Origin: a virus
Lineage: Duplodnaviria; Heunggongvirae; Uroviricota; Caudoviricetes
Length of the DNA: 64,000 nucleotides
Virus record (IMG/VR): IMGVR_UViG_2778261505_000002
Strand: one strand, 5' to 3'
Part shown: positions 1-64,000 of the stretch, in pieces
Layout: every line of letters begins with the position of its first letter
Position numbering within the stretch: position 1 is the stretch's first letter
Made by a program: the position numbers and the translations under genes
The notes under the pieces: model-generated
Told to the model about the DNA's origin: nothing
Databases searched by the model: none
What the model saw: the letters and a program-made list of their open reading frames with translations, nothing else

Positions 1-36
1 GAGAAAATTTCTATCTTTATATTATCCACGAGTAAA

Positions 37-306
37 CTACTCCATGCTTTTCAGACGATCAGCAGCTCGTTTCAGCTTGTCGTTCGGTGCCGGAGGATTG
101 CTTATAGCGTCCATAACCAGATTCCAGGATTCTTCATTCAGAACTAGTCTACGGTGTTGCTCTATAACTTTCACGGCACGTTCAGATGCACTGCTAACCA
201 TAAACTGAGTAATGCTCTGGTTAGACATTGCGGCAGCTTCCTCGATGATGCTTTTATCGTCATCGGTTAATCTCAAATCGATGCGCTGCTTTTTTAGTGC
301 TGACAT
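37..306 (-). CDS. RHH-type antitoxin, DUF1778/TacA-like; partner toxin expected just beyond window start
   Basis: Track ORF 37..345; likely start at internal ATG (304-306) preceded by GGAGG. 89 aa with RIDLRLT...QSITQF N-terminal segment and PPAPNDKLKRA tail, as I recall for DUF1778 antitoxins of GNAT toxins. Confidence 0.5.
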   Translation of the reverse strand: MSALKKQRIDLRLTDDDKSIIEEAAAMSNQSITQFMVSSASERAVKVIEQHRRLVLNEESWNLVMDAISNPPAPNDKLKRAADRLKSME

Positions 307-316
307 GTATTCCTCC

Positions 317-344
317 TGATGGCCGTGATGTAGGAAGGCCATCA
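317..344. promoter_or_regulatory. Inverted repeat TGATGGCC-N12-GGCCATCA upstream of antitoxin start (candidate operator)
   Basis: 8-bp perfect inverted arms read directly, 11-38 bp upstream of the minus-strand start codon. Confidence 0.3.
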
Positions 345-624
345 ATCTCCTCTGTTCAAACTGAGTTTTCGACTCAAAAATTACTTTAAAAGGCTATAGC
401 CCATTACGTGTGCATTATCAAATTGTGTACGGCATATCACCGTACTTGTAATATAGAGGTCATTGTTACTTTTTTCAACAGACAAATACAAGCTATGTTT
501 GCCAATTGTTAATCACAACCTACCATTTAACCTTTACACCGCAGCCGTAGGCATTTAGGCTATATCACATATAAGAAAACAAGTTGTTTCAGACGATAAT
601 TATATACGCAAAGGGAACTCTCCA

Positions 625-1293
625 ATGACCAAGATCTTTGTGGTTGGCGGCACAAAGGGCGGGCCTGGCAAATCCACCGTTGCCCAGCAAATTGCCGTTT
701 GCCTGAAAGTCAAAAAGAAGAAGAAGGTTTATATTACCGATATAGATATTCAGCGCACGACAACGAGCTGGTGTGAAGACCGTCGACAGAACGAAGACCT
801 TGAGCTGATTCCTTTTGCATACGTTCAGGATGACATCATTAAGCACCTAAAATCGCTTCAGGGTAGAGCTGAGTTTGTAGTGGTAGATGCTGGTGGCTTC
901 GACTCCGAAATTCAGCGACAAGCGATGCTGATGGCTGACGTTATCATTATCCCGCTGCGTCCTAAGCGTCGTGATTTGAAATCTTTACGTGACATCGATC
1001 CTATTATCGACAATGTTCGCAATGTAAACGATAAAGTGAAGGTCCGCGCGGTCATGAACCAGTGCCCGGCTTTGCCATCACAAGTGTCTCGCATTCTGGC
1101 GGCTAAAGAGATTGTTGAGACGTTTGGAATCGAGTCTGCGCCAGTCAATCTATATAACCGCAACGTCTATGATGATGCGGAAGAGTCTGGTCGTTCTATC
1201 TTTGAAATGACCGGTAGCGAGCGCGACAAAAAGGCGGAAGCCGAGTTTGAAGAATTTGTAGATTATCTGTTGAGTCTGGAGGAAGAAGAATAA
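625..1293 (+). CDS. parA: ParA/MinD-family partition ATPase (small, type Ib-like)
   Basis: 222 aa; deviant Walker A GGTKGGPGKST near N-terminus; stop overlaps start of a small downstream partner gene. Confidence 0.85.
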   Translation: MTKIFVVGGTKGGPGKSTVAQQIAVCLKVKKKKKVYITDIDIQRTTTSWCEDRRQNEDLELIPFAYVQDDIIKHLKSLQGRAEFVVVDAGGFDSEIQRQAMLMADVIIIPLRPKRRDLKSLRDIDPIIDNVRNVNDKVKVRAVMNQCPALPSQVSRILAAKEIVETFGIESAPVNLYNRNVYDDAEESGRSIFEMTGSERDKKAEAEFEEFVDYLLSLEEEE

Positions 1294-1652
1294 TGTCCAT
1301 GAAAATGGGTGACCTAGCAAAGCGCAAAGAGCCTGATGCACCGGCTAAGAACACAACTCCTTTGCGCCAACCAGTCAGACCACAGGGACGCCCGACTCGT
1401 GGCAAAGAGAAAATTAAAAGCCGCACAATGTCACTGGAGGACGAATACTTCGAACTGCTGGAGATGATGAAGTTCATCCCTCGCTTCGAGAAGTTCACTC
1501 GTTCTGACGTGATTCGAGCAGCCATTTTCCATCTGGCAGAGAAGTCACCGCAGGAAATCGAGGACATCGTGAAATTGAATGAGGCGATCACCGCTGCCGA
1601 TGTCACGATGCGTACCGATGAAATCAAACGAGAGTTGATGAAGAAAGGTTAA
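1293..1652 (+). CDS. Small partition partner protein (ParG/RHH-like centromere-binding protein candidate)
   Basis: 119 aa; start overlaps parA stop (TAATG); basic disordered N-terminus and small C-terminal domain; small-ParA plus small-partner arrangement typical of type Ib par loci. Confidence 0.45.
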   Translation: MSMKMGDLAKRKEPDAPAKNTTPLRQPVRPQGRPTRGKEKIKSRTMSLEDEYFELLEMMKFIPRFEKFTRSDVIRAAIFHLAEKSPQEIEDIVKLNEAITAADVTMRTDEIKRELMKKG

Positions 1653-1657
1653 AAATC

Positions 1658-1688
1658 ATGCATTGGCGCGTACATTGCGCCAATGCAT
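1658..1688. terminator. Bidirectional hairpin between convergent genes
   Basis: Perfect inverted repeat ATGCATTGGCGC-N7-GCGCCAATGCAT between + strand partner gene and - strand GIY-YIG gene. Confidence 0.45.
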
Positions 1689-1704
1689 AACTACAGTGTC
1701 AGCT

Positions 1705-2472
1705 TTATGCCGCGCTAACACTATGTTCAGTCCTAACCACCCCAACCTTCACAAAAGGGCTACCGTAGCTTGGTGGCTTCTTGATTAATTTGCCTACATA
1801 CAGTTTTCTAATATGCTCATCGGCTATTCTGCCAACAAATTCATAACGTTTTGTGTCGGGGCCAAGAGCTATATCCCTTGTAAAGTACTGCTGAGAACCG
1901 GCTTTGACCCAGCATTCAATCTGATAAACTTCCATTATCAGCCCACCATATGTAGCGTAGGCATATTTGAGATTCTCGTCTCTTGGAACCTTTGCCCATA
2001 CGCCACGCGTAGCTTCATATAATGCCAGAGCGGACATTCCTGACTTGTAGGTGCTGTTTAGCAGGAAGGCAAGACCGGCGTGCTCAGGAGCAATTTCAGT
2101 TTCCTCTTGCAGCACTAAGTGATGGTAGGCGTCTAGTGATATTCTGCCCATCATGGAACCACTTCCTCGTACCTTATTCGTAAGCTCTCCGACCCCCATA
2201 AGGTCGATGCATGTCGCCTCAACAAGTTTGGCTGTGGTTTCATCCATACCATGACGAAGTATATCTATGCCTAATTTTTTATTAGCCAAAAGTTCTTTGA
2301 TCCGCATGGATTTGGGAGAGTCATCGGGATACTTGATGTGATCGAGACAACGAGTCGATTTGCCTTTTCCTATGTAAAACGGTCTTTTCATCTTGTCTTC
2401 TGTATCATAGAGACAGTAAACATAGTATTTAGCCTTATCCAATGATCTCGCGTATACCGATAAATCGTCCAT
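1705..2472 (-). CDS. GIY-YIG-motif nuclease-like protein
   Basis: 255 aa; N-terminal YYVYCLYD...RPFYIGKGKSTRCLDH resembles the GIY-YIG catalytic motif (compare UvrC N-terminus); one of very few minus-strand genes in the element. Confidence 0.5.
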   Translation of the reverse strand: MDDLSVYARSLDKAKYYVYCLYDTEDKMKRPFYIGKGKSTRCLDHIKYPDDSPKSMRIKELLANKKLGIDILRHGMDETTAKLVEATCIDLMGVGELTNKVRGSGSMMGRISLDAYHHLVLQEETEIAPEHAGLAFLLNSTYKSGMSALALYEATRGVWAKVPRDENLKYAYATYGGLIMEVYQIECWVKAGSQQYFTRDIALGPDTKRYEFVGRIADEHIRKLYVGKLIKKPPSYGSPFVKVGVVRTEHSVSAA

Positions 2473-2583
2473 TATTGCATCTCTTTGCTACTGACTAATG
2501 CGTTCTATTTTACACATAAGTTTTTAATCAATTTAACAGGCTCAAAGTGTAGAGCTTCTGGGCGTCTAAGACGACAAGTTATG

Positions 2584-2638
2584 CCTGCTTCCGTATATAT
2601 AAATAATAAGTAACTTATTAAATATATACGGAAGCAGG
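2584..2638. repeat. Long hairpin element, copy 1 (17-bp perfect arms CCTGCTTCCGTATATAT, 21-nt loop)
   Basis: Read directly; loop itself is a near-palindrome TAATAAGTAACTTATTA; homologous copy at 48528..48584; followed by T-rich tract. Confidence 0.6.
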
Positions 2639-2754
2639 TCTTTTAAAAGACACCACCAGAACAACTCCCTTCCGTTTCCACTTCCAAAAACTGCCACCAG
2701 TCGCTATCATCCGCTCATTGTGATAAGTAAGTAACTACCTACCAGGTGAGCCAC

Positions 2755-3495
2755 ATGAGCCAAATCTTTTTCGATACCATCGACAACGACCAGTACGACT
2801 TCATGACAGAGTGGAATACCGCTGTTATGGACAAGTGGGTCGCTGAAAACATTGGTTTGTCGCGCTGTAAAGACGAGGCTGAACTCTTCGAGACGAAGTG
2901 GTTTGATTACCGCGACATGCATCCTCTCATGGCCACCTGTCTTTTTACGGAGGCATACAAACGTCAGTACTCAAATATCATGCTGACGCACGGTCGCGAA
3001 CACTTTGAAACAGCTCCGTTCACCACCGGGTTAAAACGTCTGCCTTATCAGGAGTTGTCGACTGCCAATAAAACGTCGCTATGGAAAGCACGCCAGTTTG
3101 CGGATCGCTATTGCTGCTCATACGACTACTTTATCTCCACCGTTCTTTCCGCAGCTGCACGACGGCTGTGGGACAAGCTGCCGCGCCCACAGCATTTATG
3201 GCAGCCAGAACTGATTGAGATATTTGAAGAGAAATTAGCCAGACGCGCAACAACCCGTCTGGATGACTCTCTGGTTAGCTTTAAGCATATGGGAGACATG
3301 CAGTTCAACCCGATTCAGGAAAGCTATTTTGAGTGGATTCTGGAGCGTTTGCGCACCATCCCTCGCAGCAAGCGCATACGCGCAATTTTCTCCGCTATCT
3401 GGCTAATGGAAATCGTTCCAGAGCGCCTTATTTCCGCCCACTTTCCAGAAGAACTGGAAGAAGCACGGCGGTTTATTGATCCCCTATCTAATTAA
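2755..3495 (+). CDS. Hypothetical protein
   Basis: Track ORF 2746..3495 (GTG); ATG at 2755 after AGGTGAG; no recognisable motif. Confidence 0.45.
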   Translation: MSQIFFDTIDNDQYDFMTEWNTAVMDKWVAENIGLSRCKDEAELFETKWFDYRDMHPLMATCLFTEAYKRQYSNIMLTHGREHFETAPFTTGLKRLPYQELSTANKTSLWKARQFADRYCCSYDYFISTVLSAAARRLWDKLPRPQHLWQPELIEIFEEKLARRATTRLDDSLVSFKHMGDMQFNPIQESYFEWILERLRTIPRSKRIRAIFSAIWLMEIVPERLISAHFPEELEEARRFIDPLSN

Positions 3496-3538
3496 CTAAT
3501 ACTAGAAAACAATTTGTTTAAAAAACAAAGGAAAGCAC

Positions 3539-4879
3539 ATGACCGAACTTTGCCATACAGGACGCGGGCTGTCCGAAGAATTTGATGAAGATTTCCAGAA
3601 CAGACTGACGGCATATTTTTGTCGTGATCACGAGTTTCTTACTCGTGCGGGAGATCTGGTTGTGCCTAGCCAGTTTGCCAATGCGGCCAATGCCATATTG
3701 GTTAATATGGTTTCGGGCTATTACCGTATGTACAAGAGCGCGCCCTCTTCATCTGCAATTCTGGATATGCTTAAGCGTGCGAAACGCGATAAGACTATCC
3801 GTGAGGAACTATTCGCCGATGTTGTTGCTGCGTTTAAGCGCATCCTTGCAGAAAAATTGTCCGATACCTCGTACATGGTTGACCAGGTATCAACCTTCGC
3901 AAAAAGTGTAGCGTTTGATGATGCTCTGATTAAGGCTGCTGAACTGAAAGAGAAAGGCGACTTTCAGGGGGCGATGGCAATCATGGCCAAGGTTCAGCAG
4001 ATTGGATCGAACGAAGCGACCGGAATCTATGACTACTACACCTCCGCAAGTGAGCGATTGAAAGCGCGTGAATATGAGGCTTCAGAGGAGTATGTACCAA
4101 ACAGTATTACAACTGGACTCCCTCTTCTCGATAGGTTGCTGTACCAAAAAGGCTGGGCAAAGCGCGAAATGGTGCTCTTCATGGGGTTCGCTAAATCCGG
4201 TAAATCGACCGCAATGGGGGAGTTTTCCATAAACGCAACACTTGCTGGCTACAATGTTCTGTATCTCTCGCTGGAGGTTCACACCACCATTTTATCCGAC
4301 CGTTTTGATGCAAGATTGTCGGAGACGGAAATGTCCAAGTTGGTGGAACGGCGCGATGAAGTTCATCGTAAGTTGGCAGAGTTGGGAGCCTCTAAGGGGA
4401 TTGGTAGTTTGTGGGTTGTTGAGCGTCCGTCAGGAAGTATGTCACCGGCAGATCTGGACCGTATGCTTAACAGTATGAAAGCCAATGGCATGGTGCCTGA
4501 CATGGTTGTTGTCGACTACGCAGATTTGATGCGTGCCAGTTATGACCTTCGTGATGATCGCGCCAACATTCGTAGTATCTACACCGATTTACGTGCTCTT
4601 TATGACAAGCATAACGTTGCTGGGATCACGGCATCGCAGACAAACCGTGAAGGTGGCGCGTCAGAAGTTGCCACAATGATGCACGCTGCCGACAACATCG
4701 AAAAAGTACGTATTGCTGACCTGGTAATAACGATCAACAAAACCGAAGAAGAAGAAGCGAAAGGAGAGGCTCGTCTCTACTTTGCTGGTTCACGTAACCA
4801 GCAGGGAGGGATCAGCATTCGCGTTAAACAAAACCTCGAACAAATGCGCTTCATTGAGCGAATCTTAGACGTTACCTAA
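3539..4879 (+). CDS. DnaB-like replicative DNA helicase
   Basis: 446 aa; RecA-fold core with Walker A GFAKSGKST and Walker B-like VVVDYADLM; conserved upstream AAAGGAAAGCACATG start context. Confidence 0.8.
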   Translation: MTELCHTGRGLSEEFDEDFQNRLTAYFCRDHEFLTRAGDLVVPSQFANAANAILVNMVSGYYRMYKSAPSSSAILDMLKRAKRDKTIREELFADVVAAFKRILAEKLSDTSYMVDQVSTFAKSVAFDDALIKAAELKEKGDFQGAMAIMAKVQQIGSNEATGIYDYYTSASERLKAREYEASEEYVPNSITTGLPLLDRLLYQKGWAKREMVLFMGFAKSGKSTAMGEFSINATLAGYNVLYLSLEVHTTILSDRFDARLSETEMSKLVERRDEVHRKLAELGASKGIGSLWVVERPSGSMSPADLDRMLNSMKANGMVPDMVVVDYADLMRASYDLRDDRANIRSIYTDLRALYDKHNVAGITASQTNREGGASEVATMMHAADNIEKVRIADLVITINKTEEEEAKGEARLYFAGSRNQQGGISIRVKQNLEQMRFIERILDVT

Positions 4880-4960
4880 AAAATAAGCGTGGAGAACACC
4901 TCCACGCTTGATTCATTGGTGAAACAACTTTTCTTTTGCCAAACCACAAAAGAAAAACAC

Positions 4961-6142
4961 ATGAGCCTTTATGTTATATCAACATTTAGGTTGGTCACAA
5001 TATTGCCTGTTAAAAGTGGAATTATCGTGAGCGAGCTGAAAGAGCTAATTACCGAATTAGATTTTGAACAATGGTTGGATACTGAAGGTATCGTTTATCG
5101 ACGTGGAGGCGTGAGTGCTCGCGGTCGTGAAGTGAATATCAAGGAGTGTCCGGTATGCGGCAGCTCCAACTGGAAGGTATATTTCAATCTGACCAGTGGC
5201 GTCGGTAAATGCTTCGCTGGTGATCATCCCGAAGAGATTCAGTTCAATAAGCTGGTCTTCCTCAAGCACTACAGCGGCAAATCACGACGACAGTTCGAGG
5301 AATATGTGCAGAACGCCCTTCTTTCCCAGGGGTGGGCACCAAAGAAAGAAGAGCTAGTGCTTGCAAGCACAGTCGAGTTAGAGGGGCCAGTTGCACTCCC
5401 TCGTCATTACGAGCTTCCTATAGATGGTCGTCTTCCAGACTATCTGGTTGAACGAAACATATCGCCTGAAATGGCAAAGTATTTTGACCTACGATACTGC
5501 GTCGAAGGCAAGCACGCCTATGTAGATCCGTATACAGATCAGGTTAAAGGACAGATATTCGATATGCGAATACTGATACCGGTTTACGATCTGGATGGGG
5601 TAATGAAGACATTTCAGGGACGAGACATTACCGGTACAGCAGAACGCCGCTACCTCTTTCCTATGCAGCTTCCAGCTTCAGGTAAATTTCTCTACAACGG
5701 CCATAATGCAGTCGGCAAACAGACTGTAGTTGTCTGTGAGGGTGCGTTCGATGTTATGGGGGTCAAACGAGCTATTTTCGACGAAGAAACATTACGTGAT
5801 TACGTGGAGCCAATAGGAACGTTCGGGATGCATCTATCTGGCAACACCACTCAGGATGCAGAAGATCAGTTGGGCGCGTTCCTGACGCTCAAGGCGCGTG
5901 GATTACGTAATGTGATCATGATGTGGGATAGTGAAAAGCAAGCTATACGCAACACGATGGCCGCAGCCAGGCGACTGACCAGTATTGGTCTTAATGTCAA
6001 AGTGGCGTGTTTGGGCGAGGAAGGACTCGACCCGGGCGATGCAACGCCAGAGCAAATCATCAAAGCCTATTATCGGGCAAAACCGTATACCAAGCAGTTG
6101 GAGTTGCAAAGCAAGGTTTTGGGCATTAAGGCTCTATCATAA
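4961..6142 (+). CDS. DNA primase (zinc-ribbon plus TOPRIM, DnaG-like)
   Basis: CPVCGSSNW zinc-ribbon and VVVCEGAFDVMG TOPRIM motif; start placed at ATG 4961 with AAAAGAAAAACACATG context (track ORF begins at 4889). Confidence 0.75.
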   Translation: MSLYVISTFRLVTILPVKSGIIVSELKELITELDFEQWLDTEGIVYRRGGVSARGREVNIKECPVCGSSNWKVYFNLTSGVGKCFAGDHPEEIQFNKLVFLKHYSGKSRRQFEEYVQNALLSQGWAPKKEELVLASTVELEGPVALPRHYELPIDGRLPDYLVERNISPEMAKYFDLRYCVEGKHAYVDPYTDQVKGQIFDMRILIPVYDLDGVMKTFQGRDITGTAERRYLFPMQLPASGKFLYNGHNAVGKQTVVVCEGAFDVMGVKRAIFDEETLRDYVEPIGTFGMHLSGNTTQDAEDQLGAFLTLKARGLRNVIMMWDSEKQAIRNTMAAARRLTSIGLNVKVACLGEEGLDPGDATPEQIIKAYYRAKPYTKQLELQSKVLGIKALS

Positions 6143-6217
6143 CAATCACCTTCAAAATAAGTAGATGATTACTTATCTTTCTGTGAGAATACTTTCATCT
6201 GTTAGCTAGGAGTTGGT

Positions 6218-7000
6218 ATGAAAGACGAAATTCAGAAATTAGCCTGCGACATCATTGATAAAACTGGTTTAGAAATCAGCGAGAGCAATCGGCTAGACAT
6301 CATTGAAAAAGCCGTAAAAACAGCAATGGATCATATCGCCACTCGTTTGGTCGAGATCCCGCTACCGGGGCTACCTTATCTGAAGGTTAAGTTACACGTA
6401 TGGGGTGAACCTTCTTGTGCACGGCGTTCTGCATTAGTTGTTTTTATTAGCAAAGAAAACCCGATCAGTCTTAAAGTGCAGGTTGGGGCATGGATGGATG
6501 GCAAAGTGATCTACACAAATACCGTTTTTTGTGCGTCAAATGACAGTATTATTGAAGAGGCTATTCAAGAATCACTTCTAACTATGCATAGCTTATTTTT
6601 GCTGGAAGACAAGCAAAACTACGAAGAGTACTTACGGTCGATAAAAGGTGAGAGAACATTGTCACTTAAAGCCGATTTCGTTACCCCGACAAACCTGTTG
6701 GAAGTCTTGCTTAATAAAGGGGCTAATGATGCCGTAAATGTAATCAGAGAGAGTGAGTATGCGTCTCTTTGCGACATGTGCAAAAGCCAGTTGGATCTGG
6801 TGCATATCGTTATTGATGCTGGGAAGGCATGTGATGGCGTAATGGCGGAGTTTGCTGGGAAGATGGTCAGGATTGCTAACGAATTACCGATGATAGAGCA
6901 AGAGGCTAAATCATACGCCACCAATCATGTCACAGAGCTTCTTGTCCCCTATCGCTTAGAAAGCGATCAGCGCAAGATGATTAGCTGGGGAAGTTGGTAA
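6218..7000 (+). CDS. Hypothetical protein
   Basis: 260-aa ORF, AGGAG RBS before ATG; no recognisable motif. Confidence 0.5.
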   Translation: MKDEIQKLACDIIDKTGLEISESNRLDIIEKAVKTAMDHIATRLVEIPLPGLPYLKVKLHVWGEPSCARRSALVVFISKENPISLKVQVGAWMDGKVIYTNTVFCASNDSIIEEAIQESLLTMHSLFLLEDKQNYEEYLRSIKGERTLSLKADFVTPTNLLEVLLNKGANDAVNVIRESEYASLCDMCKSQLDLVHIVIDAGKACDGVMAEFAGKMVRIANELPMIEQEAKSYATNHVTELLVPYRLESDQRKMISWGSW

Positions 7001-7055
7001 GCTCTCAGTGTGTCGTTTTTTACGCAAATAATGATAGGTAAGCACAAGATTATTT

Positions 7056-7538
7056 TTGGCGGTAATTGTGAAAGCTGATTTGTCAAAAATCCCCTCTATT
7101 TCAGGAAATAATGGTTATTCACTTCGTTGTGAGGAAGTAAAGATAAACGGTGAGTCGGCATATTGCAGCTACTCCGTTTGCCAGCACACCATTCTTGCCT
7201 TCAAAGAAAACCGTCTTCCTCGAACTTCATTCCAGTCGTGCGCAACCGCTATCAAAGCAGGCAAATGCAAGGCGTTAAAAATGATGGTTGAAGAGATTCG
7301 TAAAGGAGAATCTCTGTATTTCGAAGATATGACCGCGCTCATTAAGGAGGTTGAAGAACGGAATAAACAAGCCAGAACTTTAAAACGAAAACGTGACAGT
7401 GTAACGATTAATAGCATGGTTAAGAAGAGCGCCACATCACAAACAGCGATCACTGACGTGTATGCGGCGTTGCTTGAAGAAACAACAAAAGAAACACATG
7501 AGCAAATCGATCAACATATGGAGGTAAAACAACAATGA
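7056..7538 (+). CDS. Hypothetical Cys-rich protein (start uncertain)
   Basis: Track ORF starts at TTG; several Cys residues; true start may be an internal GTG/ATG. Confidence 0.35.
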   Translation: MAVIVKADLSKIPSISGNNGYSLRCEEVKINGESAYCSYSVCQHTILAFKENRLPRTSFQSCATAIKAGKCKALKMMVEEIRKGESLYFEDMTALIKEVEERNKQARTLKRKRDSVTINSMVKKSATSQTAITDVYAALLEETTKETHEQIDQHMEVKQQ

Positions 7539-8857
7539 AAAAGTTGATCGCACTTAAGCATAAGCTGGACGAAATGAAAGTTATGGGCACCAATGCAAAA
7601 AAAGAGGCATTGGCCAACATGGATGACTTTGAACAAAGCATGGTTTCATTGATGCTCAACCCTTTCATCCGTTTTGGGGTAAAGAAATACAAAGTGGCAG
7701 AGCCGCTTAGTGAGTCCATCCCAAGTGACGAAAAAGCCATTGATGTACTGAATAAGCTGGCCTCTCGCGAGCTAACGGGGAACGCAGCAATAGCAGCTGT
7801 TGAGTCTATCGTGGCGTCAATGTGCGCCGATGGGCAGGACGTGTTCCGTCGTTTCCTCTTAAAAGACCCGAAAGCTGGCGTTGGGATTAGCCTATGCAAC
7901 AAGGTTTTTGAAAATCCCATTCCGAAATTCGAGGTGCAGCTGGCGTCACCGTATAAAGAAAAAGGCGACAAATACCCCTTCAAGCCAAATCCTAAAGCAA
8001 AATGGCCGATGATTGGCAGTCTTAAGCTCGATGGTTTGCGAGTAATTTGCGAGGTTATTGTTGACGAGGAAGAGGTTAACTTCCTTTCTCGTACTGGTAA
8101 TCCAATCACGTCTCTCGATCACCTAAAGCCAGCCATGCTCGAATTAGGCAAACTTTCAGGCCACAAACACATCTTCTTCGATGGTGAAGGAACTGCCGGT
8201 TCATTTAACCAGTCCGTATCTGCATTGCGCAAAAAGAACGTGCAGGCAATTGGCGCTATTTATCATGTTTTCGACTTCTTCCTACCGGAATGGCGAGCAC
8301 AGGCTAAATCCAAAGAGTATGCAAAGACAGGTATGAAGCTGAAAGAGCGCCTGGCTATGCTGGTGGCGTTGTTCAAAAACGATCGCAGTGAAGGCTACAC
8401 ACAAGACATTCACCTGCATCCGTTCTATATCATCCATAGCCACGAAGACTTCATCGAACGCTTCATGAAACGCCTGGACGATAACGAAGAAGGGGAGATG
8501 GGCAAAGATCCGAACTCTGTTTACGAGTTTAAACGTACCCGCAGCTGGTGGAAGTTAAAAGACGAAGATTCAGAAGATGGTGAAATTATCGACTTTGAGC
8601 CGGGCGACCCGGACTCTGGTTTTGCCAACACACTTGGAAAAATTGTTATTCGTCTTGAAAACGGCGTCATCGTTCGTGCGAGCGGCATTAAGCATAAATA
8701 TCTGGATGAGATCTGGAACAACAAAGAGAAGTACCGTGGTCGTATTGTCGAGGTTCATTGTCACGAGAAAACACCGGACGGCAGCTTACGCCACCCACGA
8801 CTGAAATGGCCGCGTTGCTTACGCGATACAGAAGATCGAATCGGAGATAAAGAATGA
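7535..8857 (+). CDS. ATP-dependent DNA ligase
   Basis: 440 aa; adenylation motif I GSLKLDGLR (KxDG), FFDGEG, and C-terminal LRHPRL OB-fold signature. Confidence 0.8.
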   Translation: MKKLIALKHKLDEMKVMGTNAKKEALANMDDFEQSMVSLMLNPFIRFGVKKYKVAEPLSESIPSDEKAIDVLNKLASRELTGNAAIAAVESIVASMCADGQDVFRRFLLKDPKAGVGISLCNKVFENPIPKFEVQLASPYKEKGDKYPFKPNPKAKWPMIGSLKLDGLRVICEVIVDEEEVNFLSRTGNPITSLDHLKPAMLELGKLSGHKHIFFDGEGTAGSFNQSVSALRKKNVQAIGAIYHVFDFFLPEWRAQAKSKEYAKTGMKLKERLAMLVALFKNDRSEGYTQDIHLHPFYIIHSHEDFIERFMKRLDDNEEGEMGKDPNSVYEFKRTRSWWKLKDEDSEDGEIIDFEPGDPDSGFANTLGKIVIRLENGVIVRASGIKHKYLDEIWNNKEKYRGRIVEVHCHEKTPDGSLRHPRLKWPRCLRDTEDRIGDKE

Positions 8858-9033
8858 TGCTCGGCTGGATGATTGCATTTTTAGCAGTTGGTTTTTTCAT
8901 AGGTATTGTGGTGATGTCCAGTTGCATCAATGACTACATTAAAAGCGGTGTTATAGAAAGACGCGGTCGTATTTATCGCATTGTAGAAATAACCAACACC
9001 CTGAAGGAGATTAAGGATGATCGTATTAAGTAA
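8854..9033 (+). CDS. Small membrane protein (59 aa, not in ORF track)
   Basis: ATG overlaps ligase stop (ATGA); MMLGWMIAFLAVGFFIGIVVM hydrophobic helix. Confidence 0.35.
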   Translation: MMLGWMIAFLAVGFFIGIVVMSSCINDYIKSGVIERRGRIYRIVEITNTLKEIKDDRIK

Positions 9034-9232
9034 ACGGGAGAAGGAAACGCTTCATGAAATCAGTAAGTGGCCGGAGTTCCCTGAGTACTGGAAGCCTAAA
9101 ACGCGAGCTAAGTTAGAGCGTTTAGGGTTGGTTGCAAACGTTTCTGAAACGTGGTGTTCGGCCAACTACCAGTTAACTGATAAAGGGAAAGTATTGCTAC
9201 AGCAATTAGTAGAATCAGGAGCGTTAAAATGA
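9017..9232 (+). CDS. Hypothetical protein
   Basis: 71-aa ORF with AAGGAG RBS 7 nt upstream. Confidence 0.4.
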   Translation: MIVLSKREKETLHEISKWPEFPEYWKPKTRAKLERLGLVANVSETWCSANYQLTDKGKVLLQQLVESGALK

Positions 9233-9381
9233 TTCCATACATCTCATTAGCTTTTATGGGTGGCTTCCTTATCGGCTTCGGCATCTGTCGTGATTTAATT
9301 AAGCAGGAACTTAAAACCAAAACACTGTGCATCGGAAAGCGTGTGTATCGGGTAGTTCATGAAACAAAGGTGAAAATATGA
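9229..9381 (+). CDS. Small membrane protein (50 aa, not in ORF track)
   Basis: ATGA overlap with previous stop; MIPYISLAFMGGFLIGFGI helix; its first 16 nt recur at 10240 and 11892. Confidence 0.35.
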   Translation: MIPYISLAFMGGFLIGFGICRDLIKQELKTKTLCIGKRVYRVVHETKVKI

Positions 9382-9668
9382 GCAATTTAACTTCTTGGGA
9401 ATGGTGGTTGGCCACCTATTTCTTAGCGGCCGGAGTCGCATTCGCCTTTTACGTAGGTCAGTTAGTCGTAAAACTGTTGCTGATTAAATTTGCTAGTCAT
9501 AAACGTATCGATGATGGTCTGTGGCGTCTTGGCACCCTGGTGGAAACTCGCTACGGGCAACTTAAGGAGAACGAAACCATTACTATCCAAGCGAAACGAT
9601 TCACTGCCACCATTACAAGAACACCTAGTCGTAGAGTGGCCTTGATCAAAAAAGTCACAACCGAATAA
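9378..9668 (+). CDS. Hypothetical membrane protein
   Basis: 96 aa; N-terminal hydrophobic segment; start overlaps previous stop. Confidence 0.4.
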   Translation: MSNLTSWEWWLATYFLAAGVAFAFYVGQLVVKLLLIKFASHKRIDDGLWRLGTLVETRYGQLKENETITIQAKRFTATITRTPSRRVALIKKVTTE

Positions 9669-17714: not shown

Positions 17715-20700
17715 CTTCTCACTTGGGGAGTCGGCTCTAAAAGCAGAAAACGCGGTGAAGATTGCCAGAGAAGCTGGCTACACCGCTGTAATTTCAGCAG
17801 ATAGCATGAATATTGCGAGCGTTATTCCACTACAACGTGCCGCTGGTGACGACATGGCGGTTATTTGTGGTGTGAAACTAAACATTGTTGATGATCCCAC
17901 ATACGAGCACCGGGCTAAACTTGCTAAAGAATCTATGAGATGTATGGAATCATTAGAGCGAGGACGTAACTACTCGTTTACCGCTCTAATTAAAAATGAG
18001 AAAGGATATCGCGACATCTGCGAACTAATGACGGCGGCCAACACACGAGAACAGTTCTACTTTGTACCGCGTCTCTCGCTCGAACAGTTGGTTTCTACAT
18101 ATGCCAAAGGCAACATCATCCTGCTTACTTCCGACATCGGTAGCGTGTTCCAACGCAACGATTTTGCAAAAATCATAAGCACACTGATTACAGCGGGTGG
18201 AAAAGACAACTTCTATAGTGTGGTTTATCCGCACCCTACCCCATTCTACGACCAGATTAACGTCCGGGCGATGAAAGTCGCCAGCGCATTGAAAATAGAG
18301 CCAGTGGCGTTCTATCCCGCTTATTACGAATCGATCGACGATGCAGACATTAAAGACATTGCGCACATGGTTACGAACAACATCAAAATCGACCAGCCGC
18401 ATCGTCTGCGTATCCCCCACCAGCGAGATAACGCCGTCAATGGTCGCCGCCATCTCCTTGAGGCGCTTAAAGCCTTCTCCGTTCGCATGGATGTGCCGGT
18501 AACAGCTGCAATGGCCTCAACAACGCAGGATACCATTATCGATGCCTGCACATGGCGCTGGCATGAATTGCCGCCAGCACTGCCAAAGATGGCAGACGAC
18601 GAGCCTGCAACGCTGATGAAACTGGCTGTTGCAGGGCTGCGTAAACGTCTTACCACAAAAGAGTTTGGATACACACCACCTGCTTCTGAGAACAGGGTTT
18701 ATGTTGAGCGGCTAAAGTACGAAATGGACACGCTGACTCGCCTGGGATTCTGTGGTTACTTCCTGATGGTACGCGATCTGATGAATCACAGCCGTGAAAC
18801 TGGCATTCCTGTCGGGCCTGGTCGTGGTTCCTCCGCTGGATCTCTGGTGGCATGGTGCATAGGCATAACCAACGTCGACCCAATCCGTCACGGTCTTCTG
18901 TTTGAGCGTTTCATCAACCCTGAGCGTCTCGACTTGCCAGATGCGGATTTGGACTTCAGCCAGGCACGTCGCCATGAGGTGATCGAGTATCTGAATGAAC
19001 GATACGGCGAAGATTACGTTGCAGGTATTCCTAACTTCACATATCTGGGCGCAGCCTCTGCACTACGTGACACCGCTCGTATTTATGGTGTGGAGTCCGC
19101 AGATATGGCGGTATCAAAAGAGCTGAGGAACGTCGAGGATGATAGCCTTCCATTGGAAGAGCTGCGCGAACAACTGGCAAGTCTCGACAAATACGCGACA
19201 AAATACCCTGATGCATTCAATGCAGCCTGCAAGTTACAAAGCCTTATGCGTGGCTTTGGTAGACATGCGGCAGGGATGATTGTAGCAGGTGTTCCTCTGA
19301 CAGAACGTACACCGGTTGAACGACGTGGTGACGCGCGTTGTATCGCATTTGACAAGCGTTACTGCGAGGCTATGGGCCTAATTAAGCTGGACGTGCTTGG
19401 CCTGGCAACTCTCGATTTGCTCGATAGTGCAAAACGCTACATAAAAGAGAACACAGGTGAAGATATCAATCTTGATGCCATTTCTCTTGAAGATCGCAAG
19501 GTGCTGGATGGTTTTGCTGCTGGGTACACTCAAGGTGTTTTCCAGCTTGAATCAGGCCCAATGCGCAAGCTGCTTAAAGATTTAGGTGGTGGAATTGAGC
19601 CAATGAGCTTTAAAACGGTCGTTGCTACGACTGCGCTCTTCCGGCCGGGGCCAATTCAGTCAGGCATGTTGGATGATTATGTTTCTGTCGCCAAAGGCTT
19701 TATGACGCCGGAATCATTACACCCCGTTCTTGATGAACTTACCGCAGAAACAAATGGCGTGATTCTTTATCAGGAACAGACGATGAACGCGACTCGATTG
19801 CTTGCTGGCTTCACAATGGCTGAAGCTGACGGCGTTCGTAAAGCGATCGGCAAAAAAGACATGGAGAAAATGAAGAGCATGGGTGAGAAGTTCATCGTTC
19901 AGGCTCAAGCTGGCTGGATAGACGTTGAGCTGGAAGATGGCACTACACAGCGCATTCACCGTGCGGAACATTTTAAATGCGAAGACGGAACACTGAAAAC
20001 TGTCGAAGAGGCACTTGAGTACGGCGCAAAACTACCTATAAACGCAGTACGCGTTACAGCGTCACATCCAGGGCTATCAGAGATGAAAGCGAAGGAGATC
20101 TGGACCGCATTCGAAAAGAATGGTGCCTACCAGTTCAACAAATCACACTCTGTTGCTTACTCCTTAATCAGTTATCAATCTATGTGGTTGAAAACTCATT
20201 ATCCCGCAGAGTTTTTCGCTGCTGCTCTCACTATTCTTGGCGAAGATAAACACCAGGGGCTGGTTAAAGATGCGCTGACCTATGGTATTCGCGTATTGCC
20301 ACCAGACGTTAACGTGTCATCTAACCGAATCGAGATCCGCACGCTTGAAGATGGCAGCCAGGTGCTGTATGCGCCCTTCTCTGCTGTGAAAGGGTGTTCT
20401 GAGAATGGCTGCCAAGCCATCATGAGAGCGCGAGAAAAAGTTGGCGGCAAATTCGAGTCACTGGCGCAATTCGAAGAAGCTGTCGAGAAACGTGCCTGTA
20501 ATAGTCGAGTGCGCGAATCACTGCAAAAAGTAGGTGCGTTTGCATCCATCGAGCCAGGTAGTCTGCCAGCAACTGATCCAGAGCGTCTCCGCGACCAGGC
20601 TGAATTGATGGGAAACCTTGTCATAGACGCAGTTAAAGCCTCACGTCCGTTTGAGATGAACCCCAAACGTTCGGCTGAAATTAACGCACTCATGACACGG

Positions 20701-21207
20701 ATGGCGGCTGAAATGGGCTTAGGTGATGAACTAATCCGCCCCAGCATTGGTATTAAGCCGAAAATCATGATCATTCTGGACAATGCGAACGGCAATGATG
20801 CTCGAACCGGTTACTTCATGGAGAACGGATACGACGACTTTAAGGCCAAGCTATTGACGGCTGGAGATTTACGCATGGGCGATCTCTATGTCACAGGCGT
20901 TTGCAAGAAGGTTAAAGACAAAGAAAAAGACTACACCAAAGACGAGATCGGCCAGTTCACCGACTTTATACGTGAAGAGATCAATCTGGTGCGTCCGACC
21001 TATGTGCTGACGTGTGGCAGCCGGGCAACGGCATTGTTTAACAACAAAAACAAGCCATCCGATTTGGTCGGCAGGAAGGAGTATCTTCCAGACCTTGACG
21101 TTACTGTCTTTTACGGGTTTAACCCCAACATTCTTTACTTCAGACCTGAAGAGGGAGAACGACTAGAAGCGATATTAGCCGACGTAGCAGAAACTATTAA
21201 GACGTGA
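17689..21207 (+). CDS. DnaE-like DNA polymerase III alpha-type polymerase with degenerate PHP domain and C-terminal UDG-superfamily-like domain
   Basis: 1172 aa; core GPGRGSSAGSLVAWCIGITNVDP...LLFERFINPERLDLPDADLDFS and FNKSHSVAYSLISYQSMWLKTHYPAEF match DnaE; N-terminal metal-binding His replaced (MVRTDFS); C-terminus LYVTGVCK...LVRPTYVLTCG resembles family-4 UDG fold. Confidence 0.85.
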   Translation: MKALMVRTDFSLGESALKAENAVKIAREAGYTAVISADSMNIASVIPLQRAAGDDMAVICGVKLNIVDDPTYEHRAKLAKESMRCMESLERGRNYSFTALIKNEKGYRDICELMTAANTREQFYFVPRLSLEQLVSTYAKGNIILLTSDIGSVFQRNDFAKIISTLITAGGKDNFYSVVYPHPTPFYDQINVRAMKVASALKIEPVAFYPAYYESIDDADIKDIAHMVTNNIKIDQPHRLRIPHQRDNAVNGRRHLLEALKAFSVRMDVPVTAAMASTTQDTIIDACTWRWHELPPALPKMADDEPATLMKLAVAGLRKRLTTKEFGYTPPASENRVYVERLKYEMDTLTRLGFCGYFLMVRDLMNHSRETGIPVGPGRGSSAGSLVAWCIGITNVDPIRHGLLFERFINPERLDLPDADLDFSQARRHEVIEYLNERYGEDYVAGIPNFTYLGAASALRDTARIYGVESADMAVSKELRNVEDDSLPLEELREQLASLDKYATKYPDAFNAACKLQSLMRGFGRHAAGMIVAGVPLTERTPVERRGDARCIAFDKRYCEAMGLIKLDVLGLATLDLLDSAKRYIKENTGEDINLDAISLEDRKVLDGFAAGYTQGVFQLESGPMRKLLKDLGGGIEPMSFKTVVATTALFRPGPIQSGMLDDYVSVAKGFMTPESLHPVLDELTAETNGVILYQEQTMNATRLLAGFTMAEADGVRKAIGKKDMEKMKSMGEKFIVQAQAGWIDVELEDGTTQRIHRAEHFKCEDGTLKTVEEALEYGAKLPINAVRVTASHPGLSEMKAKEIWTAFEKNGAYQFNKSHSVAYSLISYQSMWLKTHYPAEFFAAALTILGEDKHQGLVKDALTYGIRVLPPDVNVSSNRIEIRTLEDGSQVLYAPFSAVKGCSENGCQAIMRAREKVGGKFESLAQFEEAVEKRACNSRVRESLQKVGAFASIEPGSLPATDPERLRDQAELMGNLVIDAVKASRPFEMNPKRSAEINALMTRMAAEMGLGDELIRPSIGIKPKIMIILDNANGNDARTGYFMENGYDDFKAKLLTAGDLRMGDLYVTGVCKKVKDKEKDYTKDEIGQFTDFIREEINLVRPTYVLTCGSRATALFNNKNKPSDLVGRKEYLPDLDVTVFYGFNPNILYFRPEEGERLEAILADVAETIKT

Positions 21208-21216
21208 TCCCATAAA

Positions 21217-21240
21217 CATGGCCTCTATGGCCATGTTTTC
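21217..21240 (+). terminator. Rho-independent terminator
   Basis: CATGGCC-TCTA-GGCCATG followed by TTTTCC. Confidence 0.5.
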
Positions 21241-21332
21241 CCTTATCCCCTCATATCCCCTATCCTCGAACTCCTTGCCTTATCATCACAATGATATAAT
21301 CAATATAAGATGATAAGTAAAAAGGAAAGCAC

Positions 21333-21764
21333 ATGATCACCGATATTTACGAGAAAATAATGTCTGATCTCGAGTTTGACCGAGACAATCTGGAGGAAGT
21401 CTGGCGTAGACAACCCCGCCTTTTAATGGAGTATGGCTCAAAACTCGCTCATGCAGAAAGAAGTGTCGCAGAGGCAAAACTTAACCTTGAAGCTGTTGAA
21501 GCAAAGCTATACGACACAGAGCGTAAGAACTTGAGTATGAACGGCATTAAGTTCAACGAATCTGTACTGGACGCTAAGGTTAAAACAAACCCACAGTATC
21601 TGTCTAAACGGCAGAAGTTGGATGAAGCACGGCACATCGCAGACATATACAAACATGCTGTCGCCGCCTTTTCGCATCGCCGAGACATGATCGTTCAGGC
21701 GTCAAAGATGGCCATCGTTGAATTAGAGCGATTAGGCTCTGAACGCTTTATTACTCCCCGTTGA
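21333..21764 (+). CDS. Hypothetical protein
   Basis: 143-aa ORF with AAAGGAAAGCACATG start context; sits between polymerase and SSB-like gene. Confidence 0.5.
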   Translation: MITDIYEKIMSDLEFDRDNLEEVWRRQPRLLMEYGSKLAHAERSVAEAKLNLEAVEAKLYDTERKNLSMNGIKFNESVLDAKVKTNPQYLSKRQKLDEARHIADIYKHAVAAFSHRRDMIVQASKMAIVELERLGSERFITPR

Positions 21765-21881
21765 TTTTTGATAGATAATAAGTAAGTACTGATCTATCAT
21801 TTAACAGCTCGAAAGAGCCACGAATGAACGAAAGCCCAACGCGCATAGCGCCATCGGCCAAATCACAACAAGGAGAAACAC

Positions 21882-22910
21882 ATGTCTAAGACATTACTTG
21901 ATTTGCTTAACAAAACTCGTGAAGACATTGCCGCCAAACGTGGTAACAACGTTGATCTGACTCGCTTAAAAGACGGCGTCAACTATATTCGCATCTTCCC
22001 GAATAAAGACGACCCAAACGGTAAGTTCTTCCAGACTTTCGGTATGCACTACGTTAAGTATCAGAACGAGGAAGGTAAAGAAGCAACCAACGCTTATATT
22101 TGTGAGCAACATACTCACGGTCGCGCTTGTCAGCTATGCGAAATGGTGATGGAAGGTCGCGCTCGTCACAAGGGTAACAAAGCAATGGAAGAACGCATCG
22201 GTCAAATGCGTGCCACTCCTCGCTACCTGGTCAACGGCATTCTTTCTGCTCGTGAGGATTTCGCAGATGCTGAGAAATGCCAGTTAATCGAGCTGCCGTC
22301 TACTGTATTCGATGATATCTGCAAAGCAATCACCGAAGACATCGCTGATGATATCGGCAATCCACTGAGCAAAGAGGAAGGCTACGCATTCCTGATTAAA
22401 CGTACTGGCTCTGGTCGCGATACCAAATATGACGTCTCGCCTAAGCGTAAAGTCTACAAAGGCGATATCGAAGATAAATTCTGGAATACCCAGCATGATC
22501 TGATCGCATACGCAAATCAGGCTGATGAAACTCGTCTTCTGTCGACAGTTCGCACTATGGGTCGTCTGATTGGCATCGCTGCACCAACTGCCGCAGCATC
22601 TGCACCAGCAATTTCCTCAACCGCGAAAACATCGGCTGCGGCACTACCTGGATTTGGCTCTGTCACTGGTCATACGGAGGGTGCGACTGCTGTAGCTACC
22701 GCTCATACCCCAGCTTCTGAACCAACCAGTCTGGTTGATGAAGAAATCCTCCGTGCCGTTGAAACTGAATTTAAACCAGAAGCAAGTCCCGCTGCCGTTG
22801 CAGTATCAGTCAAAGAGTCTGAAGCAGTCGCAGCGACATCTGTAGCAGCCGCATCTGCGACGGAAGATGAAGGTCTGGATGACCTACTGAGAGAGCTGGA
22901 CTCTCTGTAA
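21882..22910 (+). CDS. gp32-like single-stranded DNA-binding protein
   Basis: 342 aa; YIRIFPNKDD and Cys/His cluster CEQHTHGRACQLC resemble T4 gp32 zinc-binding core; A/S/T-rich linker and acidic C-terminal tail EDEGLDDLLRELDSL. Confidence 0.55.
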   Translation: MSKTLLDLLNKTREDIAAKRGNNVDLTRLKDGVNYIRIFPNKDDPNGKFFQTFGMHYVKYQNEEGKEATNAYICEQHTHGRACQLCEMVMEGRARHKGNKAMEERIGQMRATPRYLVNGILSAREDFADAEKCQLIELPSTVFDDICKAITEDIADDIGNPLSKEEGYAFLIKRTGSGRDTKYDVSPKRKVYKGDIEDKFWNTQHDLIAYANQADETRLLSTVRTMGRLIGIAAPTAAASAPAISSTAKTSAAALPGFGSVTGHTEGATAVATAHTPASEPTSLVDEEILRAVETEFKPEASPAAVAVSVKESEAVAATSVAAASATEDEGLDDLLRELDSL

Positions 22911-22926
22911 TCCCATTACGTGACCA

Positions 22927-22955
22927 GTAAGGCGTCTACGGACGCCTTACTTTTT
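22927..22955 (+). terminator. Rho-independent terminator
   Basis: GTAAGGCGTC-TACG-GACGCCTTAC followed by TTTTT. Confidence 0.7.
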
Positions 22956-22970
22956 GGAAGGAATGTACCG

Positions 22971-23915
22971 GTGAATTATCTCTTCGTAGATGGCAATAGC
23001 CTGGGTTATTACCACCAACAATCTGACAAATTGCACAACGGCGAAATGGAAGTACAGGCTGCTTTCGGCTTTGTTAAGAACGTCCGTCGTTATGCCTCCA
23101 TCCTTCATGCCCGACCTATGATTCTTTGGGATGGATTTAGTGACAAGCGTCGCGACTTTTACCCGGACTACAAAGCAAATCGCGACGACGATCCTGATAT
23201 GAAAAAGATGAAGGAAGGCTTTGCTATCCAGAAGCCATACATCCTCAAAATGATGACCGCGCTTGGAGTTACCCAACTCATTGCAAAAGATGCAGAAGCG
23301 GATGATCTGGCCGGGCTGCTGGTAGCCAGCATTGCACCGCAGCCAATCGTTGAACACATCTATCTGTTAACAGGCGATAGCGACTGGCTTCAGTTAGTTC
23401 GCGAAAACGTAAGCTGGGTAAGCCTGCGCGAAGACGCCAAAAACAAGCAGGTTAATTTTGAGCAATTTGCGGAACTGACAGGATTCGCTACTCCTCGCGC
23501 ATTTTTGGAAGCAAAAGCATTACAAGGCGATAACTCGGACAACATTAGCGGTGTTGGTGGCATTGGTGCTGGCGGTGCGAAAGAGCTGCTGCATGAATGG
23601 GGAAGTGTCGCAACGATGGTACGCGGCATCAACGACGGCTCAATCGTGGTTAATAAAGGGCGTCATAAGACCGCCTTCAACAAACTAGCGAAGAATGCCT
23701 TCAACGAGAAAACAGGCTGTCGAATGCTCGAAGCGTTCAAGAGAAACATCACGCTAATGAACCTGATTGAGACGAAGTTTCCGCCTACCGAAATCGAAAC
23801 AATCAAAGGCAATCGTGACGTGAAAGCATTCGAGCAACTGTGCTACGAGCTGAATTTCCGTTCGTTCCTTGAAGACCTTGAAGTGTTTGTTCTTCCATTC
23901 GAAAGGTATTGCTAA
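22971..23915 (+). CDS. 5'-3' exonuclease / flap endonuclease (FEN family)
   Basis: LFVDGNSLGYY, YKANRDD and H3TH-like GVGGIGAGGAKELL motifs; start placed at GTG 22971 after GGAAGG because the track start 22920 lies inside the upstream terminator. Confidence 0.75.
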   Translation: MNYLFVDGNSLGYYHQQSDKLHNGEMEVQAAFGFVKNVRRYASILHARPMILWDGFSDKRRDFYPDYKANRDDDPDMKKMKEGFAIQKPYILKMMTALGVTQLIAKDAEADDLAGLLVASIAPQPIVEHIYLLTGDSDWLQLVRENVSWVSLREDAKNKQVNFEQFAELTGFATPRAFLEAKALQGDNSDNISGVGGIGAGGAKELLHEWGSVATMVRGINDGSIVVNKGRHKTAFNKLAKNAFNEKTGCRMLEAFKRNITLMNLIETKFPPTEIETIKGNRDVKAFEQLCYELNFRSFLEDLEVFVLPFERYC

Positions 23916-24181
23916 TGCTTAAATCGATTATCAATGGCGCTACAACCACCCCTGCCCAACTGGCAAAAGAGATTGTCTTTTATCACGGTGAGTACGCTGT
24001 CATCGCACTGCCGTCAATTCTAGGCGCTGCCGGAATGAAAGCGACAGATCGCGAGTTTGGATTAGTCAGCGAGCAGGTCGTAAAAATCCTCGCTCGTGTA
24101 TCCAGACTCCTTAACCACGATGCGATTGTATTCGATGAATCCGCCGCTTTAAAACGAATCAACGAAACAAAAGGAGCCTGA
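23915..24181 (+). CDS. Hypothetical protein
   Basis: ATG overlaps FEN stop (TAATG); track ORF starts at TTG 23909. Confidence 0.4.
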   Translation: MLKSIINGATTTPAQLAKEIVFYHGEYAVIALPSILGAAGMKATDREFGLVSEQVVKILARVSRLLNHDAIVFDESAALKRINETKGA

Positions 24182-24183
24182 TC

Positions 24184-25257
24184 ATGGCAAAAGGAAAATC
24201 CGCACTGGCACTTGCTCTGAAAAAGAAAATCGGTAGCAACGACGAAATTCAGAAAGTAACTCATTGGATTGATACAGGCTTTCCACCGTTAAACAAAGCT
24301 ATTTCTGGTCGTTACGATGGCGGCTTCCCATGTGGTCGTATCGTCGAAGTATTCGGTCCTCCAAGTGCAGGGAAAACGTTCCTTGCAACAGCAGCGATGA
24401 TCTCCGCTCAAAAACAAGATGGTCTGGCGGTATTCCTCGATCATGAAAACAGTTTTGACGTTGGCCTGGCTGTCGCCAATGGCCTGAACGCAGATGAGGA
24501 TGACGGTCAGTGGGTATACAAGCAGCCTGACACCTTCGAAGACTCTGTAGAGTTGATCGGCACAATACTTAAATTGGTACGTGATGAAGAGCTTATCCCT
24601 GAATCAGCACCTATCTGTATCGTGGCTGACTCACTTGCGTCTATGGTTCCGAACTCCAAAGCCGAGAAGTTCGAAAAGATGGCTGAAGGCACTGCCAAAG
24701 ACAAAGATCAGCTAAACATGAACGACAATACGGCACTGGCTCGTGCGACAAGTGCGAACTTCCCTACTCTGGCTTTGTGGGCACGCAAATACAACGCCTG
24801 CATCATCTTCTTGAATCAGGTTCGCACAAAAATCGGTGTAATGTTTGGCGACCCTACTACGTCGCCAGGTGGAGATTCACCGAAGTTCTACGCTTCTGTA
24901 CGTATCCGTCTTGGTGCATCGGTGATGAAGGATGGTAAAGAGAAGATCGGCCAGGACGTAGGCGCAGAATGCATCAAAAACAAAGTTGCACCACCGTATG
25001 GCAAATGCACCTGGAAATTCTACTTCGATCCTACTCGTGGCCTCGACGTTATCGAATCGCTCGTCGAGTACATGCTGGAAGAAGGATACCTGCCAAAGAA
25101 CGCCAGCGGGCGAGTTGAAATTGGTGACAAGAAATACACCAAATCACAGATCGTCGAGATGTATCGGGAGAAGCCACTGGCTGAAATCATTGCGGCTTTG
25201 CAGGCAATCGACGACCGAAGAGCAAAAGACAACCCCACCGAGTCAGTAGAAGAGTAA
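24184..25257 (+). CDS. RecA/UvsX-like recombinase
   Basis: 357 aa; Walker A GPPSAGKTFLA in a RecA-fold core, Walker B-like CIVADSLAS. Confidence 0.85.
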   Translation: MAKGKSALALALKKKIGSNDEIQKVTHWIDTGFPPLNKAISGRYDGGFPCGRIVEVFGPPSAGKTFLATAAMISAQKQDGLAVFLDHENSFDVGLAVANGLNADEDDGQWVYKQPDTFEDSVELIGTILKLVRDEELIPESAPICIVADSLASMVPNSKAEKFEKMAEGTAKDKDQLNMNDNTALARATSANFPTLALWARKYNACIIFLNQVRTKIGVMFGDPTTSPGGDSPKFYASVRIRLGASVMKDGKEKIGQDVGAECIKNKVAPPYGKCTWKFYFDPTRGLDVIESLVEYMLEEGYLPKNASGRVEIGDKKYTKSQIVEMYREKPLAEIIAALQAIDDRRAKDNPTESVEE

Positions 25258-25261
25258 ACAC

Positions 25262-25287
25262 AAGGCGTCCACAGGACGCCTTTTTTA
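25262..25287 (+). terminator. Rho-independent terminator
   Basis: AAGGCGTCC-ACA-GGACGCCTT followed by TTTTTAT. Confidence 0.7.
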
Positions 25288-25349
25288 TCTCTTGAAAATA
25301 TATAAGTACTTACTTATTATTTTCGCATAACAACCACATAGGAAAACAC

Positions 25350-25550
25350 ATGATCAAAATCTATCTATTGGCAGTAGCCACAGGCGTTTCAGTGGCTCTC
25401 ATCTACGGTTTACTGGTTCCGTCGCTGATTTCTACCAAGAGTGATTTAGCCGTCATGTTTGGAGTTATCGTTGGTTTTGGTGCTCCTGTAATCGGTCTTA
25501 TTGCTGGTCGTAAGTTTATCAACTCATTAATCAAAGCAAAGGGGAAATAA
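25350..25550 (+). CDS. Small two-helix membrane protein
   Basis: 66 aa; two hydrophobic segments; GGAAAACACATG start context; immediately upstream of the SPFH gene. Confidence 0.45.
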   Translation: MIKIYLLAVATGVSVALIYGLLVPSLISTKSDLAVMFGVIVGFGAPVIGLIAGRKFINSLIKAKGK

Positions 25551-25553
25551 GTA

Positions 25554-26384
25554 ATGAAGAAAGGTTTACTTGCAGTTGCTCTGGCGGCTATTTGCACAAT
25601 GGGTCTTACTGGCTGTGATCGCGTGGAGCCTGGATACGTTGGCATCAAAGTAAACAAATTAGGTGAAGACAAAGGGATCGGTGAAGTGGTTGGCGTTGGG
25701 CGCCAATGGACAGGTCTTAACACCGAACTTTACGTATTCCCGACCTTCAAACAAATGAAGACCTACGACGAACCGTTCACATTCCAGATGAGTGACGGTA
25801 CTGCTATTGGTCACAAAATTGGCGTTGCGTATCTGGTTAATCGTGACAAGGTAACGACGGTGTTCCAGACCTATCGCAAAGGCGTAGACGATATCACCGA
25901 ATCAGATCTGCGTCAGAAAATTGCCGACTCTCTAAACCGTTTGGCCAGCCGTATGACCACTGACTCATTTATCGACGGTGGTAAGGCGCAATTGCTGGAC
26001 AACGCACTGAAAGATATTCAGAAAGAGATGTCTCCGGTTGGTATTGAGGTACTGAGCCTGTCATGGGTTGGAAAGCCTGATTACCCAAAAACCGTCATTG
26101 AATCTATCAACGCCAAAGTAACGGCTAACCAGCGTACTCTGCAACGTCAGCAGGAAGTTGAACAACGTAAAGCTGAGGCGAATATGCTACGTGAACAGGC
26201 TAATGGTGAAGCTGATGCTATCCGTGCTCGCGCGCAAGCAGAAGCCGACGCCATTCGTCTGCGCGGTGAAGCTCTGCGTCAAAACCCGAACGTTATGGAG
26301 CTGGAAGCCATCAATAAATGGAATGGCCAGTTACCGCAGTACATGACTCAAGGGGCTAACACTCCTTTCATTACAGTGAAATAA
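25554..26384 (+). CDS. SPFH/band-7 domain lipoprotein
   Basis: 276 aa; lipoprotein signal with lipobox LTGC; SPFH-like core followed by Ala/Glu/Arg-rich coiled-coil EADAIRARAQAEADAIRLRGEALRQ. Confidence 0.65.
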   Translation: MKKGLLAVALAAICTMGLTGCDRVEPGYVGIKVNKLGEDKGIGEVVGVGRQWTGLNTELYVFPTFKQMKTYDEPFTFQMSDGTAIGHKIGVAYLVNRDKVTTVFQTYRKGVDDITESDLRQKIADSLNRLASRMTTDSFIDGGKAQLLDNALKDIQKEMSPVGIEVLSLSWVGKPDYPKTVIESINAKVTANQRTLQRQQEVEQRKAEANMLREQANGEADAIRARAQAEADAIRLRGEALRQNPNVMELEAINKWNGQLPQYMTQGANTPFITVK

Positions 26385-26402
26385 CTCTCATTAAGAAGAT
26401 CA

Positions 26403-26430
26403 GGCGTCCAGTTGGACGCCGTTTTATTCT
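26403..26430 (+). terminator. Rho-independent terminator
   Basis: GGCGTCCA-GTT-GGACGCC followed by GTTTTATTCT. Confidence 0.65.
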
Positions 26431-26479
26431 CGTTATTATCACACACAAGAAAACAATTTGTTAAAAGGTTAAGTTAATT

Positions 26480-27304
26480 ATGCCCAACCACATTACAAAC
26501 GAAATCCGAGTCATAGGTGGTACAAATAAACAACGCTTAGATTTCATACGTGCCATAACTAACAAAAAAGGTCTAATTGACTTTAATACCATTTGCAGAC
26601 GTCCGAAAAGTATAGAAATGGAAGAAAACAATCATATCAGGCGCATGGCCTCTGCAATGGCGGGCGAAACAGTTTACGACCACATGTTCGGTGAATTAAA
26701 AACTCCAGAACAGGTCGAATTAGCTATGCGTGAATCAGGAATGACACGCAAGGAAATTCGCAAAATCAAAGAGCAGGCTCTTATGCGGCTTGAGAATTAT
26801 CGTCGCTATGGCTATTACTCATGGTTTGACTGGTCGCGAGCTAATTGGGGAACAAAATGGAATGCCTACAACATCGAAATGCCCGTAAAACGTATCCCTA
26901 CACGTATTAAGTACGGCCATAATTTCCGCCATACACACGTTCGAGCATATGCAAAACGAATCTATAAAAAACGTCTTGCAAGACATGCCGCAACTGGTGG
27001 TGAGTTGGTGATTCGCTTTGAAACAGCATGGTCTATGCCAAAACCAATTTATCAGGCGATGGCTAGAAAGTTCCCGCACCTTGAGTTTGTAATACGTTAT
27101 GCAGACGAAGACTTCGGCAATAACTGCGGATTCATTTTACTTCGCAACGGCAAATGGGAATATGACTACATTGCACCGGCGAATAACGAACAATCGTCAG
27201 AAGAAAAAATCAAATGGTGCAAGTTCGCCTTTGAGTTATGTTGTCCTGGTATCACTCCACAAGAATACGGTCTAAATGAAAAATACGAATACGCCGGATA
27301 TTAA
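26480..27304 (+). CDS. Hypothetical protein
   Basis: 274-aa ORF; conserved WFDWSRANWGTKWNAY segment but no family I can name. Confidence 0.5.
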   Translation: MPNHITNEIRVIGGTNKQRLDFIRAITNKKGLIDFNTICRRPKSIEMEENNHIRRMASAMAGETVYDHMFGELKTPEQVELAMRESGMTRKEIRKIKEQALMRLENYRRYGYYSWFDWSRANWGTKWNAYNIEMPVKRIPTRIKYGHNFRHTHVRAYAKRIYKKRLARHAATGGELVIRFETAWSMPKPIYQAMARKFPHLEFVIRYADEDFGNNCGFILLRNGKWEYDYIAPANNEQSSEEKIKWCKFAFELCCPGITPQEYGLNEKYEYAGY

Positions 27305-28077
27305 TGCTTTACGCACGAAGCATAGAGGTTAAGAAGATGAAAAGAAAAATTGAAGAACCAAAAACGACCCTTAATAAACATGGGGAAAAAATTCAAACAC
27401 ACCCAGCGTTCGGTCTTGTGAAAACAAGCCGTGTTAGCACGACTGGCATTCGTCTATTTGATTCAGAACTGGAACATAGAGACTATATTGAAATAGGCGT
27501 TTACGAGGCTGAACTATCCTTGGATAATGAACGAACCCGGCCACAAAGGAGTAGCAATAGACGGCCTTTAGTTGAAATTAGACTTAGCCAGGCACAATGG
27601 GCTGCTATGGTTAGCAGTTTTGGTGTGGGCGAAGGTGTGCCATGCACTATTTCATATAAAACCATTGGCGACTCAATTAGAGTTCATGATATTGCCGAGC
27701 AAAAAAGTATTCGACAAAAATTCAACGATCAAATAAAGGCAGCTACGAATAGTGAGATTGATCGACTTAATCAGCAAGTATCAGAGCTAGGTGAGCTTGT
27801 GAAAAAAGGAAGAGCTGGAAAACGTGACCTTGAAGAACTATATAGAAAACTTGCATCTGCTGTAGCTAACCTTCCTGAAAATCTGTGCTTTGCTACCGAA
27901 TTAATGCAGGAGCAAATGGATGAAATTGTCTCATCTGGAAAGGCGGAGATTGAGGCGTATGTTGCAGGCACTGTTATGCGTAAAGGGTTAGCAGCATTAG
28001 GCACAGAATCATGCATTAACGATGCTCCTACTGTCTCTATCACCAAAATGGAAAGCGGTAAAGAATTACTGCCATAA
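27304..28077 (+). CDS. Hypothetical coiled-coil protein (start may be ATG 27337)
   Basis: 257-aa ORF; GAGG RBS precedes ATG 27337. Confidence 0.45.
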   Translation: MLYARSIEVKKMKRKIEEPKTTLNKHGEKIQTHPAFGLVKTSRVSTTGIRLFDSELEHRDYIEIGVYEAELSLDNERTRPQRSSNRRPLVEIRLSQAQWAAMVSSFGVGEGVPCTISYKTIGDSIRVHDIAEQKSIRQKFNDQIKAATNSEIDRLNQQVSELGELVKKGRAGKRDLEELYRKLASAVANLPENLCFATELMQEQMDEIVSSGKAEIEAYVAGTVMRKGLAALGTESCINDAPTVSITKMESGKELLP

Positions 28078-28097
28078 ATGTATCTGAGGTACTGACA

Positions 28098-28487
28098 ATG
28101 CTTTTAATTCAACCTGGGTTCGGTTTAAAGATAAAAAAAGGACATATGTTCGGTTTCAAAGAATCGAAACGAAAAATTCTGTCCATTAGATTGCCGTTTA
28201 TCACCATTCATTGGTTAAACAGAGAGTCAACCGATTATTGGTATAAATGTGCTCTGGCCGCATTTAACGACCCTGACTGGTTTATAGAAAACCACCATGC
28301 TGTTCGTCAGGCAAAGAGAAAAGCTAATACGACATACATGAAGGCGTATCGGAAGGCATGGAAAGAACACCGCGATCGATACCAAAAAGACATGGAGAAA
28401 CTTGAATTGGAAAATATGGATCTAAGAAGGAAGCTCGGTGAAGCACGGCGAGATATTGAAGCATATAAACGTCTTGTATCGGAGTGA
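28098..28487 (+). CDS. Hypothetical protein
   Basis: 129-aa ORF with GAGG RBS; basic coiled-coil C-terminus. Confidence 0.45.
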   Translation: MLLIQPGFGLKIKKGHMFGFKESKRKILSIRLPFITIHWLNRESTDYWYKCALAAFNDPDWFIENHHAVRQAKRKANTTYMKAYRKAWKEHRDRYQKDMEKLELENMDLRRKLGEARRDIEAYKRLVSE

Positions 28488-28489
28488 AT

Positions 28490-28624
28490 ATGACTTTACA
28501 TTGTTTTTTCAAAGGGCATTGCTTTTCACTATACAGAAACAGAAATAATAATGGGGCATTCTACATATGTAGTAAATGTGGGAGGACAAAATATCTTCCA
28601 GATGTCAAATTTGAAGGTCCTTGA
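28490..28624 (+). CDS. Small zinc-ribbon-like protein (44 aa, not in ORF track)
   Basis: HCFFKGHC...YICSKCG Cys pattern; ATG follows previous stop by 2 nt. Confidence 0.3.
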   Translation: MTLHCFFKGHCFSLYRNRNNNGAFYICSKCGRTKYLPDVKFEGP

Positions 28625-28650
28625 ATGTTTGCATTAAATGGGCAATACAG

Positions 28651-29067
28651 ATGATCACAACAGACTTTTCTAAATTAAGTGATTTTGAAATTAACAGACG
28701 AGTATGTGAGGCTTTAGATATGGAGGAGTATTTCTTCATACCTGATGACGAAGCAGATTTCGATTCGGAGATCCCCACTGACGAAAGAGGTCCTGTTTGG
28801 CAGACGTCAAAAAGGGATATTAATGGCTTCCGTGCTTCAAACGGAAATTGCTTCAATCCTTGCAACAACCCGGCGGACGCAAAGCCCATTATCGTAGAGA
28901 ACAGAATTGGCATTATTCCTGCGCCAGAAAATGGATTATGGAAGGCAGCGCATAGAAAGATTGGTAACGATAATACTCCATACCATATGACTCAAAATGT
29001 AAATCCACTCCGCGCCGCCATGATTGTCTTTCTGATGATGAAAGAAAGTGAGAGTTGTACCGATTAA
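28651..29067 (+). CDS. Hypothetical protein
   Basis: Track ORF 28621..29067 starts at TTG; first ATG at 28651. Confidence 0.45.
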   Translation: MITTDFSKLSDFEINRRVCEALDMEEYFFIPDDEADFDSEIPTDERGPVWQTSKRDINGFRASNGNCFNPCNNPADAKPIIVENRIGIIPAPENGLWKAAHRKIGNDNTPYHMTQNVNPLRAAMIVFLMMKESESCTD

Positions 29068-29366
29068 TGAATATATACGATTTTTTTAAAAAACCTAACA
29101 CATGTGTCAGAAAAGGGTATAAACCGTCAGTCATCGATTGCTGGTCGCTATCAGCAAATAATCTCAACAATGTATTCAAAATGCATTGGGAGTTTCTTTG
29201 TGAAGCGCGCGGCGTTCTCGACATGACAGTCAGAGAAGCAATTATCTGGATTCTTTGGTTTCCGGTAAGAACATTTATGACTCTGACGTACCCATTTACC
29301 TTCTGGATTTGGGGAACCGTCCTTTATTTCATATTAAAAGGAGAAGTAAAACATGGCAGCAATTAA
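29067..29366 (+). CDS. Hypothetical membrane protein
   Basis: Track ORF 29055..29366 (TTG); ATG at 29067 overlaps previous stop; hydrophobic Trp/Phe-rich C-terminus. Confidence 0.4.
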   Translation: MNIYDFFKKPNTCVRKGYKPSVIDCWSLSANNLNNVFKMHWEFLCEARGVLDMTVREAIIWILWFPVRTFMTLTYPFTFWIWGTVLYFILKGEVKHGSN

Positions 29367-29778
29367 GAAACTCTACGATGCCGCAAACGCGGCTCTGGAT
29401 GTTATTGATGATGAAGTATCAAAAGGCTTTCCTGAACCTGATTGGGCGCATCAGCTACGAAACGCTATCGCCGAAATGAATCCACCAGATCCGACCACCG
29501 ACGAGACAGACTGGCAGCGATTTATCCGTATGTACGCTCAGGAAATAGGTCCAACGCCAACGGCAGAGCAAGCAATGCTGCTGAAATACTTCAAAGAGGC
29601 GGGAGAGGATTTACCAATTGATGACTCAGCATATTGGTTCCACTGCGCATGGCGTAAGTATGACGTGATATTCACACAAGGCATGGGAAGCAAAGATATG
29701 GTTGTGTGGCATCTACTCCATATAGACACAGCCGTTGACAGAGTTATTGAACAGTTTTTCCCTAACCAAGAAGATTGA
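29353..29778 (+). CDS. Hypothetical protein
   Basis: 141-aa ORF with AAGGAGAAG RBS. Confidence 0.45.
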   Translation: MAAIKKLYDAANAALDVIDDEVSKGFPEPDWAHQLRNAIAEMNPPDPTTDETDWQRFIRMYAQEIGPTPTAEQAMLLKYFKEAGEDLPIDDSAYWFHCAWRKYDVIFTQGMGSKDMVVWHLLHIDTAVDRVIEQFFPNQED

Positions 29779-29833
29779 TCGCCTATTCATAACTAACAAA
29801 ATAAGTAAACACTAACCACAAAAGGAAAAACAC

Positions 29834-30109
29834 ATGAGAGTTTTAGTTCGAATCGTTACCAGCACTGTCTATGACGTGTTTCCGCTTTTTATGGTCAAAG
29901 TCGATGGCCTTAACGATGAAGAAACTGACGCGCTGATCCAGCGTACTCTTGTTGAATATACAGGTCATGACGCTGATTCAGTGATGGTTGATGATGATGG
30001 TGTTTGTTGGCATAACGGCAACTGTTGGTACGTAGAAGAGACTCAACAAATCAGTAATGAAGATGCTGAACATCTTGAGCGTATTTTAAGCATCAGCACT
30101 TTTGAGTGA
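29834..30109 (+). CDS. Hypothetical protein
   Basis: 91-aa ORF with AAAGGAAAAACACATG start context. Confidence 0.45.
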   Translation: MRVLVRIVTSTVYDVFPLFMVKVDGLNDEETDALIQRTLVEYTGHDADSVMVDDDGVCWHNGNCWYVEETQQISNEDAEHLERILSISTFE

Positions 30110-30148
30110 GTTTACAGTAAAGTTTATATAAGTTAGTATCTACCTATC

Positions 30149-30328
30149 ATGAAGATTTTTATTGAATACTTGTTACTCATCGTTTCAATAGCTTTTGTCA
30201 TCGACTGCATTTTCACTGGTGTCATTCGTAAAGTCTTTTCCCCGGTGCACGACGTAGTCATAAACGCTTTGGCTATCGTGCTCGTATTTAATTCAGCATT
30301 TGATGTAATCAAAGAGGTGGCAGCATGA
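30149..30328 (+). CDS. Small membrane protein (59 aa, not in ORF track; weak)
   Basis: Hydrophobic ORF MKIFIEYLLLIVSIAFVIDCIF; no clear RBS; start abuts a palindromic-motif copy. Confidence 0.3.
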   Translation: MKIFIEYLLLIVSIAFVIDCIFTGVIRKVFSPVHDVVINALAIVLVFNSAFDVIKEVAA

Positions 30329-30660
30329 AGACCATCCCATTCGCGCTGTTGTTTCTTTCTTCGATCGTTGTGGCCGACACCACTGTTTATCAGTGTGAAA
30401 TGTCTGTAGCCGACGTTAAGAATGGCACTCTTACCGACGTCATAAAAGCACCATATGGAGCGATGGTCGTAGACAGCGGCGACCAGTTCTATGTTGTGCG
30501 TGACGATCGAGTGTTGTCATCCCCATATCTCACAAATCGTAATGGCAAATTAACCGGCGTCGGAGAAGACCACTTCGTATACAACAAATACAAGGGCTTC
30601 TATGGCGTTCACGCTTCTCAGCAAAGCTACCTTTTCGATGACTGCAAGGAGGTTGGGTAA
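30325..30660 (+). CDS. Secreted/periplasmic hypothetical protein
   Basis: 111 aa; N-terminal signal-peptide-like MKTIPFALLFLSSIVVA. Confidence 0.45.
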   Translation: MKTIPFALLFLSSIVVADTTVYQCEMSVADVKNGTLTDVIKAPYGAMVVDSGDQFYVVRDDRVLSSPYLTNRNGKLTGVGEDHFVYNKYKGFYGVHASQQSYLFDDCKEVG

Positions 30661-30872
30661 TGGCATTAACACTGGCAGGTCTGGAAATCGAGAAAACAAG
30701 CGGCTACTGGCGTGCTAAGGGTTTCAAGCAGCCTGGCATTCTTGAGCGTCTGGAACGTGAAGATGGGTATATCGTCCACCAGCGGCGTGAATGGCGTATG
30801 TACGATCCAGAAACAGGAAAACTGACTACAAAAGCCGGAACACTTTGGGGTCTGTTAAAGAAAATACACTAA
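30660..30872 (+). CDS. Hypothetical protein
   Basis: 70-aa ORF, start overlaps previous stop. Confidence 0.4.
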   Translation: MALTLAGLEIEKTSGYWRAKGFKQPGILERLEREDGYIVHQRREWRMYDPETGKLTTKAGTLWGLLKKIH

Positions 30873-30918
30873 ATGCAAACTGACTGCGGAACGTGCCGCA
30901 GTCATATTTCATAGTCGT

Positions 30919-31452
30919 CACCGCTGACAGCATACACAATCAACTACCGCTGATAGCATATCGAGAGTCTATCTCACCGCTCACAGCATACATTACTCGA
31001 TTTTTTACCGCTGACAGCATACTTAAGAAATTGCATGAATAATGTGTCCCGGTATGGGTATAACCAGAACAAAATTACCGCTGGCAGCATACGAATGTCT
31101 GACATATACCATTAATTACCGCTGATAGCATATCCAAACAAAAATTCCTCAATAAAACACCGCTGACAGCATACATTCTATCAGAGAGTAGCAGGCAATA
31201 AATGCCTTTCACTACAAGCAATCAGCGCAATAGCAATAGAATGTTAGTGAGCGCAAACCTATATGGAATGCACTCTTCGAGGTTAGTAACCACTGGGGAG
31301 GTATGACAGAGCATTGAGTGGTGATAGATGATTTACCGCTCACAGCATACGTTCATCTCACTATACCGCTGGTAGCATATCTTTAACCGTTCACAGCATA
31401 CTTTTCAGAAAAATAGCCGCTGATAGCATACATTTCACCGCTGACAGCATAT
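30919..31452. repeat. Iteron array (about 12 copies of ~17-bp repeat ACCGCTGACAGCATAC) downstream of repA
   Basis: Copies counted by eye with minor variants (CTGATAGCATAT, CTCACAGCATAC, CTGGCAGCATAC); irregular spacing with a ~150-bp gap between copies 7 and 8. Confidence 0.8.
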
Positions 31453-32546
31453 CAAAGCAGTTTGAGACTATTGGAAAGGATCTCAATCATCTTGATATTT
31501 TCAGGCGTCAAATTCTGCGAAAGTTCGGTTATCTTGTTGATAATGTTCTGTTTGGCATCAATTTCCCCAGCTTTCTCATCTGGTTTTTTGGGTTCGATGT
31601 CTTCAGGTTTTGGCGGTGCGACTTTGAGTTTTGGATTGCGGCTGTGAATCTGGATATAGATCGACCGCCCACGCTTAATCTCGCTGTATTCGAGATAGCC
31701 CAAATCTTGGAGAGCTTTTAAGCCGTTACGTATAGTCTGATTCTGCGAGCTGACATTCCTGCTACTCAAATTGAGTCGCGCACGCAATCGAGCAAGCGAT
31801 ACCGGCGCAGGCTTGGTTGGAAGACTTTCGATGAAGGTGTACAGAGCCTGTGCTGTTTCTTTGCGTGGTAGCTTATTGATAACCTTTAACTGCAAAAGAA
31901 CCTTATGGTCAAAGCGATATAGTTCGGCCAGCTTCGGTTCTGCATAGAACACCACCGTATCTTTCTGCTCGTTGTAGTCCACGCTATTGATGAGGTGCAC
32001 CATCAGAAGCGAGATCTTGTTAGAGCCGTCGACGTTCTTTTCTTCATACGTTCTCTGGAAAGACAGAGTTGTACGCATGATCTTCAAAAGACTGTTTGTA
32101 AGCCGGTCGCGGAGTGTTTTGCGGATCTGTGACGATGGATAGCCACAAAACTTAGCAAATTTCGTGATACTTAACTCGACACGACCGTTAGGTTCGCCGT
32201 ATTCTGCCAGCGAACGCACAACGCCCACCCACGTTTTGAAATCATGATCCATGTCGAGACGAGGACCGGTTATCTTGATATCGGAATAGCCTTCAGAACG
32301 GGCTACTTCGAGCTGGACAAGCTCCTTTGAAGCATCGATCTCATTTGGCTTGTTACGTTTACTGTATTTTGTTCCCTTAAGCGTGGGGACGAACAACCCC
32401 AGTCGCATCAACGCAATTGGTTGGACTGTATTGTTGCTATTAGGGACAAGTTCCCCTGTGTACAATTCAAGGGAACCTTCTTCAAAGTTGTCGATGTTAT
32501 CTTCTACTTCTTTGTTATTTTTACCTTTTTTATTTTTTGTGGACAT
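31452..32546 (-). CDS. repA: Iteron-binding replication initiator RepA
   Basis: 364 aa from Met at 32546 (track ORF extends into the upstream iterons); NSNNTVQPIALMRLGLFVP and IKITGPRLDMDHDFKTW segments match what I recall of P1/RepFIB-type RepA; flanked by iteron arrays. Confidence 0.8.
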   Translation of the reverse strand: MSTKNKKGKNNKEVEDNIDNFEEGSLELYTGELVPNSNNTVQPIALMRLGLFVPTLKGTKYSKRNKPNEIDASKELVQLEVARSEGYSDIKITGPRLDMDHDFKTWVGVVRSLAEYGEPNGRVELSITKFAKFCGYPSSQIRKTLRDRLTNSLLKIMRTTLSFQRTYEEKNVDGSNKISLLMVHLINSVDYNEQKDTVVFYAEPKLAELYRFDHKVLLQLKVINKLPRKETAQALYTFIESLPTKPAPVSLARLRARLNLSSRNVSSQNQTIRNGLKALQDLGYLEYSEIKRGRSIYIQIHSRNPKLKVAPPKPEDIEPKKPDEKAGEIDAKQNIINKITELSQNLTPENIKMIEILSNSLKLL

Positions 32547-32565
32547 GTGGACACCTTTGTCATTC

Positions 32566-32668
32566 AACCGCTGACAGCATACTTGATTTGCCGCTGACAG
32601 AATACCAAAAACAGTTGGCAGCATACGGTGAACCGCTGACAGACTATCAATTACCGCTGACAGCATAC
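32566..32668. repeat. Origin-side iterons (5 copies) upstream of repA
   Basis: Same CCGCTGACAGCATAC repeat family, five copies within ~100 bp immediately 5' of repA. Confidence 0.75.
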
Positions 32669-32708
32669 ATGAACATGACTTCAGACCAGTCGTGGCGCGG
32701 CTTACAGC

Positions 32709-32781
32709 GATCGGGGATCTTATTTGATCTATATAAGGATCTATCTATGGATCTCTTTATTAGGATCTATCCTGTGGATAT
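32709..32781. other. Candidate replication origin: GATC cluster plus DnaA-box-like site
   Basis: Six GATC sites within 59 bp (32709-32767) and TGTGGATAT at 32773-32781 (8/9 to DnaA box), adjacent to origin-side iterons. Confidence 0.5.
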
Positions 32782-32867
32782 GTGAATAATTAAAACAGGC
32801 ATTTACTACCTTCGGCGCACCTGGTGGGTTATCGTTGCCTCGGCTAACAATCACAGAAAAATGACAT

Positions 32868-33512
32868 ATGGATCTAAAACGCACGCGCTGGGTTCGTCGT
32901 CTTGAAGACGGCTCCTACACTATCGAATCAAATTCCAACCTGAATAAGCAGAAGTTGCTTTGTGACATCTGCGGTATAGCGGCGAAGTGCCCGATCTACG
33001 AAACCAGAATTAAACTTGATAAGGCTGGTGTGAATTTTCATTTAAACAGTTGCATCAGGTACGTTCCATTACTCGCATTTCGTAAACCGATCATCGGATT
33101 GGATGCCCCCTACTTCAACACACTCCGTTCAGGTGTGACGTGGCGAGATCGTTTATCACCAGACAAGCTGATTTGCCTCGTATCCGCAGACACAGGGAAA
33201 ATCATCCGTTTTGGGAAAGTAGACAAGGTTTACTCAGGCCCAGTAGACGAAATGTTGCGGAAACACAGCCGGTTTAATCATCTCTGTATGGGTGGTGAGA
33301 AAATCGAGAAGGTAGAAGAAGTGATCCGCAAATCCTACGGACACTTTCTGACCAAAGATAGCCTGCTCACCGCAATCTACATCAGACATGTAAAACGTGA
33401 GTTCGACCTCGAATACCACAGCGAAGAAGAGCTTAACCTTGTTGACCCACGTCCAAAAGCTGGCGTCATAAGCATAAACGCAGCGCGTAAAAAGCCCACT
33501 GACGCGCTGTAA
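32868..33512 (+). CDS. Hypothetical protein
   Basis: 214-aa ORF; Cys pairs near N-terminus (CDICGIAAKCP). Confidence 0.45.
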   Translation: MDLKRTRWVRRLEDGSYTIESNSNLNKQKLLCDICGIAAKCPIYETRIKLDKAGVNFHLNSCIRYVPLLAFRKPIIGLDAPYFNTLRSGVTWRDRLSPDKLICLVSADTGKIIRFGKVDKVYSGPVDEMLRKHSRFNHLCMGGEKIEKVEEVIRKSYGHFLTKDSLLTAIYIRHVKREFDLEYHSEEELNLVDPRPKAGVISINAARKKPTDAL

Positions 33513-33766
33513 CCCTCCAGATCGTATATTGGCGTAGATAGAATCTACGCCTCCTCAAAATAGCTCTCATAGCGTTCTACAGTGATCCTGTCTTATTTTT
33601 AGTCATACAGACAAGCAAAGTTGCGCCACAATAAATAGGTATATACTTACTTATAAATTTTGTATATTAAGACGCTCGTTTCATTCCTAACATACCGTTA
33701 TGCATAGTTGTTTACCTTCTCATTGCTCTTAAAATTTGTATCAAAATAACCACAAAGGAAAAACAC

Positions 33767-34852
33767 ATGACTTTGCCATACGGCGTCATTTCTGACTGCC
33801 ACTACCACAAATGGGATGCGTTCTCCACGACGAACGCAGAGGGGCTTAACTCCAGACTTGAAATACAGTTGGAAGCAACGAAAGAAGCAGCCATCGCCAT
33901 GAAGAAGGCCGGTTGTAAGTACATGTTGGTTGCCGGTGATACATTTCACGTCCGAGGAACTGTGTCCCCTTCTGTTTTGCATTACGTAACTGAAACGTAC
34001 AAGTGGATTATCAACGAGCTTGATCTGACAGTAGTAATGCTGGCCGGTAATCACGATCTTGAAACCAACGATTCAGTATATAGCGCCAACGCAGCAGCAT
34101 CGCTGAGTTCTATCGGCGTGGTAATCGTATGTGGCAAACGCCCACACTCAATAAAAATTGGTGATGTGACTGTCCACCTGATTAGCTGGCGTAACAATCA
34201 TGCGGAGCTTATCAGCGATCTGAAAGCATTACGTAAGAGCGTAGAAGGTGATAATCATGACGTTGTTATCCATACATCCATTAACAAAGCCATTCCAACA
34301 ATGCCTGACGTCGGTATCGATGCGCAGGAGTTAAAGGATATCGGCTTTCGTCTCGTGCTTAGTGGGCATTACCACAACCACAAAGAGGTCATTCCTGGAG
34401 TTATCAGTGTCGGTGCGCTGACCCATCAAAATTGGGGAGATGTTGGATCTCTGGCTGGTTACATGATCGTAAACCCGGACGGCAGTTTCAGTCACTACGA
34501 AACCAGTGCGCCTAAATTCATTAACCTGGAAGATTATGTTGCCGATGACCAAATTCGCGGCAACTACGTGCGTTTCCGCGCCGTAATTGAGAACGATGAA
34601 GAAGGCATTAAGTACCAGAACATCCTCAAAACAATGGGTGCAAAAGGTGTCGTGTGCAACTTCATCCGTAAGTCATCAATGATGGAAGGGACAGCAAGCA
34701 CAACGGAAACCAGCAAAATCGATAGCCTGGGAGAGTCGGTATCTGCTTATTGCAAGATTGTCCACGATACTGACGGCGGATTTGATCTGAGCAAGTTGGA
34801 TATTTTGTGTCAGGAAATCCTCACCGAAGCGGAGAGTTCGGAGGCTGTGTGA
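33767..34852 (+). CDS. SbcD/Mre11-family nuclease (calcineurin-like phosphoesterase)
   Basis: 361 aa; phosphoesterase motifs ISDCHYH, VAGDTFH, LAGNHD, LSGHYH. Confidence 0.8.
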   Translation: MTLPYGVISDCHYHKWDAFSTTNAEGLNSRLEIQLEATKEAAIAMKKAGCKYMLVAGDTFHVRGTVSPSVLHYVTETYKWIINELDLTVVMLAGNHDLETNDSVYSANAAASLSSIGVVIVCGKRPHSIKIGDVTVHLISWRNNHAELISDLKALRKSVEGDNHDVVIHTSINKAIPTMPDVGIDAQELKDIGFRLVLSGHYHNHKEVIPGVISVGALTHQNWGDVGSLAGYMIVNPDGSFSHYETSAPKFINLEDYVADDQIRGNYVRFRAVIENDEEGIKYQNILKTMGAKGVVCNFIRKSSMMEGTASTTETSKIDSLGESVSAYCKIVHDTDGGFDLSKLDILCQEILTEAESSEAV

Positions 34853-34893
34853 GGCAAAGTCGTTATGGGAGCTTTCGAGACTTTGCCATCACG

Positions 34894-35085
34894 ATGAAAA
34901 GACTTGAACGAGGCCAGACGGTGATGTTTCACAAGCCCTACCCGCCACAAGGAAATCCCGTAGCGTTTTATCTTGGAAGGTTAACCAGAAAAGGCGTATT
35001 GAGGCGCAGATCCTTCCCGGCGCATACGGAGTTCAGATTGAAAGAAGGTCAAAAGCTAACACACGGTATCAAAGGTGTTATATGA
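34894..35085 (+). CDS. Small basic hypothetical protein (weak)
   Basis: 63-aa segment of track ORF 34807..35085 from first ATG; sits between sbcD-like and sbcC-like genes. Confidence 0.25.
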   Translation: MKRLERGQTVMFHKPYPPQGNPVAFYLGRLTRKGVLRRRSFPAHTEFRLKEGQKLTHGIKGVI

Positions 35086-36998
35086 AGTTTTTAAAGCTCC
35101 AGGTTGAGAATTTTATGGCTATCGCCAGCGCGGAGGTCGAGTTAGATCAGCGTGGTTTAGTGCTCATTCAGGGTGTTAATAGTGATGATAGTTCCGCATC
35201 AAGTAATGGCTCTGGAAAGTCAACGCTAATGAATAGCCTGATGTGGTGTCTTTATGGCGAAACAGCTCATGGTGTGAAGGGTGACGATGTGTTGTCTACC
35301 GACCATGAAAAGAACTGTCGTGTTGCAGTAACCATCGAGGATGAAGGCAAGAGATATGCGATCATTCGTCACCGTAAACACAAAGAGTTCAAAAATCGGC
35401 TTATCGTTCGTGGTGAAGACGGCGATATGACGAAAGGCAAAGATGCGCTGACGCAAGAGTTCGTCGAGCGTCTGATCGGTGCATCTAAAGAGGTTTTCAT
35501 GGCTTCCATCTATGCGAGCCAAGAAGCTATGCCAGATTTACCTGGAATGTCCGACAAAAACCTCAAAACCATCGTAGAAGAAGCCGCTGGCGTTGACAGA
35601 CTGACACGCGCCTACGCTATTGCTCGTGAGCGAGCTAATGCAGCTGCCGCACGTATGGATGTGGTTAAAACCAAATTGGAGTCGACAATCTCGACCATTG
35701 AGGCAACACAGTCAGAAATTGAGTCAGCGAAAGCCTCCTCTGAATCATGGGAGCAAGAGCGTTCTAAACGTTATGACGATGCCCTGGCTGGGCTGGCCAG
35801 TGCCGAAGTTGAGTTAACGGAAGTTGAACTTGAGATCCGCACTCTTCCCGAACAGATCCGTGATACCGAGAAGGCAATCGAAAGTGAGCGCAAAAAGTTA
35901 GCCTCAAAAGAAGAACATGACGCCAAGTTGCTCAAAGTTCGTGGTGCGATAACTGATATTCGGGCAAGCATCAAAGCTACAGAAAATAGTCAGGCTGATG
36001 CAATGAGCCGCGCGCGTAATTTTAAGACCAAAGCAGAAGAGGTTGGTACTAAAGTGGGATCACCATGCCCTACTTGTGGCAAAGCCTACTGCGAAGAAGA
36101 TCTATCAACGGTGAAGGAGAATTTCATTGAACAAGCACGTCAGGAAATTGGTCAGGCGAAGACACTTGCAGAGGCAATGGCTAAACACAAAACGAATCTT
36201 GAGAAAGCGTTAAGCATTGAGTCTGCCCTTGTTAAAACGACACCTGATGTAACGGCTATCATTGCCCGGATTGAAGAGCTTACGAAACAACTCTCATCTT
36301 TGCGTCATCGTGAGAAGGAGGTTGTTGCTATTGAGTCTCTTGTGACTCGTGCTCGTACTGAGGTCGATCGTATATCAAAAGAGATTAATCCGTTTATTGC
36401 TCTTATCGCCAGACACGAAGATAACCTGGTATCCAGTAAGTCTACCTTCAAGTCCTTAAAAGATGAGTTGAAGGCTATTCAGGAACAAACGTTGCTATTG
36501 GAAAAAGCTCGTCAGGTCTACTCTCCTGCCGGGGTGCGTTCTCATATTTTGACGTCTGTTACGCCTTTCCTGAATACACGCACTGCCGAGTACCTCAATA
36601 CGTTGTCTGACGGGAATATTACTGCTGAGTGGTCGACGATGGATGTCACCAAAAAAGGTGAGTATCGCGACAAATTCAACATTAGTGTGCAGAAGAAAGG
36701 TTCAAGTAAGTCGTTCCAGACCCTCTCTGGTGGTGAGAAGCGGAAGGTTCGCATTGCGTGTTCTTTGGCATTGCAGGATCTGGTTAGTAACCGGGCGAGT
36801 AAAAACATCGATTTGTTTATCGGCGACGAAATTGACGATGCACTCGATACAGCCGGTCTTGAACGCCTCATGGGTATTCTGGAGTCCAAAGCTCGCGAGC
36901 GAGGTACTGTGCTGATTATCTCCCATAAAGAGATGAAGTCATGGTTCCGGGAAACTATTACGCTGGAAGTTAAAGAGGGGCGCAGCTATGTCGTTTAA
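35082..36998 (+). CDS. SbcC/Rad50-family ATPase
   Basis: 638 aa; Walker A GSGKST, central coiled coil with zinc-hook CPTCG, signature LSGGEKRKV, Walker B LFIGDEIDDALD. Confidence 0.8.
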   Translation: MKFLKLQVENFMAIASAEVELDQRGLVLIQGVNSDDSSASSNGSGKSTLMNSLMWCLYGETAHGVKGDDVLSTDHEKNCRVAVTIEDEGKRYAIIRHRKHKEFKNRLIVRGEDGDMTKGKDALTQEFVERLIGASKEVFMASIYASQEAMPDLPGMSDKNLKTIVEEAAGVDRLTRAYAIARERANAAAARMDVVKTKLESTISTIEATQSEIESAKASSESWEQERSKRYDDALAGLASAEVELTEVELEIRTLPEQIRDTEKAIESERKKLASKEEHDAKLLKVRGAITDIRASIKATENSQADAMSRARNFKTKAEEVGTKVGSPCPTCGKAYCEEDLSTVKENFIEQARQEIGQAKTLAEAMAKHKTNLEKALSIESALVKTTPDVTAIIARIEELTKQLSSLRHREKEVVAIESLVTRARTEVDRISKEINPFIALIARHEDNLVSSKSTFKSLKDELKAIQEQTLLLEKARQVYSPAGVRSHILTSVTPFLNTRTAEYLNTLSDGNITAEWSTMDVTKKGEYRDKFNISVQKKGSSKSFQTLSGGEKRKVRIACSLALQDLVSNRASKNIDLFIGDEIDDALDTAGLERLMGILESKARERGTVLIISHKEMKSWFRETITLEVKEGRSYVV

Positions 36999-37731
36999 AT
37001 TAAGCCGCTCGCAGTTTTTGCAGGTATTTGCAGTGATGCAGTCGATAAAACTGATCAATGGGCATACTTCCAATGGTGCGGCTCCACGTATTCTGTGGGG
37101 CAGCAACAATATTGACGGAGTACAATTTGCCGCGTTGCTTGGTCTAATATCCGAGACGCCATTGATGCAAAGTTTGAAATCACTACCACCTGGATGTATT
37201 GCGCCGATCCTGATTAATCCTTTTGTTGAGGGGGGATATCTTCCCAACGTCGGGCCTGGGTTTATTGCATCCCATGAAAATGAAGATCTTAACATTAATA
37301 GCGAAGGGTTCTTTGGGGGAATGGGTGCGCATCACTGTATGGCTTTCACGAACCTTATTCGACTTGCCAATAAGCGGGTGGATAGTTTGGCATCGCCAGG
37401 TGATGCTTTTACTGGTTTCCTTATCCAAAGGAGGGATAAAAAGTACAGTGCGGACAAACTACAGTTTGTTGGTAAGTATGGAGAAATGGTAGAAATCGAA
37501 CTTCAGCTCCCGCATGTTTTAGCAAACGATAGTGCAGACAGTCGGAGGCTGTTGGGCATCATGCGTCATTTCATAGCAAGTGGCGTTAAACATGCCGTAG
37601 ATAAACGTGTCACGCAGGAAAATGAGTATTCAGACTTTGCAAACTCTCCCCAACCAACGTTGCAAACGGCAATAGTAACCAATTCGTTGGAGGCGAGATT
37701 ATTGGAAAACCCTATATGGGGAACATGGTAA
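36988..37731 (+). CDS. Hypothetical protein
   Basis: 247-aa ORF overlapping sbcC-like stop; no recognisable motif. Confidence 0.45.
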   Translation: MSFKLSRSQFLQVFAVMQSIKLINGHTSNGAAPRILWGSNNIDGVQFAALLGLISETPLMQSLKSLPPGCIAPILINPFVEGGYLPNVGPGFIASHENEDLNINSEGFFGGMGAHHCMAFTNLIRLANKRVDSLASPGDAFTGFLIQRRDKKYSADKLQFVGKYGEMVEIELQLPHVLANDSADSRRLLGIMRHFIASGVKHAVDKRVTQENEYSDFANSPQPTLQTAIVTNSLEARLLENPIWGTW

Positions 37732-37740
37732 GGAGACTAT

Positions 37741-38310
37741 ATGAGTAAAAAAATCAGCGTAGTTGGTGTTGATCCCTCAATGAGCAACTTTGGGCTTGCT
37801 GTGGGCACTTTAGACCTTGAGACGGACGAACTTGAGATTCACGGCCTTACTCTTGTTGAGACTAAAGCGGGGAGTAACAAAAAGACCGTTCGTGTGAACA
37901 GTGACGATCTGCGCCGAGCCAGTGAAATATGGCGTGTTGCGAAGCCAATCATTGATAAGGCAAATATGGTTTTTTGTGAGCTACCGGTTGGGAGCCAAAG
38001 CTCTCGTTCGCAGACGTCTTACGGTATTTGTATCGGTGTACTTGCGTGTGTGGATAAGCCATTGATCCAGGTTACTCCAAACGAAATTAAGCATTTTGTC
38101 GGCAATAAACTTACTACATCGAAAGAAGAGATTATCCAGTGGGCTACGAAAAAACACCCTAAAGCACCGTGGCTGCGTCGTAAGCAATCTGGACAGGATG
38201 TTCTCGTGAACAAAAACGAACATTTGGCTGATGCGGTGGCTGCCATCCATACCGGTATGCAAACAGATCAGTTCCGCCAGGTGCGCGATGTTCTTAAGTC
38301 TCTCATTTGA
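37741..38310 (+). CDS. RuvC-like Holliday junction resolvase
   Basis: 189 aa; VVGVDPSMSNFGLAV, FCELP and HLADAVAAIH correspond to RuvC catalytic segments. Confidence 0.65.
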   Translation: MSKKISVVGVDPSMSNFGLAVGTLDLETDELEIHGLTLVETKAGSNKKTVRVNSDDLRRASEIWRVAKPIIDKANMVFCELPVGSQSSRSQTSYGICIGVLACVDKPLIQVTPNEIKHFVGNKLTTSKEEIIQWATKKHPKAPWLRRKQSGQDVLVNKNEHLADAVAAIHTGMQTDQFRQVRDVLKSLI

Positions 38311-38344
38311 TTTCATTGATAGGTAAGTACTTATCTATTAACAT

Positions 38345-38375
38345 GGGCCACTATATTTAGTGGCCCTCTTTATTT
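38345..38375 (+). terminator. Rho-independent terminator
   Basis: GGGCCACTA-TATT-TAGTGGCCC followed by TCTTTATTT. Confidence 0.6.
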
Positions 38376-38383
38376 GGTGATAC

Positions 38384-40699
38384 ATGATAAGCATCGTAAA
38401 ACGTAACGGCCAAACAGAGCCGTTATCCGAAGAAAAATACAACCGCGTCGTAATGTATGGCGTAGAAGGCATTCGTGGTGTAAGCGCATCCGCTGTAGCA
38501 ATGGGAGCTGCGGCCAGCATTTTTGATGGGATGACCACCAGCCAGTTGCATGAGGCTTTGGTTAAATCTGCCGCTGATTTGATCTCACCAGAAGCACCAA
38601 ATTACTCACAGGTGGCTGCCCGCCTGAACATTTTTAAAATCCGCAAAGATGCCTTCGGTCGTTACGACTATCCGAACTTCTACCAACACATTGTCAAGAA
38701 CGTTAACAAGGGCGTTTATGACAAGGATTTGCTGACACATTATTCGTTTGAAGAGATCGAAGAACTCGGCAATTACATTAAGCCTAAACGTGACGATCTT
38801 TTTGGCTATGCAGCTACGGTGCAGTTGCAAAGCAAATACCTCGTTCAAAACCGTGTTACTGGTGAGATTCATGAGGGGCCGCAACATATCTATATGCTGG
38901 TAGGCATGTGTCTGTTCCAGAATTGGGAAGACGACTGCGCTGGCAAAACACGTATGGAGATGGTCAAAGGTTTCTATGACGTTACAAGTACGTTCAAACT
39001 GTCTCTGCCCACACCAATCATGGCCGGCGTCCGTACTCCAACCCGTCAGTTCTCCAGTTGTGTGCTGATTGAGTCTGGCGATAGTCTGAAAGGGATTAGT
39101 GCAGCTTCAGCCGCAATTATCGACTACGTTTCACGTCGTGCTGGAATTGGTATTGGTTTTGGCCGTATCCGTGCGCTGGGCAGCGAGATCCGCAATGGTG
39201 AAGCCACCCATACCGGAGTTATTCCATTCCTGAAGCATTTCCAGACAGCTGTTAAATCTTGTTCGCAAGGTGGTGTTCGTGGTGGCGCAGCAACAGCGTT
39301 TTACCCGATCTGGCATCTTGAAGTTGAAAGTCTGCTGGTGGTGAAAAATAACCGTGGTATTGATGAAAACCGCGTTCGCCATCTTGATTACGGCGTCATG
39401 AGTAACCGTCTAATGTACCGTCGACTCGTCAGAAGCGAGAACATCACTCTGTTCAGCCCGCATGATGTGCCTGATATGTACGAAGCCTTCTTCACAGACC
39501 AGGAGCTGTTTGAAAAGCTGTACCATAAATACGAAGCCGATGATTCAATTCGCAAGAAGTCAGTACCTGCCATTGAGCTGTTCTCATCTCTGATGCAGGA
39601 ACGAGCGTCCACGGGCCGAATTTATATTGCGAACGTCGATCATATTAATGAGCATGGCGCTTTCATTCCTGCTCTTGCACCTGTCCGCCAGTCAAACCTG
39701 TGTATGGAGATCACCCTACCCACCCGTCCACTGGCATTTACCGACGACCCGAACGGTGAGATCGCGCTATGCACTTTATCCGCTTTTAACCTCGGAGCCA
39801 TCCGTTCACTGGAGTCTCTTAAAGAGGTGGCGTTCTATGCCGTTGCTGCACTGGATTCGTTACTGGATTATCAAGACTATCCGATGGAGGCAGCCGAAGT
39901 GCCTGCCAAAGCTCGTCGTAGCTTGGGAATTGGTGTAACCAACTTTGCTTATTACCTGGCAAAGAATGGCGTTCGTTATTCTGATACCGCTGGTAATAAA
40001 CTGGTGCATGAAACATTCGAAGCTATCCAGTATTACCTTCTTGATGCCAGCTGCCGACTTGCTGAAGCAAAAGGTGAGTGTGACTGGTTTGAGCAGACCA
40101 AGTACGCAATTGGTCAGTTGCCGATCGACCATTACCGTTCTTCATTAGACGAAAGTGGCGAAACCAACTTTGAGTTAAAGATGCCGTGGGAAGAACTGCG
40201 TGAACGTATTGCAAAATACGGCCTTCGCAACTCCACACTGACGGCACAAATGCCATGCGAGACTTCCAGCCAGATCACTAATTCCACCAACGGCATCGAA
40301 CCGCCTCGTGGCCCGGTGTCGGTGAAATCTTCTAAGGACGGCATCGTTAAGATGGTCGTGCCTGAGTTTGAAAAACTGAAGGAACAGTATGAATACCTGT
40401 GGGATATGCCGGACAACCGCGGCTATCTGACAAAGGTGGCGATCATCCAGAAGTTCTTTGACCAGGCTATTTCAGCCAATACCAACTATGACCCTTCTCG
40501 CTTTGAAGGCGATAAAGTCCCAATGATGACGCTACTGTCAGATTTGCTTCTCGCCTACAAGATGGGAGTTAAAACGCTTTACTACCACAACACCAGAGAT
40601 GGTGCAGGAAAGCGTGATGACGACGAACCGCAGAATCCACTGGCGCAAGCTGTAGCCGTCGAGCCAGAAGATGAGTGCGACGGAGCCTGCAAAATCTGA
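38384..40699 (+). CDS. nrdA: Ribonucleoside-diphosphate reductase alpha subunit (class Ia)
   Basis: 771 aa; collinear and highly similar to enterobacterial NrdA as I recall it (VQNRVTGEI, TRQFSSCVLIE, SNLCMEI, C-terminal CxxC tail). Confidence 0.9.
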   Translation: MISIVKRNGQTEPLSEEKYNRVVMYGVEGIRGVSASAVAMGAAASIFDGMTTSQLHEALVKSAADLISPEAPNYSQVAARLNIFKIRKDAFGRYDYPNFYQHIVKNVNKGVYDKDLLTHYSFEEIEELGNYIKPKRDDLFGYAATVQLQSKYLVQNRVTGEIHEGPQHIYMLVGMCLFQNWEDDCAGKTRMEMVKGFYDVTSTFKLSLPTPIMAGVRTPTRQFSSCVLIESGDSLKGISAASAAIIDYVSRRAGIGIGFGRIRALGSEIRNGEATHTGVIPFLKHFQTAVKSCSQGGVRGGAATAFYPIWHLEVESLLVVKNNRGIDENRVRHLDYGVMSNRLMYRRLVRSENITLFSPHDVPDMYEAFFTDQELFEKLYHKYEADDSIRKKSVPAIELFSSLMQERASTGRIYIANVDHINEHGAFIPALAPVRQSNLCMEITLPTRPLAFTDDPNGEIALCTLSAFNLGAIRSLESLKEVAFYAVAALDSLLDYQDYPMEAAEVPAKARRSLGIGVTNFAYYLAKNGVRYSDTAGNKLVHETFEAIQYYLLDASCRLAEAKGECDWFEQTKYAIGQLPIDHYRSSLDESGETNFELKMPWEELRERIAKYGLRNSTLTAQMPCETSSQITNSTNGIEPPRGPVSVKSSKDGIVKMVVPEFEKLKEQYEYLWDMPDNRGYLTKVAIIQKFFDQAISANTNYDPSRFEGDKVPMMTLLSDLLLAYKMGVKTLYYHNTRDGAGKRDDDEPQNPLAQAVAVEPEDECDGACKI

Positions 40700-40704
40700 C
40701 ATAT

Positions 40705-40733
40705 GGTGGGGGATATCCCCACCTTCTCTTTGA
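40705..40733 (+). terminator. Rho-independent terminator
   Basis: GGTGGGGGAT-ATCCCCACC hairpin followed by T-rich tract. Confidence 0.55.
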
Positions 40734-40805
40734 TTTGTAAGCCTTGTTTAAACACATAAGATAACAACTTGTTTAAACGCACCAAAAAAGAAAAAGGAAA
40801 AACAC

Positions 40806-41948
40806 ATGTCATATTCAACGTTCCGTTTGGGTGCTAATGATGCAACCAAAGAGCCTATGTTCCTCGGACAATCTGTCAACGTGGCACGTTACGATCAGCA
40901 AAAATACCGTGATTTTGAAAAGTTGATTGAACGTCAATTGTCTTTCTTCTGGCGGCCGGAAGAAGTTGATATTTCGAGCGATCGTATCGACTTCAACACG
41001 AAGCTGCGGGACCACGAACGTCACATTTTTCTGAGCAATCTCCGTTATCAAACGTTACTCGATTCAGTTCAGGGACGTAGTCCAAATGCAACGCTGCTGC
41101 CGCTTATCTCTATTCCTGAACTGGAAACGTGGGTTGAAACGTGGTCTTTCTCTGAGACTATCCATAGCCGCAGCTACACCCACATTATTCGTGGCATGGT
41201 GGACGATCCGAGCATTGTTTTTGACGGTATTGTTACGGATGAAGAAATCATCAACCGAGCGATCAGTATCTCTGCTGAATATGACAGGCTTTATGGGATG
41301 ACCTGCGAGCGCCAGTCGTTAGGTGAGAAGGAATTTGAGCGTCTGTACGTAAATGAATATGGCTGGGAGCCATACCCTTTGCATCGTCAGCTTTTCCGCA
41401 CGTTGGTGTCCATTAATGCGCTTGAGGCGATCCGTTTCTACGTAAGTTTTGCATGTACGTTTGCCTTTGGTGAACGGAAGTTGCTTGAGGGTAACACCAA
41501 AATTATGCGCTTTATTGCCCGTGATGAAGCTCTGCATTGCGAAGGAACTGAACGCATGATCCGCTTCATGCGTACCGGTCGCGAAGGTTTATTGTGGAAA
41601 GAGATTGCTGCTGATGAAGAAAACGTCATTTACGACACCATGAAATCAGTCGCCGAACAAGAAATGAACTGGGCAGACTATCTCTTCAAAGACGGTTCGA
41701 TGATTGGTTTAAACGCGGATATTCTCAAAACCTATGTAAAATACCGCACCAATCTGGCTATGAATCGTCTTGGCCTGAAGGCTTTATTTCCAGAAGTTAC
41801 CACTGATCCGCTGGTCTGGATGAACAAGTGGTTGTTAACCGACACACTGCAAATTGCGCCACAAGAGGCAGAGCAAAGCACATATCTGGTAGGTCAGATC
41901 GATTCTACCGTGGATAAGGCTTCTCTAAGCCAGTTTGCAGACCTGTAA
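40806..41948 (+). CDS. nrdB: Ribonucleoside-diphosphate reductase beta subunit (class Ia)
   Basis: 380 aa; collinear with enterobacterial NrdB ([41 protein letters not shown]). Confidence 0.9.
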
Positions 41949-42025
41949 ACCGATACAAAGCATTATATGGCCTGGCAACGCTGGGCCACAATGGATCACA
42001 AGAATTAAGAAGGAGCAAAACTAGC

Positions 42026-42895
42026 ATGAACTTTACCAAACTGACTGACCACCTGAAACTTGCCACCGATCGACTCATTGGATTTAAGCCAGAACCATAT
42101 GAGTTGCATGAAGGCCATGGTGTAGCCACTGAAAGTATTTACAAGATGGTCGATCAGTTTCATGAACTCTTCCAGCATCCGAGACGCGTTATGCCGACAC
42201 CAGAGCTGCTTCGTCTCCGTGCAAGCCTGATTCATGAAGAAGCTGTAGTGGAAGGTATTCCAGCCGCAATGAATGGGGATATTGAGCAACTGCTGGATGC
42301 AATGGCCGACTTTTTATACGTTGGTGTTGGTACGATGGTCGCCATCAAAGGTGGTATTTCTACCGGCATGACTTATTACACGCAGGAACAGAGCATTGAT
42401 CGCTTTATGCAGACAATTTTTGTGCCTGGTAACACTGTTTTCGATGATATGGCAATGCCATTTCAGGAAGCTCGTGAGGCGTCATGTATGCTCGAAGAGC
42501 TGGCAGATAAACTTGAGAAGAAGACTGTTAAGGATTCTGAGCTGATTCAGGAACTGCGCCGTGTAATGAACAAAATCTATGTGGCGTGCATGATGACTTA
42601 TCGACTGGCTGATTTTCTCGGTATCAATGTCGTCGAGCTGGTTGGCGAAATTCATCGGTCCAACATGACAAAATTATGGCCTGCAGATGCCGAAGAGCGT
42701 CGCCATGCTGTGGCCAACTGCAAATACGACTCTTCTGACCTGGGATTTCGCCATGCTGATGGCACCGATAAGATGATCGGTTTTCGAATTTCCGATGGAA
42801 AGATTCTGAAGTCTCCAACCTATAGTGATGTCGATTTATCCTCCTTTGTTGAGCAAGCTAAAGCCTCAGCAATGTACGGAATGATCAAAAAATAA
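42026..42895 (+). CDS. Hypothetical protein; possible MazG/HisE-like nucleotide pyrophosphohydrolase
   Basis: 289 aa; acidic helix pairs IHEEAVVEG ... DIEQLLDAMADF loosely fit the MazG-type ExxE...ExxD pattern. Confidence 0.35.
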   Translation: MNFTKLTDHLKLATDRLIGFKPEPYELHEGHGVATESIYKMVDQFHELFQHPRRVMPTPELLRLRASLIHEEAVVEGIPAAMNGDIEQLLDAMADFLYVGVGTMVAIKGGISTGMTYYTQEQSIDRFMQTIFVPGNTVFDDMAMPFQEAREASCMLEELADKLEKKTVKDSELIQELRRVMNKIYVACMMTYRLADFLGINVVELVGEIHRSNMTKLWPADAEERRHAVANCKYDSSDLGFRHADGTDKMIGFRISDGKILKSPTYSDVDLSSFVEQAKASAMYGMIKK

Positions 42896-42964
42896 TTGTA
42901 GGTAGTTATCTATCTGTGTATATTGCGCTGGCGCGTTAAATTTCTGAAACAACTATTCGTTTTT

Positions 42965-42990
42965 GGTGGCCTATGGCCACCATTTTTTTA
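42965..42990 (+). terminator. Rho-independent terminator
   Basis: GGTGGCC-TAT-GGCCACC followed by TTTTTTT. Confidence 0.7.
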
Positions 42991-43039
42991 TCTGTCTGGT
43001 CTTGTTCTCTCAATAAATGTAAACTCACGCAATGAATAA

Positions 43040-44170
43040 GTGGTTACTTATCTTTGTGAGGTTTTTGTGTCACTCCTTTTGAATCGTGAGCATACGAACG
43101 GTCAGGTAACAAACGCATCGTATGCAAAAGTTATTGAGACGGTGCTTAAAAGCGGCGTGCAGGCTGATGATCGCACAGGCACTGGTACTTTAAGCACCTG
43201 CTACGTTCCCTCTTACTACATGCTTACTGGTGGGACTGTGCCGCTTATTTCTGGAAAGGCGGTAAATCTTAAGCCACTGCTTGTCGAACTTGAGTGGTAT
43301 CTGAAAGGCACGGGCAACATCCAATTTCTCAAGGATAACGGCGTTAAGATTTGGGATGCATGGGCCGATGAGAATGGCGATTTGGGGCCGGTTTACGGTA
43401 AGCAGTGGCGTCGATGGGAAGATACCCGCATCGTGAGCCATAGTGAATATCTGAGCAAGATCGCTACTTTCCGTGAACGCGGGTACAAAGTCGAGGGATA
43501 CCTGGGTATCAGTGAAGATCGCGTAGTGCTGTCCCGTGAAATCGATCAGCTACAGCGTATTGTCGATACACTGCGCACGAACCCTACCGATCGTCGCATC
43601 ATGCTTAACGCATGGAACGTAGGCGAGCTTGAGGATATGAAACTGCCACCTTGCCACTTTGTCTTCTCTTTGTGGAGTCGTGAACTGGATTTTGAAACCC
43701 GTTTAACGATGGCAACTGACATTGGTCTTCAACACAGTCGCCTCGGTTACGAGTCTATCTACACCAAGATGCTATACGATCTGGAGATGGACGGCAGTGT
43801 TACTGAAACTGAACTGGATGAACTTGGAATCCCCAAACGCATCCTCAACTCCTGCCTCGTACAGCGTAGCGTAGACACTTTTGTTGGTATGCCATTCAAT
43901 ATTGCTGGCTATGGCATTCTCACTCATTTTCTCGCGAAGATTACGGGTCACATGGCCGGTGCATTTGTGCATTTTGGCTTTGACGTGCATTTGTACAACA
44001 ACCACATGGAAGGTGTGTGTGAGCTAATGCAACGACAGGCTCCAGAGCATTCAGATCCGGTCGTTATATTCCCTAATGAATGGTCTGAGCTGGATGATTT
44101 CAAATGGGACGAGATTCTTATTCTTGGCTATGCCCCTCTACCGTGGATCAAGGTTCCAGTGGCGGTGTGA
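43040..44170 (+). CDS. thyA: Thymidylate synthase (ThyA family) with two internal insertions; start uncertain
   Basis: DRTGTGTLS, WADENGDLGPVYGKQWR, RRIMLNAWNVGELEDMKLPPCH, MPFNIAGY; ~30-aa and ~50-aa insertions relative to E. coli ThyA; track start is GTG 43040, alternative GTG 43067. Confidence 0.85.
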   Translation: MVTYLCEVFVSLLLNREHTNGQVTNASYAKVIETVLKSGVQADDRTGTGTLSTCYVPSYYMLTGGTVPLISGKAVNLKPLLVELEWYLKGTGNIQFLKDNGVKIWDAWADENGDLGPVYGKQWRRWEDTRIVSHSEYLSKIATFRERGYKVEGYLGISEDRVVLSREIDQLQRIVDTLRTNPTDRRIMLNAWNVGELEDMKLPPCHFVFSLWSRELDFETRLTMATDIGLQHSRLGYESIYTKMLYDLEMDGSVTETELDELGIPKRILNSCLVQRSVDTFVGMPFNIAGYGILTHFLAKITGHMAGAFVHFGFDVHLYNNHMEGVCELMQRQAPEHSDPVVIFPNEWSELDDFKWDEILILGYAPLPWIKVPVAV

Positions 44171-44171
44171 T

Positions 44172-44585
44172 ATGGCAAGAGGTATGTATGTCTTATGCGA
44201 AATTGAAGGTGTGCTGGCAAATACCAGCCATCGTAAATCTGTATCTGACTCGGATGCAGGCCAATTCATTGCCGGTGATGAACTCATTTTCCCCACCAGC
44301 CGTATGTTGCGTGGTTTTGCTCGCTCAGGGGCTGAAGTGGTGCTTATCAGTAGCCGCTCTGAAACTCTTGAAGCGCCCACTAAACGATGGCTGAAAGATT
44401 TTGGTGTTGATTACGACTGGCTTCACCTCGTACCGAATAGCACTAGTTATGAGAAGCATATTAAGCGCACATTAGCGGAGCATAAAGGCGATCTGCTTAT
44501 CGCTGCGCTGGTGCACGATCCTCGACTCCGTGCCGCTTTAGCTGACTCTCATCATAGACCGGTCATCTATGAGGTGAGCAAATGA
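44172..44585 (+). CDS. Hypothetical protein
   Basis: Track ORF 44076..44585 overlaps thyA; first ATG after thyA stop at 44172. Confidence 0.4.
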   Translation: MARGMYVLCEIEGVLANTSHRKSVSDSDAGQFIAGDELIFPTSRMLRGFARSGAEVVLISSRSETLEAPTKRWLKDFGVDYDWLHLVPNSTSYEKHIKRTLAEHKGDLLIAALVHDPRLRAALADSHHRPVIYEVSK

Positions 44586-45058
44586 AGATGATAGCTGCTG
44601 TTGGCCGTAACTATGAGATCGGCATAGCGAACGAACTGCCCTGGCGTTGTTCTACCGATCTGAAGCTATTTAAGAGACTCACCAAAAACGCCACTGTCGT
44701 TATGGGGCGTAAAACGATGGAAAGTCTCAAACGCCCTCTTCCAGAGCGTCATAACCTCGTTTTGACGCGCTCTCATGGCTTTGTACCAAATGGATTCTAC
44801 CCTGCTGGTGTGGATGATGTGTTGCGATTACCAGAGCCTGTGTGGGTGATTGGCGGGGAACAAATTTACTCGCTATTCATGCCGCATGTTGAAGAGATTT
44901 GGCTCTCCCACATCGGCGTTGATGTGCCAAACGCCGATGCATTCTTCCCGGCAAGCATGATGCGTAATTTAGGCTTTGTGCCTGTTGAAACAGCTTATAC
45001 CCAACGAGCCAGCGAGGAAGAGCCTGGCTTTTCGCAGATCGTATACAGAAGGTCGTAA
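44582..45058 (+). CDS. Dihydrofolate reductase
   Basis: 158 aa; IAAVGRNYEIG, LPW, VVMGRKT and VIGG segments align with FolA-type DHFR. Confidence 0.8.
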   Translation: MKMIAAVGRNYEIGIANELPWRCSTDLKLFKRLTKNATVVMGRKTMESLKRPLPERHNLVLTRSHGFVPNGFYPAGVDDVLRLPEPVWVIGGEQIYSLFMPHVEEIWLSHIGVDVPNADAFFPASMMRNLGFVPVETAYTQRASEEEPGFSQIVYRRS

Positions 45059-45702
45059 TGGATTACCGGATTGGGATCACTGGTGCTCAGGGCAGTGGGA
45101 AAACAACCCTGGCTAAATATATCGACAAACATTACGGAATCCCTTACGTGGATGCTGGTGTCGGAAGTTTGATGAGCCGCCTCGGTGTTCGAGTAAGTGA
45201 TTCTATGCCTCTATATGAGCGGCTTCAGATTCAAATGGAAATAGCAAAGCATATAGAGCTACTTACGCGTGGTGCTGAAGGCTTTGTTATCGATCGCACA
45301 CCTGCTGATGTTATGGCCTACACGTTGGATTTGGTCGGCCATACAAATGAAGATCGGTGTATTGAGTTAGCCCTCGATATCGAAAAGTTTTGCCACAAAA
45401 CTGCTATTTCAAACTTTAACGCCATTGCTGGCCTACGCCCGGGGGTCGCTCTCTCAGAGCGAGATTACTTGCGGTCACAACGAGCATCATTAGACCGTCT
45501 GTATGTCGCTCGTATTGATGCGTTGATGTGCGGGGAACTGACAAAAATTCACCTGCATCCGCAAAGGGGAGATCTGCAAACCTTCGTCGTTTCCAACCGG
45601 TATCGCACAGTTGAAGCAAGAGCCAGATCAGTGATGAGAATGCTAGATAACGCTGTAGAAAAGATAGAAAACCGGTTCTGTGGCCGAGTGACCGTTCATT
45701 AG
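45058..45702 (+). CDS. P-loop nucleotide kinase-like protein (dNMP kinase candidate)
   Basis: 214 aa; N-terminal Walker A ITGAQGSGKTTLA; FVIDRTPAD downstream. Confidence 0.5.
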   Translation: MDYRIGITGAQGSGKTTLAKYIDKHYGIPYVDAGVGSLMSRLGVRVSDSMPLYERLQIQMEIAKHIELLTRGAEGFVIDRTPADVMAYTLDLVGHTNEDRCIELALDIEKFCHKTAISNFNAIAGLRPGVALSERDYLRSQRASLDRLYVARIDALMCGELTKIHLHPQRGDLQTFVVSNRYRTVEARARSVMRMLDNAVEKIENRFCGRVTVH

Positions 45703-45763
45703 AAATTGTTCGCCTCTTCGACATTGCGACAATAAAACTCTCAAAATGGGTTAAGGATAAAAA

Positions 45764-46183
45764 ATGTTTAGTGAAATGTTGCTTGAAGATGAACTGGATC
45801 GGAAAACAACAGAGGCTTTGATTCGTGTAGCGGACGAACATTCCCGGTCGCTTATGAGCGATCGAGAGGCTCGTCTGGCTATTCGTGCCATATTCGAAAC
45901 TGCGCAGGGGCTTGTTGGTACACAAGTGGGTGAAGCCATTAACATCGCCATGTCTCAGTTCAGTGAAGGCAGTAAAAAGCCTCTGTTTCCTATGCATTTG
46001 ATGCTGGCTGGTGGCACGGTGCTTTATATCTCTGTTTGTCTGGATAGCAACCAAATCAATATTCTCAACACTGTGTCAGGTAAGTGGAAAGATCCGATTG
46101 TCTGTGAAACCAGTGAAGAAACTTTGAAAAAAGCGGCTCAATTTGTACGTAGCGCACTACTTAAGGGCGCTAAGAAGTTGTAA
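45764..46183 (+). CDS. Hypothetical protein
   Basis: 139-aa ORF; no recognisable motif. Confidence 0.45.
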   Translation: MFSEMLLEDELDRKTTEALIRVADEHSRSLMSDREARLAIRAIFETAQGLVGTQVGEAINIAMSQFSEGSKKPLFPMHLMLAGGTVLYISVCLDSNQINILNTVSGKWKDPIVCETSEETLKKAAQFVRSALLKGAKKL

Positions 46184-46192
46184 GGAGTTCTG

Positions 46193-46750
46193 ATGACAAC
46201 GATTGTTGCAGGCATCGATATCGAGTCTACGGGACTGGATTTCCTTGCTGGTCATAAAATTATTGAAATCGCAATTACCCGCTATGAACTGGAGACACAG
46301 AGACATATTGATAGTCTGGAGATGCGTTTTAACCCTCGCAGAAACATAGATCCGAAAGCTCAAGCCGTTCATGGCATTTCATTGGAACAGCTCGCAGCTG
46401 AACCTTTGTTGTCAAATCATGCCAGCGAAATTGGCGCTTATATGGGGGCATGTAGTGTGTGGGTTGCTCATAACGGCGAAGCATTTGATATACCATTTAT
46501 TCGACACGAGTTTTCAGGGTATGGAGTAAGACTGCCAGAAGTTCCTGTTATAGATACTATGTTATCGGGATTTTGGGCCACAGAAGACGGTAAACGTCCC
46601 CGCCTTGAAGAGTTGGCCTTCTCTCTTGGCTTTATATACGATCATGCCAAAGCACATAGTGCCTTATATGACACAAACTTAATGATGCAATGCTTCTTTA
46701 AGGCACGTAATAAGTACGGATTTTTTAAATTACCCTCTGAAATTGTGTAA
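46193..46750 (+). CDS. DnaQ-like DEDDh 3'-5' exonuclease
   Basis: 185 aa; Exo I GIDIESTGL, Exo II VAHNGEAFDIPF, Exo III HSALYD. Confidence 0.75.
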   Translation: MTTIVAGIDIESTGLDFLAGHKIIEIAITRYELETQRHIDSLEMRFNPRRNIDPKAQAVHGISLEQLAAEPLLSNHASEIGAYMGACSVWVAHNGEAFDIPFIRHEFSGYGVRLPEVPVIDTMLSGFWATEDGKRPRLEELAFSLGFIYDHAKAHSALYDTNLMMQCFFKARNKYGFFKLPSEIV

Positions 46751-46754
46751 AACA

Positions 46755-46793
46755 AAAGCCTACTTTAAAAAGTTTAAAGTAGGCTTTCTTTTA
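46755..46793 (+). terminator. Rho-independent terminator
   Basis: AAAGCCTACTTTAAA ... TTTAAAGTAGGCTTT long hairpin followed by CTTTT. Confidence 0.65.
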
Positions 46794-46908
46794 AAGAACA
46801 GTCGCCTTTCAATCATTTCCTGCCTGTATTTAATACTTTTCCGCCTGATAGGTTTAGTCAAAATGCAGCCATCGAAACGCAAATGTAACCAAACAGAAGG
46901 AGACTTAC

Positions 46909-47718
46909 ATGAGTTCGGTTGAAAATGTAATGACAAATGATGATCTGGACGAGCTGACAGCCATGTTGCAATCACTTGATGAACCAGTAAAAAAAGCTGC
47001 ACAGGTTGAAAATACTGATGATATTGACGATCTGCTGCTCGGCCTAGATGCTGGCGTAGCCATGAGTTCTGATGATGTTGCCGAAGAACTGTTCAATGAA
47101 GAAAAAGCAGGTGATTTCAGCTCTGCTTTAAATGAGTTGGAGTTAGCGCATGAGCCTATAAACGTAATTAACGCTGAAAGTGTTGAAGCTGCCGAAAACG
47201 AGCCAGAACAATTGGGATTTATTGAGGTTGAAGAGTGTGTTGAGGTTAATGATGAATTAAAAGTTCAACAGTCAAATGATAGCAATACAAATAAAAAAGC
47301 TCGTACTGCAAGAGGTCCTCGTTTTACTTTAAGTGATAAAGATGATTCGTTTTTCAATAAAGCGGGCTTAGAAAAAGATATTTTCTTAGACGCTTACGAT
47401 AACGCGCCTGTCAAAGCAAAGGATAAGATATTAAACCTTCTTAATTGGTTTAGCGGAGGTCCAGATATTAGTGTTTACACGGTAATTTCCATGAGACACC
47501 TTCTCACAGAAAAGAAGGCTACAAGTAATAGTATTAAGATTGCTTTAATGAGCAATCCAGAAAAACCGTATCCGCTTAATACTGCGTCAACTCAGGCTGG
47601 GCAAATGATGGCTGTATTTCCAGCGACAGGAATTGCCGTTAGAGACGGTGGAAATCTAACATTGAACGAAGAATCACCGATCGTTAAGAAGTTTGTCGCG
47701 GAGTACACTATTGGATGA
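46909..47718 (+). CDS. Hypothetical protein with strongly acidic N-terminal half
   Basis: 269 aa; first ~110 residues are D/E-rich. Confidence 0.45.
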   Translation: MSSVENVMTNDDLDELTAMLQSLDEPVKKAAQVENTDDIDDLLLGLDAGVAMSSDDVAEELFNEEKAGDFSSALNELELAHEPINVINAESVEAAENEPEQLGFIEVEECVEVNDELKVQQSNDSNTNKKARTARGPRFTLSDKDDSFFNKAGLEKDIFLDAYDNAPVKAKDKILNLLNWFSGGPDISVYTVISMRHLLTEKKATSNSIKIALMSNPEKPYPLNTASTQAGQMMAVFPATGIAVRDGGNLTLNEESPIVKKFVAEYTIG

Positions 47719-47901
47719 CGTTCCCCTACTTAAAATAAAGCCCATAGAGAGCTTTATAGTACTGGGTAAGCCAATCACATACCCAGCACCACAAAAACGC
47801 GCTAGAGAGCTTCTCGTTTGCATTTCTGGCGCGTTTTATTTGATTGCCAGACATAAAATCAAATGCAAAAATAGGTATATACTTACCTATCGAGAAAGAA
47901 G

Positions 47902-48495
47902 ATGATTGCAGCCGAAAAAATCAAACAGCGAAAGCGCGACAACTCTCTTCGTGACCTCTGGAGAACACCTGACTGGCTGTTTTCTGCCATTCAACGTTAT
48001 CTTGGAGTGACATTTGATGTTGACGTTGCCTGCAACAAGGACAATGCAAAGCTGCCTAATTTCATAGGCGTTGAGCGTGATGCTTTGAAATCTGAATGGG
48101 GACAGCCAGGTACAATTGCCTTCCTCAATCCACCCTACTCCAAAATCTACCCCTGGATTGATGCGGCTATACGTGAGCAGGCTCGCGGAGTTACAACAGT
48201 GATGCTAATTCCTCAATCCCTAGATACAAAGTGGTATGAGCGTGCAACAGAGTGTGCGAATGAGACGATTATTCTGTCTGGTGGCCGCGTAGCGTTTGTC
48301 GAGCCTGACGTAAATCTGGGGCAGGTAGAAGTAAACATCAACCCAGGTGGCAGTATGCTCGTTGTTTTTCGAGGATTCTGTCAGGACGCTGGGCACTCTA
48401 TAAGCAAGATCCCTTTGGACGTCATGAAAAGTCTGGGAGGGTATGATCCTGCGAATGTGATCAGGAAAAAAAGACCATCAAAGAAGGCTGCTTAG
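47902..48495 (+). CDS. DNA N6-adenine methyltransferase (phage Dam-like, orphan)
   Basis: 197 aa; WRTPDWLF N-terminal motif and catalytic NPPYS; no adjacent restriction endonuclease gene. Confidence 0.75.
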   Translation: MIAAEKIKQRKRDNSLRDLWRTPDWLFSAIQRYLGVTFDVDVACNKDNAKLPNFIGVERDALKSEWGQPGTIAFLNPPYSKIYPWIDAAIREQARGVTTVMLIPQSLDTKWYERATECANETIILSGGRVAFVEPDVNLGQVEVNINPGGSMLVVFRGFCQDAGHSISKIPLDVMKSLGGYDPANVIRKKRPSKKAA

Positions 48496-48527
48496 TTTGT
48501 TCTGGCGTCTGTAATTAGCCTGCTTCT

Positions 48528-48584
48528 GTATATATAAATAACTACATATTAATTATTAATATACGGAAGAAGGCTGTTTTGTAT
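48528..48584. repeat. Long hairpin element, copy 2 (homolog of 2584..2638)
   Basis: GCCTGCTTCTGTATATAT ... ATATACGGAAGAAGGC imperfect inverted repeat around an AT-rich loop; followed by GTTTTG. Confidence 0.6.
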
Positions 48585-48656
48585 CAGAGACTCCAGACCT
48601 GAACATCACTACAGAATCCACTAGAACCCCTTCCCAGACGCTTTAAAATCGATTTT

Positions 48657-48911
48657 ATGAACCACTTTAAGGAAACCAACATGTCATACCCGACTAATGT
48701 CGTTGCGCTCGTAGAGAGCGATTTTCTGGCCCAGGCTCGTGAAATGATGAAAGATCGTGAGCAGGCTTTCAACTTGTACGAATGGGCAATTAAGTGCTTG
48801 CATCTTGGCGAGCATCGCGAACTTGTTGAACAGCTTTTAGGTGAGTTGATCAATGAGGTGTTTGCCTTGAATGTTCAACTACATGGTAGAGAAAATAATC
48901 AATCACAATGA
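48657..48911 (+). CDS. Hypothetical protein
   Basis: 84-aa ORF; no recognisable motif. Confidence 0.4.
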   Translation: MNHFKETNMSYPTNVVALVESDFLAQAREMMKDREQAFNLYEWAIKCLHLGEHRELVEQLLGELINEVFALNVQLHGRENNQSQ

Positions 48912-49494
48912 TAGATAAGTACAAACTATTCATAAAGTGAATTGTAAGTGCTAAGATCTGATAGTTTCCAGTCGTAGACTGGAGACTCGACCTGATGGGT
49001 GGGGGTAAGCGTCACTGGCGTCAGGTTTAAAAAAAGCTCACTACCAGCGTAGAACTGGTGCCGTTTAGGTGTCGGGGAAGGGGGAACCAAAGTGAGCAGA
49101 GACAAGGGTCACTTTATGATTGTCGAGTCTGGGGTGTTTCGAGAGGTTGAATCCAGTACTCCCCTTCATAAAGTGTGGGAAGATCTCGGTTCTGGGGTGC
49201 TGTCATCCATAACTTCCCAAGTCTAAGCTGGCAGTAGACTTAGACCATAACTTTTCAGGTTATGAAACGACCAGGTTGGTGAGAGATTTTTATACTCACC
49301 TCCCTGGGAGAGTATTACCTGAAAAGACAACCTCTCACTTCGTTCGAGGTGAACTTCACTCACTTCGTTCGTTCAGTTCAGGTTTATAAAAACCTGTTCT
49401 GGGAAGTAATTTGTTTATTTTAATAATTATTAACACGCACGCGTGTGCGCACGCGCGAGGAAAAATCGGCGCGGCGCTTGATTCAGGAGTTTAT

Positions 49495-50085
49495 ATGACG
49501 ACGAAGACACCAGCCCGATCGCAAGCAAAAACTCGCAAAAAAGCCAAAAACAAAAATTCCCCCCGCACCAATCCCACAACGCCTGTCGTAGAGTTCAATC
49601 CCCAGCTTAAAACCGTGAAAATCTTTAGTGATGGCTCTTGCCTTAAAAATCCGGGTGGCCCGGGCGGTTACGGTATCGTTCTCCAGTATCGTGGTGAGGA
49701 ACGCGAGTTCTCAGATGGTTTTCATAGCACCACCAATAACCGCATGGAGATGATGGGGGCACTTATCGGGCTGGAGCGTTTGAAATATCCATGCAACGTT
49801 ATTTTGCACTCTGATAGCCAGTATCTGAAAAACGGCATGACACAGTGGATGAAATGGTGGAAACGCAATGGATGGATGACTTCTGACAAAAAACCAGTAA
49901 AGAATGTTGATCTGTGGAAGCGTCTGGATGAGGCCGCAAGTCGACATAATGTTCGCTGGAAGTGGGTTAAAGGTCACGCCGGGCATCGTGAAAATGAAAT
50001 ATGTGATCGACTCGCGAAGATCGCAGCTTTTTCAGCAGCAGATATGCCTCACAAGAAAGATATTGGTTTTGTTTATAATAAATAG
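49495..50085 (+). CDS. Ribonuclease HI with basic N-terminal extension
   Basis: Start at ATG 49495 after CAGGAG (track ORF begins 49411 inside a GC-rich palindromic tract); RNase H core IFSDGSC...[28 protein letters not shown]. Confidence 0.8.
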
Positions 50086-50522
50086 TAAGTAAGTGTTTAC
50101 CTATCATTTTAAATCATGTATCTTATCGGCGTCAGGATGACAATGTGTCGGTAAGACACAGTTCCAGGATGGAACGAGAAAGGCGGCTGGCAATCGCCAG
50201 CCGCAACTCTTTCTGACACTGGATGGAGTCCACATGGCACGTCAAACCTATTTCACTTCTGTAACTAAACGTCCTCGTTCTTTACGTCAAATTTTGGCCG
50301 AATTATTTAGCGGTCGGGTTATGTCACGCCTTGATGAACTAGAGACTACCGTTCGGTTGCTGAATGAACGTTTAGATAATCAAGCGTCAGTTGTTGCGAA
50401 CGTGGGGGCGATTGTTGCCTCTGGTTCTTCACGCGAAGCGAAAAATGCACGGCCTTTAGTGAAGGAGAAAAACAACAAGGACAGTTCGAATGGAAAATTT
50501 TCAAAGAAAGAGGCTGAAACCA

Positions 50523-50741
50523 ATGGCCTACGTTCTCATTATAGTTTCACTGGCGACGGTAGCCGTTCCAGCCGGTCAGAGCCTTTTGATGCCGGATTCA
50601 TCCATCACCACACCTTCGTCGACGACAATTACCACCACTCCAGTGGAGCGTCCTGTCACTCTGGATGGGATGGCGGTGGATGCGATACCTCAAGTTCATC
50701 CAGTTACTCAGGATCATGCTGTGACTAAGGCGGTTGTATGA
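50523..50741 (+). CDS. Small secreted/membrane protein with Thr/Pro-rich tail
   Basis: 72 aa from ATG 50523 after AGAGG; signal-like MAYVLIIVSLATVAVPA; overlaps alternative-frame ORF 50234..50728. Confidence 0.4.
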   Translation: MAYVLIIVSLATVAVPAGQSLLMPDSSITTPSSTTITTTPVERPVTLDGMAVDAIPQVHPVTQDHAVTKAVV

Positions 50742-50926
50742 ACTGGTTTTCAAATCACTTTGGAAAAATTTGGCTGGCAATTCTTGCCCTTATGGCCGCC
50801 GGTTGGGTATCGAACATTATAAAACTTGTTTGCTCTGGCGATCTCCAGTTTCAGGCTGGCATGACCTTGGCTCGTGTAGTTGGGATTTTTGTTTTTCCAG
50901 TTGGTTCGGTACTTGGTTATTTCTGA
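50738..50926 (+). CDS. Small membrane protein
   Basis: 62 aa; ATGA overlap with previous stop; two hydrophobic segments. Confidence 0.4.
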   Translation: MNWFSNHFGKIWLAILALMAAGWVSNIIKLVCSGDLQFQAGMTLARVVGIFVFPVGSVLGYF

Positions 50927-51019
50927 CGGCTGTTAGTGCATATGCATTGACCATCTCTGCGTAAGCTATTTATGTAATTAGAAAACAACTTGTTTTGACA
51001 AATAATAAAAGGAAAGCAC

Positions 51020-51445
51020 ATGTTAGGTTTCTTCAAAAAGAAAACTCGTAAAGCTGTTATCGAAGTCAAAAAAATGGAGAACCGTGATGCGGTTGAGGCC
51101 ACCGTGTGGGGCGCGTACATGATCTCCTATGCTGACGGCACATGTGACGCAAAAGAAATTGCCATTCTTGAGAAGACAATTGCAGCTCTGCCTGCGTTTT
51201 CTCCGTTTGCTGGTGAAATTGCCCAAATGAGCGCCAATATCCGTGCTCGTTACGAAGCGTCCCCTCGTTCTGCTAATGCACAGGCTATTCGTGAGCTGTC
51301 TGATATTGCGGGTACTCCAGAGGCGGTCGATGTTCTGTGTCTGTGCCTTGATATTGCCGATCAGGACGGCATTGGTGAACAAGAAGAGCAGGCACTGAAA
51401 AAGATCGCCCAGGCGCTTCAGTTGTCACTGGATGCTTATCTCTAA
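51020..51445 (+). CDS. TerB-like domain protein
   Basis: 141 aa; paired acidic helices (YADGTCDAKEIAILEK ... DIADQDGIGEQEEQALKKIAQAL) resembling the TerB fold. Confidence 0.5.
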   Translation: MLGFFKKKTRKAVIEVKKMENRDAVEATVWGAYMISYADGTCDAKEIAILEKTIAALPAFSPFAGEIAQMSANIRARYEASPRSANAQAIRELSDIAGTPEAVDVLCLCLDIADQDGIGEQEEQALKKIAQALQLSLDAYL

Positions 51446-51603
51446 TGCTTGAGAGATTCCGGCTTGTGATCGTCATTGCTCTTCTGGTGATGGCGGTGTT
51501 GGTGGATTTTACGGGAAAGATGATGTCTGTCATTTCTGATGGCGTCCTCATTGGTTTGGCGATCTACTTCGCTTATCCGTTAGTTCGTAAAGCAAAGTGT
51601 TAA
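51445..51603 (+). CDS. Small membrane protein (52 aa, not in ORF track)
   Basis: ATG overlaps TerB-like stop (TAATG); two hydrophobic helices; followed by strong terminator. Confidence 0.4.
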   Translation: MLERFRLVIVIALLVMAVLVDFTGKMMSVISDGVLIGLAIYFAYPLVRKAKC

Positions 51604-51604
51604 T

Positions 51605-51637
51605 GACAAGGGCCAAATGGCCCTTGTGTTTCGTTGA
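51605..51637 (+). terminator. Rho-independent terminator
   Basis: GACAAGGGCC-AAAT-GGCCCTTGTG followed by TTTCGTT. Confidence 0.7.
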
Positions 51638-51742
51638 CCGAAATAGAGAGTTTGCACCTTTACGTTTAGCTTGCTCCCCTTTTATGCCACATCACAATAA
51701 AGCCAATAAGAAAACAACTTGTTTAAGTATTAGGAAAAACAC

Positions 51743-52309
51743 ATGTGCAAGAAATGCAGAGCGATAGCTGATGAACAAAACGCCTTATTCGAAGAAATGG
51801 ATGCTAATGAACTGGTCAAAATGTTAGCCATTCTTCGAGGAATAGAAGACGTTTCCATATTTGAGAGACTGTTTACAATACTTAATTTTAATTCCACCTT
51901 TGAAGAGCCAACTCAGATTGTAGCTTTGGCACACCATTTCGGTGTTCATTACCTTGCTGAAAAAGAGAGAGCTGATAAGTTGCAAGCGACTTTGGATATG
52001 GTGAGCGAGACTCCAGGACCTCATGACGGTAACAAAAGTGAGACGATTATTGCCAGCAAAGATCGTGAAATTGCCGGGCTTAAATCCTCTCTAACGATGT
52101 TGATGTCTGCAATTAACCTTATGTCTTCTAAAGCAGGTTCTAAAATGCCATCACTAAACAGCGACGATCCGATGGCCGTTCGCCAGCTTTTAGGTGCAAT
52201 GGCCGACCAGCTCGACGACACAAAGAGTCGCCTTGAAGACATGATGCGGGAGCTCACGCATCGCCATGACTTGAATAAGCAGCCGCACAAAACGCAATAC
52301 GCACTCTAA
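51743..52309 (+). CDS. Hypothetical coiled-coil protein
   Basis: 188-aa ORF with GGAAAAACACATG start context. Confidence 0.5.
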   Translation: MCKKCRAIADEQNALFEEMDANELVKMLAILRGIEDVSIFERLFTILNFNSTFEEPTQIVALAHHFGVHYLAEKERADKLQATLDMVSETPGPHDGNKSETIIASKDREIAGLKSSLTMLMSAINLMSSKAGSKMPSLNSDDPMAVRQLLGAMADQLDDTKSRLEDMMRELTHRHDLNKQPHKTQYAL

Positions 52310-52326
52310 TACAGCACCAGTCGACA

Positions 52327-52348
52327 GGGGGCGACAGCCCCCATTTTT
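52327..52348 (+). terminator. Rho-independent terminator
   Basis: GGGGGC-GACA-GCCCCC followed by ATTTTT. Confidence 0.65.
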
Positions 52349-52450
52349 ACGCCTTAAATCTGCTGTAACGCCTATGAATGCAGCTTTTATGCCTTTTCAA
52401 GTTTGCGATAATTACACCAATCAGAAAACAAATTATTTAATGGTGTAATT

Positions 52451-54136
52451 ATGAATACAGCCCTTTCCATCATCGACGATGCCAGCTCAAACACGGCTAT
52501 CGACTATCGTCAGGAAATGAATGTCATCCACGAAATCGTGGCCGAGTGCGAGAAAGAGATCGCCTTCATGTATCAGGTTCACGACTTCGTTTATGGAGAC
52601 GAACGCCACAACATGATTAATCGCCTGCTGAGACTAAACCATCGACCAGATGAAGATCGCTCGCGTTTAAATCGAGGTTGGTTGGATAAAGTCGATCTGG
52701 AATGGGTGAAACAGAATATTTGGGCCGAGTACTGGAGGAAGGTCACGGACATGACTAACGTTTTGCTGATCATGCCAGCTTCCCGTCGAGATGAGTGGCG
52801 CGAGCAGTTTATAGAGGGCAAACAGGAAGTCATCAAAACTGACAGAACCGGCTACCAGATGAAGGTTAAAGAGTTCGTTGGTGTACCGGAGTTCAAAGCA
52901 GAAACGGTCATACCCACGATGCTTAATTTGCTGAATGACAGGCACAAATATCTCTCTGAGCGCGTGTATGGCTTGTTTAAGGCGCTGAGTCCTGCGCACA
53001 AGACAAATAAGACAAACGGTTTCAGCGAGCGTCTGATAATCGCTGACTGCATTTCTGATTTCTGGCGGGACAGCGTTAGCGTGAACTATCGCAAAGAGGA
53101 CTACATCGACGATCTGCGTGTCTTGCTTCATTTCTTCGCGCACAAAGAATTTATTACCATCAACCGCACTGCTGAGGTGCTATCAGCTGCGTATCGAGCA
53201 AACGACTGCCAGACCGGTGACTGGATGAACGTCGATGGAAATCTGATGCGCGTGAAGATGTTCAAGAACGGCAACGTTCACTTTGAAATACATCCTGACG
53301 TGGCCTGGAAGTTGAATGAGGTGCTGGCTTACAGTATGCCTGCTGCAATCCCCGCGCCATGCCGAACTGCGCCAAAAACACGGGCACCAAAGCAGTTCGG
53401 GTTAATCCAGAAGACGATCTCCGTGCCGGTTCGCACTGCGCTTCGTGACGGGCGATTGAGCAAAGACAAAGGCGTATGGTACTTCTCTGATTCAGCTCTC
53501 CAGAAGTCGCAGGTGGAAGAGCTTGAGCGCACACTGAGCTTCATTGGCGGCGTGCAGGAGAAAAAGCACTGGCAGTTCCCGTATGACATCGGCCATACGC
53601 TAAATACGATTGTGGCTACCGGTTTAATACCGGATACAAAATCACACCAGTTCTACCCTACCCCACGCTTGATTGCTGAGTACGTTGCCAGAGCCACTGA
53701 ATTGAAGCCTGGTGAGAAGCTGCTGGAGCCTCAAGCCGGACGTGGGGATCTTCTGGCCTATATTAACGCCGATCTGGAAGATGTTACCTGCATAGAAATC
53801 GCACCTCTCTTCGCTGATATCCTGCGTGGAAAAGGGTATACGAACACGATTTGCTGCGACTTCATAAAGTGGTCTGAGGACAACGCAGGTTATCAGTTCG
53901 ACAAAATCGTTATGAACCCGCCGTACTCGCTTGGTCGTCATAGAGAGCACACGCTGGCTGCGCTGGGGCATCTGAAAGTCGGCGGGCGTCTTGTAGCAGT
54001 ATTGCCGGGCACTGCGCCAATACTGGACTGGATGACGATGGATAATTACGTTTATGCCAGAGGGAAGTCGTTTACCAACGAGTTTGAAGACACAGGGATC
54101 ACAGTCAGCGTATACGTTTTCAAACGCGTTAAATGA
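52451..54136 (+). CDS. Putative N6-adenine DNA methyltransferase with large N-terminal domain of unknown function
   Basis: 561 aa; C-terminal ~180 aa carry FYPTPR, SAM-binding-like LEPQAGRGDLL and catalytic NPPYS (gamma-class order); N-terminal ~380 aa unassigned. Confidence 0.6.
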   Translation: MNTALSIIDDASSNTAIDYRQEMNVIHEIVAECEKEIAFMYQVHDFVYGDERHNMINRLLRLNHRPDEDRSRLNRGWLDKVDLEWVKQNIWAEYWRKVTDMTNVLLIMPASRRDEWREQFIEGKQEVIKTDRTGYQMKVKEFVGVPEFKAETVIPTMLNLLNDRHKYLSERVYGLFKALSPAHKTNKTNGFSERLIIADCISDFWRDSVSVNYRKEDYIDDLRVLLHFFAHKEFITINRTAEVLSAAYRANDCQTGDWMNVDGNLMRVKMFKNGNVHFEIHPDVAWKLNEVLAYSMPAAIPAPCRTAPKTRAPKQFGLIQKTISVPVRTALRDGRLSKDKGVWYFSDSALQKSQVEELERTLSFIGGVQEKKHWQFPYDIGHTLNTIVATGLIPDTKSHQFYPTPRLIAEYVARATELKPGEKLLEPQAGRGDLLAYINADLEDVTCIEIAPLFADILRGKGYTNTICCDFIKWSEDNAGYQFDKIVMNPPYSLGRHREHTLAALGHLKVGGRLVAVLPGTAPILDWMTMDNYVYARGKSFTNEFEDTGITVSVYVFKRVK

Positions 54137-54196
54137 TAGGTAAATACTTACTTAGTTTATGTAAGAATGTAGTAACTAAACGATAAGAGAAAACAC

Positions 54197-54901
54197 ATGA
54201 GCAACCTCCAGTTAGAGCATTTTAACGTCACAGGCCATTCCGATTTTCCTTTCAAGTTTACATTGAAAGGTTATGCAGAGGATGCGGTAGGCCAGATCAT
54301 TATTGATAAAGGCATCGTTAAGTTTGAGGGGAATTTTGATGAATCCGCGAAAACATTCATAGACTTCGTTGCCAAACGTTGGAGCGAGCAATGGAAAGAC
54401 CTGGAAAAGCGCGCTAGTGAGTTTGATCGGTTCATGGATGCAATGGATACAGCAAAAGAGGCTCTTGCTGCCGGTACTCCGTTAGATCTGGAGTCACTTT
54501 TCAACGGCGAAGTGGCCTCTGCGATGTTCGCCACCATGTTCGCGGGTGAGTTCGTCCGCAGCGGTGCCAAAAACTACCTTGAGCTGGATTACAACGTCCC
54601 TGCAATTGGCGACTTCGTCGTTACCATCCAACGCAAAGAAGGTAAGACGCCAGGTGAACGCGTCGCAGAGCTTGAGGCCGTTGTGGATCAGCGTAACGGA
54701 GAGTGTGACCGTTTGATCAACGAGCTTCATGCACTTCGGGAAGAAAGAATATGTGCGGGTAGCAATACACGTAATGCAGCGGATATCTACTTCCAGTTAG
54801 TTGAGGAATGCCAGATTCCACCAGGTGGCTCTCTTGTCGATTACGTCAGACATTTAATGGCGGAAGTTAACTCCAGCCATAAAGATGGTGAGGTGCGCTG
54901 A
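54197..54901 (+). CDS. Hypothetical protein
   Basis: 234-aa ORF with GAGAAAACACATG start context. Confidence 0.45.
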   Translation: MSNLQLEHFNVTGHSDFPFKFTLKGYAEDAVGQIIIDKGIVKFEGNFDESAKTFIDFVAKRWSEQWKDLEKRASEFDRFMDAMDTAKEALAAGTPLDLESLFNGEVASAMFATMFAGEFVRSGAKNYLELDYNVPAIGDFVVTIQRKEGKTPGERVAELEAVVDQRNGECDRLINELHALREERICAGSNTRNAADIYFQLVEECQIPPGGSLVDYVRHLMAEVNSSHKDGEVR

Positions 54902-55281
54902 TGTTTGGCATTGACGCACAGCGTATAGCCGCTTTTGCAAAAAGCCCTCTTGATAATCCCTTGTCTCGTAGTGAGCAAATGGAGCTGGCAAGGCTTTTTC
55001 TTCACATTCAAAAACAGGCAGACATTTTCAATAACATGCCTAATCAACCTATTCTGGATGGTCACATCCAGATGGTCATTAACAGTCATGAGAAAGGCTG
55101 GGCTGCAATCGTCCCCTGCACAATTACATACAAGTTGGCGAAAGAGGTTCAAGAGTTTCGAAAAGCCAGTGTCGAATCGGAGTCTACCAAAGCCGCAATA
55201 AACACTCTTATTCGCATGGGGTTCACATGGACCGGTGGAGCCTACTGGCAAGCACCTCACCCCATTTTATCCGGCAATTAG
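54901..55281 (+). CDS. Hypothetical protein
   Basis: 126-aa ORF, start overlaps previous stop. Confidence 0.4.
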   Translation: MFGIDAQRIAAFAKSPLDNPLSRSEQMELARLFLHIQKQADIFNNMPNQPILDGHIQMVINSHEKGWAAIVPCTITYKLAKEVQEFRKASVESESTKAAINTLIRMGFTWTGGAYWQAPHPILSGN

Positions 55282-55400
55282 ACGCTACAAATCCTTCGGC
55301 ATGAATAAATAAAGGCCATAAGTTGTGGCCTTAAATAAATTGTTTTCTACCTTTTCTTATTTGTGAAAATAACCACAACTAGAAAACAACGGAGTTAAGA

Positions 55401-56042
55401 ATGTCTAGTATTTCCGAAGCTCATATGTTCGCCGCTGGCGCTCATGGTGGCGTTGGTCAGAAAAGAAAATATACCGGCGAAGACTACATCAACCACCCGG
55501 TTGCTGTCCGAGAGATTGTTGCATTGCATGACGGAACCGTGGAGATGCAAATCGCGGCGCTTCTGCATGATGTGGTCGAAGACACCCATGTAACCATAGA
55601 GATGGTTCGTGATCACTTCGGTGAGCGCGTAGCTGAAATGGTTCAGGCTCTGACCAACATTGCAAGGCCAGAAGACGGCAATCGAATACAGCGTTTCATC
55701 ATCAATGTCCGGGAGCTGGAGCAAAATCTCGACATGCAGACGCGCATGATCAAGCTGGCTGACCTGCTCGACAATACCTCTTCTATCGTGAGTCGCGATC
55801 CCGAGTTTTCAGCTATCTACCTTGCAGAGAAAGAGCTGATGCTGGACGTACTTTTTAACGGGAAGGAGATTGGTGCCAACGCTGATGTTGTCGAGTACAT
55901 GGAGAGGATAGGTATAGAACACCCGTTGCTATTAAGCGCAATGGCGAAAGTCACTGAAGGTATTGCGCTTCTGAAACCGGAACACATCAAACGTTATGAA
56001 AAACACAAATCGCTGATCTGGAGCGCGTGGGAGGCTGCATGA
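55401..56042 (+). CDS. HD-domain (p)ppGpp hydrolase-like protein (small alarmone hydrolase candidate)
   Basis: 213 aa; HPVAVREIV...AALLHDVVEDT matches the RelA/SpoT hydrolase HD motif; no synthetase domain. Confidence 0.65.
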   Translation: MSSISEAHMFAAGAHGGVGQKRKYTGEDYINHPVAVREIVALHDGTVEMQIAALLHDVVEDTHVTIEMVRDHFGERVAEMVQALTNIARPEDGNRIQRFIINVRELEQNLDMQTRMIKLADLLDNTSSIVSRDPEFSAIYLAEKELMLDVLFNGKEIGANADVVEYMERIGIEHPLLLSAMAKVTEGIALLKPEHIKRYEKHKSLIWSAWEAA

Positions 56043-56581
56043 AGGTAGAAAAAATAGATGTTCTTTCCTTTGTGCTGACGGATCTGGAACGTCTCGATCC
56101 GGTTCGAGTGATGATTGAAAACTACGAACCTGGTAAGGGAAGAATCACCATCACCTGCTACGGAAAAGCGTGGACTGCGGCTTGGTTTGCTATGGGCGGT
56201 GATGATGTGCAGACGTTCATCAAGCGAGTTAGCAACGACTATCTAATCGACAATTTCGACCCTCAACTGCTAAGCACGGTCGACGATGACAACGATGCAA
56301 ATCTGCTTTTCGTGAAGTCAGAAATCATAAAGTTACGAAGAGAGAGAGAAATCGACGCCGTACTAGCTCGCGAAATGTGGGACGAGGCGGAAAACGCCGA
56401 TGACGTAAAAGAAAGCTGCTGCTGTTTCGGCGTCGGTAACAAACTACTGAATCTCTTTGGTGATGATCCGTGGTATGCCGACTGGCCAACGGTACCAAAC
56501 CCGAAATACCAGTATCTGGAACGCATTGTGAACGCGGTACGTGAAGGGCTGAAAGAGTTAGACAAGTTAGAGGCATCGTAA
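56039..56581 (+). CDS. Hypothetical protein
   Basis: Track ORF 56027 (GTG); ATG 56039 overlaps previous stop; Cys triplet CCCFG. Confidence 0.4.
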   Translation: MKVEKIDVLSFVLTDLERLDPVRVMIENYEPGKGRITITCYGKAWTAAWFAMGGDDVQTFIKRVSNDYLIDNFDPQLLSTVDDDNDANLLFVKSEIIKLRREREIDAVLAREMWDEAENADDVKESCCCFGVGNKLLNLFGDDPWYADWPTVPNPKYQYLERIVNAVREGLKELDKLEAS

Positions 56582-57087
56582 TGAGAGAGAAAATCAAGAA
56601 CCCGGTCGTCGTATTGTATAAACGGGAAACCAGCGATTCTTATGCGGTATCCATCACTGATGGAAGCCAGAACATGCACGATGGTCTGCTAATGGCCGCC
56701 GTATCTCCTGATGATTCGGACTACCCTTTCGCCACTTTCGCTATGGTTGGTTACTACATGGCTGCCGAAATTGAGAAGTTGCGGGCGCAGAGAGACGCAT
56801 TAGCGGCGGAGAATGTGGCATTGCGATCTAAGGCTGCGGAACTGGCACATGAAGCGTCAAAAATTTACTCGGCATATAACGCCACTATCACAGAGCCTGA
56901 CGGGGATTTTATGGACATGCAGACATTGCATGAAATGCAGTGCATAGAAACTCCAGCCACCGACGCTTTTCTGGCTGAAGTACGTGCGCAGGGCGTGGAG
57001 ATGTTTGCGGAGTGTGCATACACACTTGAACATCATGATCACGCAGTAGCTTTTGCCGCCGAGCTACGTGAAGGAGGCAACCAGTGA
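56581..57087 (+). CDS. Hypothetical protein
   Basis: 168-aa ORF; coiled-coil segment. Confidence 0.4.
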   Translation: MREKIKNPVVVLYKRETSDSYAVSITDGSQNMHDGLLMAAVSPDDSDYPFATFAMVGYYMAAEIEKLRAQRDALAAENVALRSKAAELAHEASKIYSAYNATITEPDGDFMDMQTLHEMQCIETPATDAFLAEVRAQGVEMFAECAYTLEHHDHAVAFAAELREGGNQ

Positions 57088-57383
57088 CTGTATGTCTTAT
57101 TGATAAACGTCGACGTGGGCAACAAATACCATCTGTTGAAATGCCGAATCACACATGGTTTTGCGTACTTGATATCGATGGTATGGATACGTTGATCGAC
57201 ACTCGTCATTACTGCGATACCGCAACAGCTACTCCTGCAAAAGCAAAGAAAATGGCTGCTCTGATAGAAAACTGGACTCCACCTGATGGTTGGTGCAATG
57301 GGAATGATCGAGATTGGCACGAAAAAATGAAGGGCTATATCTGCGATTTTTTACGTAAATGCAACGGATTCGGGGTGATGTGA
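57084..57383 (+). CDS. Hypothetical protein
   Basis: 99-aa ORF; several Cys/Trp residues. Confidence 0.4.
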   Translation: MTVCLIDKRRRGQQIPSVEMPNHTWFCVLDIDGMDTLIDTRHYCDTATATPAKAKKMAALIENWTPPDGWCNGNDRDWHEKMKGYICDFLRKCNGFGVM

Positions 57384-57384
57384 T

Positions 57385-58107
57385 ATGACCAAAATTAACT
57401 ATCAGGCACTGCGTGAGGCGGCAGAGCGTGCAATTCCGGCAATGGAACGCCTGTTAATGTTGCCAGTTGATGATGATCTGATAAGCGAGCAGGAACTTAA
57501 AGATAGCGGTGTTGATATTGATGCGCTCAACGCCTTCAAAATTCTGGCCGGACCAGAAACCGTGCTGGCGCTACTGGATGAACGGGAAAGAAACCAGCAA
57601 TACATCAAATCTCGCGACCAGGAGAACGAGGATATTGCGCTAACGGTAGGGAAGCTGTTAATCGAAAACGGTCAGCTTGTTGCCGATACGCTACGCCACT
57701 TAGCTGATAACGAAATCGACTCTGATTATTTTGCTATCACCTCAACTAATGAGAACGGTACTGAAATTGATCATGAGATGTCTATTACCGATTACGCACT
57801 GCAAGCTGCCGGAACTGTAGACGAATTGGTTGCGGCGCTGGAAGCCGCAAAATCAAAACTCAACGAGCAGCGTGAATATTACGAGGGAGTAATCGCGGAT
57901 GGAAGTAAGCGCATAGCAGAGTTAGAAAGTGGTTCTCAGGCACAAAAGTTAGTTGAAGCAATCATTGTTGCGATAGAAAACGAACAGGAACGTCTTTTTG
58001 ATGAAGATTACCTAATGGATTCGAAAGAATGCATTGACGTAATTCGTGAAGAAGTAAAGCGATGGAATGATTCCCGCGCCGCTGGCATTCGCATCAAAGG
58101 AGAGTGA
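57385..58107 (+). CDS. Ead/Ea22-like protein (lambdoid accessory family)
   Basis: 240 aa; N-terminal [13 protein letters not shown] resembles the conserved start of Ead/Ea22-like prophage proteins as I recall them; acidic coiled-coil body. Confidence 0.45.
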
Positions 58108-58108
58108 G

Positions 58109-58432
58109 ATGACCACATCGCATTCTGCTATTACCCAGGAAAAAGCCTTCAACATACTCGAACGACTAGAGACGCTCGCTACGGAGGAGGAGATATCCCC
58201 GGAGAAACTGGTTGAGTTCAGCCGTGTGATATTGCGTCGCAAGAACGATATGGAGCGGCTGACATCTGGCGCTCCATCCTTATCAGTCAGGCGAACACTT
58301 TGTTGCAGCTTCTGCAACAAATCCCAGTACGCCGTCAAAAAGTTAATTGCTGGGGACGCCGTTTTCATCTGCGACGAGTGTGTGGATGTGTGCAACAGAA
58401 TTATCCGGGGAGAGAAAGAGGGATCAACATGA
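58109..58432 (+). CDS. Small protein with C-terminal ClpX-type zinc-binding domain
   Basis: 107 aa from ATG 58109; [35 protein letters not shown] closely matches the ClpX N-terminal C4 zinc-binding domain; no AAA+ module follows. Confidence 0.6.
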
Positions 58433-58959
58433 AATTTTCCAAATTTTCTGAGTTGGTGAATCGTATTTTGTCCAACAACCACAGCCATCGTCGAGATATG
58501 GATGTAACGATCGTTGTTCATTCGCCTGGTCGCATCGGTTCAACACCATCAGTTGAGGTTCAGTCAATTAAGGCGGGTTTTGATTGGGATGCCGGGCAAG
58601 TGATGATTTTTCCATCACAGCCACTGACCACGCTAACACCAGAGCAGGTTGCTGATATCACTGATAGTGTGCGCAAAGGTCAGTCTTGGCACGCGTATCA
58701 GGAATACAAGAAGCATAAAGAGCAGTTGGAAAAATTGTCGATGGAGTTGGAAGCCGCTAAACAGCGGGAAAAAGATCTGTTTATGGAAAATGTTCGACTT
58801 AAGTCAGGTATAGCCGGTCTGATACACCTCGGTATTCGATATGCGGATGTTGAGGTCATGAAAATTGCTGGAGATGCCCAGCTTTCTACTCCATGCACTG
58901 ACAGCATCATAAACAGCATTGCAGCAGGCATTTTAACCAAAGAGGGGTCAGCACGATGA
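58429..58959 (+). CDS. Hypothetical protein
   Basis: 176 aa from ATG 58429 (ATGA overlap with previous stop); coiled-coil segment. Confidence 0.45.
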
Positions 58960-59141
58960 GAACACTAGAAGTTCGCGCTGAAGACGTAATCCCTGGTGAT
59001 GTGCTCATAACATCTAAAGGTCAACAATGTGCGGTTAAATCTTTTTGGATGGAAGATGACAAAGTGACTCTGTTCGGTACGGATGGTTCCGAAACTGATT
59101 ATGACTACGACGAATTGCTTGTTGTTGAGAGAGCTGCCTAA
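58956..59141 (+). CDS. Hypothetical protein
   Basis: 61-aa ORF, translationally coupled to neighbours. Confidence 0.35.
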   Translation: MRTLEVRAEDVIPGDVLITSKGQQCAVKSFWMEDDKVTLFGTDGSETDYDYDELLVVERAA

Positions 59142-59794
59142 TGACCACCGTTAACAATAAGAAATGCTACCCAAGCGAGAAATATCTTAATGAGCTGATC
59201 GCCAACATTGAGTTTGCTGCAAGGGCACCAGTTGAAGTCGTGAGAGCGATTGCAGCAGAGCTACAGAAGCACCGTAAGGCCTATGCCAATACAGCCGCAT
59301 CTAAGGATGGTTGGATAAGCTGTAGTGAGCGAATGCCTGTAATTGGCGAGCTAAATTGGAGAACTAGTTTTCCTTTACTGGTTACGTGTGAGATCGGCGT
59401 TATACCTGCTTATTACGGCTTTGTGAGCGTTAATGGTGATAGGCATTATGGCTTTATGGAGAGTCTTAAATACGGAGACGATAACGGCAACCATCCTCAA
59501 ACTAATGAATATGGTCTGATTAGCAATGTCACACACTGGATGCCACTACCAGAACGCCGCAGGAGTCGAACAGTGAATAAAGCAGAGTTATTTCAGAAAA
59601 TATCGGCTCTCGCGACTGAATGCCACGCTATAGCATCTGAGCTTGATGTTGGCGATGAACGAACCGAGATGTTCGAAATATACAGTGTGCTGCGCAATCT
59701 CTGTCGGCGTGGCTACGCCACTCAAGTAGGGCGAATGACTAACCCACTACTCTCATCCTGTGATGAGGATGACTCGGATGAGGATGACGAATGA
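59141..59794 (+). CDS. DUF551-like phage protein
   Basis: 217 aa; HWMPLPE motif typical of DUF551 as I recall; acidic C-terminal tail. Confidence 0.45.
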   Translation: MTTVNNKKCYPSEKYLNELIANIEFAARAPVEVVRAIAAELQKHRKAYANTAASKDGWISCSERMPVIGELNWRTSFPLLVTCEIGVIPAYYGFVSVNGDRHYGFMESLKYGDDNGNHPQTNEYGLISNVTHWMPLPERRRSRTVNKAELFQKISALATECHAIASELDVGDERTEMFEIYSVLRNLCRRGYATQVGRMTNPLLSSCDEDDSDEDDE

Positions 59795-60462
59795 TGCATA
59801 AATCAGTAGCCGGTGAGCTTCAGAAGGAAGTCGATAATACTACCGTTCTATTGGACGATATTTTAAGCATTCTCGCGCTGCTTGAGGCTGGCGATTGGTC
59901 AGAACATTGCACTAAAACAGAGCTAGGCGGTCGGCTTGAAAGAGAGATTACACGACTTATTGGTGATGCGCAGGAAGCTACAGTCACTAGTTATGAGTTA
60001 ATCGCTGAAGCCTGGCGTTTGATGGATGGACAAGATCCTAAAACCAGCGATTGGCATAGCAAGGCTTCGAAGTATTTAAATTCCAATAGGGTAGAAAAAG
60101 TTGATGATGTGAAACCGAAGCCAGTAGACCACGGTTTCCGCGATAACTGCGAATGCTCTAGTTGCCAGACCACGGCCCGTATTTGTTCCGAATTGATAGA
60201 TAAGTCCAGCCTAATCTACGAAGTTAATGTAGGCGGTAATACATGGGTCGAATGCACAAGAGCTGCATACGTAAGAGCAAAAGACAAGGGTGAATTAACC
60301 AGAGTTGTTACCCATCACCCAAATAATGAGCTTAAAGATCACCAGATTAGAGAACTGGTGAACGAGTTGCGGGATATTGCGGTTCAGTACCACGGAGCGC
60401 AGCAATTGCGGGAGAAAATTGCCAGAGCAGTGAACAACTCAATTAGATCAGAAAGTATGTAG
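59791..60462 (+). CDS. Hypothetical protein
   Basis: 223-aa ORF; Cys cluster CECSSC; last + strand gene of the element in this window. Confidence 0.45.
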   Translation: MMHKSVAGELQKEVDNTTVLLDDILSILALLEAGDWSEHCTKTELGGRLEREITRLIGDAQEATVTSYELIAEAWRLMDGQDPKTSDWHSKASKYLNSNRVEKVDDVKPKPVDHGFRDNCECSSCQTTARICSELIDKSSLIYEVNVGGNTWVECTRAAYVRAKDKGELTRVVTHHPNNELKDHQIRELVNELRDIAVQYHGAQQLREKIARAVNNSIRSESM

Positions 60463-61220
60463 TCAATACAATAAAATGGCCCCATTTGGATGGGGCCGGT
60501 AACAACTAGCATTATGGGCGCTGGTTGACGTACTCAATGATCGCTTCGATGATTGCGAACATAGGCGGCACGATTTTGAAAAGTAAGTTAAGCACTATAG
60601 GCCTCACTTAGTTTTATCGCACCTAGCTGCAAATACCTTTGAGCTTGCCTTTGCAGTTGCAATATCTGTAGTCGCCAGATACTTACGGCACGATTTCGAG
60701 TTAAGGTAAGGTTTTAGAGTCACCAAAAACCTGGACTTAAATCTTCTTTGAGAACAACGATGTTTGGTAAATGGTCATTATTACCTAGCATGACGGCTCA
60801 ACGTTTCTTGATGAATCCAGTACATTCGGTTAATCTTAGCTCAGTCGCCAGATACTTATGGCTCAGGAACAGAGCCGCAAACTCTGTTTCCTTTTAAAAA
60901 GCCCAGCCTAGTCAACTGGGCTTTTTAATGTCTATTTTTAACCCAACATACCCTCAATACTGCAACATCAGTGTCTTGCGAATTAAGATAGTGTGAATAG
61001 ATTTTTCATGCAAGTGCATAAGCCTGTGGATAACTCAGGAAGGAAAAAGTGACTTCTGCGCACTTTAGACCGGACAAGGCGTTCGAAAAAGTCAATGGGA
61101 AGAAAAAATTTGTTAAAAATAACGTTTGTTTGAATTGTATATATTTATGCCTTTCAATAGTTAGCATCTTATTAACATCTTTTTTAAGAGATAGAGTTCA
61201 AAAATATATAGCTTCAATAT

Positions 61221-61241
61221 ACACTGTATGTGTATACAGTA
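61221..61241. promoter_or_regulatory. LexA (SOS) box
   Basis: TACACTGTATGTGTATACAGTA fits CTGT-N8-ACAG; 17 bp upstream of the UmuD'-like start codon. Confidence 0.65.
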
Positions 61242-61257
61242 TTAAGAGGCGAGTATT

Positions 61258-61647
61258 ATGGGCTTCCCTTCTCCTGCGGCGGATTATGCTGAGAGCCGTA
61301 TTTCTCTTGATCAGCAGATAATTAGACATCCTTCAGCGACCTACTTCATGAGGGCAGCTGATAGTCATCATCGTGAGGGAATATTACAGGGTGCATTGCT
61401 GGTGGTCGATTCCTCACTTACCCCGGTTGATGGTTCTCTGCTTGTATGCGCTCTGGATGGGGAATATCGCGTAAAAAGATACCGGAAGTACCCACGTCAG
61501 CATCTGGAGGATTTAAGAACCGGTAAGAAGGAAGCATTGCCAAAGGATGACGATGGATGCACGGGCAGCAATGCCGTGTTTGGTGTGATCACTCACATTA
61601 TCAACGACGCAAGAAGTGGCGAGTTTGATGATTGTCCCGTGATGTAG
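61258..61647 (+). CDS. UmuD'-like protein (S24 peptidase family, natively lacking the UmuD N-terminal pro-segment)
   Basis: 129 aa; begins MGFPSPAADYAE, aligning with UmuD from the post-cleavage Gly onward; GAGG RBS; no umuC-like gene downstream. Confidence 0.7.
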   Translation: MGFPSPAADYAESRISLDQQIIRHPSATYFMRAADSHHREGILQGALLVVDSSLTPVDGSLLVCALDGEYRVKRYRKYPRQHLEDLRTGKKEALPKDDDGCTGSNAVFGVITHIINDARSGEFDDCPVM

Positions 61648-61659
61648 GAGAACTGATTA

Positions 61660-61683
61660 GGCGGTGCAATGCACCGCCTTTTT
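61660..61683. terminator. Hairpin terminator between convergent UmuD'-like and apbC genes
   Basis: GGCGGTGC-AAT-GCACCGCC followed by TTTTT. Confidence 0.6.
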
Positions 61684-61684
61684 A

Positions 61685-62785
61685 TCACACTGCGCGGAAT
61701 GCGATTTCGCCAGGTATTACTTCACCTTGCCAATACATTTGGGCAGCAACGCGATCTGCGAGGTCACGATAAATAGCTGTAAATTCGCTATCTGGACGAC
61801 TAATAACGGTTGGTGTTCCGTTATCCAGATCTTCACGAAGAGAGATATGAAGTGGCATTTGGCCTAACAACTGCGTGTTGTATTTCTCGGCCAGTTTCTG
61901 TGCGCCACCGGTGCCAAAAATTGGCTCGTGATGACCGCAGTTACTGCAAATATGCACACTCATGTTTTCAACGATACCCAGTACCGGCACTTCGACTTTT
62001 TCGAACATCACAATGCCTTTCTTCGCATCGATCAGCGCGATGTCTTGCGGCGTAGTTACCACAACCGCACCAGTTACAGGAATGTTCTGCGCCAGCGTCA
62101 ACTGAATATCACCAGTGCCCGGCGGCATATCGAGAACAAGATAGTCCAGATCAGGCCACAATGTTTCCTGCAACATCTGCATCAGCGCCTTGCTGGCCAT
62201 CGGTCCACGCCACACCATTGCATTGTCGTCGGTGACCAGATAACCAATAGAGTTGGTTGCCAGGCCATGAGACATGATAGGTGCCATGTGAGTACCGTCA
62301 GGTGAGGTTGGACGTTGGTTTTCCGCGCCCAGCATGGTTGGAATTGATGGACCATAGATATCGGCATCCAAAATACCAACTTTCGCACCTTCAGCAGCCA
62401 ACGCCAGTGCCAGGTTTACCGCCGTGGAGGATTTACCCACGCCGCCCTTGCCTGAGCTGACGGCGATAATGTTCTTAACGCCATTAATGCCTGGTTGGTT
62501 TTTGACGCGCTTAAGCGTGGCAATGTTGTACGACAGCTTCCAGTCAATAGCCTTTGCGCCAGTGATACGGAGCAGATCACCACTACATTGCTCTTTCAGG
62601 TCTTCAAAAGGCTTATTCCACACGAAAGGCATGATTAGTTCGACATGCAGTGTGTCATCCATCAACGCAACATGGTGTAACGCTTTAAGCGTAGTCAGGT
62701 TGTGTTTCAGGGTTGGGTGCTGAAAATTAGCCAGCGTACCGGCTACCATTGCTCTCAGGGCATCCGGCGATTTGGACTCGCTCAT
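61685..62785 (-). CDS. apbC: Fe-S cluster carrier ATPase ApbC/Mrp
   Basis: 366 aa; near-identical to enterobacterial Mrp/ApbC as I recall it (P-loop SGKGGVGKSS, CxxC); divergent from metG as in enterobacterial chromosomes. Confidence 0.9.
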   Translation of the reverse strand: MSESKSPDALRAMVAGTLANFQHPTLKHNLTTLKALHHVALMDDTLHVELIMPFVWNKPFEDLKEQCSGDLLRITGAKAIDWKLSYNIATLKRVKNQPGINGVKNIIAVSSGKGGVGKSSTAVNLALALAAEGAKVGILDADIYGPSIPTMLGAENQRPTSPDGTHMAPIMSHGLATNSIGYLVTDDNAMVWRGPMASKALMQMLQETLWPDLDYLVLDMPPGTGDIQLTLAQNIPVTGAVVVTTPQDIALIDAKKGIVMFEKVEVPVLGIVENMSVHICSNCGHHEPIFGTGGAQKLAEKYNTQLLGQMPLHISLREDLDNGTPTVISRPDSEFTAIYRDLADRVAAQMYWQGEVIPGEIAFRAV

Positions 62786-62942
62786 CCCGTCTCCTTTATT
62801 TTAATTTGCGCAATTGTCGCCTTGTAGTGTACTCCAGCTACGACATTTAATCATTTATGAGAAATGCTGTTATCACATGGCAGACATAAGGCCATTTTGT
62901 TACTATCAAGCCCCTTTTCACTACAAAGAAGTAATGCCTACT

Positions 62943-64000
62943 ATGACCCAAGTCGCGAAGAAAATTCTGGTGACGTGCGCGCTGCCGTACGCTAACGGCT
63001 CAATCCACCTCGGCCATATGCTGGAGCACATCCAGGCTGATGTCTGGGTTCGTTACCAGCGAATGCGCGGCCACGAGGTTAATTTCATCTGTGCCGACGA
63101 TGCCCACGGTACGCCAATCATGCTGAAAGCACAGCAGCTTGGTATCACACCGGAACAGATGATTGGCGAAATGAGTCAGGAACATCAGACTGATTTCGCA
63201 GGCTTTAACATCAGCTATGACAACTATCACTCGACGCACAGCGAAGAGAACCGTCAGTTGTCCGAGCTTATCTATACTCGCCTGAAAGAGAACGGTTTTA
63301 TTAAAAACCGCACCATCTCTCAGCTGTACGACCCGGAAAAAGGCATGTTCCTGCCGGACCGTTTTGTAAAAGGTACATGCCCGAAATGTAAAGCGCCGGA
63401 TCAATACGGCGATAACTGTGAAGTCTGCGGCGCGACATACAGCCCGACGGAACTGATCGAGCCGAAATCAGTGGTTTCTGGCGCTACACCGGTAATGCGT
63501 GATTCCGAACACTTCTTCTTTGATCTGCCTTCTTTCAGCGAAATGTTGCAGGCATGGACCCGCAGCGGTGCGTTGCAGGAGCAGGTGGCAAACAAAATGC
63601 AGGAGTGGTTTGAATCTGGCCTGCAACAGTGGGATATCTCCCGTGACGCACCTTACTTCGGTTTTGAAATCCCGAACGCACCGGGCAAATACTTCTACGT
63701 CTGGCTGGACGCGCCGATTGGCTACATGGGTTCTTTCAAGAATCTGTGCGACAAACGCGGCGACACTACCAGCTTCGACGAATACTGGAAGAAAGACTCC
63801 ACCGCCGAGCTGTACCACTTCATCGGCAAAGATATCGTTTACTTCCACAGCCTGTTCTGGCCTGCCATGCTGGAAGGCAGCAACTTCCGCAAGCCGACCA
63901 ACCTGTTTGTTCACGGCTATGTGACGGTGAACGGCGCGAAGATGTCCAAGTCTCGCGGCACCTTTATTAAAGCCAGCACCTGGCTGAATCATTTTGACGC
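62943..64000 (+). CDS. metG: Methionyl-tRNA synthetase, 5' partial (runs off window end)
   Basis: Translation from ATG 62943 gives [29 protein letters not shown] with HLGH motif and zinc knuckle CPKC...CEVCG; open to window end; absent from the ORF track because it has no stop. Confidence 0.9.

Follow-up and report, generated by a model that had tools for sequence, protein, structure and literature searches.

The 64,000-nucleotide stretch of DNA analysed here (hereafter, the window) belongs to a phage-plasmid of the SSU5/pHCM2 type and carries on its plus strand a two-gene cassette that, by sequence comparison, is the homologue of the coliphage N4 gp19/gp20 pair (PHROG 1130 and PHROG 200, respectively). 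The first gene (25350 to 25550) encodes a 66-amino-acid protein, predicted to reside in the inner membrane and to cross it with two transmembrane (TM) helices, and the second (25554 to 26384) encodes a 276-amino-acid SPFH (Band 7) protein with a lipobox. N4 gp20, annotated as “lipoprotein”, is 64% identical to the SPFH protein over 274 residues (E=2e-130), and N4 gp19 (“membrane protein”) matches the profile of the small partner with 97.9% probability. Both open reading frames (ORFs) had been recognized in the initial annotation, which treated the pair as a feature of an accessory segment; what we find is, rather, a widely conserved phage module that is present in temperate and virulent phages and is sometimes fused into a single gene. 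Our best explanation as a whole, to which we assign a probability of ca. 0.55, is that the lipoprotein would build a periplasmic cage, tied to the inner membrane by the partner, that would protect the cell at the level of the envelope.

The 5′ boundary of the cassette is formed by the terminator of the upstream RecA-like gene (25262 to 25282, plus strand), a hairpin with a 9-bp stem that contains six G-C pairs and is followed by TTTTTT. RNA folding of this hairpin yields −14.7 kcal/mol (z=−4.6); it is kept in relatives, with Y. pestis changed on both arms. A σ70-type promoter-like site follows at 25292 to 25320 of the same strand (TTGAAA, a 17-nt spacer and TATTAT; 10 of 12 consensus positions). 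The promoter block, TTGAAAAT.TATAA..ACTTACTTAT.AT, is near-invariant in eight divergent phage-plasmid relatives, and its flanks are variable. The spacer houses a strandless palindrome, TAAGTACTTA (25303 to 25312), of which one further exact copy is located at 38324, in a similar promoter-like setting; six matches are retrieved with at most one mismatch allowed, against 1.4 expected. Speculatively, the palindrome could serve as an operator. The idea of a regulon motif was set aside, since there is a single other exact copy in the 64-kb window.

The partner gene is preceded by a ribosome binding site (RBS), AGGA, at 25340 to 25343. At the gene junction (25540 to 25553, plus strand), the RBS of the SPFH gene, AGGGGA (25540 to 25545), lies inside the last codons of the partner gene, whose stop codon TAA (25548 to 25550) is separated from the SPFH start codon ATG by 3 nt. 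This arrangement suggests that translation of the two genes is coupled. Among other phages with an abutting partner gene, eight out of ten have an overlap of 1 to 17 nt. The cassette is closed by an intrinsic terminator (26403 to 26430, plus strand), in which a hairpin with a 7-bp stem containing six G-C pairs (26403 to 26420) is followed by GTTTTATTCT; its folding energy is −14.3 kcal/mol (z=−4.4), and none of 200 shuffled sequences folds as well. The description of the pair as an isolated two-gene unit closed by a terminator is thus borne out. The succession of terminator, putative promoter, two genes and terminator is the layout of a moron, and it holds for the phage-plasmid clade only; in P88, phiP27 and N4 the two genes lie within operons. 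As for the accessory segment of small membrane and secreted proteins into which the cassette had been placed, the DNA past the terminator is indeed variable, with similarity to several relatives stopping ca. 45 nt beyond it. However, only two ORFs between 26.4 and 30.9 kb (30149 to 30328 and 30325 to 30660) look like membrane or secreted proteins.

The SPFH protein is matched by Pfam Band_7 (PF01145) over residues 23 to 209 with E=2.6e-30 and 106.2 bits, well above the cut-off of 23.6, and by PHROG 200 (“lipoprotein”) with 3e-108; the SPFH assignment, which the initial annotation had left to a profile search to uphold or overturn, is upheld. The dN/dS of the gene is 0.03. The ORF begins with MKKGLLAVALAAICTMGLTGC and continues directly with DRVEPG; the N-terminal segment of the mature protein (residues 21 to 276), CDRVEPGxVGIKV, is conserved. 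Its signal region comprises MKK, a hydrophobic stretch and the lipobox LTGC, which fits the pattern [LVI][ASTVI][GAS]C; the signal peptide covers residues 1 to 20, and the predicted lipidation site is Cys21 (25614 to 25616), with Asp at +2. The lipobox is kept in ca. 122 of 150 family representatives, and others carry an uncleaved N-terminal anchor; conservation of the lipobox Cys is nearly complete (at least 90%) in the closer clade and complete in fused forms. No protease domain was found in the protein, and the “serine protease” label that it bears in many phage records was treated as legacy annotation.

Asp at +2, seen in the clade of this phage-plasmid, is the E. coli signal for inner-membrane retention. 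Across the family the +2 residue varies (S, T, D, E, G, F and others), so some members may go to the outer membrane. Members with an uncleaved N-terminal anchor should be located in the inner membrane, since such an anchor can sit nowhere else. Export to the outer membrane or to vesicles is central to one alternative, that of lysogenic conversion, in which the lipoprotein acts as a virulence or immunomodulatory factor and the small gene merely aids its export. The cassette’s own, moron-like putative promoter and terminator would suit such a role, as would the frequency with which the phage-plasmid is met in clinical E. coli, Shigella and Yersinia. A possible precedent is PM0222 (OAZ06802.1), an HflK/C-like SPFH protein (25–35 kDa) of a Pasteurella multocida prophage, which is found in outer-membrane vesicles and signals through TLR1/2 and whose deletion attenuates virulence in mice (PMC9872710). 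However, TLR1/2 is activated by any triacylated lipoprotein, and in the phage-plasmid clade Asp at +2 speaks for a protein that stays in the inner membrane. In addition, the module is carried by virulent phages and by phages of plant, soil and water bacteria (Erwinia, Agrobacterium, Caulobacter and Stenotrophomonas), where a role in an animal host would make no sense. We regard lysogenic conversion as highly improbable.

The AlphaFold monomer model of the SPFH protein (pLDDT 92.7) consists of an α/β SPFH core (residues 21 to 176; 25614 to 26081), a long coiled-coil helix of 65 residues (179 to 243; 26088 to 26282) and a C-terminal segment with a conserved KWNGxLP motif (26316 to 26336), i.e., the order that cage-forming members have. 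A Foldseek search at full length retrieved HflC (3e-14) and HflK (6e-14), followed by prohibitin, erlin, stomatin, flotillin and QmcA (to 7e-8). The only NCBIfam matches are likewise to HflC (TIGR01932, 30.2 bits against a cut-off of 134.4) and HflK (TIGR01933, 18.7 against 159.4), and the only PDB sequence match is HflK. Orthology with HflK/HflC was rejected on these scores, which are far under the cut-offs. The same matches are the starting point for a second alternative, namely that the phage-encoded cage contacts host FtsH at its periplasmic domains, or else competes with HflK/C, altering FtsH-dependent proteolysis of, e.g., CII-like regulators, LpxC or phage and defence membrane proteins and so tuning the lysis–lysogeny choice or the success of infection. 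HflK/C cages FtsH and projects into the periplasm (PMC13086221), which is the membrane side predicted for the phage protein, and the pair lies within early operons of the temperate phages phiP27 and P88. Apart from the low profile scores, what speaks against mimicry is the absence of a K/C pair (the cassette and every locus examined have only one SPFH gene) and the equal frequency of the module in strictly virulent phages, for which no choice between lysis and lysogeny arises. We consider an HflK/C mimic unlikely.

The hydrophobic helices of the partner span residues ca. 4–25 and ca. 33–53 and are followed by a basic tail, RKFINSLIKAKGK. Three findings identify the small ORF as a genuine gene: its match to PHROG 1130 (9e-26), its dN/dS (median 0.15 over 29 haplotypes) and its conservation beside the SPFH gene in phages that are not related to one another; a lack of conservation had been named beforehand as an outcome that would count against the pairing. 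Family members are 60–85 amino acids long and have a charged C-terminal tail. Their alignment reveals a loop motif, P24-x-L-I-S28...G38, in which the Pro is invariant and the Ser and Gly are near-invariant; in the general form by which the gp19/gp20-type module is defined, the motif reads P-x-[LM]-[IV]-S. The predicted topology is N-in/C-in, with the conserved loop facing the periplasm; this orientation is fixed by in-frame fusions of the two genes and agrees with positive-inside statistics and with the three N-terminal helices of the fusion model.

The initial annotation suggested that the short partner may be a minimal analogue of NfeD, so that the cassette would be an ordinary SPFH–NfeD microdomain operon with a pared-down NfeD protein. 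In bacteria, nfeD is a frequent operon neighbour of SPFH genes, and its product has TM helices at the N terminus (PMC13086221); the strict gene adjacency seen here (in 135 of 147 distinct loci the two genes abut or overlap) resembles this arrangement. However, such an operon setting is insufficient alone to define the NfeD family. The Pfam search returned no family for the 66-amino-acid partner, no family consistently among 16 family members, and no NfeD (PF01957) match in any of these proteins. The OB-fold NfeD domain is absent, and the partner is too short to hold one. Alignment of the partner profile with E. coli YbbJ by hhalign produced a probability of 1.2%, the similarity of the SPFH protein to QmcA is marginal (E=0.007), and the predicted membrane side is the opposite one. 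As homology, then, the NfeD reading is contradicted by these comparisons, which indicate that the partner is a protein family of its own, separate from NfeD, and an SPFH–NfeD operon has very little probability. The suggestion stands only as an analogy, in the sense of a dedicated, stoichiometric membrane partner for an SPFH protein.

Word-indexed searches with the 66-amino-acid protein reached only close relatives or 72 proteins, and a scan of genome contigs with back-translated patterns returned only 10 loci, the patterns being too narrow. The breadth of the partner family was therefore established by genomic context. A match to the partner HMM is present upstream of 135 of 147 distinct SPFH sequences (92%), which corresponds to 36 of 40 clusters at 90% identity and 16 of 20 at 70%; the median gap between the two genes is 7 nt. 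Upon inspection, three of the four clusters scored as negative have a two-helix ORF that bears the motif. The HMM produced 360 matches in the interval upstream of the SPFH genes and only two outside it (loci L088 and L089), both of which are the partner gene itself, moved by ca. 800 nt through an IS1-like insertion; no unrelated matches were found elsewhere in the SPFH loci. Moreover, at least 16 of 150 representative clusters contain in-frame fusions, in which the partner is followed by a signal peptide, a lipobox and the SPFH domain. Natural fusions of this kind are, on the genomic side, strong evidence for joint action of the two proteins.

The module comprises 902 protein clusters at E≤1e-10 and was found in 377 sequenced phage records, both temperate and virulent, including N4, crAss-like, phiCbK-like and jumbo phages. 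The module is also present in 373 of 5,426 complete E. coli genomes (ca. 7%). In phage genomes the pair is sited in early or middle regions, near genes of DNA metabolism. This location suggests that the module acts during infection, as does its occurrence in both virulent and temperate phages.

The analysis shows the domain and fold of the SPFH protein, its lipobox, the family to which the partner belongs, the close linkage of the two genes with their fusions, and the layout of promoter and terminators. To these results we add a model whose structural part we consider probable. A cassette of the N4 gp19/gp20 type would make two envelope proteins in roughly equal amounts. The 276-amino-acid product would be exported and lipid-anchored at Cys21 and would most likely form a ring or cage resembling that of HflK/C, placed at the inner membrane on its periplasmic side. 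A cage is the most likely assembly because the protein has the complete build of cage formers: the SPFH core, the long helix and the conserved C-terminal cap segment. The 66-amino-acid product would serve as its dedicated partner in the inner membrane, with the N and C termini on the cytoplasmic side and the conserved Pro/Ser loop at the periplasmic surface; it would most likely be placed within or under the cage and tie it to the inner membrane. We infer both cage assembly and partner contact from monomer models; a physical complex of the two proteins and its location in the inner membrane belong to the inferred part as well.

The role of such a complex would be to protect the infected or lysogenic cell at its envelope, most likely by excluding superinfecting phages at or before DNA passage through the inner membrane. 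We propose this specific role tentatively, at somewhat less than even odds, by functional analogy with T4 Imm/Sp and T5 Llp. Exclusion factors are usually early phage lipoproteins and small inner-membrane proteins (T5 Llp, T4 Imm/Sp, HK97 gp15). Since only a small part of the membrane surface would lie under a cage, it is not obvious that steric hindrance alone could keep DNA out. The superinfection-exclusion system of N4 is explicitly described as uncharacterised (PMC12642591). A farther-reaching proposal, which we hold to be doubtful, is that the periplasmic SPFH cage on its two-helix inner-membrane subunit is a hitherto unrecognised, phage-wide envelope system, made in some lineages as a single precursor that lipoprotein signal peptidase would cut into both parts. 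It would constitute the missing superinfection-exclusion or -sensing device of N4-like and many other phages, trapping or blocking, at the inner membrane, the machinery that delivers incoming genomes. Neither member of the pair matched a known defence system in PADLOC-DB 2.0 at E≤0.1; the sole match in a scan of four proteins was a weak one to LmuB (E=0.009), from the ORF at 27304 to 28077. In the literature searched, neither phage SPFH lipoproteins nor N4 gp19/gp20 were the subject of a functional study, and no experimental result on the function of any family member was found. The pair is unmentioned in a CRISPRi-ART paper and in a prophage-transcriptome paper, proteomics papers report trace detection in lysates only, and one report states that the reason for the presence of the gene in a phage “remains unclear” (PMC13239085).

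Action on membrane integrity and lysis timing was considered as well: the cage could steady the inner membrane and the proton-motive force over a long infection, or it could restrain a holin-like partner and thereby delay lysis or membrane permeabilisation. Class II holins and pinholins are small proteins with two TM helices, an N-in/C-in topology and a charged C-terminal tail, and the partner, with its 60–85 amino acids, two TM helices, predicted N-in/C-in orientation and charged tail, resembles them. Many carriers of the module are large or long-latency phages (jumbo, phiCbK-like, N4-like), and the lysis inhibition of N4 lasts for hours, with its trigger unknown (PMC12642591). However, the pinholin of N4 is gp63 and its lysis proteins are gp60–63, and none of the tabulated rapid-lysis mutations of ca. 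60 N4 isolates (Table 1 of the source) is located in gp19 or gp20. In the loci examined, the pair lies among early/middle and DNA-metabolism genes and never beside lysis genes, and the partner matches no holin PHROG. Conservation within the partner is found in the loop, a pattern more in keeping with a binding interface than with a pore. A part in lysis timing appears rather improbable, and superinfection exclusion by an SPFH cage with its dedicated partner remains our preferred role.

SPFH cages (HflK/C, prohibitin, stomatin and flotillin) are now the subject of intense structural work, and phage members of the family are without an assigned function. One phage SPFH branch can now be described as a conserved two-component module. 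Since the module is small and self-contained and is present in the tractable model phage N4, its function is directly testable. Action at the envelope, if true, would bear on the ecology of phage-plasmids in clinical Enterobacteriaceae and on the design of phage-therapy cocktails, and a superinfection-exclusion cage, if true, would extend SPFH cages to a new biological role and add a new class to the partners of SPFH proteins.

Among known systems, the N4 pair is the closest: the gene order is the same as here, and the N4 genes overlap. The setting differs, since N4 is a virulent podophage in which the pair is inside an early/middle gene block, whereas the phage-plasmid has a free-standing cassette running from putative promoter to terminator. 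The FtsH-associated HflK/HflC cage of E. coli is the best full-length structural match, with the SPFH core and the long helix in common, and shares with the phage protein an SPFH domain on the periplasmic side of the inner membrane, which is a prediction in the phage case. In contrast to the single phage SPFH gene, HflK/HflC is a heterodimer, and the sequence similarity is marginal; it is anchored by a TM helix rather than by the predicted lipid anchor of most phage members, and the phage protein has a two-helix partner of its own.

T4 Imm is a small inner-membrane protein, T4 Sp is periplasmic, and T5 Llp is a lipoprotein exclusion factor. Like the phage pair, all three are small, early phage envelope proteins that are membrane-embedded or periplasmic/lipid-anchored; unlike it, Imm and Sp are encoded by non-adjacent genes and are not SPFH proteins, and kinship in sequence or fold with the pair is not expected. 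PM0222 is a possible relative only: it resembles the SPFH member of the pair in being prophage-encoded and HflK/C-like, with lipoprotein-like TLR1/2 activity, but is reported as a vesicle-located virulence factor. Finally, QmcA–YbbJ and other SPFH–NfeD operons likewise combine an SPFH gene with the gene of a small, presumably stoichiometric membrane partner. According to PMC13086221, which cites Tan et al. 2024 on both points, the QmcA–YbbJ cage is built of 26 heterodimers and faces the cytoplasm. The phage partner, by comparison, is devoid of the NfeD OB-fold, the phage complex is predicted to be periplasmic rather than cytoplasmic, and in some phage members the partner is fused N-terminally, before the lipoprotein signal peptide.

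The partner gene (25350-25550, + strand) encodes a 66-aa protein whose two hydrophobic helices are followed by a basic tail. The SPFH lipoprotein gene (25554-26384, + strand) starts three bases 3′ of the partner stop codon, with its ribosome-binding site inside the final codons of the partner gene, and encodes a 276-aa protein with an MKK-hydrophobic-LTGC signal (Cys21). The pair is preceded by the hairpin terminator of a RecA-like gene (25262-25282), 3′ of which lies a candidate σ70-like promoter (25292-25320, 10/12 match), and is followed by a second hairpin terminator (26403-26420); both hairpins fold at ~-14.5 kcal/mol, with z-scores of ~-4.5. The promoter-like block is nearly invariant among eight divergent relatives, and the DNA flanking it is variable. 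The two-gene unit was thus confirmed as the initial annotation described it. Within the spacer of the predicted promoter lies a perfect palindrome, TAAGTACTTA (25303-25312); a second copy at 38.3 kb (38324-38333) is flanked by -35-like and -10-like hexamers, with a hairpin right after. At no more than one mismatch, six matches to TAAGTACTTA were observed in the window vs. 1.4 expected, and the palindrome could be an operator common to both sites.

The SPFH protein matched Pfam Band_7 (E=2.6e-30) and PHROG 200 “lipoprotein” (3e-108), which upholds the SPFH assignment. Its scores against the HflC and HflK family models were far under the cut-offs, and no close solved structure was found by sequence, the sole match being HflK (E=0.007). 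The “serine protease” label of many records was unsupported by the Pfam profile search. The AlphaFold model, built with 110 diverse relatives as input, is very confident (pLDDT 92.7). After a signal helix, it has an alpha/beta core spanning residues 21-176 and a 65-residue helix spanning 179-243; a short helix and a conserved tail complete it. Foldseek aligned it over the full length with HflC and HflK (E ~1e-14), followed by prohibitin, erlin, stomatin, flotillin and QmcA, all of which are membrane-attached cage formers. Judging from the profiles, the model and the Foldseek matches, the window protein is a true SPFH protein of predicted cage-forming build, on a distant branch.

The partner matched PHROG 1130 (9e-26) and no Pfam family. 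Protein-level searching identified 377 phage records with the SPFH lipoprotein, including virulent N4-like, Vequintavirinae, jumbo, Bruynoghevirus, Ounavirinae, phiCbK-like, crAss-like and Lak phages. In the majority of loci inspected, a 60-85-aa two-helix gene with a common loop motif, P-x-[LM]-[IV]-S-[AS]-x-[DS], abuts or overlaps the SPFH start; among 16 diverse phages aligned, the Pro is invariant and the Ser and a Gly are near-invariant. The arrangement recurs in unrelated phages: in the P2-like P88, a 67-aa “membrane protein” is annotated in this position, and lambdoid phage phiP27 has an unannotated 62-aa ORF overlapping the SPFH start. Unannotated partner genes are present in phiP27 (locus L001, 3256-3444), Pokken (L101, 1299-1496) and PhiCrAssBcn1 (L103, 1287-1502). 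In coliphage N4, the pair corresponds to gp19, a 68-aa “membrane protein” (97.9% probability against the partner profile), and gp20, “lipoprotein, similar to Yersinia pestis protein” (64% identity to the window SPFH protein). A locus from the MAG “archaeon isolate PL23a_bin.95” (L093) combines the start of an SPFH gene with a partner that barely differs from gp30 of Shigella phage Moo19; the contig appears to be that of an N4-like coliphage, placed in an archaeal MAG by a binning error.

By sequence comparison, then, the pair belongs to a phage module of the N4 gp19/gp20 type that is widespread and uncharacterised, and is not an isolated curiosity. With numerous environmental and virulent carriers, a virulence lipoprotein resembling PM0222 (PMC9872710) is a very improbable reading. 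A lysis-timing or holin-restraining role of the pair is distinctly unlikely, given that none of the tabulated N4 rapid-lysis mutations (~60 isolates) falls in gp19 or gp20 and that the pair lay outside the lysis cassette at every locus examined.

Linkage was assessed in 369 usable loci from five viral-contig scans, one genome scan and annotated phages. A partner-HMM match lay directly upstream of 135/147 distinct SPFH sequences (median gap 7 nt), in 36/40 clusters at 90% identity and 16/20 at 70%. The HMM gave 360 matches in the upstream window vs. two elsewhere, and these two (L088 and L089) are the partner gene itself, moved away by a probably IS1-like insertion of ~770 bp. The two loci are Shigella flexneri and E. 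coli chromosomes in which the prophage pair is split exactly between the genes (~3210-3980). On inspection, three of the four “negative” clusters proved to have a two-helix ORF with the motif: the L284 group, phiEa104 and a crAss-like phage, where it is unannotated. In U47, such an ORF lies two genes upstream of the SPFH gene, L260 differs and CcrSwift is ambiguous. Within the phage-plasmid clade, median dN/dS was 0.03 for the SPFH gene vs. 0.15 for the partner gene. The small ORF thus proved conserved by profile, position and dN/dS. In a Buttiauxella gaviniae locus (L086, upstream of 4001), codon 11 of an otherwise conserved partner ORF is an in-frame TGA; the gene could be a pseudogene or restart downstream, or the TGA could be a sequencing error.

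Across 1.84 billion representatives, searched exhaustively, 2,816 clusters were related at E≤1e-3, and 902 of these reached E≤1e-10. In at least 16 of the best 150 clusters, partner and lipoprotein are fused in frame: the two-helix partner with its loop motif comes first, followed by a basic linker, the signal-peptide helix, the lipobox Cys and the SPFH domain. All of these fusions retain the lipobox. One (P0198) lies in a phage early region, 3′ of a PDDEXK exonuclease gene. Either the fusion precursor would be cut by signal peptidase II into two proteins, or an internal start would be used. Since the fusions require it, the partner C-terminus is placed in the cytoplasm, in agreement with the positive-inside statistics (mean K+R of 1.4 at the N-terminus, 0.4 in the loop and 3.9 in the C-tail) and with the fusion model, which has three N-terminal helices (pLDDT 82). 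The conserved loop is therefore predicted to be periplasmic, on the same side as the SPFH domain. Some family members have an uncleaved anchor in place of the lipobox and would therefore be inner-membrane only. In the window's clade, the lipobox Cys is followed by Asp at +2, the E. coli inner-membrane retention signal; the +2 residue is not conserved across the family, and some other members may be sorted to the outer membrane.

The window is an SSU5/pHCM2/pMT1-like phage-plasmid. Over the 2 kb around the pair, identity to ~109-kb E. coli and Shigella plasmids is 99.7%; this stretch matches 321 plasmid records, Yersinia and Salmonella among them, as well as phages CMS-2020a and Cyrano. Between the window haplotype and one related locus (L048), dS is 0.05 in the SPFH gene vs. 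0.63 in the adjoining partner gene. This contrast implies recombination, with a breakpoint inside one of the genes or between them. The 5′ neighbours are genes for a 5′-3′ exonuclease and the RecA-like protein (24184-25257). The latter has 357 aa in the window vs. 780 aa in Cyrano (L003, 919-3258), and a LAGLIDADG homing endonuclease is annotated within this stretch in the plasmid relative H25; some relatives would therefore have a mobile element (intein or intron) inserted in recA. The block 3′ of the cassette is variable, likeness to several relatives ending ~45 nt past the terminator. In Cyrano, PhiR41_1 and one CMS-2020a record, similarity is lost from 26474, and the genes for a DUF1281_C (Api92-like) protein (26480-27304) and a PHROG 6452 protein (27304-28077) are replaced by others. 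The far bound of this variable segment is the plasmid replication origin, where no fewer than 10 direct repeats of iteron type (core ACCGCTGACAGCATAC, 30919-31455) adjoin a gene for a 404-aa RepA-like protein (31452-32666, - strand).

Functional work on this family was absent from the literature searched; according to one paper, why a phage should carry the gene “remains unclear” (PMC13239085), and proteomics papers report only trace amounts in lysates. Neither protein matched a PADLOC defence model. Virulent and temperate phages alike carry the module, among early/middle and DNA-metabolism genes, which argues for an infection-time role rather than a host-directed conversion factor. We propose that the two proteins would form an HflK/C-like periplasmic cage complex, and we give this model-based view of structure and complex a probability of roughly 0.75. 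Kinship with HflK/C and location on the same membrane side would also suit modulation of FtsH by the pair, an unlikely role given the virulent carriers and the lack of a K/C pair. The proposed cage complex would instead act at the envelope to protect the cell during infection or lysogeny, most likely through exclusion of superinfecting phages. The exclusion factors of phages are usually early lipoproteins or small inner-membrane proteins. For this reason, and because the N4 exclusion system is explicitly described as unidentified (PMC12642591), we tentatively favour superinfection exclusion, by analogy, as a possible role.

Both gene families have existing catalogue entries (PHROG 200 and 1130, “SPFH domain-containing protein”). 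The literature searched appears to contain no description of their obligate pairing, of the fusions, of the topology or of the partner being distinct from NfeD. The initial annotation was right in reading the pair as an SPFH lipoprotein with a two-helix membrane partner. Its view of the partner as a minimal analogue of NfeD holds as an analogy, that of a dedicated, stoichiometric membrane partner, but fails as homology: Pfam found no NfeD domain in the window partner or 16 family members, and E. coli YbbJ is not similar to the partner profile (probability 1.2%). On sequence grounds, the partner is a family of its own, fused in some members to the lipoprotein. The window SPFH protein has only marginal similarity to QmcA. 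QmcA-YbbJ cages are on the cytoplasmic side according to PMC13086221, which cites Tan et al. 2024; the window pair is predicted to be periplasmic, on the opposite side of the membrane.

Follow-up and report, generated by a model that had tools for sequence, protein, structure and literature searches.

Clinical E. coli, Shigella, Klebsiella and Salmonella commonly harbour SSU5-like phage-plasmids, some of which carry ESBL genes. Their replicons encode either of two lineages of the initiator protein RepA. One is that of SSU5, pHCM2, pMT1 and Cyrano. Published members of the other include pECOH89 and p09EL50, whose RepA proteins have been reported to be identical (PMC3999498), and the IncpKPHS1 phage-plasmids, which were described as having four downstream iterons only and no known RepA domain (PMC6735626).

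Two further replicons provide the natural comparison. The first is that of phage P1 (IncY), for which the reference record NC_005856 carries annotations of the DnaA site, the Dam sites, incC, PrepA and incA. The second is RepFIB, found in the IncF plasmids P307, F and pO157 (IncFIB), in which a DnaA box, a GATC cluster and five origin iterons lie upstream of repA and a longer set of control iterons lies downstream (PMC11983097). This downstream block is able by itself to displace a resident FIB replicon (PMC11983097), an effect that fits handcuffing.

Identity and layout of the replicon

The window analysed here, a 64-kb stretch of viral DNA (64,000 nucleotides), is 99.6-99.8% identical at the nucleotide level to known SSU5-like phage-plasmids such as p09EL50 and its relatives. 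Judged from its sequence, the region 30919-32785 is the plasmid-type replication unit carried by an SSU5-like phage-plasmid of E. coli and a relative of the P1 and RepFIB replicons, with a RepA of the same lineage as those of pECOH89, p09EL50 and the IncpKPHS1 phage-plasmids. It is a member of a known family that is already in use for plasmid typing and whose fine structure had been described only in part, and it is ordinary except for a small conserved inverted repeat within the predicted copy-control region. Read along the minus strand, two DnaA boxes are followed by six GATC sites, a GC-rich spacer, five iterons, repA and a further twelve iterons, these last divided into five and seven by a gap:

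32773..32789, minus strand: two abutting DnaA boxes at the outer edge of the origin, reading TTATTCACA and ATATCCACA on the minus strand
32709..32767, minus strand: six GATC sites, five in (A/T)AGATC(C/A) heptamer-like repeats and the sixth as GATCG, in a stretch of 66% A+T
32686..32701, minus strand: GC-rich spacer GCCGCGCCACGACTGG separating the GATC cluster from the iterons
32567..32667, minus strand: five origin iterons, equivalent to P1 incC; 15-bp cores spaced 21/21/21/23 bp start to start
32538..32554, minus strand: two weak DnaA-box-like repeats in GTGTCCACATGTCCACA, with 2 mismatches each, overlapping the repA start codon
31452..32546, minus strand: repA, 364 aa, predicted iteron-binding initiator of the P1/RepFIB family
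31335..31451, minus strand: proximal control iterons, 5 copies, spacing 21/30/21/30
31246..31294, no strand assigned: 49-bp dyad consisting of AGTGGTTACTAACCT, 19 bp and AGGTTTGCGCTCACT, with the half-site AGTG-N6-AACCY
30920..31173, minus strand: distal control iterons, 7 copies, spacing 41/41/70/31/30/26, oriented like the origin iterons
30881..30904, no strand assigned: terminator-like GC-rich hairpin with T-runs on both strands

A preliminary description of this DNA had equated the succession of DnaA-box-like site, GATC cluster, iterons, repA and iteron array with the oriR-incC-repA-incA organisation, and the arrangement does match the P1 annotation feature by feature. The layout of five origin iterons, five proximal iterons, dyad and seven distal iterons is the same in roughly 25 of those E. 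coli-type viral contigs in which the region is complete. The visible exceptions are two contigs in which one origin iteron falls below the match threshold and phage PhiR41_1, where an 87-bp deletion has removed three distal iterons and left four. Relatives from Cronobacter, Klebsiella and Rosenbergiella retain the layout with RepA proteins 78-89% identical and synonymous sites saturated. The layout is also shared by pKPHS1, the RepA of which is 85.8% identical and which has, by our count, five upstream and nine downstream iterons together with the dyad. The published description of IncpKPHS1 can thus be extended by more iterons, the dyad and a clear relationship to P1 and RepFIB. A scan of genome contigs with RepA found two loci only.

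The replicon occupies the same backbone position as that of the SSU5 lineage, between a 214-aa ORF and small convergent ORFs. The hairpin at its distal end is likely to be a two-way terminator that closes the replicon against these convergent ORFs; in P1, by contrast, incA is followed by parA-parB-parS. In p09EL50 the annotation shows no partition genes for about 6 kb to each side, and an Rfam scan of 30600-33000 with E values up to 1 found no RNA families.

The RepA protein

The repA ORF spans 31452-32666. The ATG at 32546, which is preceded by AAAGGTG and is the start annotated in PhiR41_1, is the likely initiation codon, and its use corrects current gene models, in which the RepA start falls inside the origin iterons. 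A resemblance of RepA to the P1 and RepFIB initiators had been suggested for the N-terminus, and is substantiated by BLASTP against P1 RepA (46% identity over 278 aa, E = 3e-86) and by tblastn against P1, P7 and RepFIB (E = 1e-55 to 1e-83). RepA is about 50% identical to the RepFIB RepA, which is found on thousands of plasmids. These alignments identify RepA as a true homologue of the P1/P7 and RepFIB RepA proteins.

The Pfam Rep3_N winged-helix domain (WH1) is recognised above its cut-off (E = 3.9e-9). Rep3_C (WH2) is sub-threshold (E = 0.13) but lies at the expected place, residues 251-296, and that of P1 RepA also falls just under the cut-off. Searches with RepA of PDB sequences and of the NCBIfam models gave no match. 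Compared with the P1 protein, RepA carries 11 additional residues ahead of the conserved core at its N-terminus and, at the C-terminus, a tail of 55 aa (residues 310-364) that is absent from P1 RepA. Like the tail of the RepFIB protein, it consists of a Pro/Glu-rich linker and then a short helix at the very end, though its sequence is different.

The origin core

P1 oriR can be aligned column by column with the origin core, which runs from the DnaA boxes to the GC-rich spacer, and 85 of 111 nucleotides (77%) are identical; the tandem DnaA boxes at the edge, the AGATCC heptamers, the GATCG and the spacer sequence GCCGCGCCACGnCTGG are common to the two. The DnaA-box-like site first noticed at 32773 is present (TGTGGATAT, 32773-32781) and is abutted by a second box (TGTGAATAA, 32781-32789). 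The pair aligns with the annotated tandem DnaA site of P1 oriR and is kept in the Cronobacter, Klebsiella and Rosenbergiella relatives. Recounting again gave six GATC sites in 59 bp (starts at 32709, 32716, 32726, 32738, 32750 and 32764). This is the densest GATC cluster of the window, the runner-up having three sites, and a count of six was never reached in 200 first-order Markov simulations of the window. Position for position, the sites are homologous to the Dam sites annotated in P1 oriR, of which there are five; the additional one is an AGATCC where P1 has AGGTCC. The stretch is presumed to be a Dam/SeqA-controlled unwinding region. The GC-rich spacer is nearly identical in P1 (GCCGCGCCACGTCTGG) and in every relative of the clade. 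A P1-type origin, with its DnaA boxes, Dam-site heptamers and five iterons, is common to unrelated phage-plasmid backbones at the nucleotide level, a result that is biologically expected.

The SSU5 lineage, with a RepA 48% identical to the one described here, also has a P1-like origin core, but there the core occurs twice in tandem, the repA-adjacent copy without three of the GATC sites, and the iterons are of a CCACTRTAG type, the distal ones mostly inverted. At the inner end of the origin, the weak repeats in GTGTCCACATGTCCACA may form an inner DnaA site, since relatives have better boxes at this position, for example GTATCCACA and TTGTCCACA. The conservation at 32538..32554 could equally be explained by translation signals.

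Origin and control iterons

A minus-strand scan for the iteron core TATGCTGTCAGCGGT, allowing up to 3 mismatches, found 17 copies within 30920-32667, all in one orientation, and 3 weak copies elsewhere in the 64 kb, where chance would give 1.7 for the whole window. The scan recovers the five iterons expected before repA. As in P1, they are phased at 21 bp and lie directly before the gene, the last core ending 20 nt from the ATG, and in the alignment they are in register with the incC iterons. The likeness to P1 does not extend to the iteron sequence, which is (G/A)TATGCTGTCAGCGGT here and GATGTGTGCTGGAGGGAAA, the sequence recognised by P1 RepA, in P1, with only 47 of 125 columns of the iteron region identical. 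The iterons of RepFIB also differ in sequence from those described here.

The repA promoter is presumed, from the arrangement in P1, to lie within the origin iterons. A sigma-70 consensus scan of the repA strand within the iterons found no match at 9 or more of 12 positions; the best hexamers by eye, TTGGTA-18-AAGTAT, align in position with PrepA of P1.

Downstream of repA, where about twelve control-type iterons had been proposed, exactly twelve are present (30920-31451), with spacings of 21, 30, 21, 30, 176, 41, 41, 70, 31, 30 and 26 bp. The preliminary description had the array overlapping the 3' end of repA, but it abuts the gene instead: its first core starts at the nucleotide that directly follows the TGA stop, as in P1, and the spacings are, again as in P1, near whole helical turns. 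All twelve iterons are direct repeats, whereas P1 has nine, three direct and six inverted (orientation read from the P1 sequence), and those of RepFIB are mostly inverted. A role for this second array in copy control and incompatibility is predicted from these systems.

The gap in the control array and the 49-bp dyad

The control array is split, unlike that of P1, by an iteron-free gap of 161 bp (31174-31334). Such a gap had been noted before, as 150 bp at 31175-31332, and called unexplained; its presence stands with slightly different limits, and it contains a conserved 49-bp dyad. The two arms of the dyad are conserved and its variable centre is of fixed length, 19 bp. The only AGTG-N6-AACCY half-sites in the 64 kb are the two in the dyad. 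Of 80 viral contigs matching the pattern, 63 have a dyad of 15-19-15 geometry next to a RepA homologue. The dyad is present also in pKPHS1, SSU5 and pMT1, and blastn with the gap as query found it in this replicon clade only (127 plasmids); it was not found in P1 or in the RepFIB example examined. In SSU5 and pMT1 it is unchanged although the iterons differ and RepA is only 48% identical. Because it is constant in lineages with diverged iterons and RepA, the dyad most likely binds some factor other than iteron-bound RepA.

Several other identities for the dyad were considered and set aside. Its restriction to the replicon clade, and the occurrence of the half-site nowhere else in the window, speak against a mobile or widely used module. 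Compared by eye with the consensus sequences, it fits none of Tus Ter, P1 parS, Xer/dif-cer, a DnaA box or an IHF site. RNA folding of the gap gives z = -3.0 for the repA strand and -1.9 for the opposite strand, but the dyad is not read as an RNA, since its arms share a half-site rather than compensate for one another and its centre is not conserved. A 43-aa ORF in the gap (31212-31343), with a GTG start inside an iteron, was rejected because the centre of the region is unconserved among relatives. An apparent inversion of the SSU5 dyad relative to repA was likewise discounted: the near symmetry of the element, together with the divergence of the spacers, makes it impossible to assign an orientation.

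Proposed working of the replicon

The inventory of genes and sites, the homology to P1 and the conservation come from the sequence, and the working steps are drawn by homology with P1 and RepFIB. On this basis the unit is very probably the working plasmid-state replicon of an SSU5-like phage-plasmid, operating in the manner of P1 oriR-repA-incA or of RepFIB. RepA monomers would bind the five phased origin iterons and host DnaA would bind the tandem boxes at the outer edge; together they would open the A+T-rich GATC heptamer region for loading of the host helicase. The GATC sites would make initiation dependent on adenine methylation, and after firing the hemimethylated origin would be open to sequestration by SeqA. 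As a member of the P1/RepFIB family, the replicon would also be expected to need the DnaK/DnaJ/GrpE chaperones. A Dam-family methyltransferase gene is carried by the element itself, at 47902-48495. RepA is expected to repress its own promoter inside the origin iterons. The twelve downstream iterons would keep copy number low by titration of RepA and by handcuffing with the origin iterons, in cis and between copies, and would also set incompatibility. Since its iteron sequence differs from those of P1 and of SSU5/pMT1, the lineage should be a separate incompatibility type.

Alternative explanations

Genes for DnaE, a DnaB-like helicase and a primase-like protein are also present on the element, so that part of its replication may be independent of this unit. 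With so many replication proteins of its own, it could conceivably be maintained from another origin that uses them, the repA unit having become silent or decayed; the FIB replicon of plasmid F, which is poorly active (PMC11983097), offers a precedent. We regard this as highly improbable. The repA gene is intact and under strong purifying selection (pN 0.07-0.13 against pS 0.7-0.9, with synonymous sites saturated), different genera have conserved the iterons, the GATC cluster and the DnaA boxes, and nearly all of the E. coli-type contigs examined show one fixed layout. The types that PLSDB lists for the p09EL50, pKPHS1 and pMT1 records, a single rep cluster or IncFIB, would point the same way if they refer to this repA.

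Granted a working replicon, the distal block of dyad and seven iterons (30920-31294) might still stand outside copy control, for example as a barrier to replication forks, as a second origin or as a site for segregation or pairing. It is set apart by the conserved non-iteron element, and distal iteron number varies among lineages (7, 5, 0-2, or 8-9 mostly inverted), PhiR41_1 having only four. Such a role is nevertheless unlikely. The distal repeats match the iteron closely, with at most one mismatch, and the block lacks both a DnaA box and a GATC cluster. Compared by eye, the dyad is unlike the consensus Ter, parS and Xer sites, and in RepFIB, too, the downstream control iterons form two groups, with about 110 bp free of iterons between them. 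Within a copy-control region, the dyad could instead be a second kind of RepA site with a strong negative effect. Inverted-repeat operators are bound by Rep dimers in F, pSC101 and pPS10, and Vibrio cholerae chromosome 2 has 39-mers, bound by RctB, that are unrelated to the iterons and located among them (PMC6090056). The position of the dyad in the control region, with iterons on both sides, and its two conserved arms around a centre fixed at 19 bp invite this parallel. We consider it doubtful, since the half-site has no clear sub-motif in common with the iteron of this lineage, the same dyad persists in SSU5/pMT1 despite the divergence of RepA and iterons, and P1 and the RepFIB example examined have no such element. 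It is a comparably tentative proposal that the dyad is an unrecognised control element of SSU5-group phage-plasmid replicons, which might dock a host or backbone protein or provide iteron-independent RepA binding of the RctB 39-mer kind. If so, it could couple copy control to phage state, for example through release of handcuffing on induction.

Uses of the map

The precise map of the replicon defines a testable minimal replicon and marks out the downstream iterons as a rational target for curing the plasmid, which has been demonstrated with RepFIB. It is also a starting point for predictions of incompatibility between the group's two RepA lineages. The uniformly direct orientation of the control iterons may mean that the geometry of looping differs from that in P1.

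Organization of the replicon

The preliminary description placed a P1-type replicon, in the order oriR-incC-repA-incA, at 30919-32785. The observation is real and that interpretation is right; the origin core aligns column for column with the annotated P1 region. The features concerned are listed here.

Features of the replicon and related sequences (window positions)
30881-30904, terminator-like hairpin
30920-31451, minus strand, twelve control iterons, five and seven on either side of a gap
31174-31334, iteron-free gap in the control array
31246-31294, 49-bp dyad within the gap
31452-32666, minus strand, long repA reading frame, 404 aa
32547-32666, minus strand, early-start extension of the RepA coding sequence in RefSeq/GenBank models (201-320 in the pKPHS1 record, L094)
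32567-32667, minus strand, five origin iterons
32709-32767, six GATC sites in 59 bp
32773-32789, two abutting DnaA boxes
32868-33512, plus strand, 214-aa reading frame
47902-48495, plus strand, Dam-family methyltransferase gene

A search of the whole window with the iteron core TATGCTGTCAGCGGT (minus strand, up to three mismatches) gives 17 matches within 30920-32667, all in one orientation, and only three weak ones elsewhere; 1.7 would be expected over the whole window. Five lie upstream of repA, spaced 21/21/21/23 bp, and twelve downstream, in agreement with the five and about twelve first noted. The long downstream array is also there, with its gap, but it does not overlap the 3' end of repA as had been thought: its first core begins at the base that follows the TGA codon. 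The DnaA-box-like site seen at 32773 is one of the two abutting boxes, and the reported six GATC sites form the densest such cluster of the window, matched in 0 of 200 simulated sequences. The GATC-rich region is 66% A+T.

The P1 reference annotation gives a DnaA site, five Dam sites, incC iterons 10-14, PrepA, repA and incA iterons 1-9. From the DnaA boxes via the AGATCC heptamers and GATCG to the spacer GCCGCGCCACGnCTGG, 85 of 111 positions are identical to P1, whereas the iterons, although in the same register, are of different sequence (47/125 identical). Thus, the origin core, which host proteins would be expected to recognise, is conserved, and the initiator-specific repeats have changed. 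P1, with its five GATC sites, shows a degenerate AGGTCC at the position of the sixth AGATCC of the window. The P1 incA iterons, as read from the sequence, are three direct and six inverted, whilst all twelve in the window are direct. Unlike in P1, no partition operon comes after the array; its place is taken by the terminator-like hairpin and convergent small ORFs. The loop of this hairpin is CACGTT (minus strand) in the window and the reverse complement, AACGTG, in phage PhiR41_1; the palindrome appears to have been flipped as a whole between the two.

The initiator and its gene

The iteron sequence reads ATG CTG TCA GCG GT, so that the long repA frame opens within the first origin iteron. 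The true start is likely to be the ATG at 32546, after AAAGGTG, giving a product of 364 aa; the PhiR41_1 annotation has this shorter RepA. RefSeq/GenBank models begin RepA 40 codons early, at the ATG in the first origin iteron (ATGCTGTCAGCGGT reads MLSAV), and the five origin iterons are therefore concealed in a coding sequence.

The resemblance to P1 and RepFIB RepA, first noted for the N-terminus, is borne out by BLASTP (46% identity to P1 RepA over 278 residues, E = 3e-86) and by tblastn, which matches P1, P7 and P1-like phages as well as thousands of RepFIB plasmids at ~50% identity. Pfam gives Rep3_N above threshold and Rep3_C below threshold but at the right place, a pattern shared by P1 RepA. 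Unlike P1 RepA, the protein carries a C-terminal tail of 55 residues, in which a linker rich in Pro, Glu and Lys leads to a conserved, helix-like end (IDAKQNxxNKIxELSQNLTPENIKxIEIL); RepFIB and SSU5 RepA have the same kind of tail with other sequence. Comparison with the Cronobacter, Klebsiella and Rosenbergiella relatives described below shows saturation at synonymous sites (pS 0.7-0.9) whilst pN is 0.07-0.13; strong purifying selection thus acts on RepA, and constraint on the conserved non-coding blocks.

Homology with P1 and RepFIB suggests how the replicon may work. RepA and DnaA would initiate at the origin iterons, opening the GATC-rich region, and re-initiation would be controlled by GATC methylation and sequestration of the hemimethylated origin. 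RepA may repress its own promoter, and the downstream iterons would limit copy number via titration and handcuffing; in RepFIB, the downstream block is enough by itself to displace a resident replicon (PMC11983097). The element also encodes a phage-type Dam-family N6-adenine methyltransferase (PF05869, E = 2.9e-38; TIGR01712) which, if it methylates GATC, could serve the origin cluster independently of host Dam.

Relatives and known plasmids

The 2.8 kb around the replicon is 99.6-99.8% identical to many ~110-kb non-mobilizable E. coli and Shigella plasmids, among them p09EL50 of E. coli O104:H4, and 98.8% identical to PhiR41_1. These are SSU5-like phage-plasmids. The window repA is, we take it, the PlasmidFinder target 'IncFIB(H89-PhagePlasmid)'. 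The RepA proteins of pECOH89 and p09EL50 are reported to be identical, and the pECOH89 protein to share 48% identity with that of pLF82 (PMC3999498); typing tools class SSU5-group rep genes as IncFIB (2025 preprint). The plasmids are already known, as are repA and its use in typing; an incomplete literature search found no paper describing, for the SSU5-type group, either the dyad or a P1-like origin core. The replicon is a new, well-resolved iteron replicon of the P1/RepFIB family from a phage-plasmid lineage that had already been sequenced and typed, and not a new kind of system.

For Klebsiella relatives an IncpKPHS1 group has been defined, described as having four iterons 3' of repA and a RepA without recognisable domain (PMC6735626). 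In pKPHS1 itself, whose RepA shares 85.8% identity with that of the window, we find the dyad, nine iterons downstream of repA and five at the origin, the latter concealed within an annotated ORF that is too long. The same layout recurs in Cronobacter, Klebsiella and Rosenbergiella relatives (RepA identity 78-89%), with tandem DnaA boxes, 5-6 GATC sites, a downstream array beginning at the repA stop codon and usually five origin iterons at 21-bp spacing, three or four being detectable in the most diverged. Control iterons number 12, 11, 9, 6 or 4 by lineage. Within the E. coli type, the layout of five origin iterons and a control array of five, the dyad and seven is the same in ~25 of the viral contigs spanning the whole region; two contigs have only four origin iterons at the three-mismatch threshold. 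Among the E. coli-type relatives seen, PhiR41_1 alone differs in control iteron number: it lacks 87 bp holding three of the distal control iterons (window 30935-31021; ~4400-4520 in its GenBank record, L002), apparently by deletion between repeats.

SSU5 (L004, 1770-2400) and pMT1 of Yersinia pestis CO92 (L093, 39820-40450) have two tandem origin cores upstream of repA, against one in the window. In the outer core, a DnaA box accompanies six intact GATC sites at the window spacing and five iterons at 21-bp intervals; the inner core, adjoining repA, has six iterons and three GATC sites that have degenerated to GAACC or GACCC. Homology with SSU5 restarts exactly at the GATC cluster, which is thus where the RepA/iteron swap between lineages has its boundary. 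The 214-aa ORF divergent from the origin is conserved in place in SSU5, pMT1 and every relative examined; it has no match in Pfam or NCBIfam and is an ASCH-domain protein by the annotation of phage Cyrano. The phage-plasmid also bears annotated host-like housekeeping genes, metG (methionine-tRNA ligase) and apbC, which adjoin an S24 peptidase (LexA/CI-like) gene and lie at window ~61900-64000, placed by correspondence with p09EL50 28005-31296.

A conserved dyad in the control array

The split of the downstream array is not in itself unusual: in a RepFIB example the downstream repeats, named E-K (PMC11983097), also form two groups, with an iteron-free gap of ~110 bp. The sole unexplained part of the replicon is the dyad. 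The gap is mostly unconserved except for this 49-bp core, AGTGGTTACTAACCT, 19 bp and AGGTTTGCGCTCACT, which comprises two inverted half-sites AGTG-N6-AACCY; no further half-site occurs in the window. The sequence CCGGTTACTAACCAG (36780-36794) carries the GGTTAnTAACC palindrome of the left arm and does not match the full half-site.

Among viral contigs the dyad pattern occurs at 80 loci. In 64 it is exactly 49 bp long with a 19-bp centre, and all of these belong to the SSU5-type phage-plasmid replicon group, 63 encoding a RepA homologue nearby within the available stretch. The other 16 have other lengths and no RepA, and their count is that expected by chance. The dyad is absent from P1 and from the one RepFIB example examined, and it matched no known site type. 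Binding by RepA in the manner of an iteron is an unlikely explanation, because the dyad stays constant between lineages with different iterons. At least four sequence variants exist, with conserved arms and variable centres, one being that of the SSU5 lineage, which has a RepA of only 48% identity and iterons of the CCACTRTAG type. pMT1 has the dyad as well. In every case the dyad lies inside the downstream array or at the end of it.

Follow-up and report, generated by a model that had tools for sequence, protein, structure and literature searches.

Two predicted solitary DNA methyltransferases of an SSU5/pHCM2-type phage-plasmid, one of them a DUF4942 fusion, and their proposed role in self-methylation against restriction

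What do two methyltransferase genes lying a few kilobases apart do for the mobile element that carries them, and what does the large N-terminal region of one of the two proteins contribute? The locus lies in a 64,000-nucleotide stretch of viral DNA (hereafter, the window), which our comparisons identified as an SSU5/pHCM2-type phage-plasmid of E. coli, a well-known element. The window is 99.5% identical to the E. coli plasmid NZ_CP023851.1, a near-identical relative of 110 kb, 97.5% identical to phage Cyrano and about 83% identical to Salmonella phage SSU5. SSU5 and the Klebsiella relatives retain both methyltransferase genes, and public databases already contain the two proteins, of 197 and 561 residues, residue for residue. 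The open reading frames are located at the coordinates and on the strand given in the initial annotation (Table 1), within a long co-directional cluster of DNA-metabolism and early genes. In agreement with that annotation, the family profiles and invariant motifs predict that both genes encode solitary methyltransferases with the (N/D)PPY chemistry of amino-methyltransferases.

Table 1. Coordinates of the features described in the text (positions in the 64-kb window).
Feature	Position	Strand	Evidence
repA, Rep3/RepB-family plasmid initiator (longest ORF)	31452..32666	-	Pfam Rep3_N, E 5e-9
Five iteron-like repeats CCGCTGACAG(C/A)ATAC, spacing 21-23 bp, between origin core and repA	32567..32672	.	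Repeat families D1, D2
P1/P7 oriR-like origin core	32678..32800	.	GATC positions; DNA identity to P7/P1 oriR
197-aa T1-Dam-type phage N6-adenine DNA methyltransferase	47902..48495	+	PF05869, TIGR01712, PHROG 111
GC-rich, terminator-like hairpin in the gap separating the 561-aa gene from the ORF before it	52327..52342	+	Consensus scan, weak
561-aa DUF4942-methyltransferase fusion, YdiA-type solitary methyltransferase	52451..54136	+	ORF; public cluster; PHROG 6263; AlphaFold2
Variable N-terminal helical segment, aa 1-80	52451..52690	+	Model helices, entropy, homologue identity
Conserved DUF4942 core, aa 81-310	52691..53380	+	Invariant residues
Variable linker and small alpha/beta domain before the catalytic domain, aa 311-394	53381..53632	+	Secondary structure, entropy, chimera breakpoint
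Complete Rossmann-fold amino-methyltransferase domain, aa 395-561	53633..54136	+	Motifs X, I, IV

The smaller protein, initially described as a compact Dam-like enzyme, is indeed a routine phage Dam-type methyltransferase, exceeding the curated cut-offs of both PF05869 (E 2.9e-38; 131.6 bits against 28.1) and TIGR01712 (113.2 bits against 97.05) and matching PHROG 111 'DNA methyltransferase' (E 8e-65). It shares 32% identity with the Dam of the T1-like phage Tls and 35% with a methyltransferase from the nin region of an Stx1 phage, and residues Asp41, Ala43, and Asn48 are invariant in the alignment with these two enzymes. Its motifs, DLWRTP (residues 18-23), FDVDVAC (38-44), and NPPYS (76-80; nt 48127-48141), are held in common with the phage T1 Dam family (M.EcoT1Dam) as DLWxTP, D-x-D-x-A-A, and NPPYS, and like that family, the enzyme is solitary and phage-borne. 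Tls Dam carries a 48-residue N-terminal extension that the 197-aa protein does not have, whereas the basic C-terminal tail is longer in the latter. M.EcoT1Dam is known to produce G6mATC, and M.Btr190III, which is 35% identical to it, methylates GATC and displays off-target activity (PMC4996451). Given the 32% identity to Tls Dam, the 197-aa enzyme is predicted to modify GATC, possibly with relaxed specificity.

The window contains 274 GATC sites where 318 would be expected, which does not amount to avoidance, and six of them, at 32709, 32716, 32726, 32738, 32750, and 32764, were indeed found at the replication origin, as first noted, adjoining the gene of a Rep3-family initiator. These sites fall within 56 bp, where the mean density of 274 sites per 64 kb would give about 0.24, and a seventh follows at 32871. 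The origin core displays 78-82% DNA identity to P7/P1 oriR (E 3e-14 to 2e-17; mean column identity of 80% in the pairwise alignment) and spans the annotated Dam methylation and DnaA sites. Within this core, the six sites (32709-32767) are embedded in GGATCT or oriC-13-mer-like AT-rich repeats; beyond them lie two DnaA-box-like sites (32773 and 32781), with one mismatch each. The arrangement of initiator gene, about five iterons, AT-rich core with clustered GATC, and DnaA boxes is that of a P1-type oriR, and the iterons are arranged like the five that the P7 incC/oriR annotation assigns to RepA. The clustered GATC sites are six here and five as annotated in P7, and the initiator, a 404-aa ORF annotated in NZ_CP023851.1 as 'RepB family plasmid replication initiator protein', is of the Rep3/RepB family, unlike in the P1/P7 oriR system. 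Since the iterons lie inside the first codons of the longest repA ORF, the true start of repA is probably further downstream.

As the initial annotation suggested, the Dam-like enzyme might methylate the six origin sites and thereby control plasmid or lytic replication in its timing or competence, for instance through faster re-methylation that escapes SeqA sequestration or through independence from host Dam. In P1, oriR depends on methylation of its GATC sites, and SeqA binds it in the hemimethylated state. The cluster here is real, the equivalent sites of P1/P7 oriR carry the annotation of Dam sites and have a DnaA box and iterons next to them, and the 197-aa enzyme falls in the same family as T1 Dam, which is specific for GATC. 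However, the enzyme that acts at P1 oriR is host Dam and not a plasmid enzyme, and Dam is already present in the known hosts of this element family (E. coli, Salmonella, and Klebsiella). A plasmid-borne enzyme is thus not needed to explain the GATC sites, and an effect of either methyltransferase on this P1-like origin would be secondary, given that host Dam already methylates GATC. Moreover, the methyltransferase gene is located 15 kb from the origin in a nucleotide-metabolism and early cluster, its GATC specificity is deduced from about 32% identity only, and nothing ties the 561-aa enzyme to GATC. We consider control of replication unlikely to be the role of these genes.

The larger protein is a member of a widespread, already catalogued, and uncharacterised family. 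Its exact sequence sits in a public cluster of 1384 members (one cluster-mate scored about 100%) annotated as 'DUF4942 domain-containing protein', it matches PHROG 6263 'DNA methyltransferase' (E 1e-299), and a relative from S. Typhi, 93% identical, bears the name YdiA. DUF4942 (PF13708) matches with 74 bits (E 1.7e-20; gathering score of 25) and is present in all 72 diverse homologues that we compared. Nearly all of the 624 family clusters at 50% identity are 510-580 aa long with an N-terminal DUF4942, and our protein shares this profile, position, and length. In the literature searched, DUF4942 is mentioned solely as an annotation.

The C-terminal part of the protein carries the three motifs reported at first, all of them at the places claimed: FYPTPR (residues 401-406; nt 53651-53668) within motif X HQFYPTPR, motif I LEPQAGRGD (425-433; nt 53723-53749), and motif IV NPPYS (489-493; nt 53915-53929). 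Gln400, Glu426, Gly430, Asp470, Asn489, Pro491, and His500 are invariant in the alignment of the 72 homologues, which, together with the profile matches, argues that these motifs did not arise by chance. Motifs X, I, and IV (NPPY) follow one another in this linear order on a Rossmann fold, as in the gamma class, to which M.TaqI belongs. Unlike gamma-class enzymes, the protein has no C-terminal target-recognition domain but ends at the Rossmann sheet: in the AlphaFold2 model (mean pLDDT of 81.8), the last strands (533-542 and 551-559) are part of the sheet, and extra mass is found only at the N-terminal side.

Several results count against DNA as the substrate of this domain. Pfam N6_Mtase (PF02384) scored 17.3 bits against the isolated C-terminal region, under its gathering score of 20.4, and matched only 9 of the 72 homologues at E up to 0.01, while most family members match the rRNA-type Pfam model MTS (54 of the 72), and rRNA m6A methyltransferases reach fold scores as high as those of DNA enzymes. 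The substrate might instead be RNA (m6A or m2G in rRNA or tRNA) or, through HemK-like methylation of glutamine, protein, and the modification could serve, for instance, to reprogram translation in the host. RrnaAD (PF00398, KsgA/Erm) scored 15 bits against a cut-off of 24, and the NCBIfam KsgA and Erm profiles remained far under theirs. Against an RNA or protein substrate, M.TaqI was the best match of the family profile among PDB sequences, M.TaqI, M.BseCI, and CamA all match the fold over 150-160 residues at 2.2-2.3 Å, and the highest identities in structural alignments were those to DNA enzymes (C. difficile CamA, 27%; M.TaqI, 25%). In addition, the PADLOC models for type II methyltransferases and mad2 match the domain (E 1e-15 to 2e-10), HQFYPTPR resembles the G-Q-(F/Y)-(F/Y)-T-P-R motif of HsdM-type DNA enzymes, and, on mobile elements, homologous genes repeatedly have another DNA methyltransferase gene as a neighbour. 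Phage DNA methylases also contain this catalytic domain, as do giant phage proteins, some of which are annotated as virion proteins. An RNA or protein substrate is therefore quite improbable, and DNA is the best reading.

Preceding the catalytic domain, the initial annotation had placed a 380-aa domain of unknown function. A large N-terminal part is indeed present, but it comprises about 395 residues and is not wholly unannotated, since a domain search located Pfam DUF4942 at residues 140-295. The first of its three segments contains helices at residues 20-48 and 52-62 in the model, with high column entropy, and distant homologues match it at only 6-30% identity. Conservation of the DUF4942 core equals that of the catalytic domain, Trp95, Leu179, Ser180, His183, Thr185, Asn186, Trp258, His277, Asn289, and Leu292 being invariant across the 72 homologues (His281 is invariant in a 26-sequence alignment only), and this conserved domain resembles no solved structure. 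The third segment is composed of helices 325-332, 352-364, and 381-390 and strands 335-337, 342-344, 368-370, and 373-375; column entropy peaks at residues 321-360, and two natural chimeras (P0044 and P0045) have their recombination breakpoint at about residue 310. On these sequence features, residues 311-394 are a candidate for the part that bears specificity. Since a recognition domain is missing from the C-terminal end and the gene has no conserved partner, the N-terminal 395 residues would have to engage DNA. The core would most likely serve as a shared scaffold for DNA binding or positioning, preference for a sequence, if any, would more likely reside in the variable residues 1-80 and 311-394, and the Rossmann domain would carry out the chemistry. 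Alternatively, the core with its invariant His, Ser, Thr, and Asn could provide a second enzymatic or protein-binding activity instead of binding DNA. Upstream of the gene, the consensus scan returned a terminator-like hairpin (Table 1), and the region contains no more sites of this kind than expected from shuffling.

The proposal that both enzymes lack a cognate restriction gene in the window also holds for the wider element. No restriction nuclease is annotated throughout the 110-kb relative, a result based on annotation, so that hypothetical genes may hide one, and PADLOC found no restriction-enzyme or defence match among the seven flanking ORFs. Neither methyltransferase thus has the adjacent cognate endonuclease gene of a type II restriction-modification system. 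Distant homologues of the 561-aa gene likewise have no restriction gene adjacent; some reside in early operons of lambdoid prophages, with further solitary methyltransferases as neighbours, others on a plasmid-like contig or on IncHI1 plasmids, where a Dam-family gene lies 1.8 kb away, and the adjacent genes vary by locus. One or both enzymes might instead be the modifying partner in a restriction or defence system that has escaped recognition, with its nuclease encoded by one of the neighbouring hypothetical genes; this would be in line with the many adjacent ORFs of no known function and with the match to mad2, the methyltransferase of a methylation-associated defence system. Given the negative PADLOC result, the absence of an annotated nuclease in the full element, and the lack of conserved neighbours, we regard such a system as very improbable.

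Taken together, the sequence evidence suggests that the two genes probably encode independent solitary SAM-dependent N6-adenine DNA methyltransferases of the phage-plasmid core gene set, which would methylate the element itself against restriction. Their main role would be self-methylation of the element's DNA during replication, so that progeny or plasmid DNA would be protected in advance on meeting the restriction systems of new hosts; methyltransferases are similarly stacked on related mobile elements. Against this role, Dam is already present in E. coli, Salmonella, and Klebsiella, so that a GATC-specific enzyme would add no evident protection there, and the window shows no avoidance of GATC.

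Protection of this kind has been proposed for the orphan methyltransferases of plasmid leading regions (Samuel et al. 2024, Nature). Two families that this survey labels 'Uncharacterized; DUF4942; Methyltransferase', 24 (n = 2171) and 76 (n = 551), are among those enriched in such regions, and they lie on the transcribed strand at a median ORF position of 1 from oriT. Another leading-region orphan, M.EcoGIX, acts on single strands with a loose SAY specificity and is, like M.BceJIII, a beta-class DPPY enzyme (Fomenkov et al., NAR 2020). The 561-aa protein might similarly be a relaxed-specificity or single-strand, replication-coupled enzyme, functionally like M.EcoGIX and M.BceJIII, in which DUF4942 is no recognition domain but a tether to entering or replicating DNA or to a replication factor of the host. 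The leading-region enrichment, the M.EcoGIX precedent, the occurrence of the catalytic domain inside giant phage proteins, and a core that is conserved without the usual variation of a recognition domain are consistent with this possibility. Conversely, M.EcoGIX is unrelated in motif order, so that the analogy is functional only, the DNA of the phage-plasmid enters double-stranded and has no oriT, and the gene is absent from the leading regions of F and R100. We hold this possibility to be tentative and rather doubtful. Equally tentatively, DUF4942 may be a structurally unprecedented module by which a minimal gamma-type catalytic domain becomes a broad-range 'vaccinating' methyltransferase, through coupling to entering or replicating DNA or to a conserved host replication factor and not through sequence reading, or its invariant Ser, His, Thr, and Asn may mark a second catalytic activity. 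If such coupling holds, phage-plasmids, lambdoid prophages, IncHI plasmids, and conjugative-plasmid leading regions would share a single solution.

Compared with these known systems, the proposed self-protecting 561-aa enzyme has the same Pfam domain combination as families 24 and 76 of Samuel et al., a likeness drawn from domain content, and full-length homologues were found in 1360 conjugative plasmid records, but its gene resides on a non-conjugative phage-plasmid without oriT or leading region. With M.EcoGIX and M.BceJIII, which are thought to shield incoming DNA from restriction, it shares the state of a solitary methyltransferase on a mobile element, whereas its gamma-like motif order, NPPY motif, and DUF4942 domain set it apart from their beta-class order with DPPY.

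The two methyltransferase genes reside on an SSU5/pHCM2-type phage-plasmid. The 8 kb around them share 99.5% identity with the 110-kb E. coli plasmid NZ_CP023851.1, 97.5% with Escherichia phage Cyrano and ~83% with Salmonella phage SSU5, and 697 of the 711 plasmid records matching this stretch were typed as non-mobilizable. The assignment rests on these replicon matches together with the initiator and DNA-metabolism genes of the window (Rep3-family initiator, DNA polymerase III alpha, ribonucleotide reductase, DHFR and RNase H, accompanied by Ead/Ea22-like genes) and on the complete tail, capsid and terminase set present in the 110-kb relative. Both methyltransferase genes lie within a long co-directional cluster of DNA-metabolism and early genes, and both are retained in SSU5 and its Klebsiella relatives. 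Promoter and terminator scans around the two genes gave nothing above the shuffled expectation.

Both open reading frames named in the initial annotation were present as claimed (see table), and the amino-methyltransferase motifs are intact in both proteins. The Dam-like label given to the smaller, 197-aa protein was borne out by matches to Pfam PF05869 'Dam' (E 2.9e-38) and, above cut-off, to the NCBIfam equivalog TIGR01712, as well as by 32% identity to Dam of Tls, a T1-like phage; further matches were to PHROG 111, the PADLOC 'orphan methyltransferase' models and an Stx1-phage nin-region methyltransferase (35% identity). The motifs DLWxTP, D-x-D-x-A-A and NPPYS are common to the 197-aa protein, Tls Dam and the Stx1-phage enzyme. 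Membership in the non-specific Hia5/Hin1523 family was ruled out, as those Dam-related proteins of ~280 aa carry FxGxG and DPPY. Taken alone, the Dam-like gene is unremarkable, and its product is already public, residue for residue, as 'phage N-6-adenine-methyltransferase' on at least 1000 contigs. A PDB sequence search returned no match, and the literature on PF05869 offered nothing informative for this enzyme. M.EcoT1Dam is described as yielding G6mATC, and M.Btr190III, which shares 35% identity with T1 Dam, as producing GATC methylation accompanied by considerable off-target activity (PMC4996451). Given its likeness to the T1 Dam family and these two specificities, a GATC-like specificity may reasonably be inferred for the 197-aa enzyme, as an expectation rather than a result.

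The six GATC sites reported at the replication origin were recovered next to the initiator gene, set in GGATCT or oriC-13-mer-like repeats (e.g. GATCTCTTTATTAG), and the surrounding features are collected in the table. Across 32678-32800 the alignment spans the sites annotated in P1 and P7 as Dam methylation sites and a DnaA site, and the order over 32567-32800 (iterons, then the six GATC sites, then two DnaA-box-like sites) reproduces the full P1 oriR layout. The origin is thus of P1 type, its core resembling P1/P7 although the rest of the element is SSU5-like. Since the iterons sit within the initial ~33 codons of the longest repA open reading frame, its true start probably lies downstream of the annotated one, which gives 404 aa.

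Features of the phage-plasmid origin and of the methyltransferase region, with window coordinates
Feature	Coordinates	Strand	Details
repA, longest ORF	31452-32666	-	404 aa
Five iteron-like repeats	32567-32672		CCGCTGACAG(C/A)ATAC; spacing 21-23 bp
P1/P7 oriR-like core	32678-32800		78-82% DNA identity
Six GATC sites	32709-32764		within 56 bp
DnaA-box-like sequences	32773, 32781		one mismatch each
Seventh GATC site	32871		
Dam-like methyltransferase	47902-48495	+	197 aa; NPPYS aa 76-80
TerB-domain ORF and overlapping ORF	51020-51603		141 aa and 52 aa
DUF4942-methyltransferase	52451-54136	+	561 aa; FYPTPR aa 401-406, LEPQAGRGD aa 425-433, NPPYS aa 489-493
Catalytic domain of the 561-aa protein	53618-54133		
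HD-domain protein	55401-56042		213 aa

The oriR of P1 depends on GATC methylated by Dam, SeqA binds its hemimethylated form, and the enzyme at work is the host Dam, which explains the GATC sites without a plasmid-encoded enzyme. A contribution of the 197-aa enzyme at this origin is conceivable; a replication-control role added to its other functions, for which the clustered GATC sites would speak and the sufficiency of host Dam would not, appears unlikely. The window shows no avoidance of GATC (274 observed vs 318 expected; ratio 0.86). Among the other 4-bp palindromes, avoidance hinting at a methylation target was likewise not seen, CTAG alone being strongly under-represented over the whole window (40 observed vs 96 expected; ratio 0.42).

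Several observations concern the immediate surroundings. The Cyrano annotation lists the TerB-domain ORF (Pfam TerB, E 2e-7) and the 52-aa ORF overlapping it as P1 TciA-like and TciB-like, a second P1-like feature of the element. The 213-aa protein with an HD domain (HD_4 in Pfam, E 1e-18) is encoded among the Ead/Ea22-like early genes; HD_4 is the kind of HD domain found in (p)ppGpp hydrolases. In Cyrano, two small additional genes (locus L001, 11369-12267; 'putative outer membrane protein' and hypothetical) separate the DUF4942-methyltransferase gene from the ORF ahead of it; the window lacks them (52309-52451), which marks this gap as a site of variable insertion. Within the same stretch (47000-55000), several near-identical plasmids, e.g. 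NZ_MW590712.1 and CP091407.1, carry an ISEcp1-blaCTX-M-15 insertion of ~3 kb.

The 561-aa sequence is also public, in a 1384-sequence cluster labeled 'DUF4942 domain-containing protein' and on 199 contigs. All three motifs ascribed to its C-terminal part were located, and its catalytic fold is complete in a confident structural model. The order of motifs X, I and IV is that of gamma-class enzymes; in contrast, the C-terminal recognition domain that defines this class is missing, as the protein ends with the Rossmann fold, and its Pfam N6_Mtase score lies below threshold. For these two reasons we do not file it as a canonical gamma-class member and describe it as an enzyme that would work like M.TaqI-type N6-adenine methyltransferases. 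A plain PDB sequence search gave weak matches to the catalytic domain only, while the best PDB sequence for a profile of 72 diverse homologues was M.TaqI (E 2.3e-6), with rRNA adenine methyltransferases ranking next; in PADLOC, the protein matched type II methyltransferase models (E 2e-10) and 'mad2' (E 1e-15). RNA or protein as the substrate, a reading to which the second-ranked rRNA enzymes would be congenial and the first-ranked M.TaqI would not, seems quite improbable. Homology to the plasmid single-strand methyltransferases M.EcoGIX/M.BceJIII was ruled out, as those are beta-class DPPY enzymes.

Searches of PHROGs and phage records also placed this type of catalytic domain in genes labeled 'DNA methylase' in phages and within giant proteins of 2,200-3,900 aa (PHROGs 15406, 11358, 10691 and 5143) from Pseudomonas, Vibrio and Aeromonas phages, some annotated as virion structural or PLxRFG-domain proteins. 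These giant proteins may resemble injected anti-restriction proteins such as P1 DarB.

The initial annotation had further suggested that the large N-terminal domain could serve as a target-recognition module, a reading with which the conservation of its DUF4942 core sits poorly. Among the 72 homologues, column entropy reached its minimum for the entire protein at aa 161-200 and 261-300, below that of the NPPY surroundings, and W95, L179, S180, H183, T185, N186, W258, H277, N289 and L292 were invariant; the variable parts were aa 1-80, a hairpin at aa 121-140 (missing in ~70% of members) and aa 321-360. Moreover, aligned against window 52451-54133, two natural chimeras (P0044 and P0045) were 93-95% identical to the E. 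coli type over aa 81-310 and ~50% identical to the window protein over aa 311-561, where they are of Klebsiella type. This drop in identity indicates a recombination joint near aa 310, at the domain boundary. Together, the conservation and the chimera pattern argue against the DUF4942 core as a variable recognition module; the core resembles a conserved scaffold that would serve in binding DNA, in positioning or in binding a partner. Any sequence preference would have better candidates in the small alpha/beta domain at aa 311-394 or in the N-terminal helices. A relaxed or replication-coupled enzyme with DUF4942 as its tether would suit such a conserved core, and we regard this as a doubtful though conceivable alternative. 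Compared with solved structures, the DUF4942 domain was without a structural relative, and the four papers found to mention it do so as an annotation only.

As claimed, neither gene is accompanied by a cognate restriction gene: none is annotated in the complete 110-kb relative, and among the flanking ORFs there was no match to restriction or defence genes. Within the reach of annotation, both enzymes stand alone, and a hidden restriction partner is highly improbable; around distant homologues of the 561-aa protein, the neighbors differ between loci and none is a restriction enzyme. We propose that both enzymes would methylate adenine in the element's own DNA during replication, such that DNA reaching a new host, by injection or otherwise, would be pre-protected against restriction systems with overlapping targets, and that several unrelated methyltransferases would widen this protection. 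In the 561-aa enzyme, it is the N-terminal region that would have to engage DNA, there being no other part of the protein to do so. No methylome study of SSU5/pHCM2 elements was found in the literature.

Both enzymes come from families resident on mobile elements. Orphan adenine methyltransferases on a phage-plasmid are of a well-known kind, and both sequences are already in databases; the point of interest is the DUF4942 family, which abounds on mobile elements of Enterobacterales and has been flagged in the literature though not characterized. An exhaustive search with aa 1-340 returned 624 clusters at 50% identity, nearly all of 510-580 aa with the domain N-terminal; DUF4942 was present in 72/72 sampled members and the Pfam MTS methyltransferase model in 54 of them. 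By tblastn, the 561-aa protein matched 2,535 plasmid records (1,360 conjugative), many of them plasmids of IncHI size (180-380 kb) with a full-length homologue at ~31% identity. Other homologues lie in lambdoid prophage early operons beside N6_N4 and C5 methyltransferase genes (Variovorax and one Enterobacterales genome), on a plasmid-like contig that also has ParB, Dam and umuDC, and on an element encoding a UvrD helicase and a primase. In the survey of Samuel et al. (Nature 2024), the family is listed among those enriched in plasmid leading regions; the leading regions of F and R100 contain no DUF4942 gene.

Clinical E. coli, Klebsiella and Salmonella commonly carry SSU5/pHCM2-type phage-plasmids, whose host range depends partly on restriction escape; some relatives have blaCTX-M-15 in this very stretch. 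Knowledge of the motif of the 561-aa enzyme and of what DUF4942 does would close a gap in the picture of plasmid and phage restriction evasion and aid in reading m6A signals of Enterobacterales methylomes that still lack an explanation. The family is a worthwhile target for methylome and domain-dissection work, if no surprise for the specialist. IncHI-type plasmids (loci L014, 6327-10608, and L007, 5655-9638) pair the ~31%-identity homologue with a Dam-family (D12-class) gene 1-2 kb away, the distance being 1.8 kb in the S. Typhi IncHI1 plasmid NC_016825.1 (L014). This pairing mirrors the Dam-like and DUF4942 pair of the phage-plasmid, although the IncHI Dam is an unrelated one.

Follow-up and report, generated by a model that had tools for sequence, protein, structure and literature searches.

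The window, the whole 64,000-nt stretch of DNA that was analysed, comes from an SSU5/pHCM2-type phage-plasmid. Its region 48912-49494 lies between the gene of a 76-aa helical protein and rnhA, and had been singled out in a preliminary description as a structured stretch without a convincing ORF. Only ORFs of 20-59 aa were found there, none of them conserved. The locus sits inside a replication-gene module, the genes between 45 and 51.4 kb encoding an AAA ATPase, an exonuclease, Dam, RNase H, and TerB, with no terminase among them. A Rep_3 (PF01051) initiator gene, encoding RepA, is located at 31452-32666, 17 kb from the RNA, and replicon typing in PLSDB assigns the relatives to IncFIB. The RNA gene is unannotated in all records examined, and a literature search for an ncRNA of SSU5 or pHCM2 found no description of one.

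The repeats listed earlier are present in the region. The direct repeat CTCACTTCGTTCG occupies 49334-49346 and 49359-49371 (the start of the second copy, given before as 49358, is corrected here); an arithmetic estimate puts the number of exact 13-mer repeats arising by chance in 583 nt at about 0.003. The first hairpin reads CCAGTC-GTA-GACTGG, with arms that include flanking bases at 48963-73 and 48977-87, and the second reads GGTGAG-N11-CTCACC at 49278-49300. The alternating purine/pyrimidine tract measures 25 nt (49433-49457) and holds the nested palindrome I5. All features are collected in Table 1. The sequence type of the window is called type 1 below; a second, unrelated sequence type, type 2, occupies the equivalent slot in Klebsiella.

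Table 1. Features of the RNA locus and its two neighbour genes, in window coordinates
Feature	Position	Strand	Evidence or conservation
Gene of 76-aa helical protein, phrog_5343, directly upstream neighbour	48681-48911	+	PHROG match
-35 hexamer TTCATA	48929-48934	+	TTnA invariant in A1
Extended -10 TGcTAAGAT	48949-48957 (hexamer 48952-48957)	+	TGnTAnnAT in every lineage examined, type 2 included
Predicted transcription start (~48963-48965) and 5' clamp hairpin CCAGUC-GUA-GACUGG, extended	48963-48987	+	Inverted repeat I6
Long hairpin H1, 48989-49004 pairing with 49010-49027, G-rich 5' strand GAUGGGUGGGGG	48986-49027	+	Covariation
Multi-branch domain closed by GCUCACU/AGUGAGC	49036-49097	+	Helices 3-6; 3/7 closing pairs compensatory
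Long three-segment hairpin H7-H9 with invariant GAGG apical loop	49110-49175	+	Inverted repeat I8, 10/10 complementary
Domain UGGGAAG/CUUCCCA around invariant GAUCUCGGUUCUGGGG, then hairpin GUCUAAGCUG-GCAG-UAGACUUAGAC	49176-49245	+	Helices 10-12
Domain CUUUUCAGGU/ACCUGAAAAG around CCAGG/CCUGG and GGUGAG/CUCACC (second hairpin of the preliminary description)	49251-49326	+	Helices 13-14
Two neighbouring 3'-domain hairpins whose loops are the 13-nt repeat copies, loop motif CUUCGUUCG	49327-49380	+	Repeat D3
Terminal hairpin GGUUU-AUAA-AAACC and conserved UCUGGGAAGUAA	49381-49409	+	Conserved core ends at ~49409
Variable AT/U-rich spacer with palindrome TAATTATTAA	49410-49432	+	Sequence and length vary between lineages
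25-nt alternating purine/pyrimidine GC tract, then AGG and poly-A run	49433-49465	+	Lineage comparison
rnhA, RNase HI with basic ~38-aa N-terminal extension	49495-50085	+	Pfam RNase_H PF00075, E = 9.8e-45, residues 40-178

The -35 and -10 hexamers are separated by 17 nt. The extended -10 element was found by eye; a simple promoter scanner did not list it because its 8/12 match falls under the 9/12 threshold applied. TTTAcn-like hexamers occur at the equivalent position in the type-1, Cronobacter, L103, and type-2 lineages, and the combination of a -35 TTnAnn with TGnTAnnAT is kept in all type-1 clades and in type 2, which argues for a promoter of the RNA's own. The 5' clamp differs in sequence among about 10 lineages, all of which form a hairpin at this one position.

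The core of about 420 nt (48986-49409) folds into approximately 17 helices arranged in 4-5 domains. The predicted fold of 447 nt of the + strand has a free energy of -165.5 kcal/mol (z = -4.9), and 0 of 100 shuffled sequences were equally stable; the single-sequence fold of the - strand gave z = -3.7. Alifold returned 28-29 compensatory pairs. In a curated structure of 14 diverged sequences, 95.0% of the pair cells are paired compared with 34-51% in controls with slid partners, and none of 500 shuffles matched its observed pairing and compensatory values. Compensatory changes affect 32 pairs of this structure compared with 3-10 in the slid controls, most of the changes tracing to one deep split between the main clade and the Cronobacter clade, so that the independent events are well below the cell counts. 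The window sequence contains 11 G.U pairs, several of them invariant, which would be A.C on the other strand. This retention of G.U pairs on one strand therefore identifies the + strand as the RNA strand.

The covariation extends through the individual domains. H1 (helix 2) has 14 pairs, of which 5 are compensatory, with 96% of cells paired, and its invariant G.U pairs again mark the + strand. The multi-branch domain exposes the invariant single strands ACCAGCG..GAAC and GGGGAAGGGGGAACCAAAG. Helices 10-12 are paired in 100% of cells and include 9 compensatory pairs. In the outer helix of the domain formed by helices 13-14, one C-G pair has been lost from L103 by a compensatory double deletion. 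Helix 16 changes from UGAACU/AGUUCA to GAAACC/GGUUUC in Cronobacter (100% paired, 3 compensatory pairs) and to AGAGCU/AGCUCU in L103, where CCUC/GAGG has also become CUCUC/GAGAG, the last of these read by eye. The terminal hairpin (helix 17) is paired in 66% of cells across clades.

The RNA core is 94.5% identical to that of SSU5/pHCM2 and 90.7% identical to that of a Klebsiella element, whereas the flanking coding sequences in these comparisons reach 74-81%. Between the near-identical phage-plasmid Cyrano and the window the order is reversed, with 96.4% for the RNA and 98.6-99% for the flanks, and part of the RNA's excess conservation could reflect recombination. Type 2 is structured as well: 96.2% of its cells are paired compared with 36-45% in controls, and it has 17 compensatory pairs compared with 0-3. 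Profile nhmmer searches in both directions found no homology between types 1 and 2. A hairpin-loop motif, GGUGGGGG..AGCG, was spotted by eye in both types. Type 1, type 2, and the L104-like RNAs are discrete, mutually unalignable types in one fixed slot. One further sequence, L106, was dropped because it had been assembled from bisulfite-converted reads. The 23-mer ACAACCTCTCACTNCGTTCGAGG was rejected as a wider motif, because an unrelated viral contig, Acidobacteria, a Bacteroidales MAG, and other sequences carry it too; the viral copy lies inside a 442-aa ORF and the Acidobacteria copies lie on the opposite strand in a 5' UTR, and the recurrence is treated as coincidence or unexplained.

The RNA region is non-coding. 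Its ORFs differ between clades, indels of 1-2 nt are scattered across it, and no 3-nt periodicity is seen among the variable columns (72/87/79 per phase). The 44-aa ORF at 49092-49226, annotated as CYRAN_81 in Cyrano, has no PHROG match and is frameshifted in the Klebsiella and L103 lineages. A check of the homologs for a conserved coding frame found none.

The region is conserved in 685 PLSDB plasmids and is carried by 232 of 5426 complete E. coli genomes (4.3%); the hosts of RNA-bearing phage-plasmids are E. coli, Salmonella, and Klebsiella. Escherichia phage CMS-2020a is 100% identical to the RNA region, and SSU5, pHCM2, and Cyrano are 91-98% identical. The RNA matches no catalogued family. 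The Rfam scan proposed earlier was run with Rfam 15 at the gathering threshold and yielded three tRNAs at 10.4-10.7 kb and nothing else in the whole window. At a permissive threshold (E <= 10), the stretch 48400-50300 had no match inside 48986-49330 and, at the edges of the region, chance-level matches to eukaryotic and viral families. The same database returned nothing in the RNA of six diverged homologues, and ARAGORN detected no tRNA or tmRNA in the RNA.

Transcription could be followed in published RNA-seq data of the near-identical Cyrano, in which the RNA is 96-97% identical and the counts cover 135 nt only and may not be strand-specific. CYRAN_81, which lies inside the RNA, has 117 normalised counts compared with 9.5 for the upstream gene and 8.4 for rnhA, and its log2 FPKM of 6.8-10.35 exceeds that of its neighbours in 5/5 conditions (PMC9928086, Table 1 and S1 Table). 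The RNA in the lysogen is thus 12-14 times above both neighbours, rnhA being 14 times lower. Transcript levels are high in uninduced lysogens, and also in macrophages with phage production blocked, while replication genes are silent; growth of the cells and residence inside macrophages go with higher levels (PMC9928086). In this relative, the RNA is a discrete transcript apart from the neighbour genes. Among the readings of the preliminary description, that of a structured ncRNA is strongly supported by the conserved promoter, the covariation in about 17 helices, the + strand G.U pairs, and this transcript.

On the 3' side, a terminator scan found no canonical intrinsic terminator after the type-1 core. 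Type 1 has its terminal hairpin and a U-rich run 7 nt further on, and type 2 has a hairpin followed by U7 about 100 nt before rnhA. The GC tract is 14-27 nt long in the E. coli, Salmonella, and Klebsiella lineages and 7-8 nt in the Cronobacter type, and is absent from type 2; the A-run after it ranges from A5 to A9 between elements that are nearly identical. At loci with a replacement for rnhA, the junction falls directly after ...AAAATCG, and hence the GC tract stays on the RNA side. The GC tract and poly-A run travel with the RNA but are outside the conserved fold.

rnhA is regarded as a neighbour and is not counted as part of the RNA element. The RNA is retained at loci where JukA/JukB, with a promoter-like sequence of their own (TTGATT-17-TATATT, read by eye from the alignment), or a Tad2-like gene have taken the place of rnhA, and where the downstream genes are convergent (L099, L101, L094). 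Because the RNA persists without rnhA, it is not an RNase H accessory and is probably neither an origin nor a pac site. On the other hand, rnhA lies downstream of type 1, type 2, and L104, RNA types that differ greatly from one another, so a functional link between the two may exist; L104 has two RNase H genes. The upstream neighbour is constant: at 80 of 80 viral loci encoding phrog_5343 a type-1 or type-2 RNA starts about 77 nt past the stop codon. The 76-aa protein was considered as a Rop-like partner of the RNA and rejected: its AF2 model of three helices (pLDDT 80) had no PDB match at E < 6, and its gene is not co-expressed with the RNA in the Cyrano lysogen. One Klebsiella phage record begins at this gene.

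A long leader that is terminated or processed before rnhA would be expected to give the same RNA-seq picture. This leads to the question whether the RNA is a cis-acting 5' leader or attenuator, which stops constitutive transcription before rnhA in the lysogen and permits read-through on a signal. In most lineages the RNA is co-oriented with rnhA and directly 5' of it, coverage drops 14-fold from one to the other, type 2 ends in its hairpin and U7 some 100 nt ahead of rnhA, and the promoter scan found no strong separate promoter for rnhA. Yet the RNA is intact in L099, L101, and L094, which have a convergent downstream gene, and is kept before the unrelated JukAB cassette, which has a promoter-like sequence of its own. 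Furthermore, a length of 440 nt with about 17 helices is far above the size of known attenuators, and no riboswitch or leader family of Rfam matches. We consider a leader unlikely.

The preliminary description also suggested a lytic replication origin, for which the RNase H gene next door would fit RNA-primed initiation. Such an RNA would be a pre-primer like ColE1 RNA II or those of the T4/T7 origins, hybridising at 49410-49465 and being processed by RNase HI. The locus within a replication-gene module, the promoter about 530 bp upstream of rnhA, the conserved G-rich stretches GGGUGGGGG and GGGGAAGGGGG, and the AT-rich stretch followed by the GC tract are all compatible with it, as are the RNase HI genes behind three divergent RNA types and their duplication in L104. 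However, the sole AT-rich stretch (49410-49432, 23 nt) varies between lineages, and neither the Cronobacter type nor type 2 conserves the AT/GC region. No DnaA box was found in or near the region, the nearest match lying at 46744 and such matches being no more frequent across the window than chance predicts. A search for iterons gave two-copy repeats only, the best of them being the two RNA hairpin loops, and the cumulative GC skew has no turning point at the locus. An antisense RNA I of the ColE1 type is lacking: the only promoter-like match on the - strand (48970-48941) points away from the RNA, no terminator was found on this strand at the RNA 5' end, and Rfam gave no RNAI match. The element has its Rep_3 initiator replicon 17 kb off, and the RNA is abundant in uninduced lysogens and phage-blocked macrophages while the adjacent replication genes are silent. 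The suggestion of a lytic origin thus finds no support, and its tie to RNase H is weakened by the intact RNAs found with JukA/JukB, a Tad2-like gene, or convergent genes in place of rnhA; RNA-primed initiation as such is quite improbable.

We give about equally little credence to a precursor from which small RNAs that pair with host chromosomal mRNAs would be processed. Expression in the lysogen resembles that of other prophage regulators ('morons'), with higher levels in growing cells and macrophages, and conserved single-stranded stretches are available. Against this, the structural constraint covers the whole 420 nt, beyond any seed region, the 3' end is not of the terminator type typical of Hfq-dependent sRNAs, and no target was found in the element itself. 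The best antisense matches were perfect over 12 nt, or extended over 16 nt with a single mismatch, and were at chance level both within the window (E at least 1.4) and across a related 107.6-kb element (E at least 2.3). A DNA-level element (a pac/cos site, a single-strand initiation signal, a cruciform, or a Z-DNA site) is highly improbable despite the many inverted repeats, the 25-nt alternating tract that is Z-DNA-prone in principle, and the Klebsiella record starting next to it, because G.U pairs are kept on one strand only, the locus has a promoter and a discrete transcript, two lineages keep the RNA but lack the GC tract, and the surrounding genes are for replication, repair, and a methylase with no terminase. 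The packaging site proposed earlier also finds no support.

On balance, and with moderate confidence, we favour the reading that ~48929-49410 on the + strand is an independent gene for a structured ncRNA of about 445 nt, which is a core component of SSU5/pHCM2-type phage-plasmids and acts in trans. Transcription would start from the sigma-70 extended -10 promoter at about 48964, and the transcript opens with the 5' clamp hairpin followed by the approximately 17 helices kept by compensatory substitutions. In Cyrano it accumulates in the lysogenic (plasmid) state, more than 10-fold over the silent flanking genes of replication and nucleotide metabolism. We infer a trans-acting, protein-binding mechanism, in which the folded RNA may act on a protein of the phage-plasmid or the host, either as its RNA part or as a decoy or sponge. 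It would presumably not act through antisense pairing, as an rnhA leader, or as a DNA site. The two 13-mer loops, which show CUUCGUUCG twice, would suit a dimeric protein or a repeated ligand.

A more far-reaching and tentative proposal is that this RNA represents a new class of large functional RNAs and determines, in a type-specific way, the lifestyle of SSU5 phage-plasmids, e.g. through immunity, incompatibility, or copy number, or as a subunit of a new RNP. It is suggested by the discrete types in one slot, each more conserved than the surrounding genes, by the expression in lysogeny, and by a position bordering a cargo slot in which RNase HI, the JukAB defence, and a Tad2-like anti-defence replace one another. 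As one form of this, a second, initiator-independent replicon may use the RNA as a pre-primer like RNA II, with the RNase HI from next door serving it. Phage-plasmids of the SSU5/pHCM2 type occur commonly in clinical Enterobacterales, pHCM2 of S. Typhi among them, and carry resistance and defence genes, while the biology of their plasmid state is poorly known. As the host is genetically tractable, and deletion and replacement variants as well as a second, analogous RNA type are available in nature to compare with, the function of the RNA is directly testable.

Several known RNAs invite comparison. Like ColE1 RNA II, the RNA is structured and of a size with its ~450-550 nt, has a constitutive promoter and G-rich segments, involves RNase HI (here as the next-door gene), and occurs in discrete types that are highly conserved within a type; it differs in that the element has no antisense RNA I, has a Rep_3 initiator replicon, and keeps the RNA where rnhA is lost. 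Regulatory RNAs expressed from prophages in lysogeny include c4 of P1/P7, the CI RNA of P4, and the CB RNA of N15. These likewise are RNAs of plasmid-prophages made in lysogeny from within a lytic block, with allelic types that differ among relatives, but they are ~70-100 nt long and have short complementary targets in their own element, whereas the present RNA is about five times longer, is folded along its entire length, and finds no complementary target across the 107.6 kb of a related element. The abundant, stable, structured, and trans-acting 6S RNA and CsrB/CsrC are similar in kind, including a repeated loop motif, here in two copies only. However, the present RNA has neither the open-promoter mimic of 6S RNA, nor an Rfam match, nor the GGA hairpin array of CsrB/CsrC, and a CsrA sponge was rejected on a GGA count estimated to be at chance level. 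Mimicry of a CRISPR repeat (an RNA anti-CRISPR) was rejected also: the hairpin at 49221-49245 partly resembles a type I-F repeat, but the Cronobacter clade does not conserve this likeness.

Few large structured RNAs fall outside the known families, and such RNAs have repeatedly been a source of new biochemistry. Close parallels are RNAs of the GOLLD, ROOL, OLE, and HEARO type, which likewise form a class of unknown function, with several hundred nucleotides and many covarying helices, and are phage- or prophage-borne, non-coding, and transcribed from their own promoter, with no obvious antisense target. GOLLD and ROOL measure ~600-800 nt, and the present RNA is shorter at ~445 nt. In its core it matches 0 of 4227 Rfam families even at E <= 10, and in contrast to these RNAs it is so far confined to the SSU5-type phage-plasmids of Enterobacterales, where it occupies a fixed syntenic slot.

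The 583-nt region between the gene for a 76-aa protein (48681-48911) and rnhA (49495-50085) is very probably an independent structured non-coding RNA gene, with a promoter and a covarying plus-strand fold that are both conserved, and without coding capacity. Of the three readings offered in the preliminary description, a structured RNA, a lytic replication origin or a packaging site, the first is the one borne out, and all features listed there are present: the direct repeat is the 13-mer CTCACTTCGTTCG at 49334-46 and 49359-71, the hairpins lie at 48963-87 and 49278-49300, and the alternating purine/pyrimidine tract (GC tract) covers 25 nt at 49433-57. The region is also free of conserved ORFs as claimed. 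Frames vary by clade, indels of 1-2 nt are scattered throughout, and variable columns of the homologue alignment fall evenly on all three codon phases. CYRAN_81, a 44-aa ORF annotated in Cyrano, the near-identical phage-plasmid of E. coli LF82, corresponds to window 49092-49226 and is a pseudo-ORF within the RNA; its frame is broken in Klebsiella and in the homologous locus L103.

The folding energy was -165.5 kcal/mol (z = -4.9) for the plus strand and -138.1 kcal/mol (z = -3.7) for the minus strand. RNAalifold found compensatory changes in 28 of 130 pairs with 7 sequences and in 29 of 100 with 13. A curated structure of 117 pairs in 17 helices was tested on a 14-sequence alignment (E. coli, Salmonella, Klebsiella, Kluyvera, the new variant L103 with 82% identity and three Cronobacter-type sequences with about 68%), with the 3' partners slid by 1-3 columns as control. 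Standard pairs filled 95.0% of cells versus 34-51% in the slid controls, and the covariation score was 0.259 versus 0.04-0.09. Pairs changed on both sides numbered 32 versus 3-10, most compensatory cells stemming from one deep split between the main and the Cronobacter clade, so that independent events are fewer than the counts suggest. None of 500 shuffles equalled the observed values, and several pairs show 3 or 4 pair types from different lineages. In L103, one C-G pair of the helix CUUUUCAGGU/ACCUGAAAAG is lost by a compensatory double deletion. The window sequence contains 11 G.U pairs, several of them invariant; as these would be A.C mismatches on the antisense strand, the plus strand is the functional one.

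The repeats and hairpins noted earlier find their place in this fold. The first hairpin is a 5' clamp, and GGTGAG/CTCACC caps the fourth domain as its apical helix. In the 3' domain, two neighbouring hairpins each carry one of the 13-mers as their loop, the first being CCUC-loop-GAGG (CUCUC/GAGAG in L103) and the second UGAACU-loop-AGUUCA (GAAACC/GGUUUC in Cronobacter, AGAGCU/AGCUCU in L103); the L103 variants were read by eye from its sequence since L103 stops early and is misaligned there in the alignment. The invariant 23-mer ACAACCTCTCACTNCGTTCGAGG (window 49327-49349), whole or as its 20-base core, is found in unrelated sequences as well (loci L015, L024, L051, L088, L089, L091-L093 and L095): inside a 442-aa ORF in one viral contig, on the opposite strand directly upstream of a gene resembling, by eye, an anti-sigma factor in three Acidobacteria, and in one Bacteroidales and one gammaproteobacterial MAG. 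Independent matches outside SSU5-type elements number about 4, versus about 1 expected by chance.

Upstream of the conserved core, all lineages carry a TTnAnn hexamer, a 17-nt spacer and TGnTAnnAT. These elements, read by eye and not listed by a simple scanner requiring at least 9 of 12 matches, constitute a promoter of the extended -10 sigma-70 type with a predicted start at about 48964. Directly after this start a hairpin is found in each lineage, its sequence differing between lineages (arms CCAGUC/GACUGG, CCGGA/UCCGG, UUCGA/UCGAA, UGGCAGA/UCUGCCA, UUCCAGC/GCUGGAA and others). A changing sequence with a constant hairpin is the pattern of a structural 5' clamp. The promoter region (48929-48959) echoes an internal RNA segment at 49165-49186, TTCATAAAGTG and GTGCTAAGATCT resembling TTCATAAAGTG and GTGGGAAGATCT, and is also complementary to 49109-49119; the likeness, confined to the E. 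coli clade, may reflect a partial internal duplication.

Expression could be followed in the transcriptomes of the Cyrano carrier E. coli LF82 published by Misson and colleagues (PMC9928086). In overnight LB culture, CYRAN_81 was 12-fold above the local prophage background (Table 1, PMC9928086). Normalised counts were 117 for CYRAN_81, compared to 9.5 for the 76-aa gene upstream of it and 8.4 for rnhA (S1 Table, PMC9928086). Its log2 FPKM was 6.8-6.9 in LB overnight, 9.0-9.3 at 1 h and 6.9 at 6 h, and in macrophages 8.2-9.0 at 1 h and 10.3 at 6 h (PMC9928086), exceeding both neighbours by 3-5 log2 units in every condition. The signal thus comes from a discrete transcript with its start past the upstream gene and its end, or a processing site, ahead of rnhA. 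The lysogen makes it also where phage production was reported to be blocked (PMC9928086). An abundant discrete transcript is accordingly present during lysogeny in a near-identical element; this RNA-seq coverage comes from the close relative Cyrano, not from the strain of the window itself, and the start near 48964 is a predicted one.

The 583-nt region matched 685 PLSDB plasmids at 80-100% identity, with Klebsiella, Escherichia, Enterobacter, Salmonella, Citrobacter and Cronobacter as hosts. It also matched pHCM2 of S. Typhi CT18 and 12 phage records, including Salmonella phage SSU5 and Escherichia phages CMS-2020a (100%) and Cyrano (97%). These matches identify the window as an SSU5/pHCM2-type phage-plasmid, in which the RNA lies in a replication and nucleotide-metabolism module with genes for Pol III alpha, ribonucleotide reductase and thymidylate synthase, and nearer by for an RNase T-type exonuclease, a Dam methylase, the 76-aa protein (phrog_5343) and, past the region, RNase HI (PF00075, E = 1e-44). 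The latter has a lysine/arginine-rich N-terminal extension of about 38 aa (window 49495-49610), its Pfam domain beginning at residue 40; E. coli RnhA is not known to have such an extension. Three tRNA genes are clustered at window 10447-10690.

The core, spanning about 48986 to 49409, is the best-conserved stretch within its neighbourhood: 94.5% identical to SSU5 and pHCM2 versus 74-81% for the flanking genes, and 90.7% versus 74-76% for a Klebsiella element. Relative to Cyrano, the RNA is only 96.4% identical and its flanks 98.6-99%, so the segment has a recombination history of its own, and part of the core's excess similarity may come from exchange and not from constraint. The GC tract lies outside the conserved fold, 3' of a variable AT-rich spacer; the E. 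coli, Salmonella and Klebsiella lineages have 14-27 nt of it, the Cronobacter type a reduced 7-8 nt. Next come AGG and a poly-A run (window 49461-49465); this run ranges from A5 to A9 between E. coli elements that are otherwise near-identical, which looks like a slippage-type length polymorphism in the rnhA 5' region. Where rnhA is replaced, the recombination junction falls directly past this run, at window ~49468; the GC tract therefore travels with the RNA.

Two intergenic stretches nearby have features of their own. Window 50086-50233, 3' of rnhA, is 82-87% conserved and contains two CsrA-type GGA motifs, CAGGAUGA at ~50133 and the hairpin GUUCC-AGGAU-GGAAC at 50161-75, a weak Rfam match to CsrB (16.8 bits, E = 0.05) and a 9-bp GC hairpin at 50183-50204, immediately upstream of a 164-aa gene. 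Between the Dam and 76-aa genes, window 48505-48590 holds an AT-rich palindrome, long but imperfect, GCCTGCTTCTGTATAT...ATATACGGAAGAAGGC; its loop contains a further palindrome, TAATTATTAA, a motif found again at 49420-33. The miRNA-precursor matches of this stretch are at chance level, as are those of the equivalent regions of L103 and L104, a locus from Logan SRR28417476.

The same slot hosts at least one other RNA type. In about 30 Klebsiella plasmids, including pCAV1099-111, an ORF-free region of 570-650 nt separates a 76-aa homologue (46-51% identity) from the RNase H gene downstream. This region, type 2, showed no similarity to the window's type 1 by blastn or profile nhmmer. It shares the type-1 promoter architecture and 5' hairpin, lacks the GC tract and carries a hairpin with U7 close to its end. 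It is structured in its own right: 96.2% of its pairs are formed versus 36-45% in controls, with 17 compensatory pairs versus 0-3. L104 (1726-2437) has a 713-nt ORF-free region with just 51 nt in common with type 2, two RNase H-family genes downstream and a 76-aa homologue that shares 69% identity with that of the window and is closer to type-1 lineages, and may represent a third type. In all 80 viral contigs encoding the 76-aa protein, a type-1 or type-2 RNA begins about 77 nt past its stop codon. A Moellerella relative has no obvious RNA in the slot. In Buttiauxella gaviniae (L087:2638-3259, reverse strand), a truncated copy comprising the 3' two-thirds, from AAAGTGAGCAGAG on, is fused to unrelated upstream sequence that is protein-coding-like by eye. 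L106 (Logan SRR8137545) was discarded as a homologue: it was assembled from bisulfite-converted reads, in which nearly every C appears as T.

Conserved promoter elements, type-2 RNA and contents of the slot behind the RNA
Feature	Location	Strand	Description
-35 TTCATA	48929-34	+	conserved hexamer, lineage comparison
Extended -10 TGcTAAGAT	48949-57	+	conserved, lineage comparison
Type-2 RNA, ~440-500 nt	L096:2726-3295		K. oxytoca pCAV1099-111; also in L097, L099-L102, L186, L187
Cargo slot content	L004:2691-4303		JukA/JukB defence genes, pKPT877
Cargo slot content	L003:3529-4343		Tad2-like (Thoeris anti-defence) gene, Cronobacter JZ38
Cargo slot content	L094:5153-6762		two convergent genes, Kluyvera; one with CxxC/HNH-like motifs

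The RNA is intact where rnhA has given way to JukA/JukB (PADLOC E = 6e-65 and 2e-12), to the Tad2-like gene or, in the one Kluyvera element and two type-2 plasmids, to convergent genes. Such varied replacements make the position behind the RNA a cargo slot. The suggested tie to RNase H is thus weakened, the RNA being no dedicated leader or partner of RNase HI, and a cis-acting leader is for the same reason improbable. An RNA-primed origin is less probable again. Three very different lineages do have RNase H genes behind the RNA slot, and one of these has two such genes, but the nearest DnaA-box match is 2.2 kb off with a window-wide count at chance level, the region has only two-copy repeats and no iterons, nothing there resembles an antisense RNA I by promoter, terminator or Rfam match, and the cumulative GC skew has no turning point at this site; the origin reading is therefore unsupported. 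A Rep_3 plasmid initiator gene lies 17 kb from the RNA on the opposite strand (31452-32666). A precursor of a small RNA, set beside a constraint that extends over the full length, is as doubtful as the origin, and a DNA-level site, beside a functional plus strand, highly improbable.

As an independent RNA gene, the element would act in trans as a folded RNA, because no complementary target was found in the window or in a whole related element, constraint is full-length and the RNA persists whatever lies downstream. It would probably bind a protein, for which the duplicated loop motif is a candidate bipartite site; this specific mode is put forward tentatively. The Rfam scan (release 15) matched no family to the RNA, neither in the window nor in six diverged homologues, and ARAGORN reported nothing in it. 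It is unannotated in every record examined, and none of the listed E. coli carrier records, from a total of 232 carrier genomes, shows a feature there; no description of a non-coding RNA in SSU5 or pHCM2 elements was found in the full-text literature. The finding is real: a widespread, previously unannotated structured RNA expressed in lysogeny. It is alike in kind to the large structured phage and prophage RNAs of unknown function and alike in lifestyle to the lysogeny-expressed regulatory RNAs of plasmid prophages, and by the tests run it belongs to neither group.
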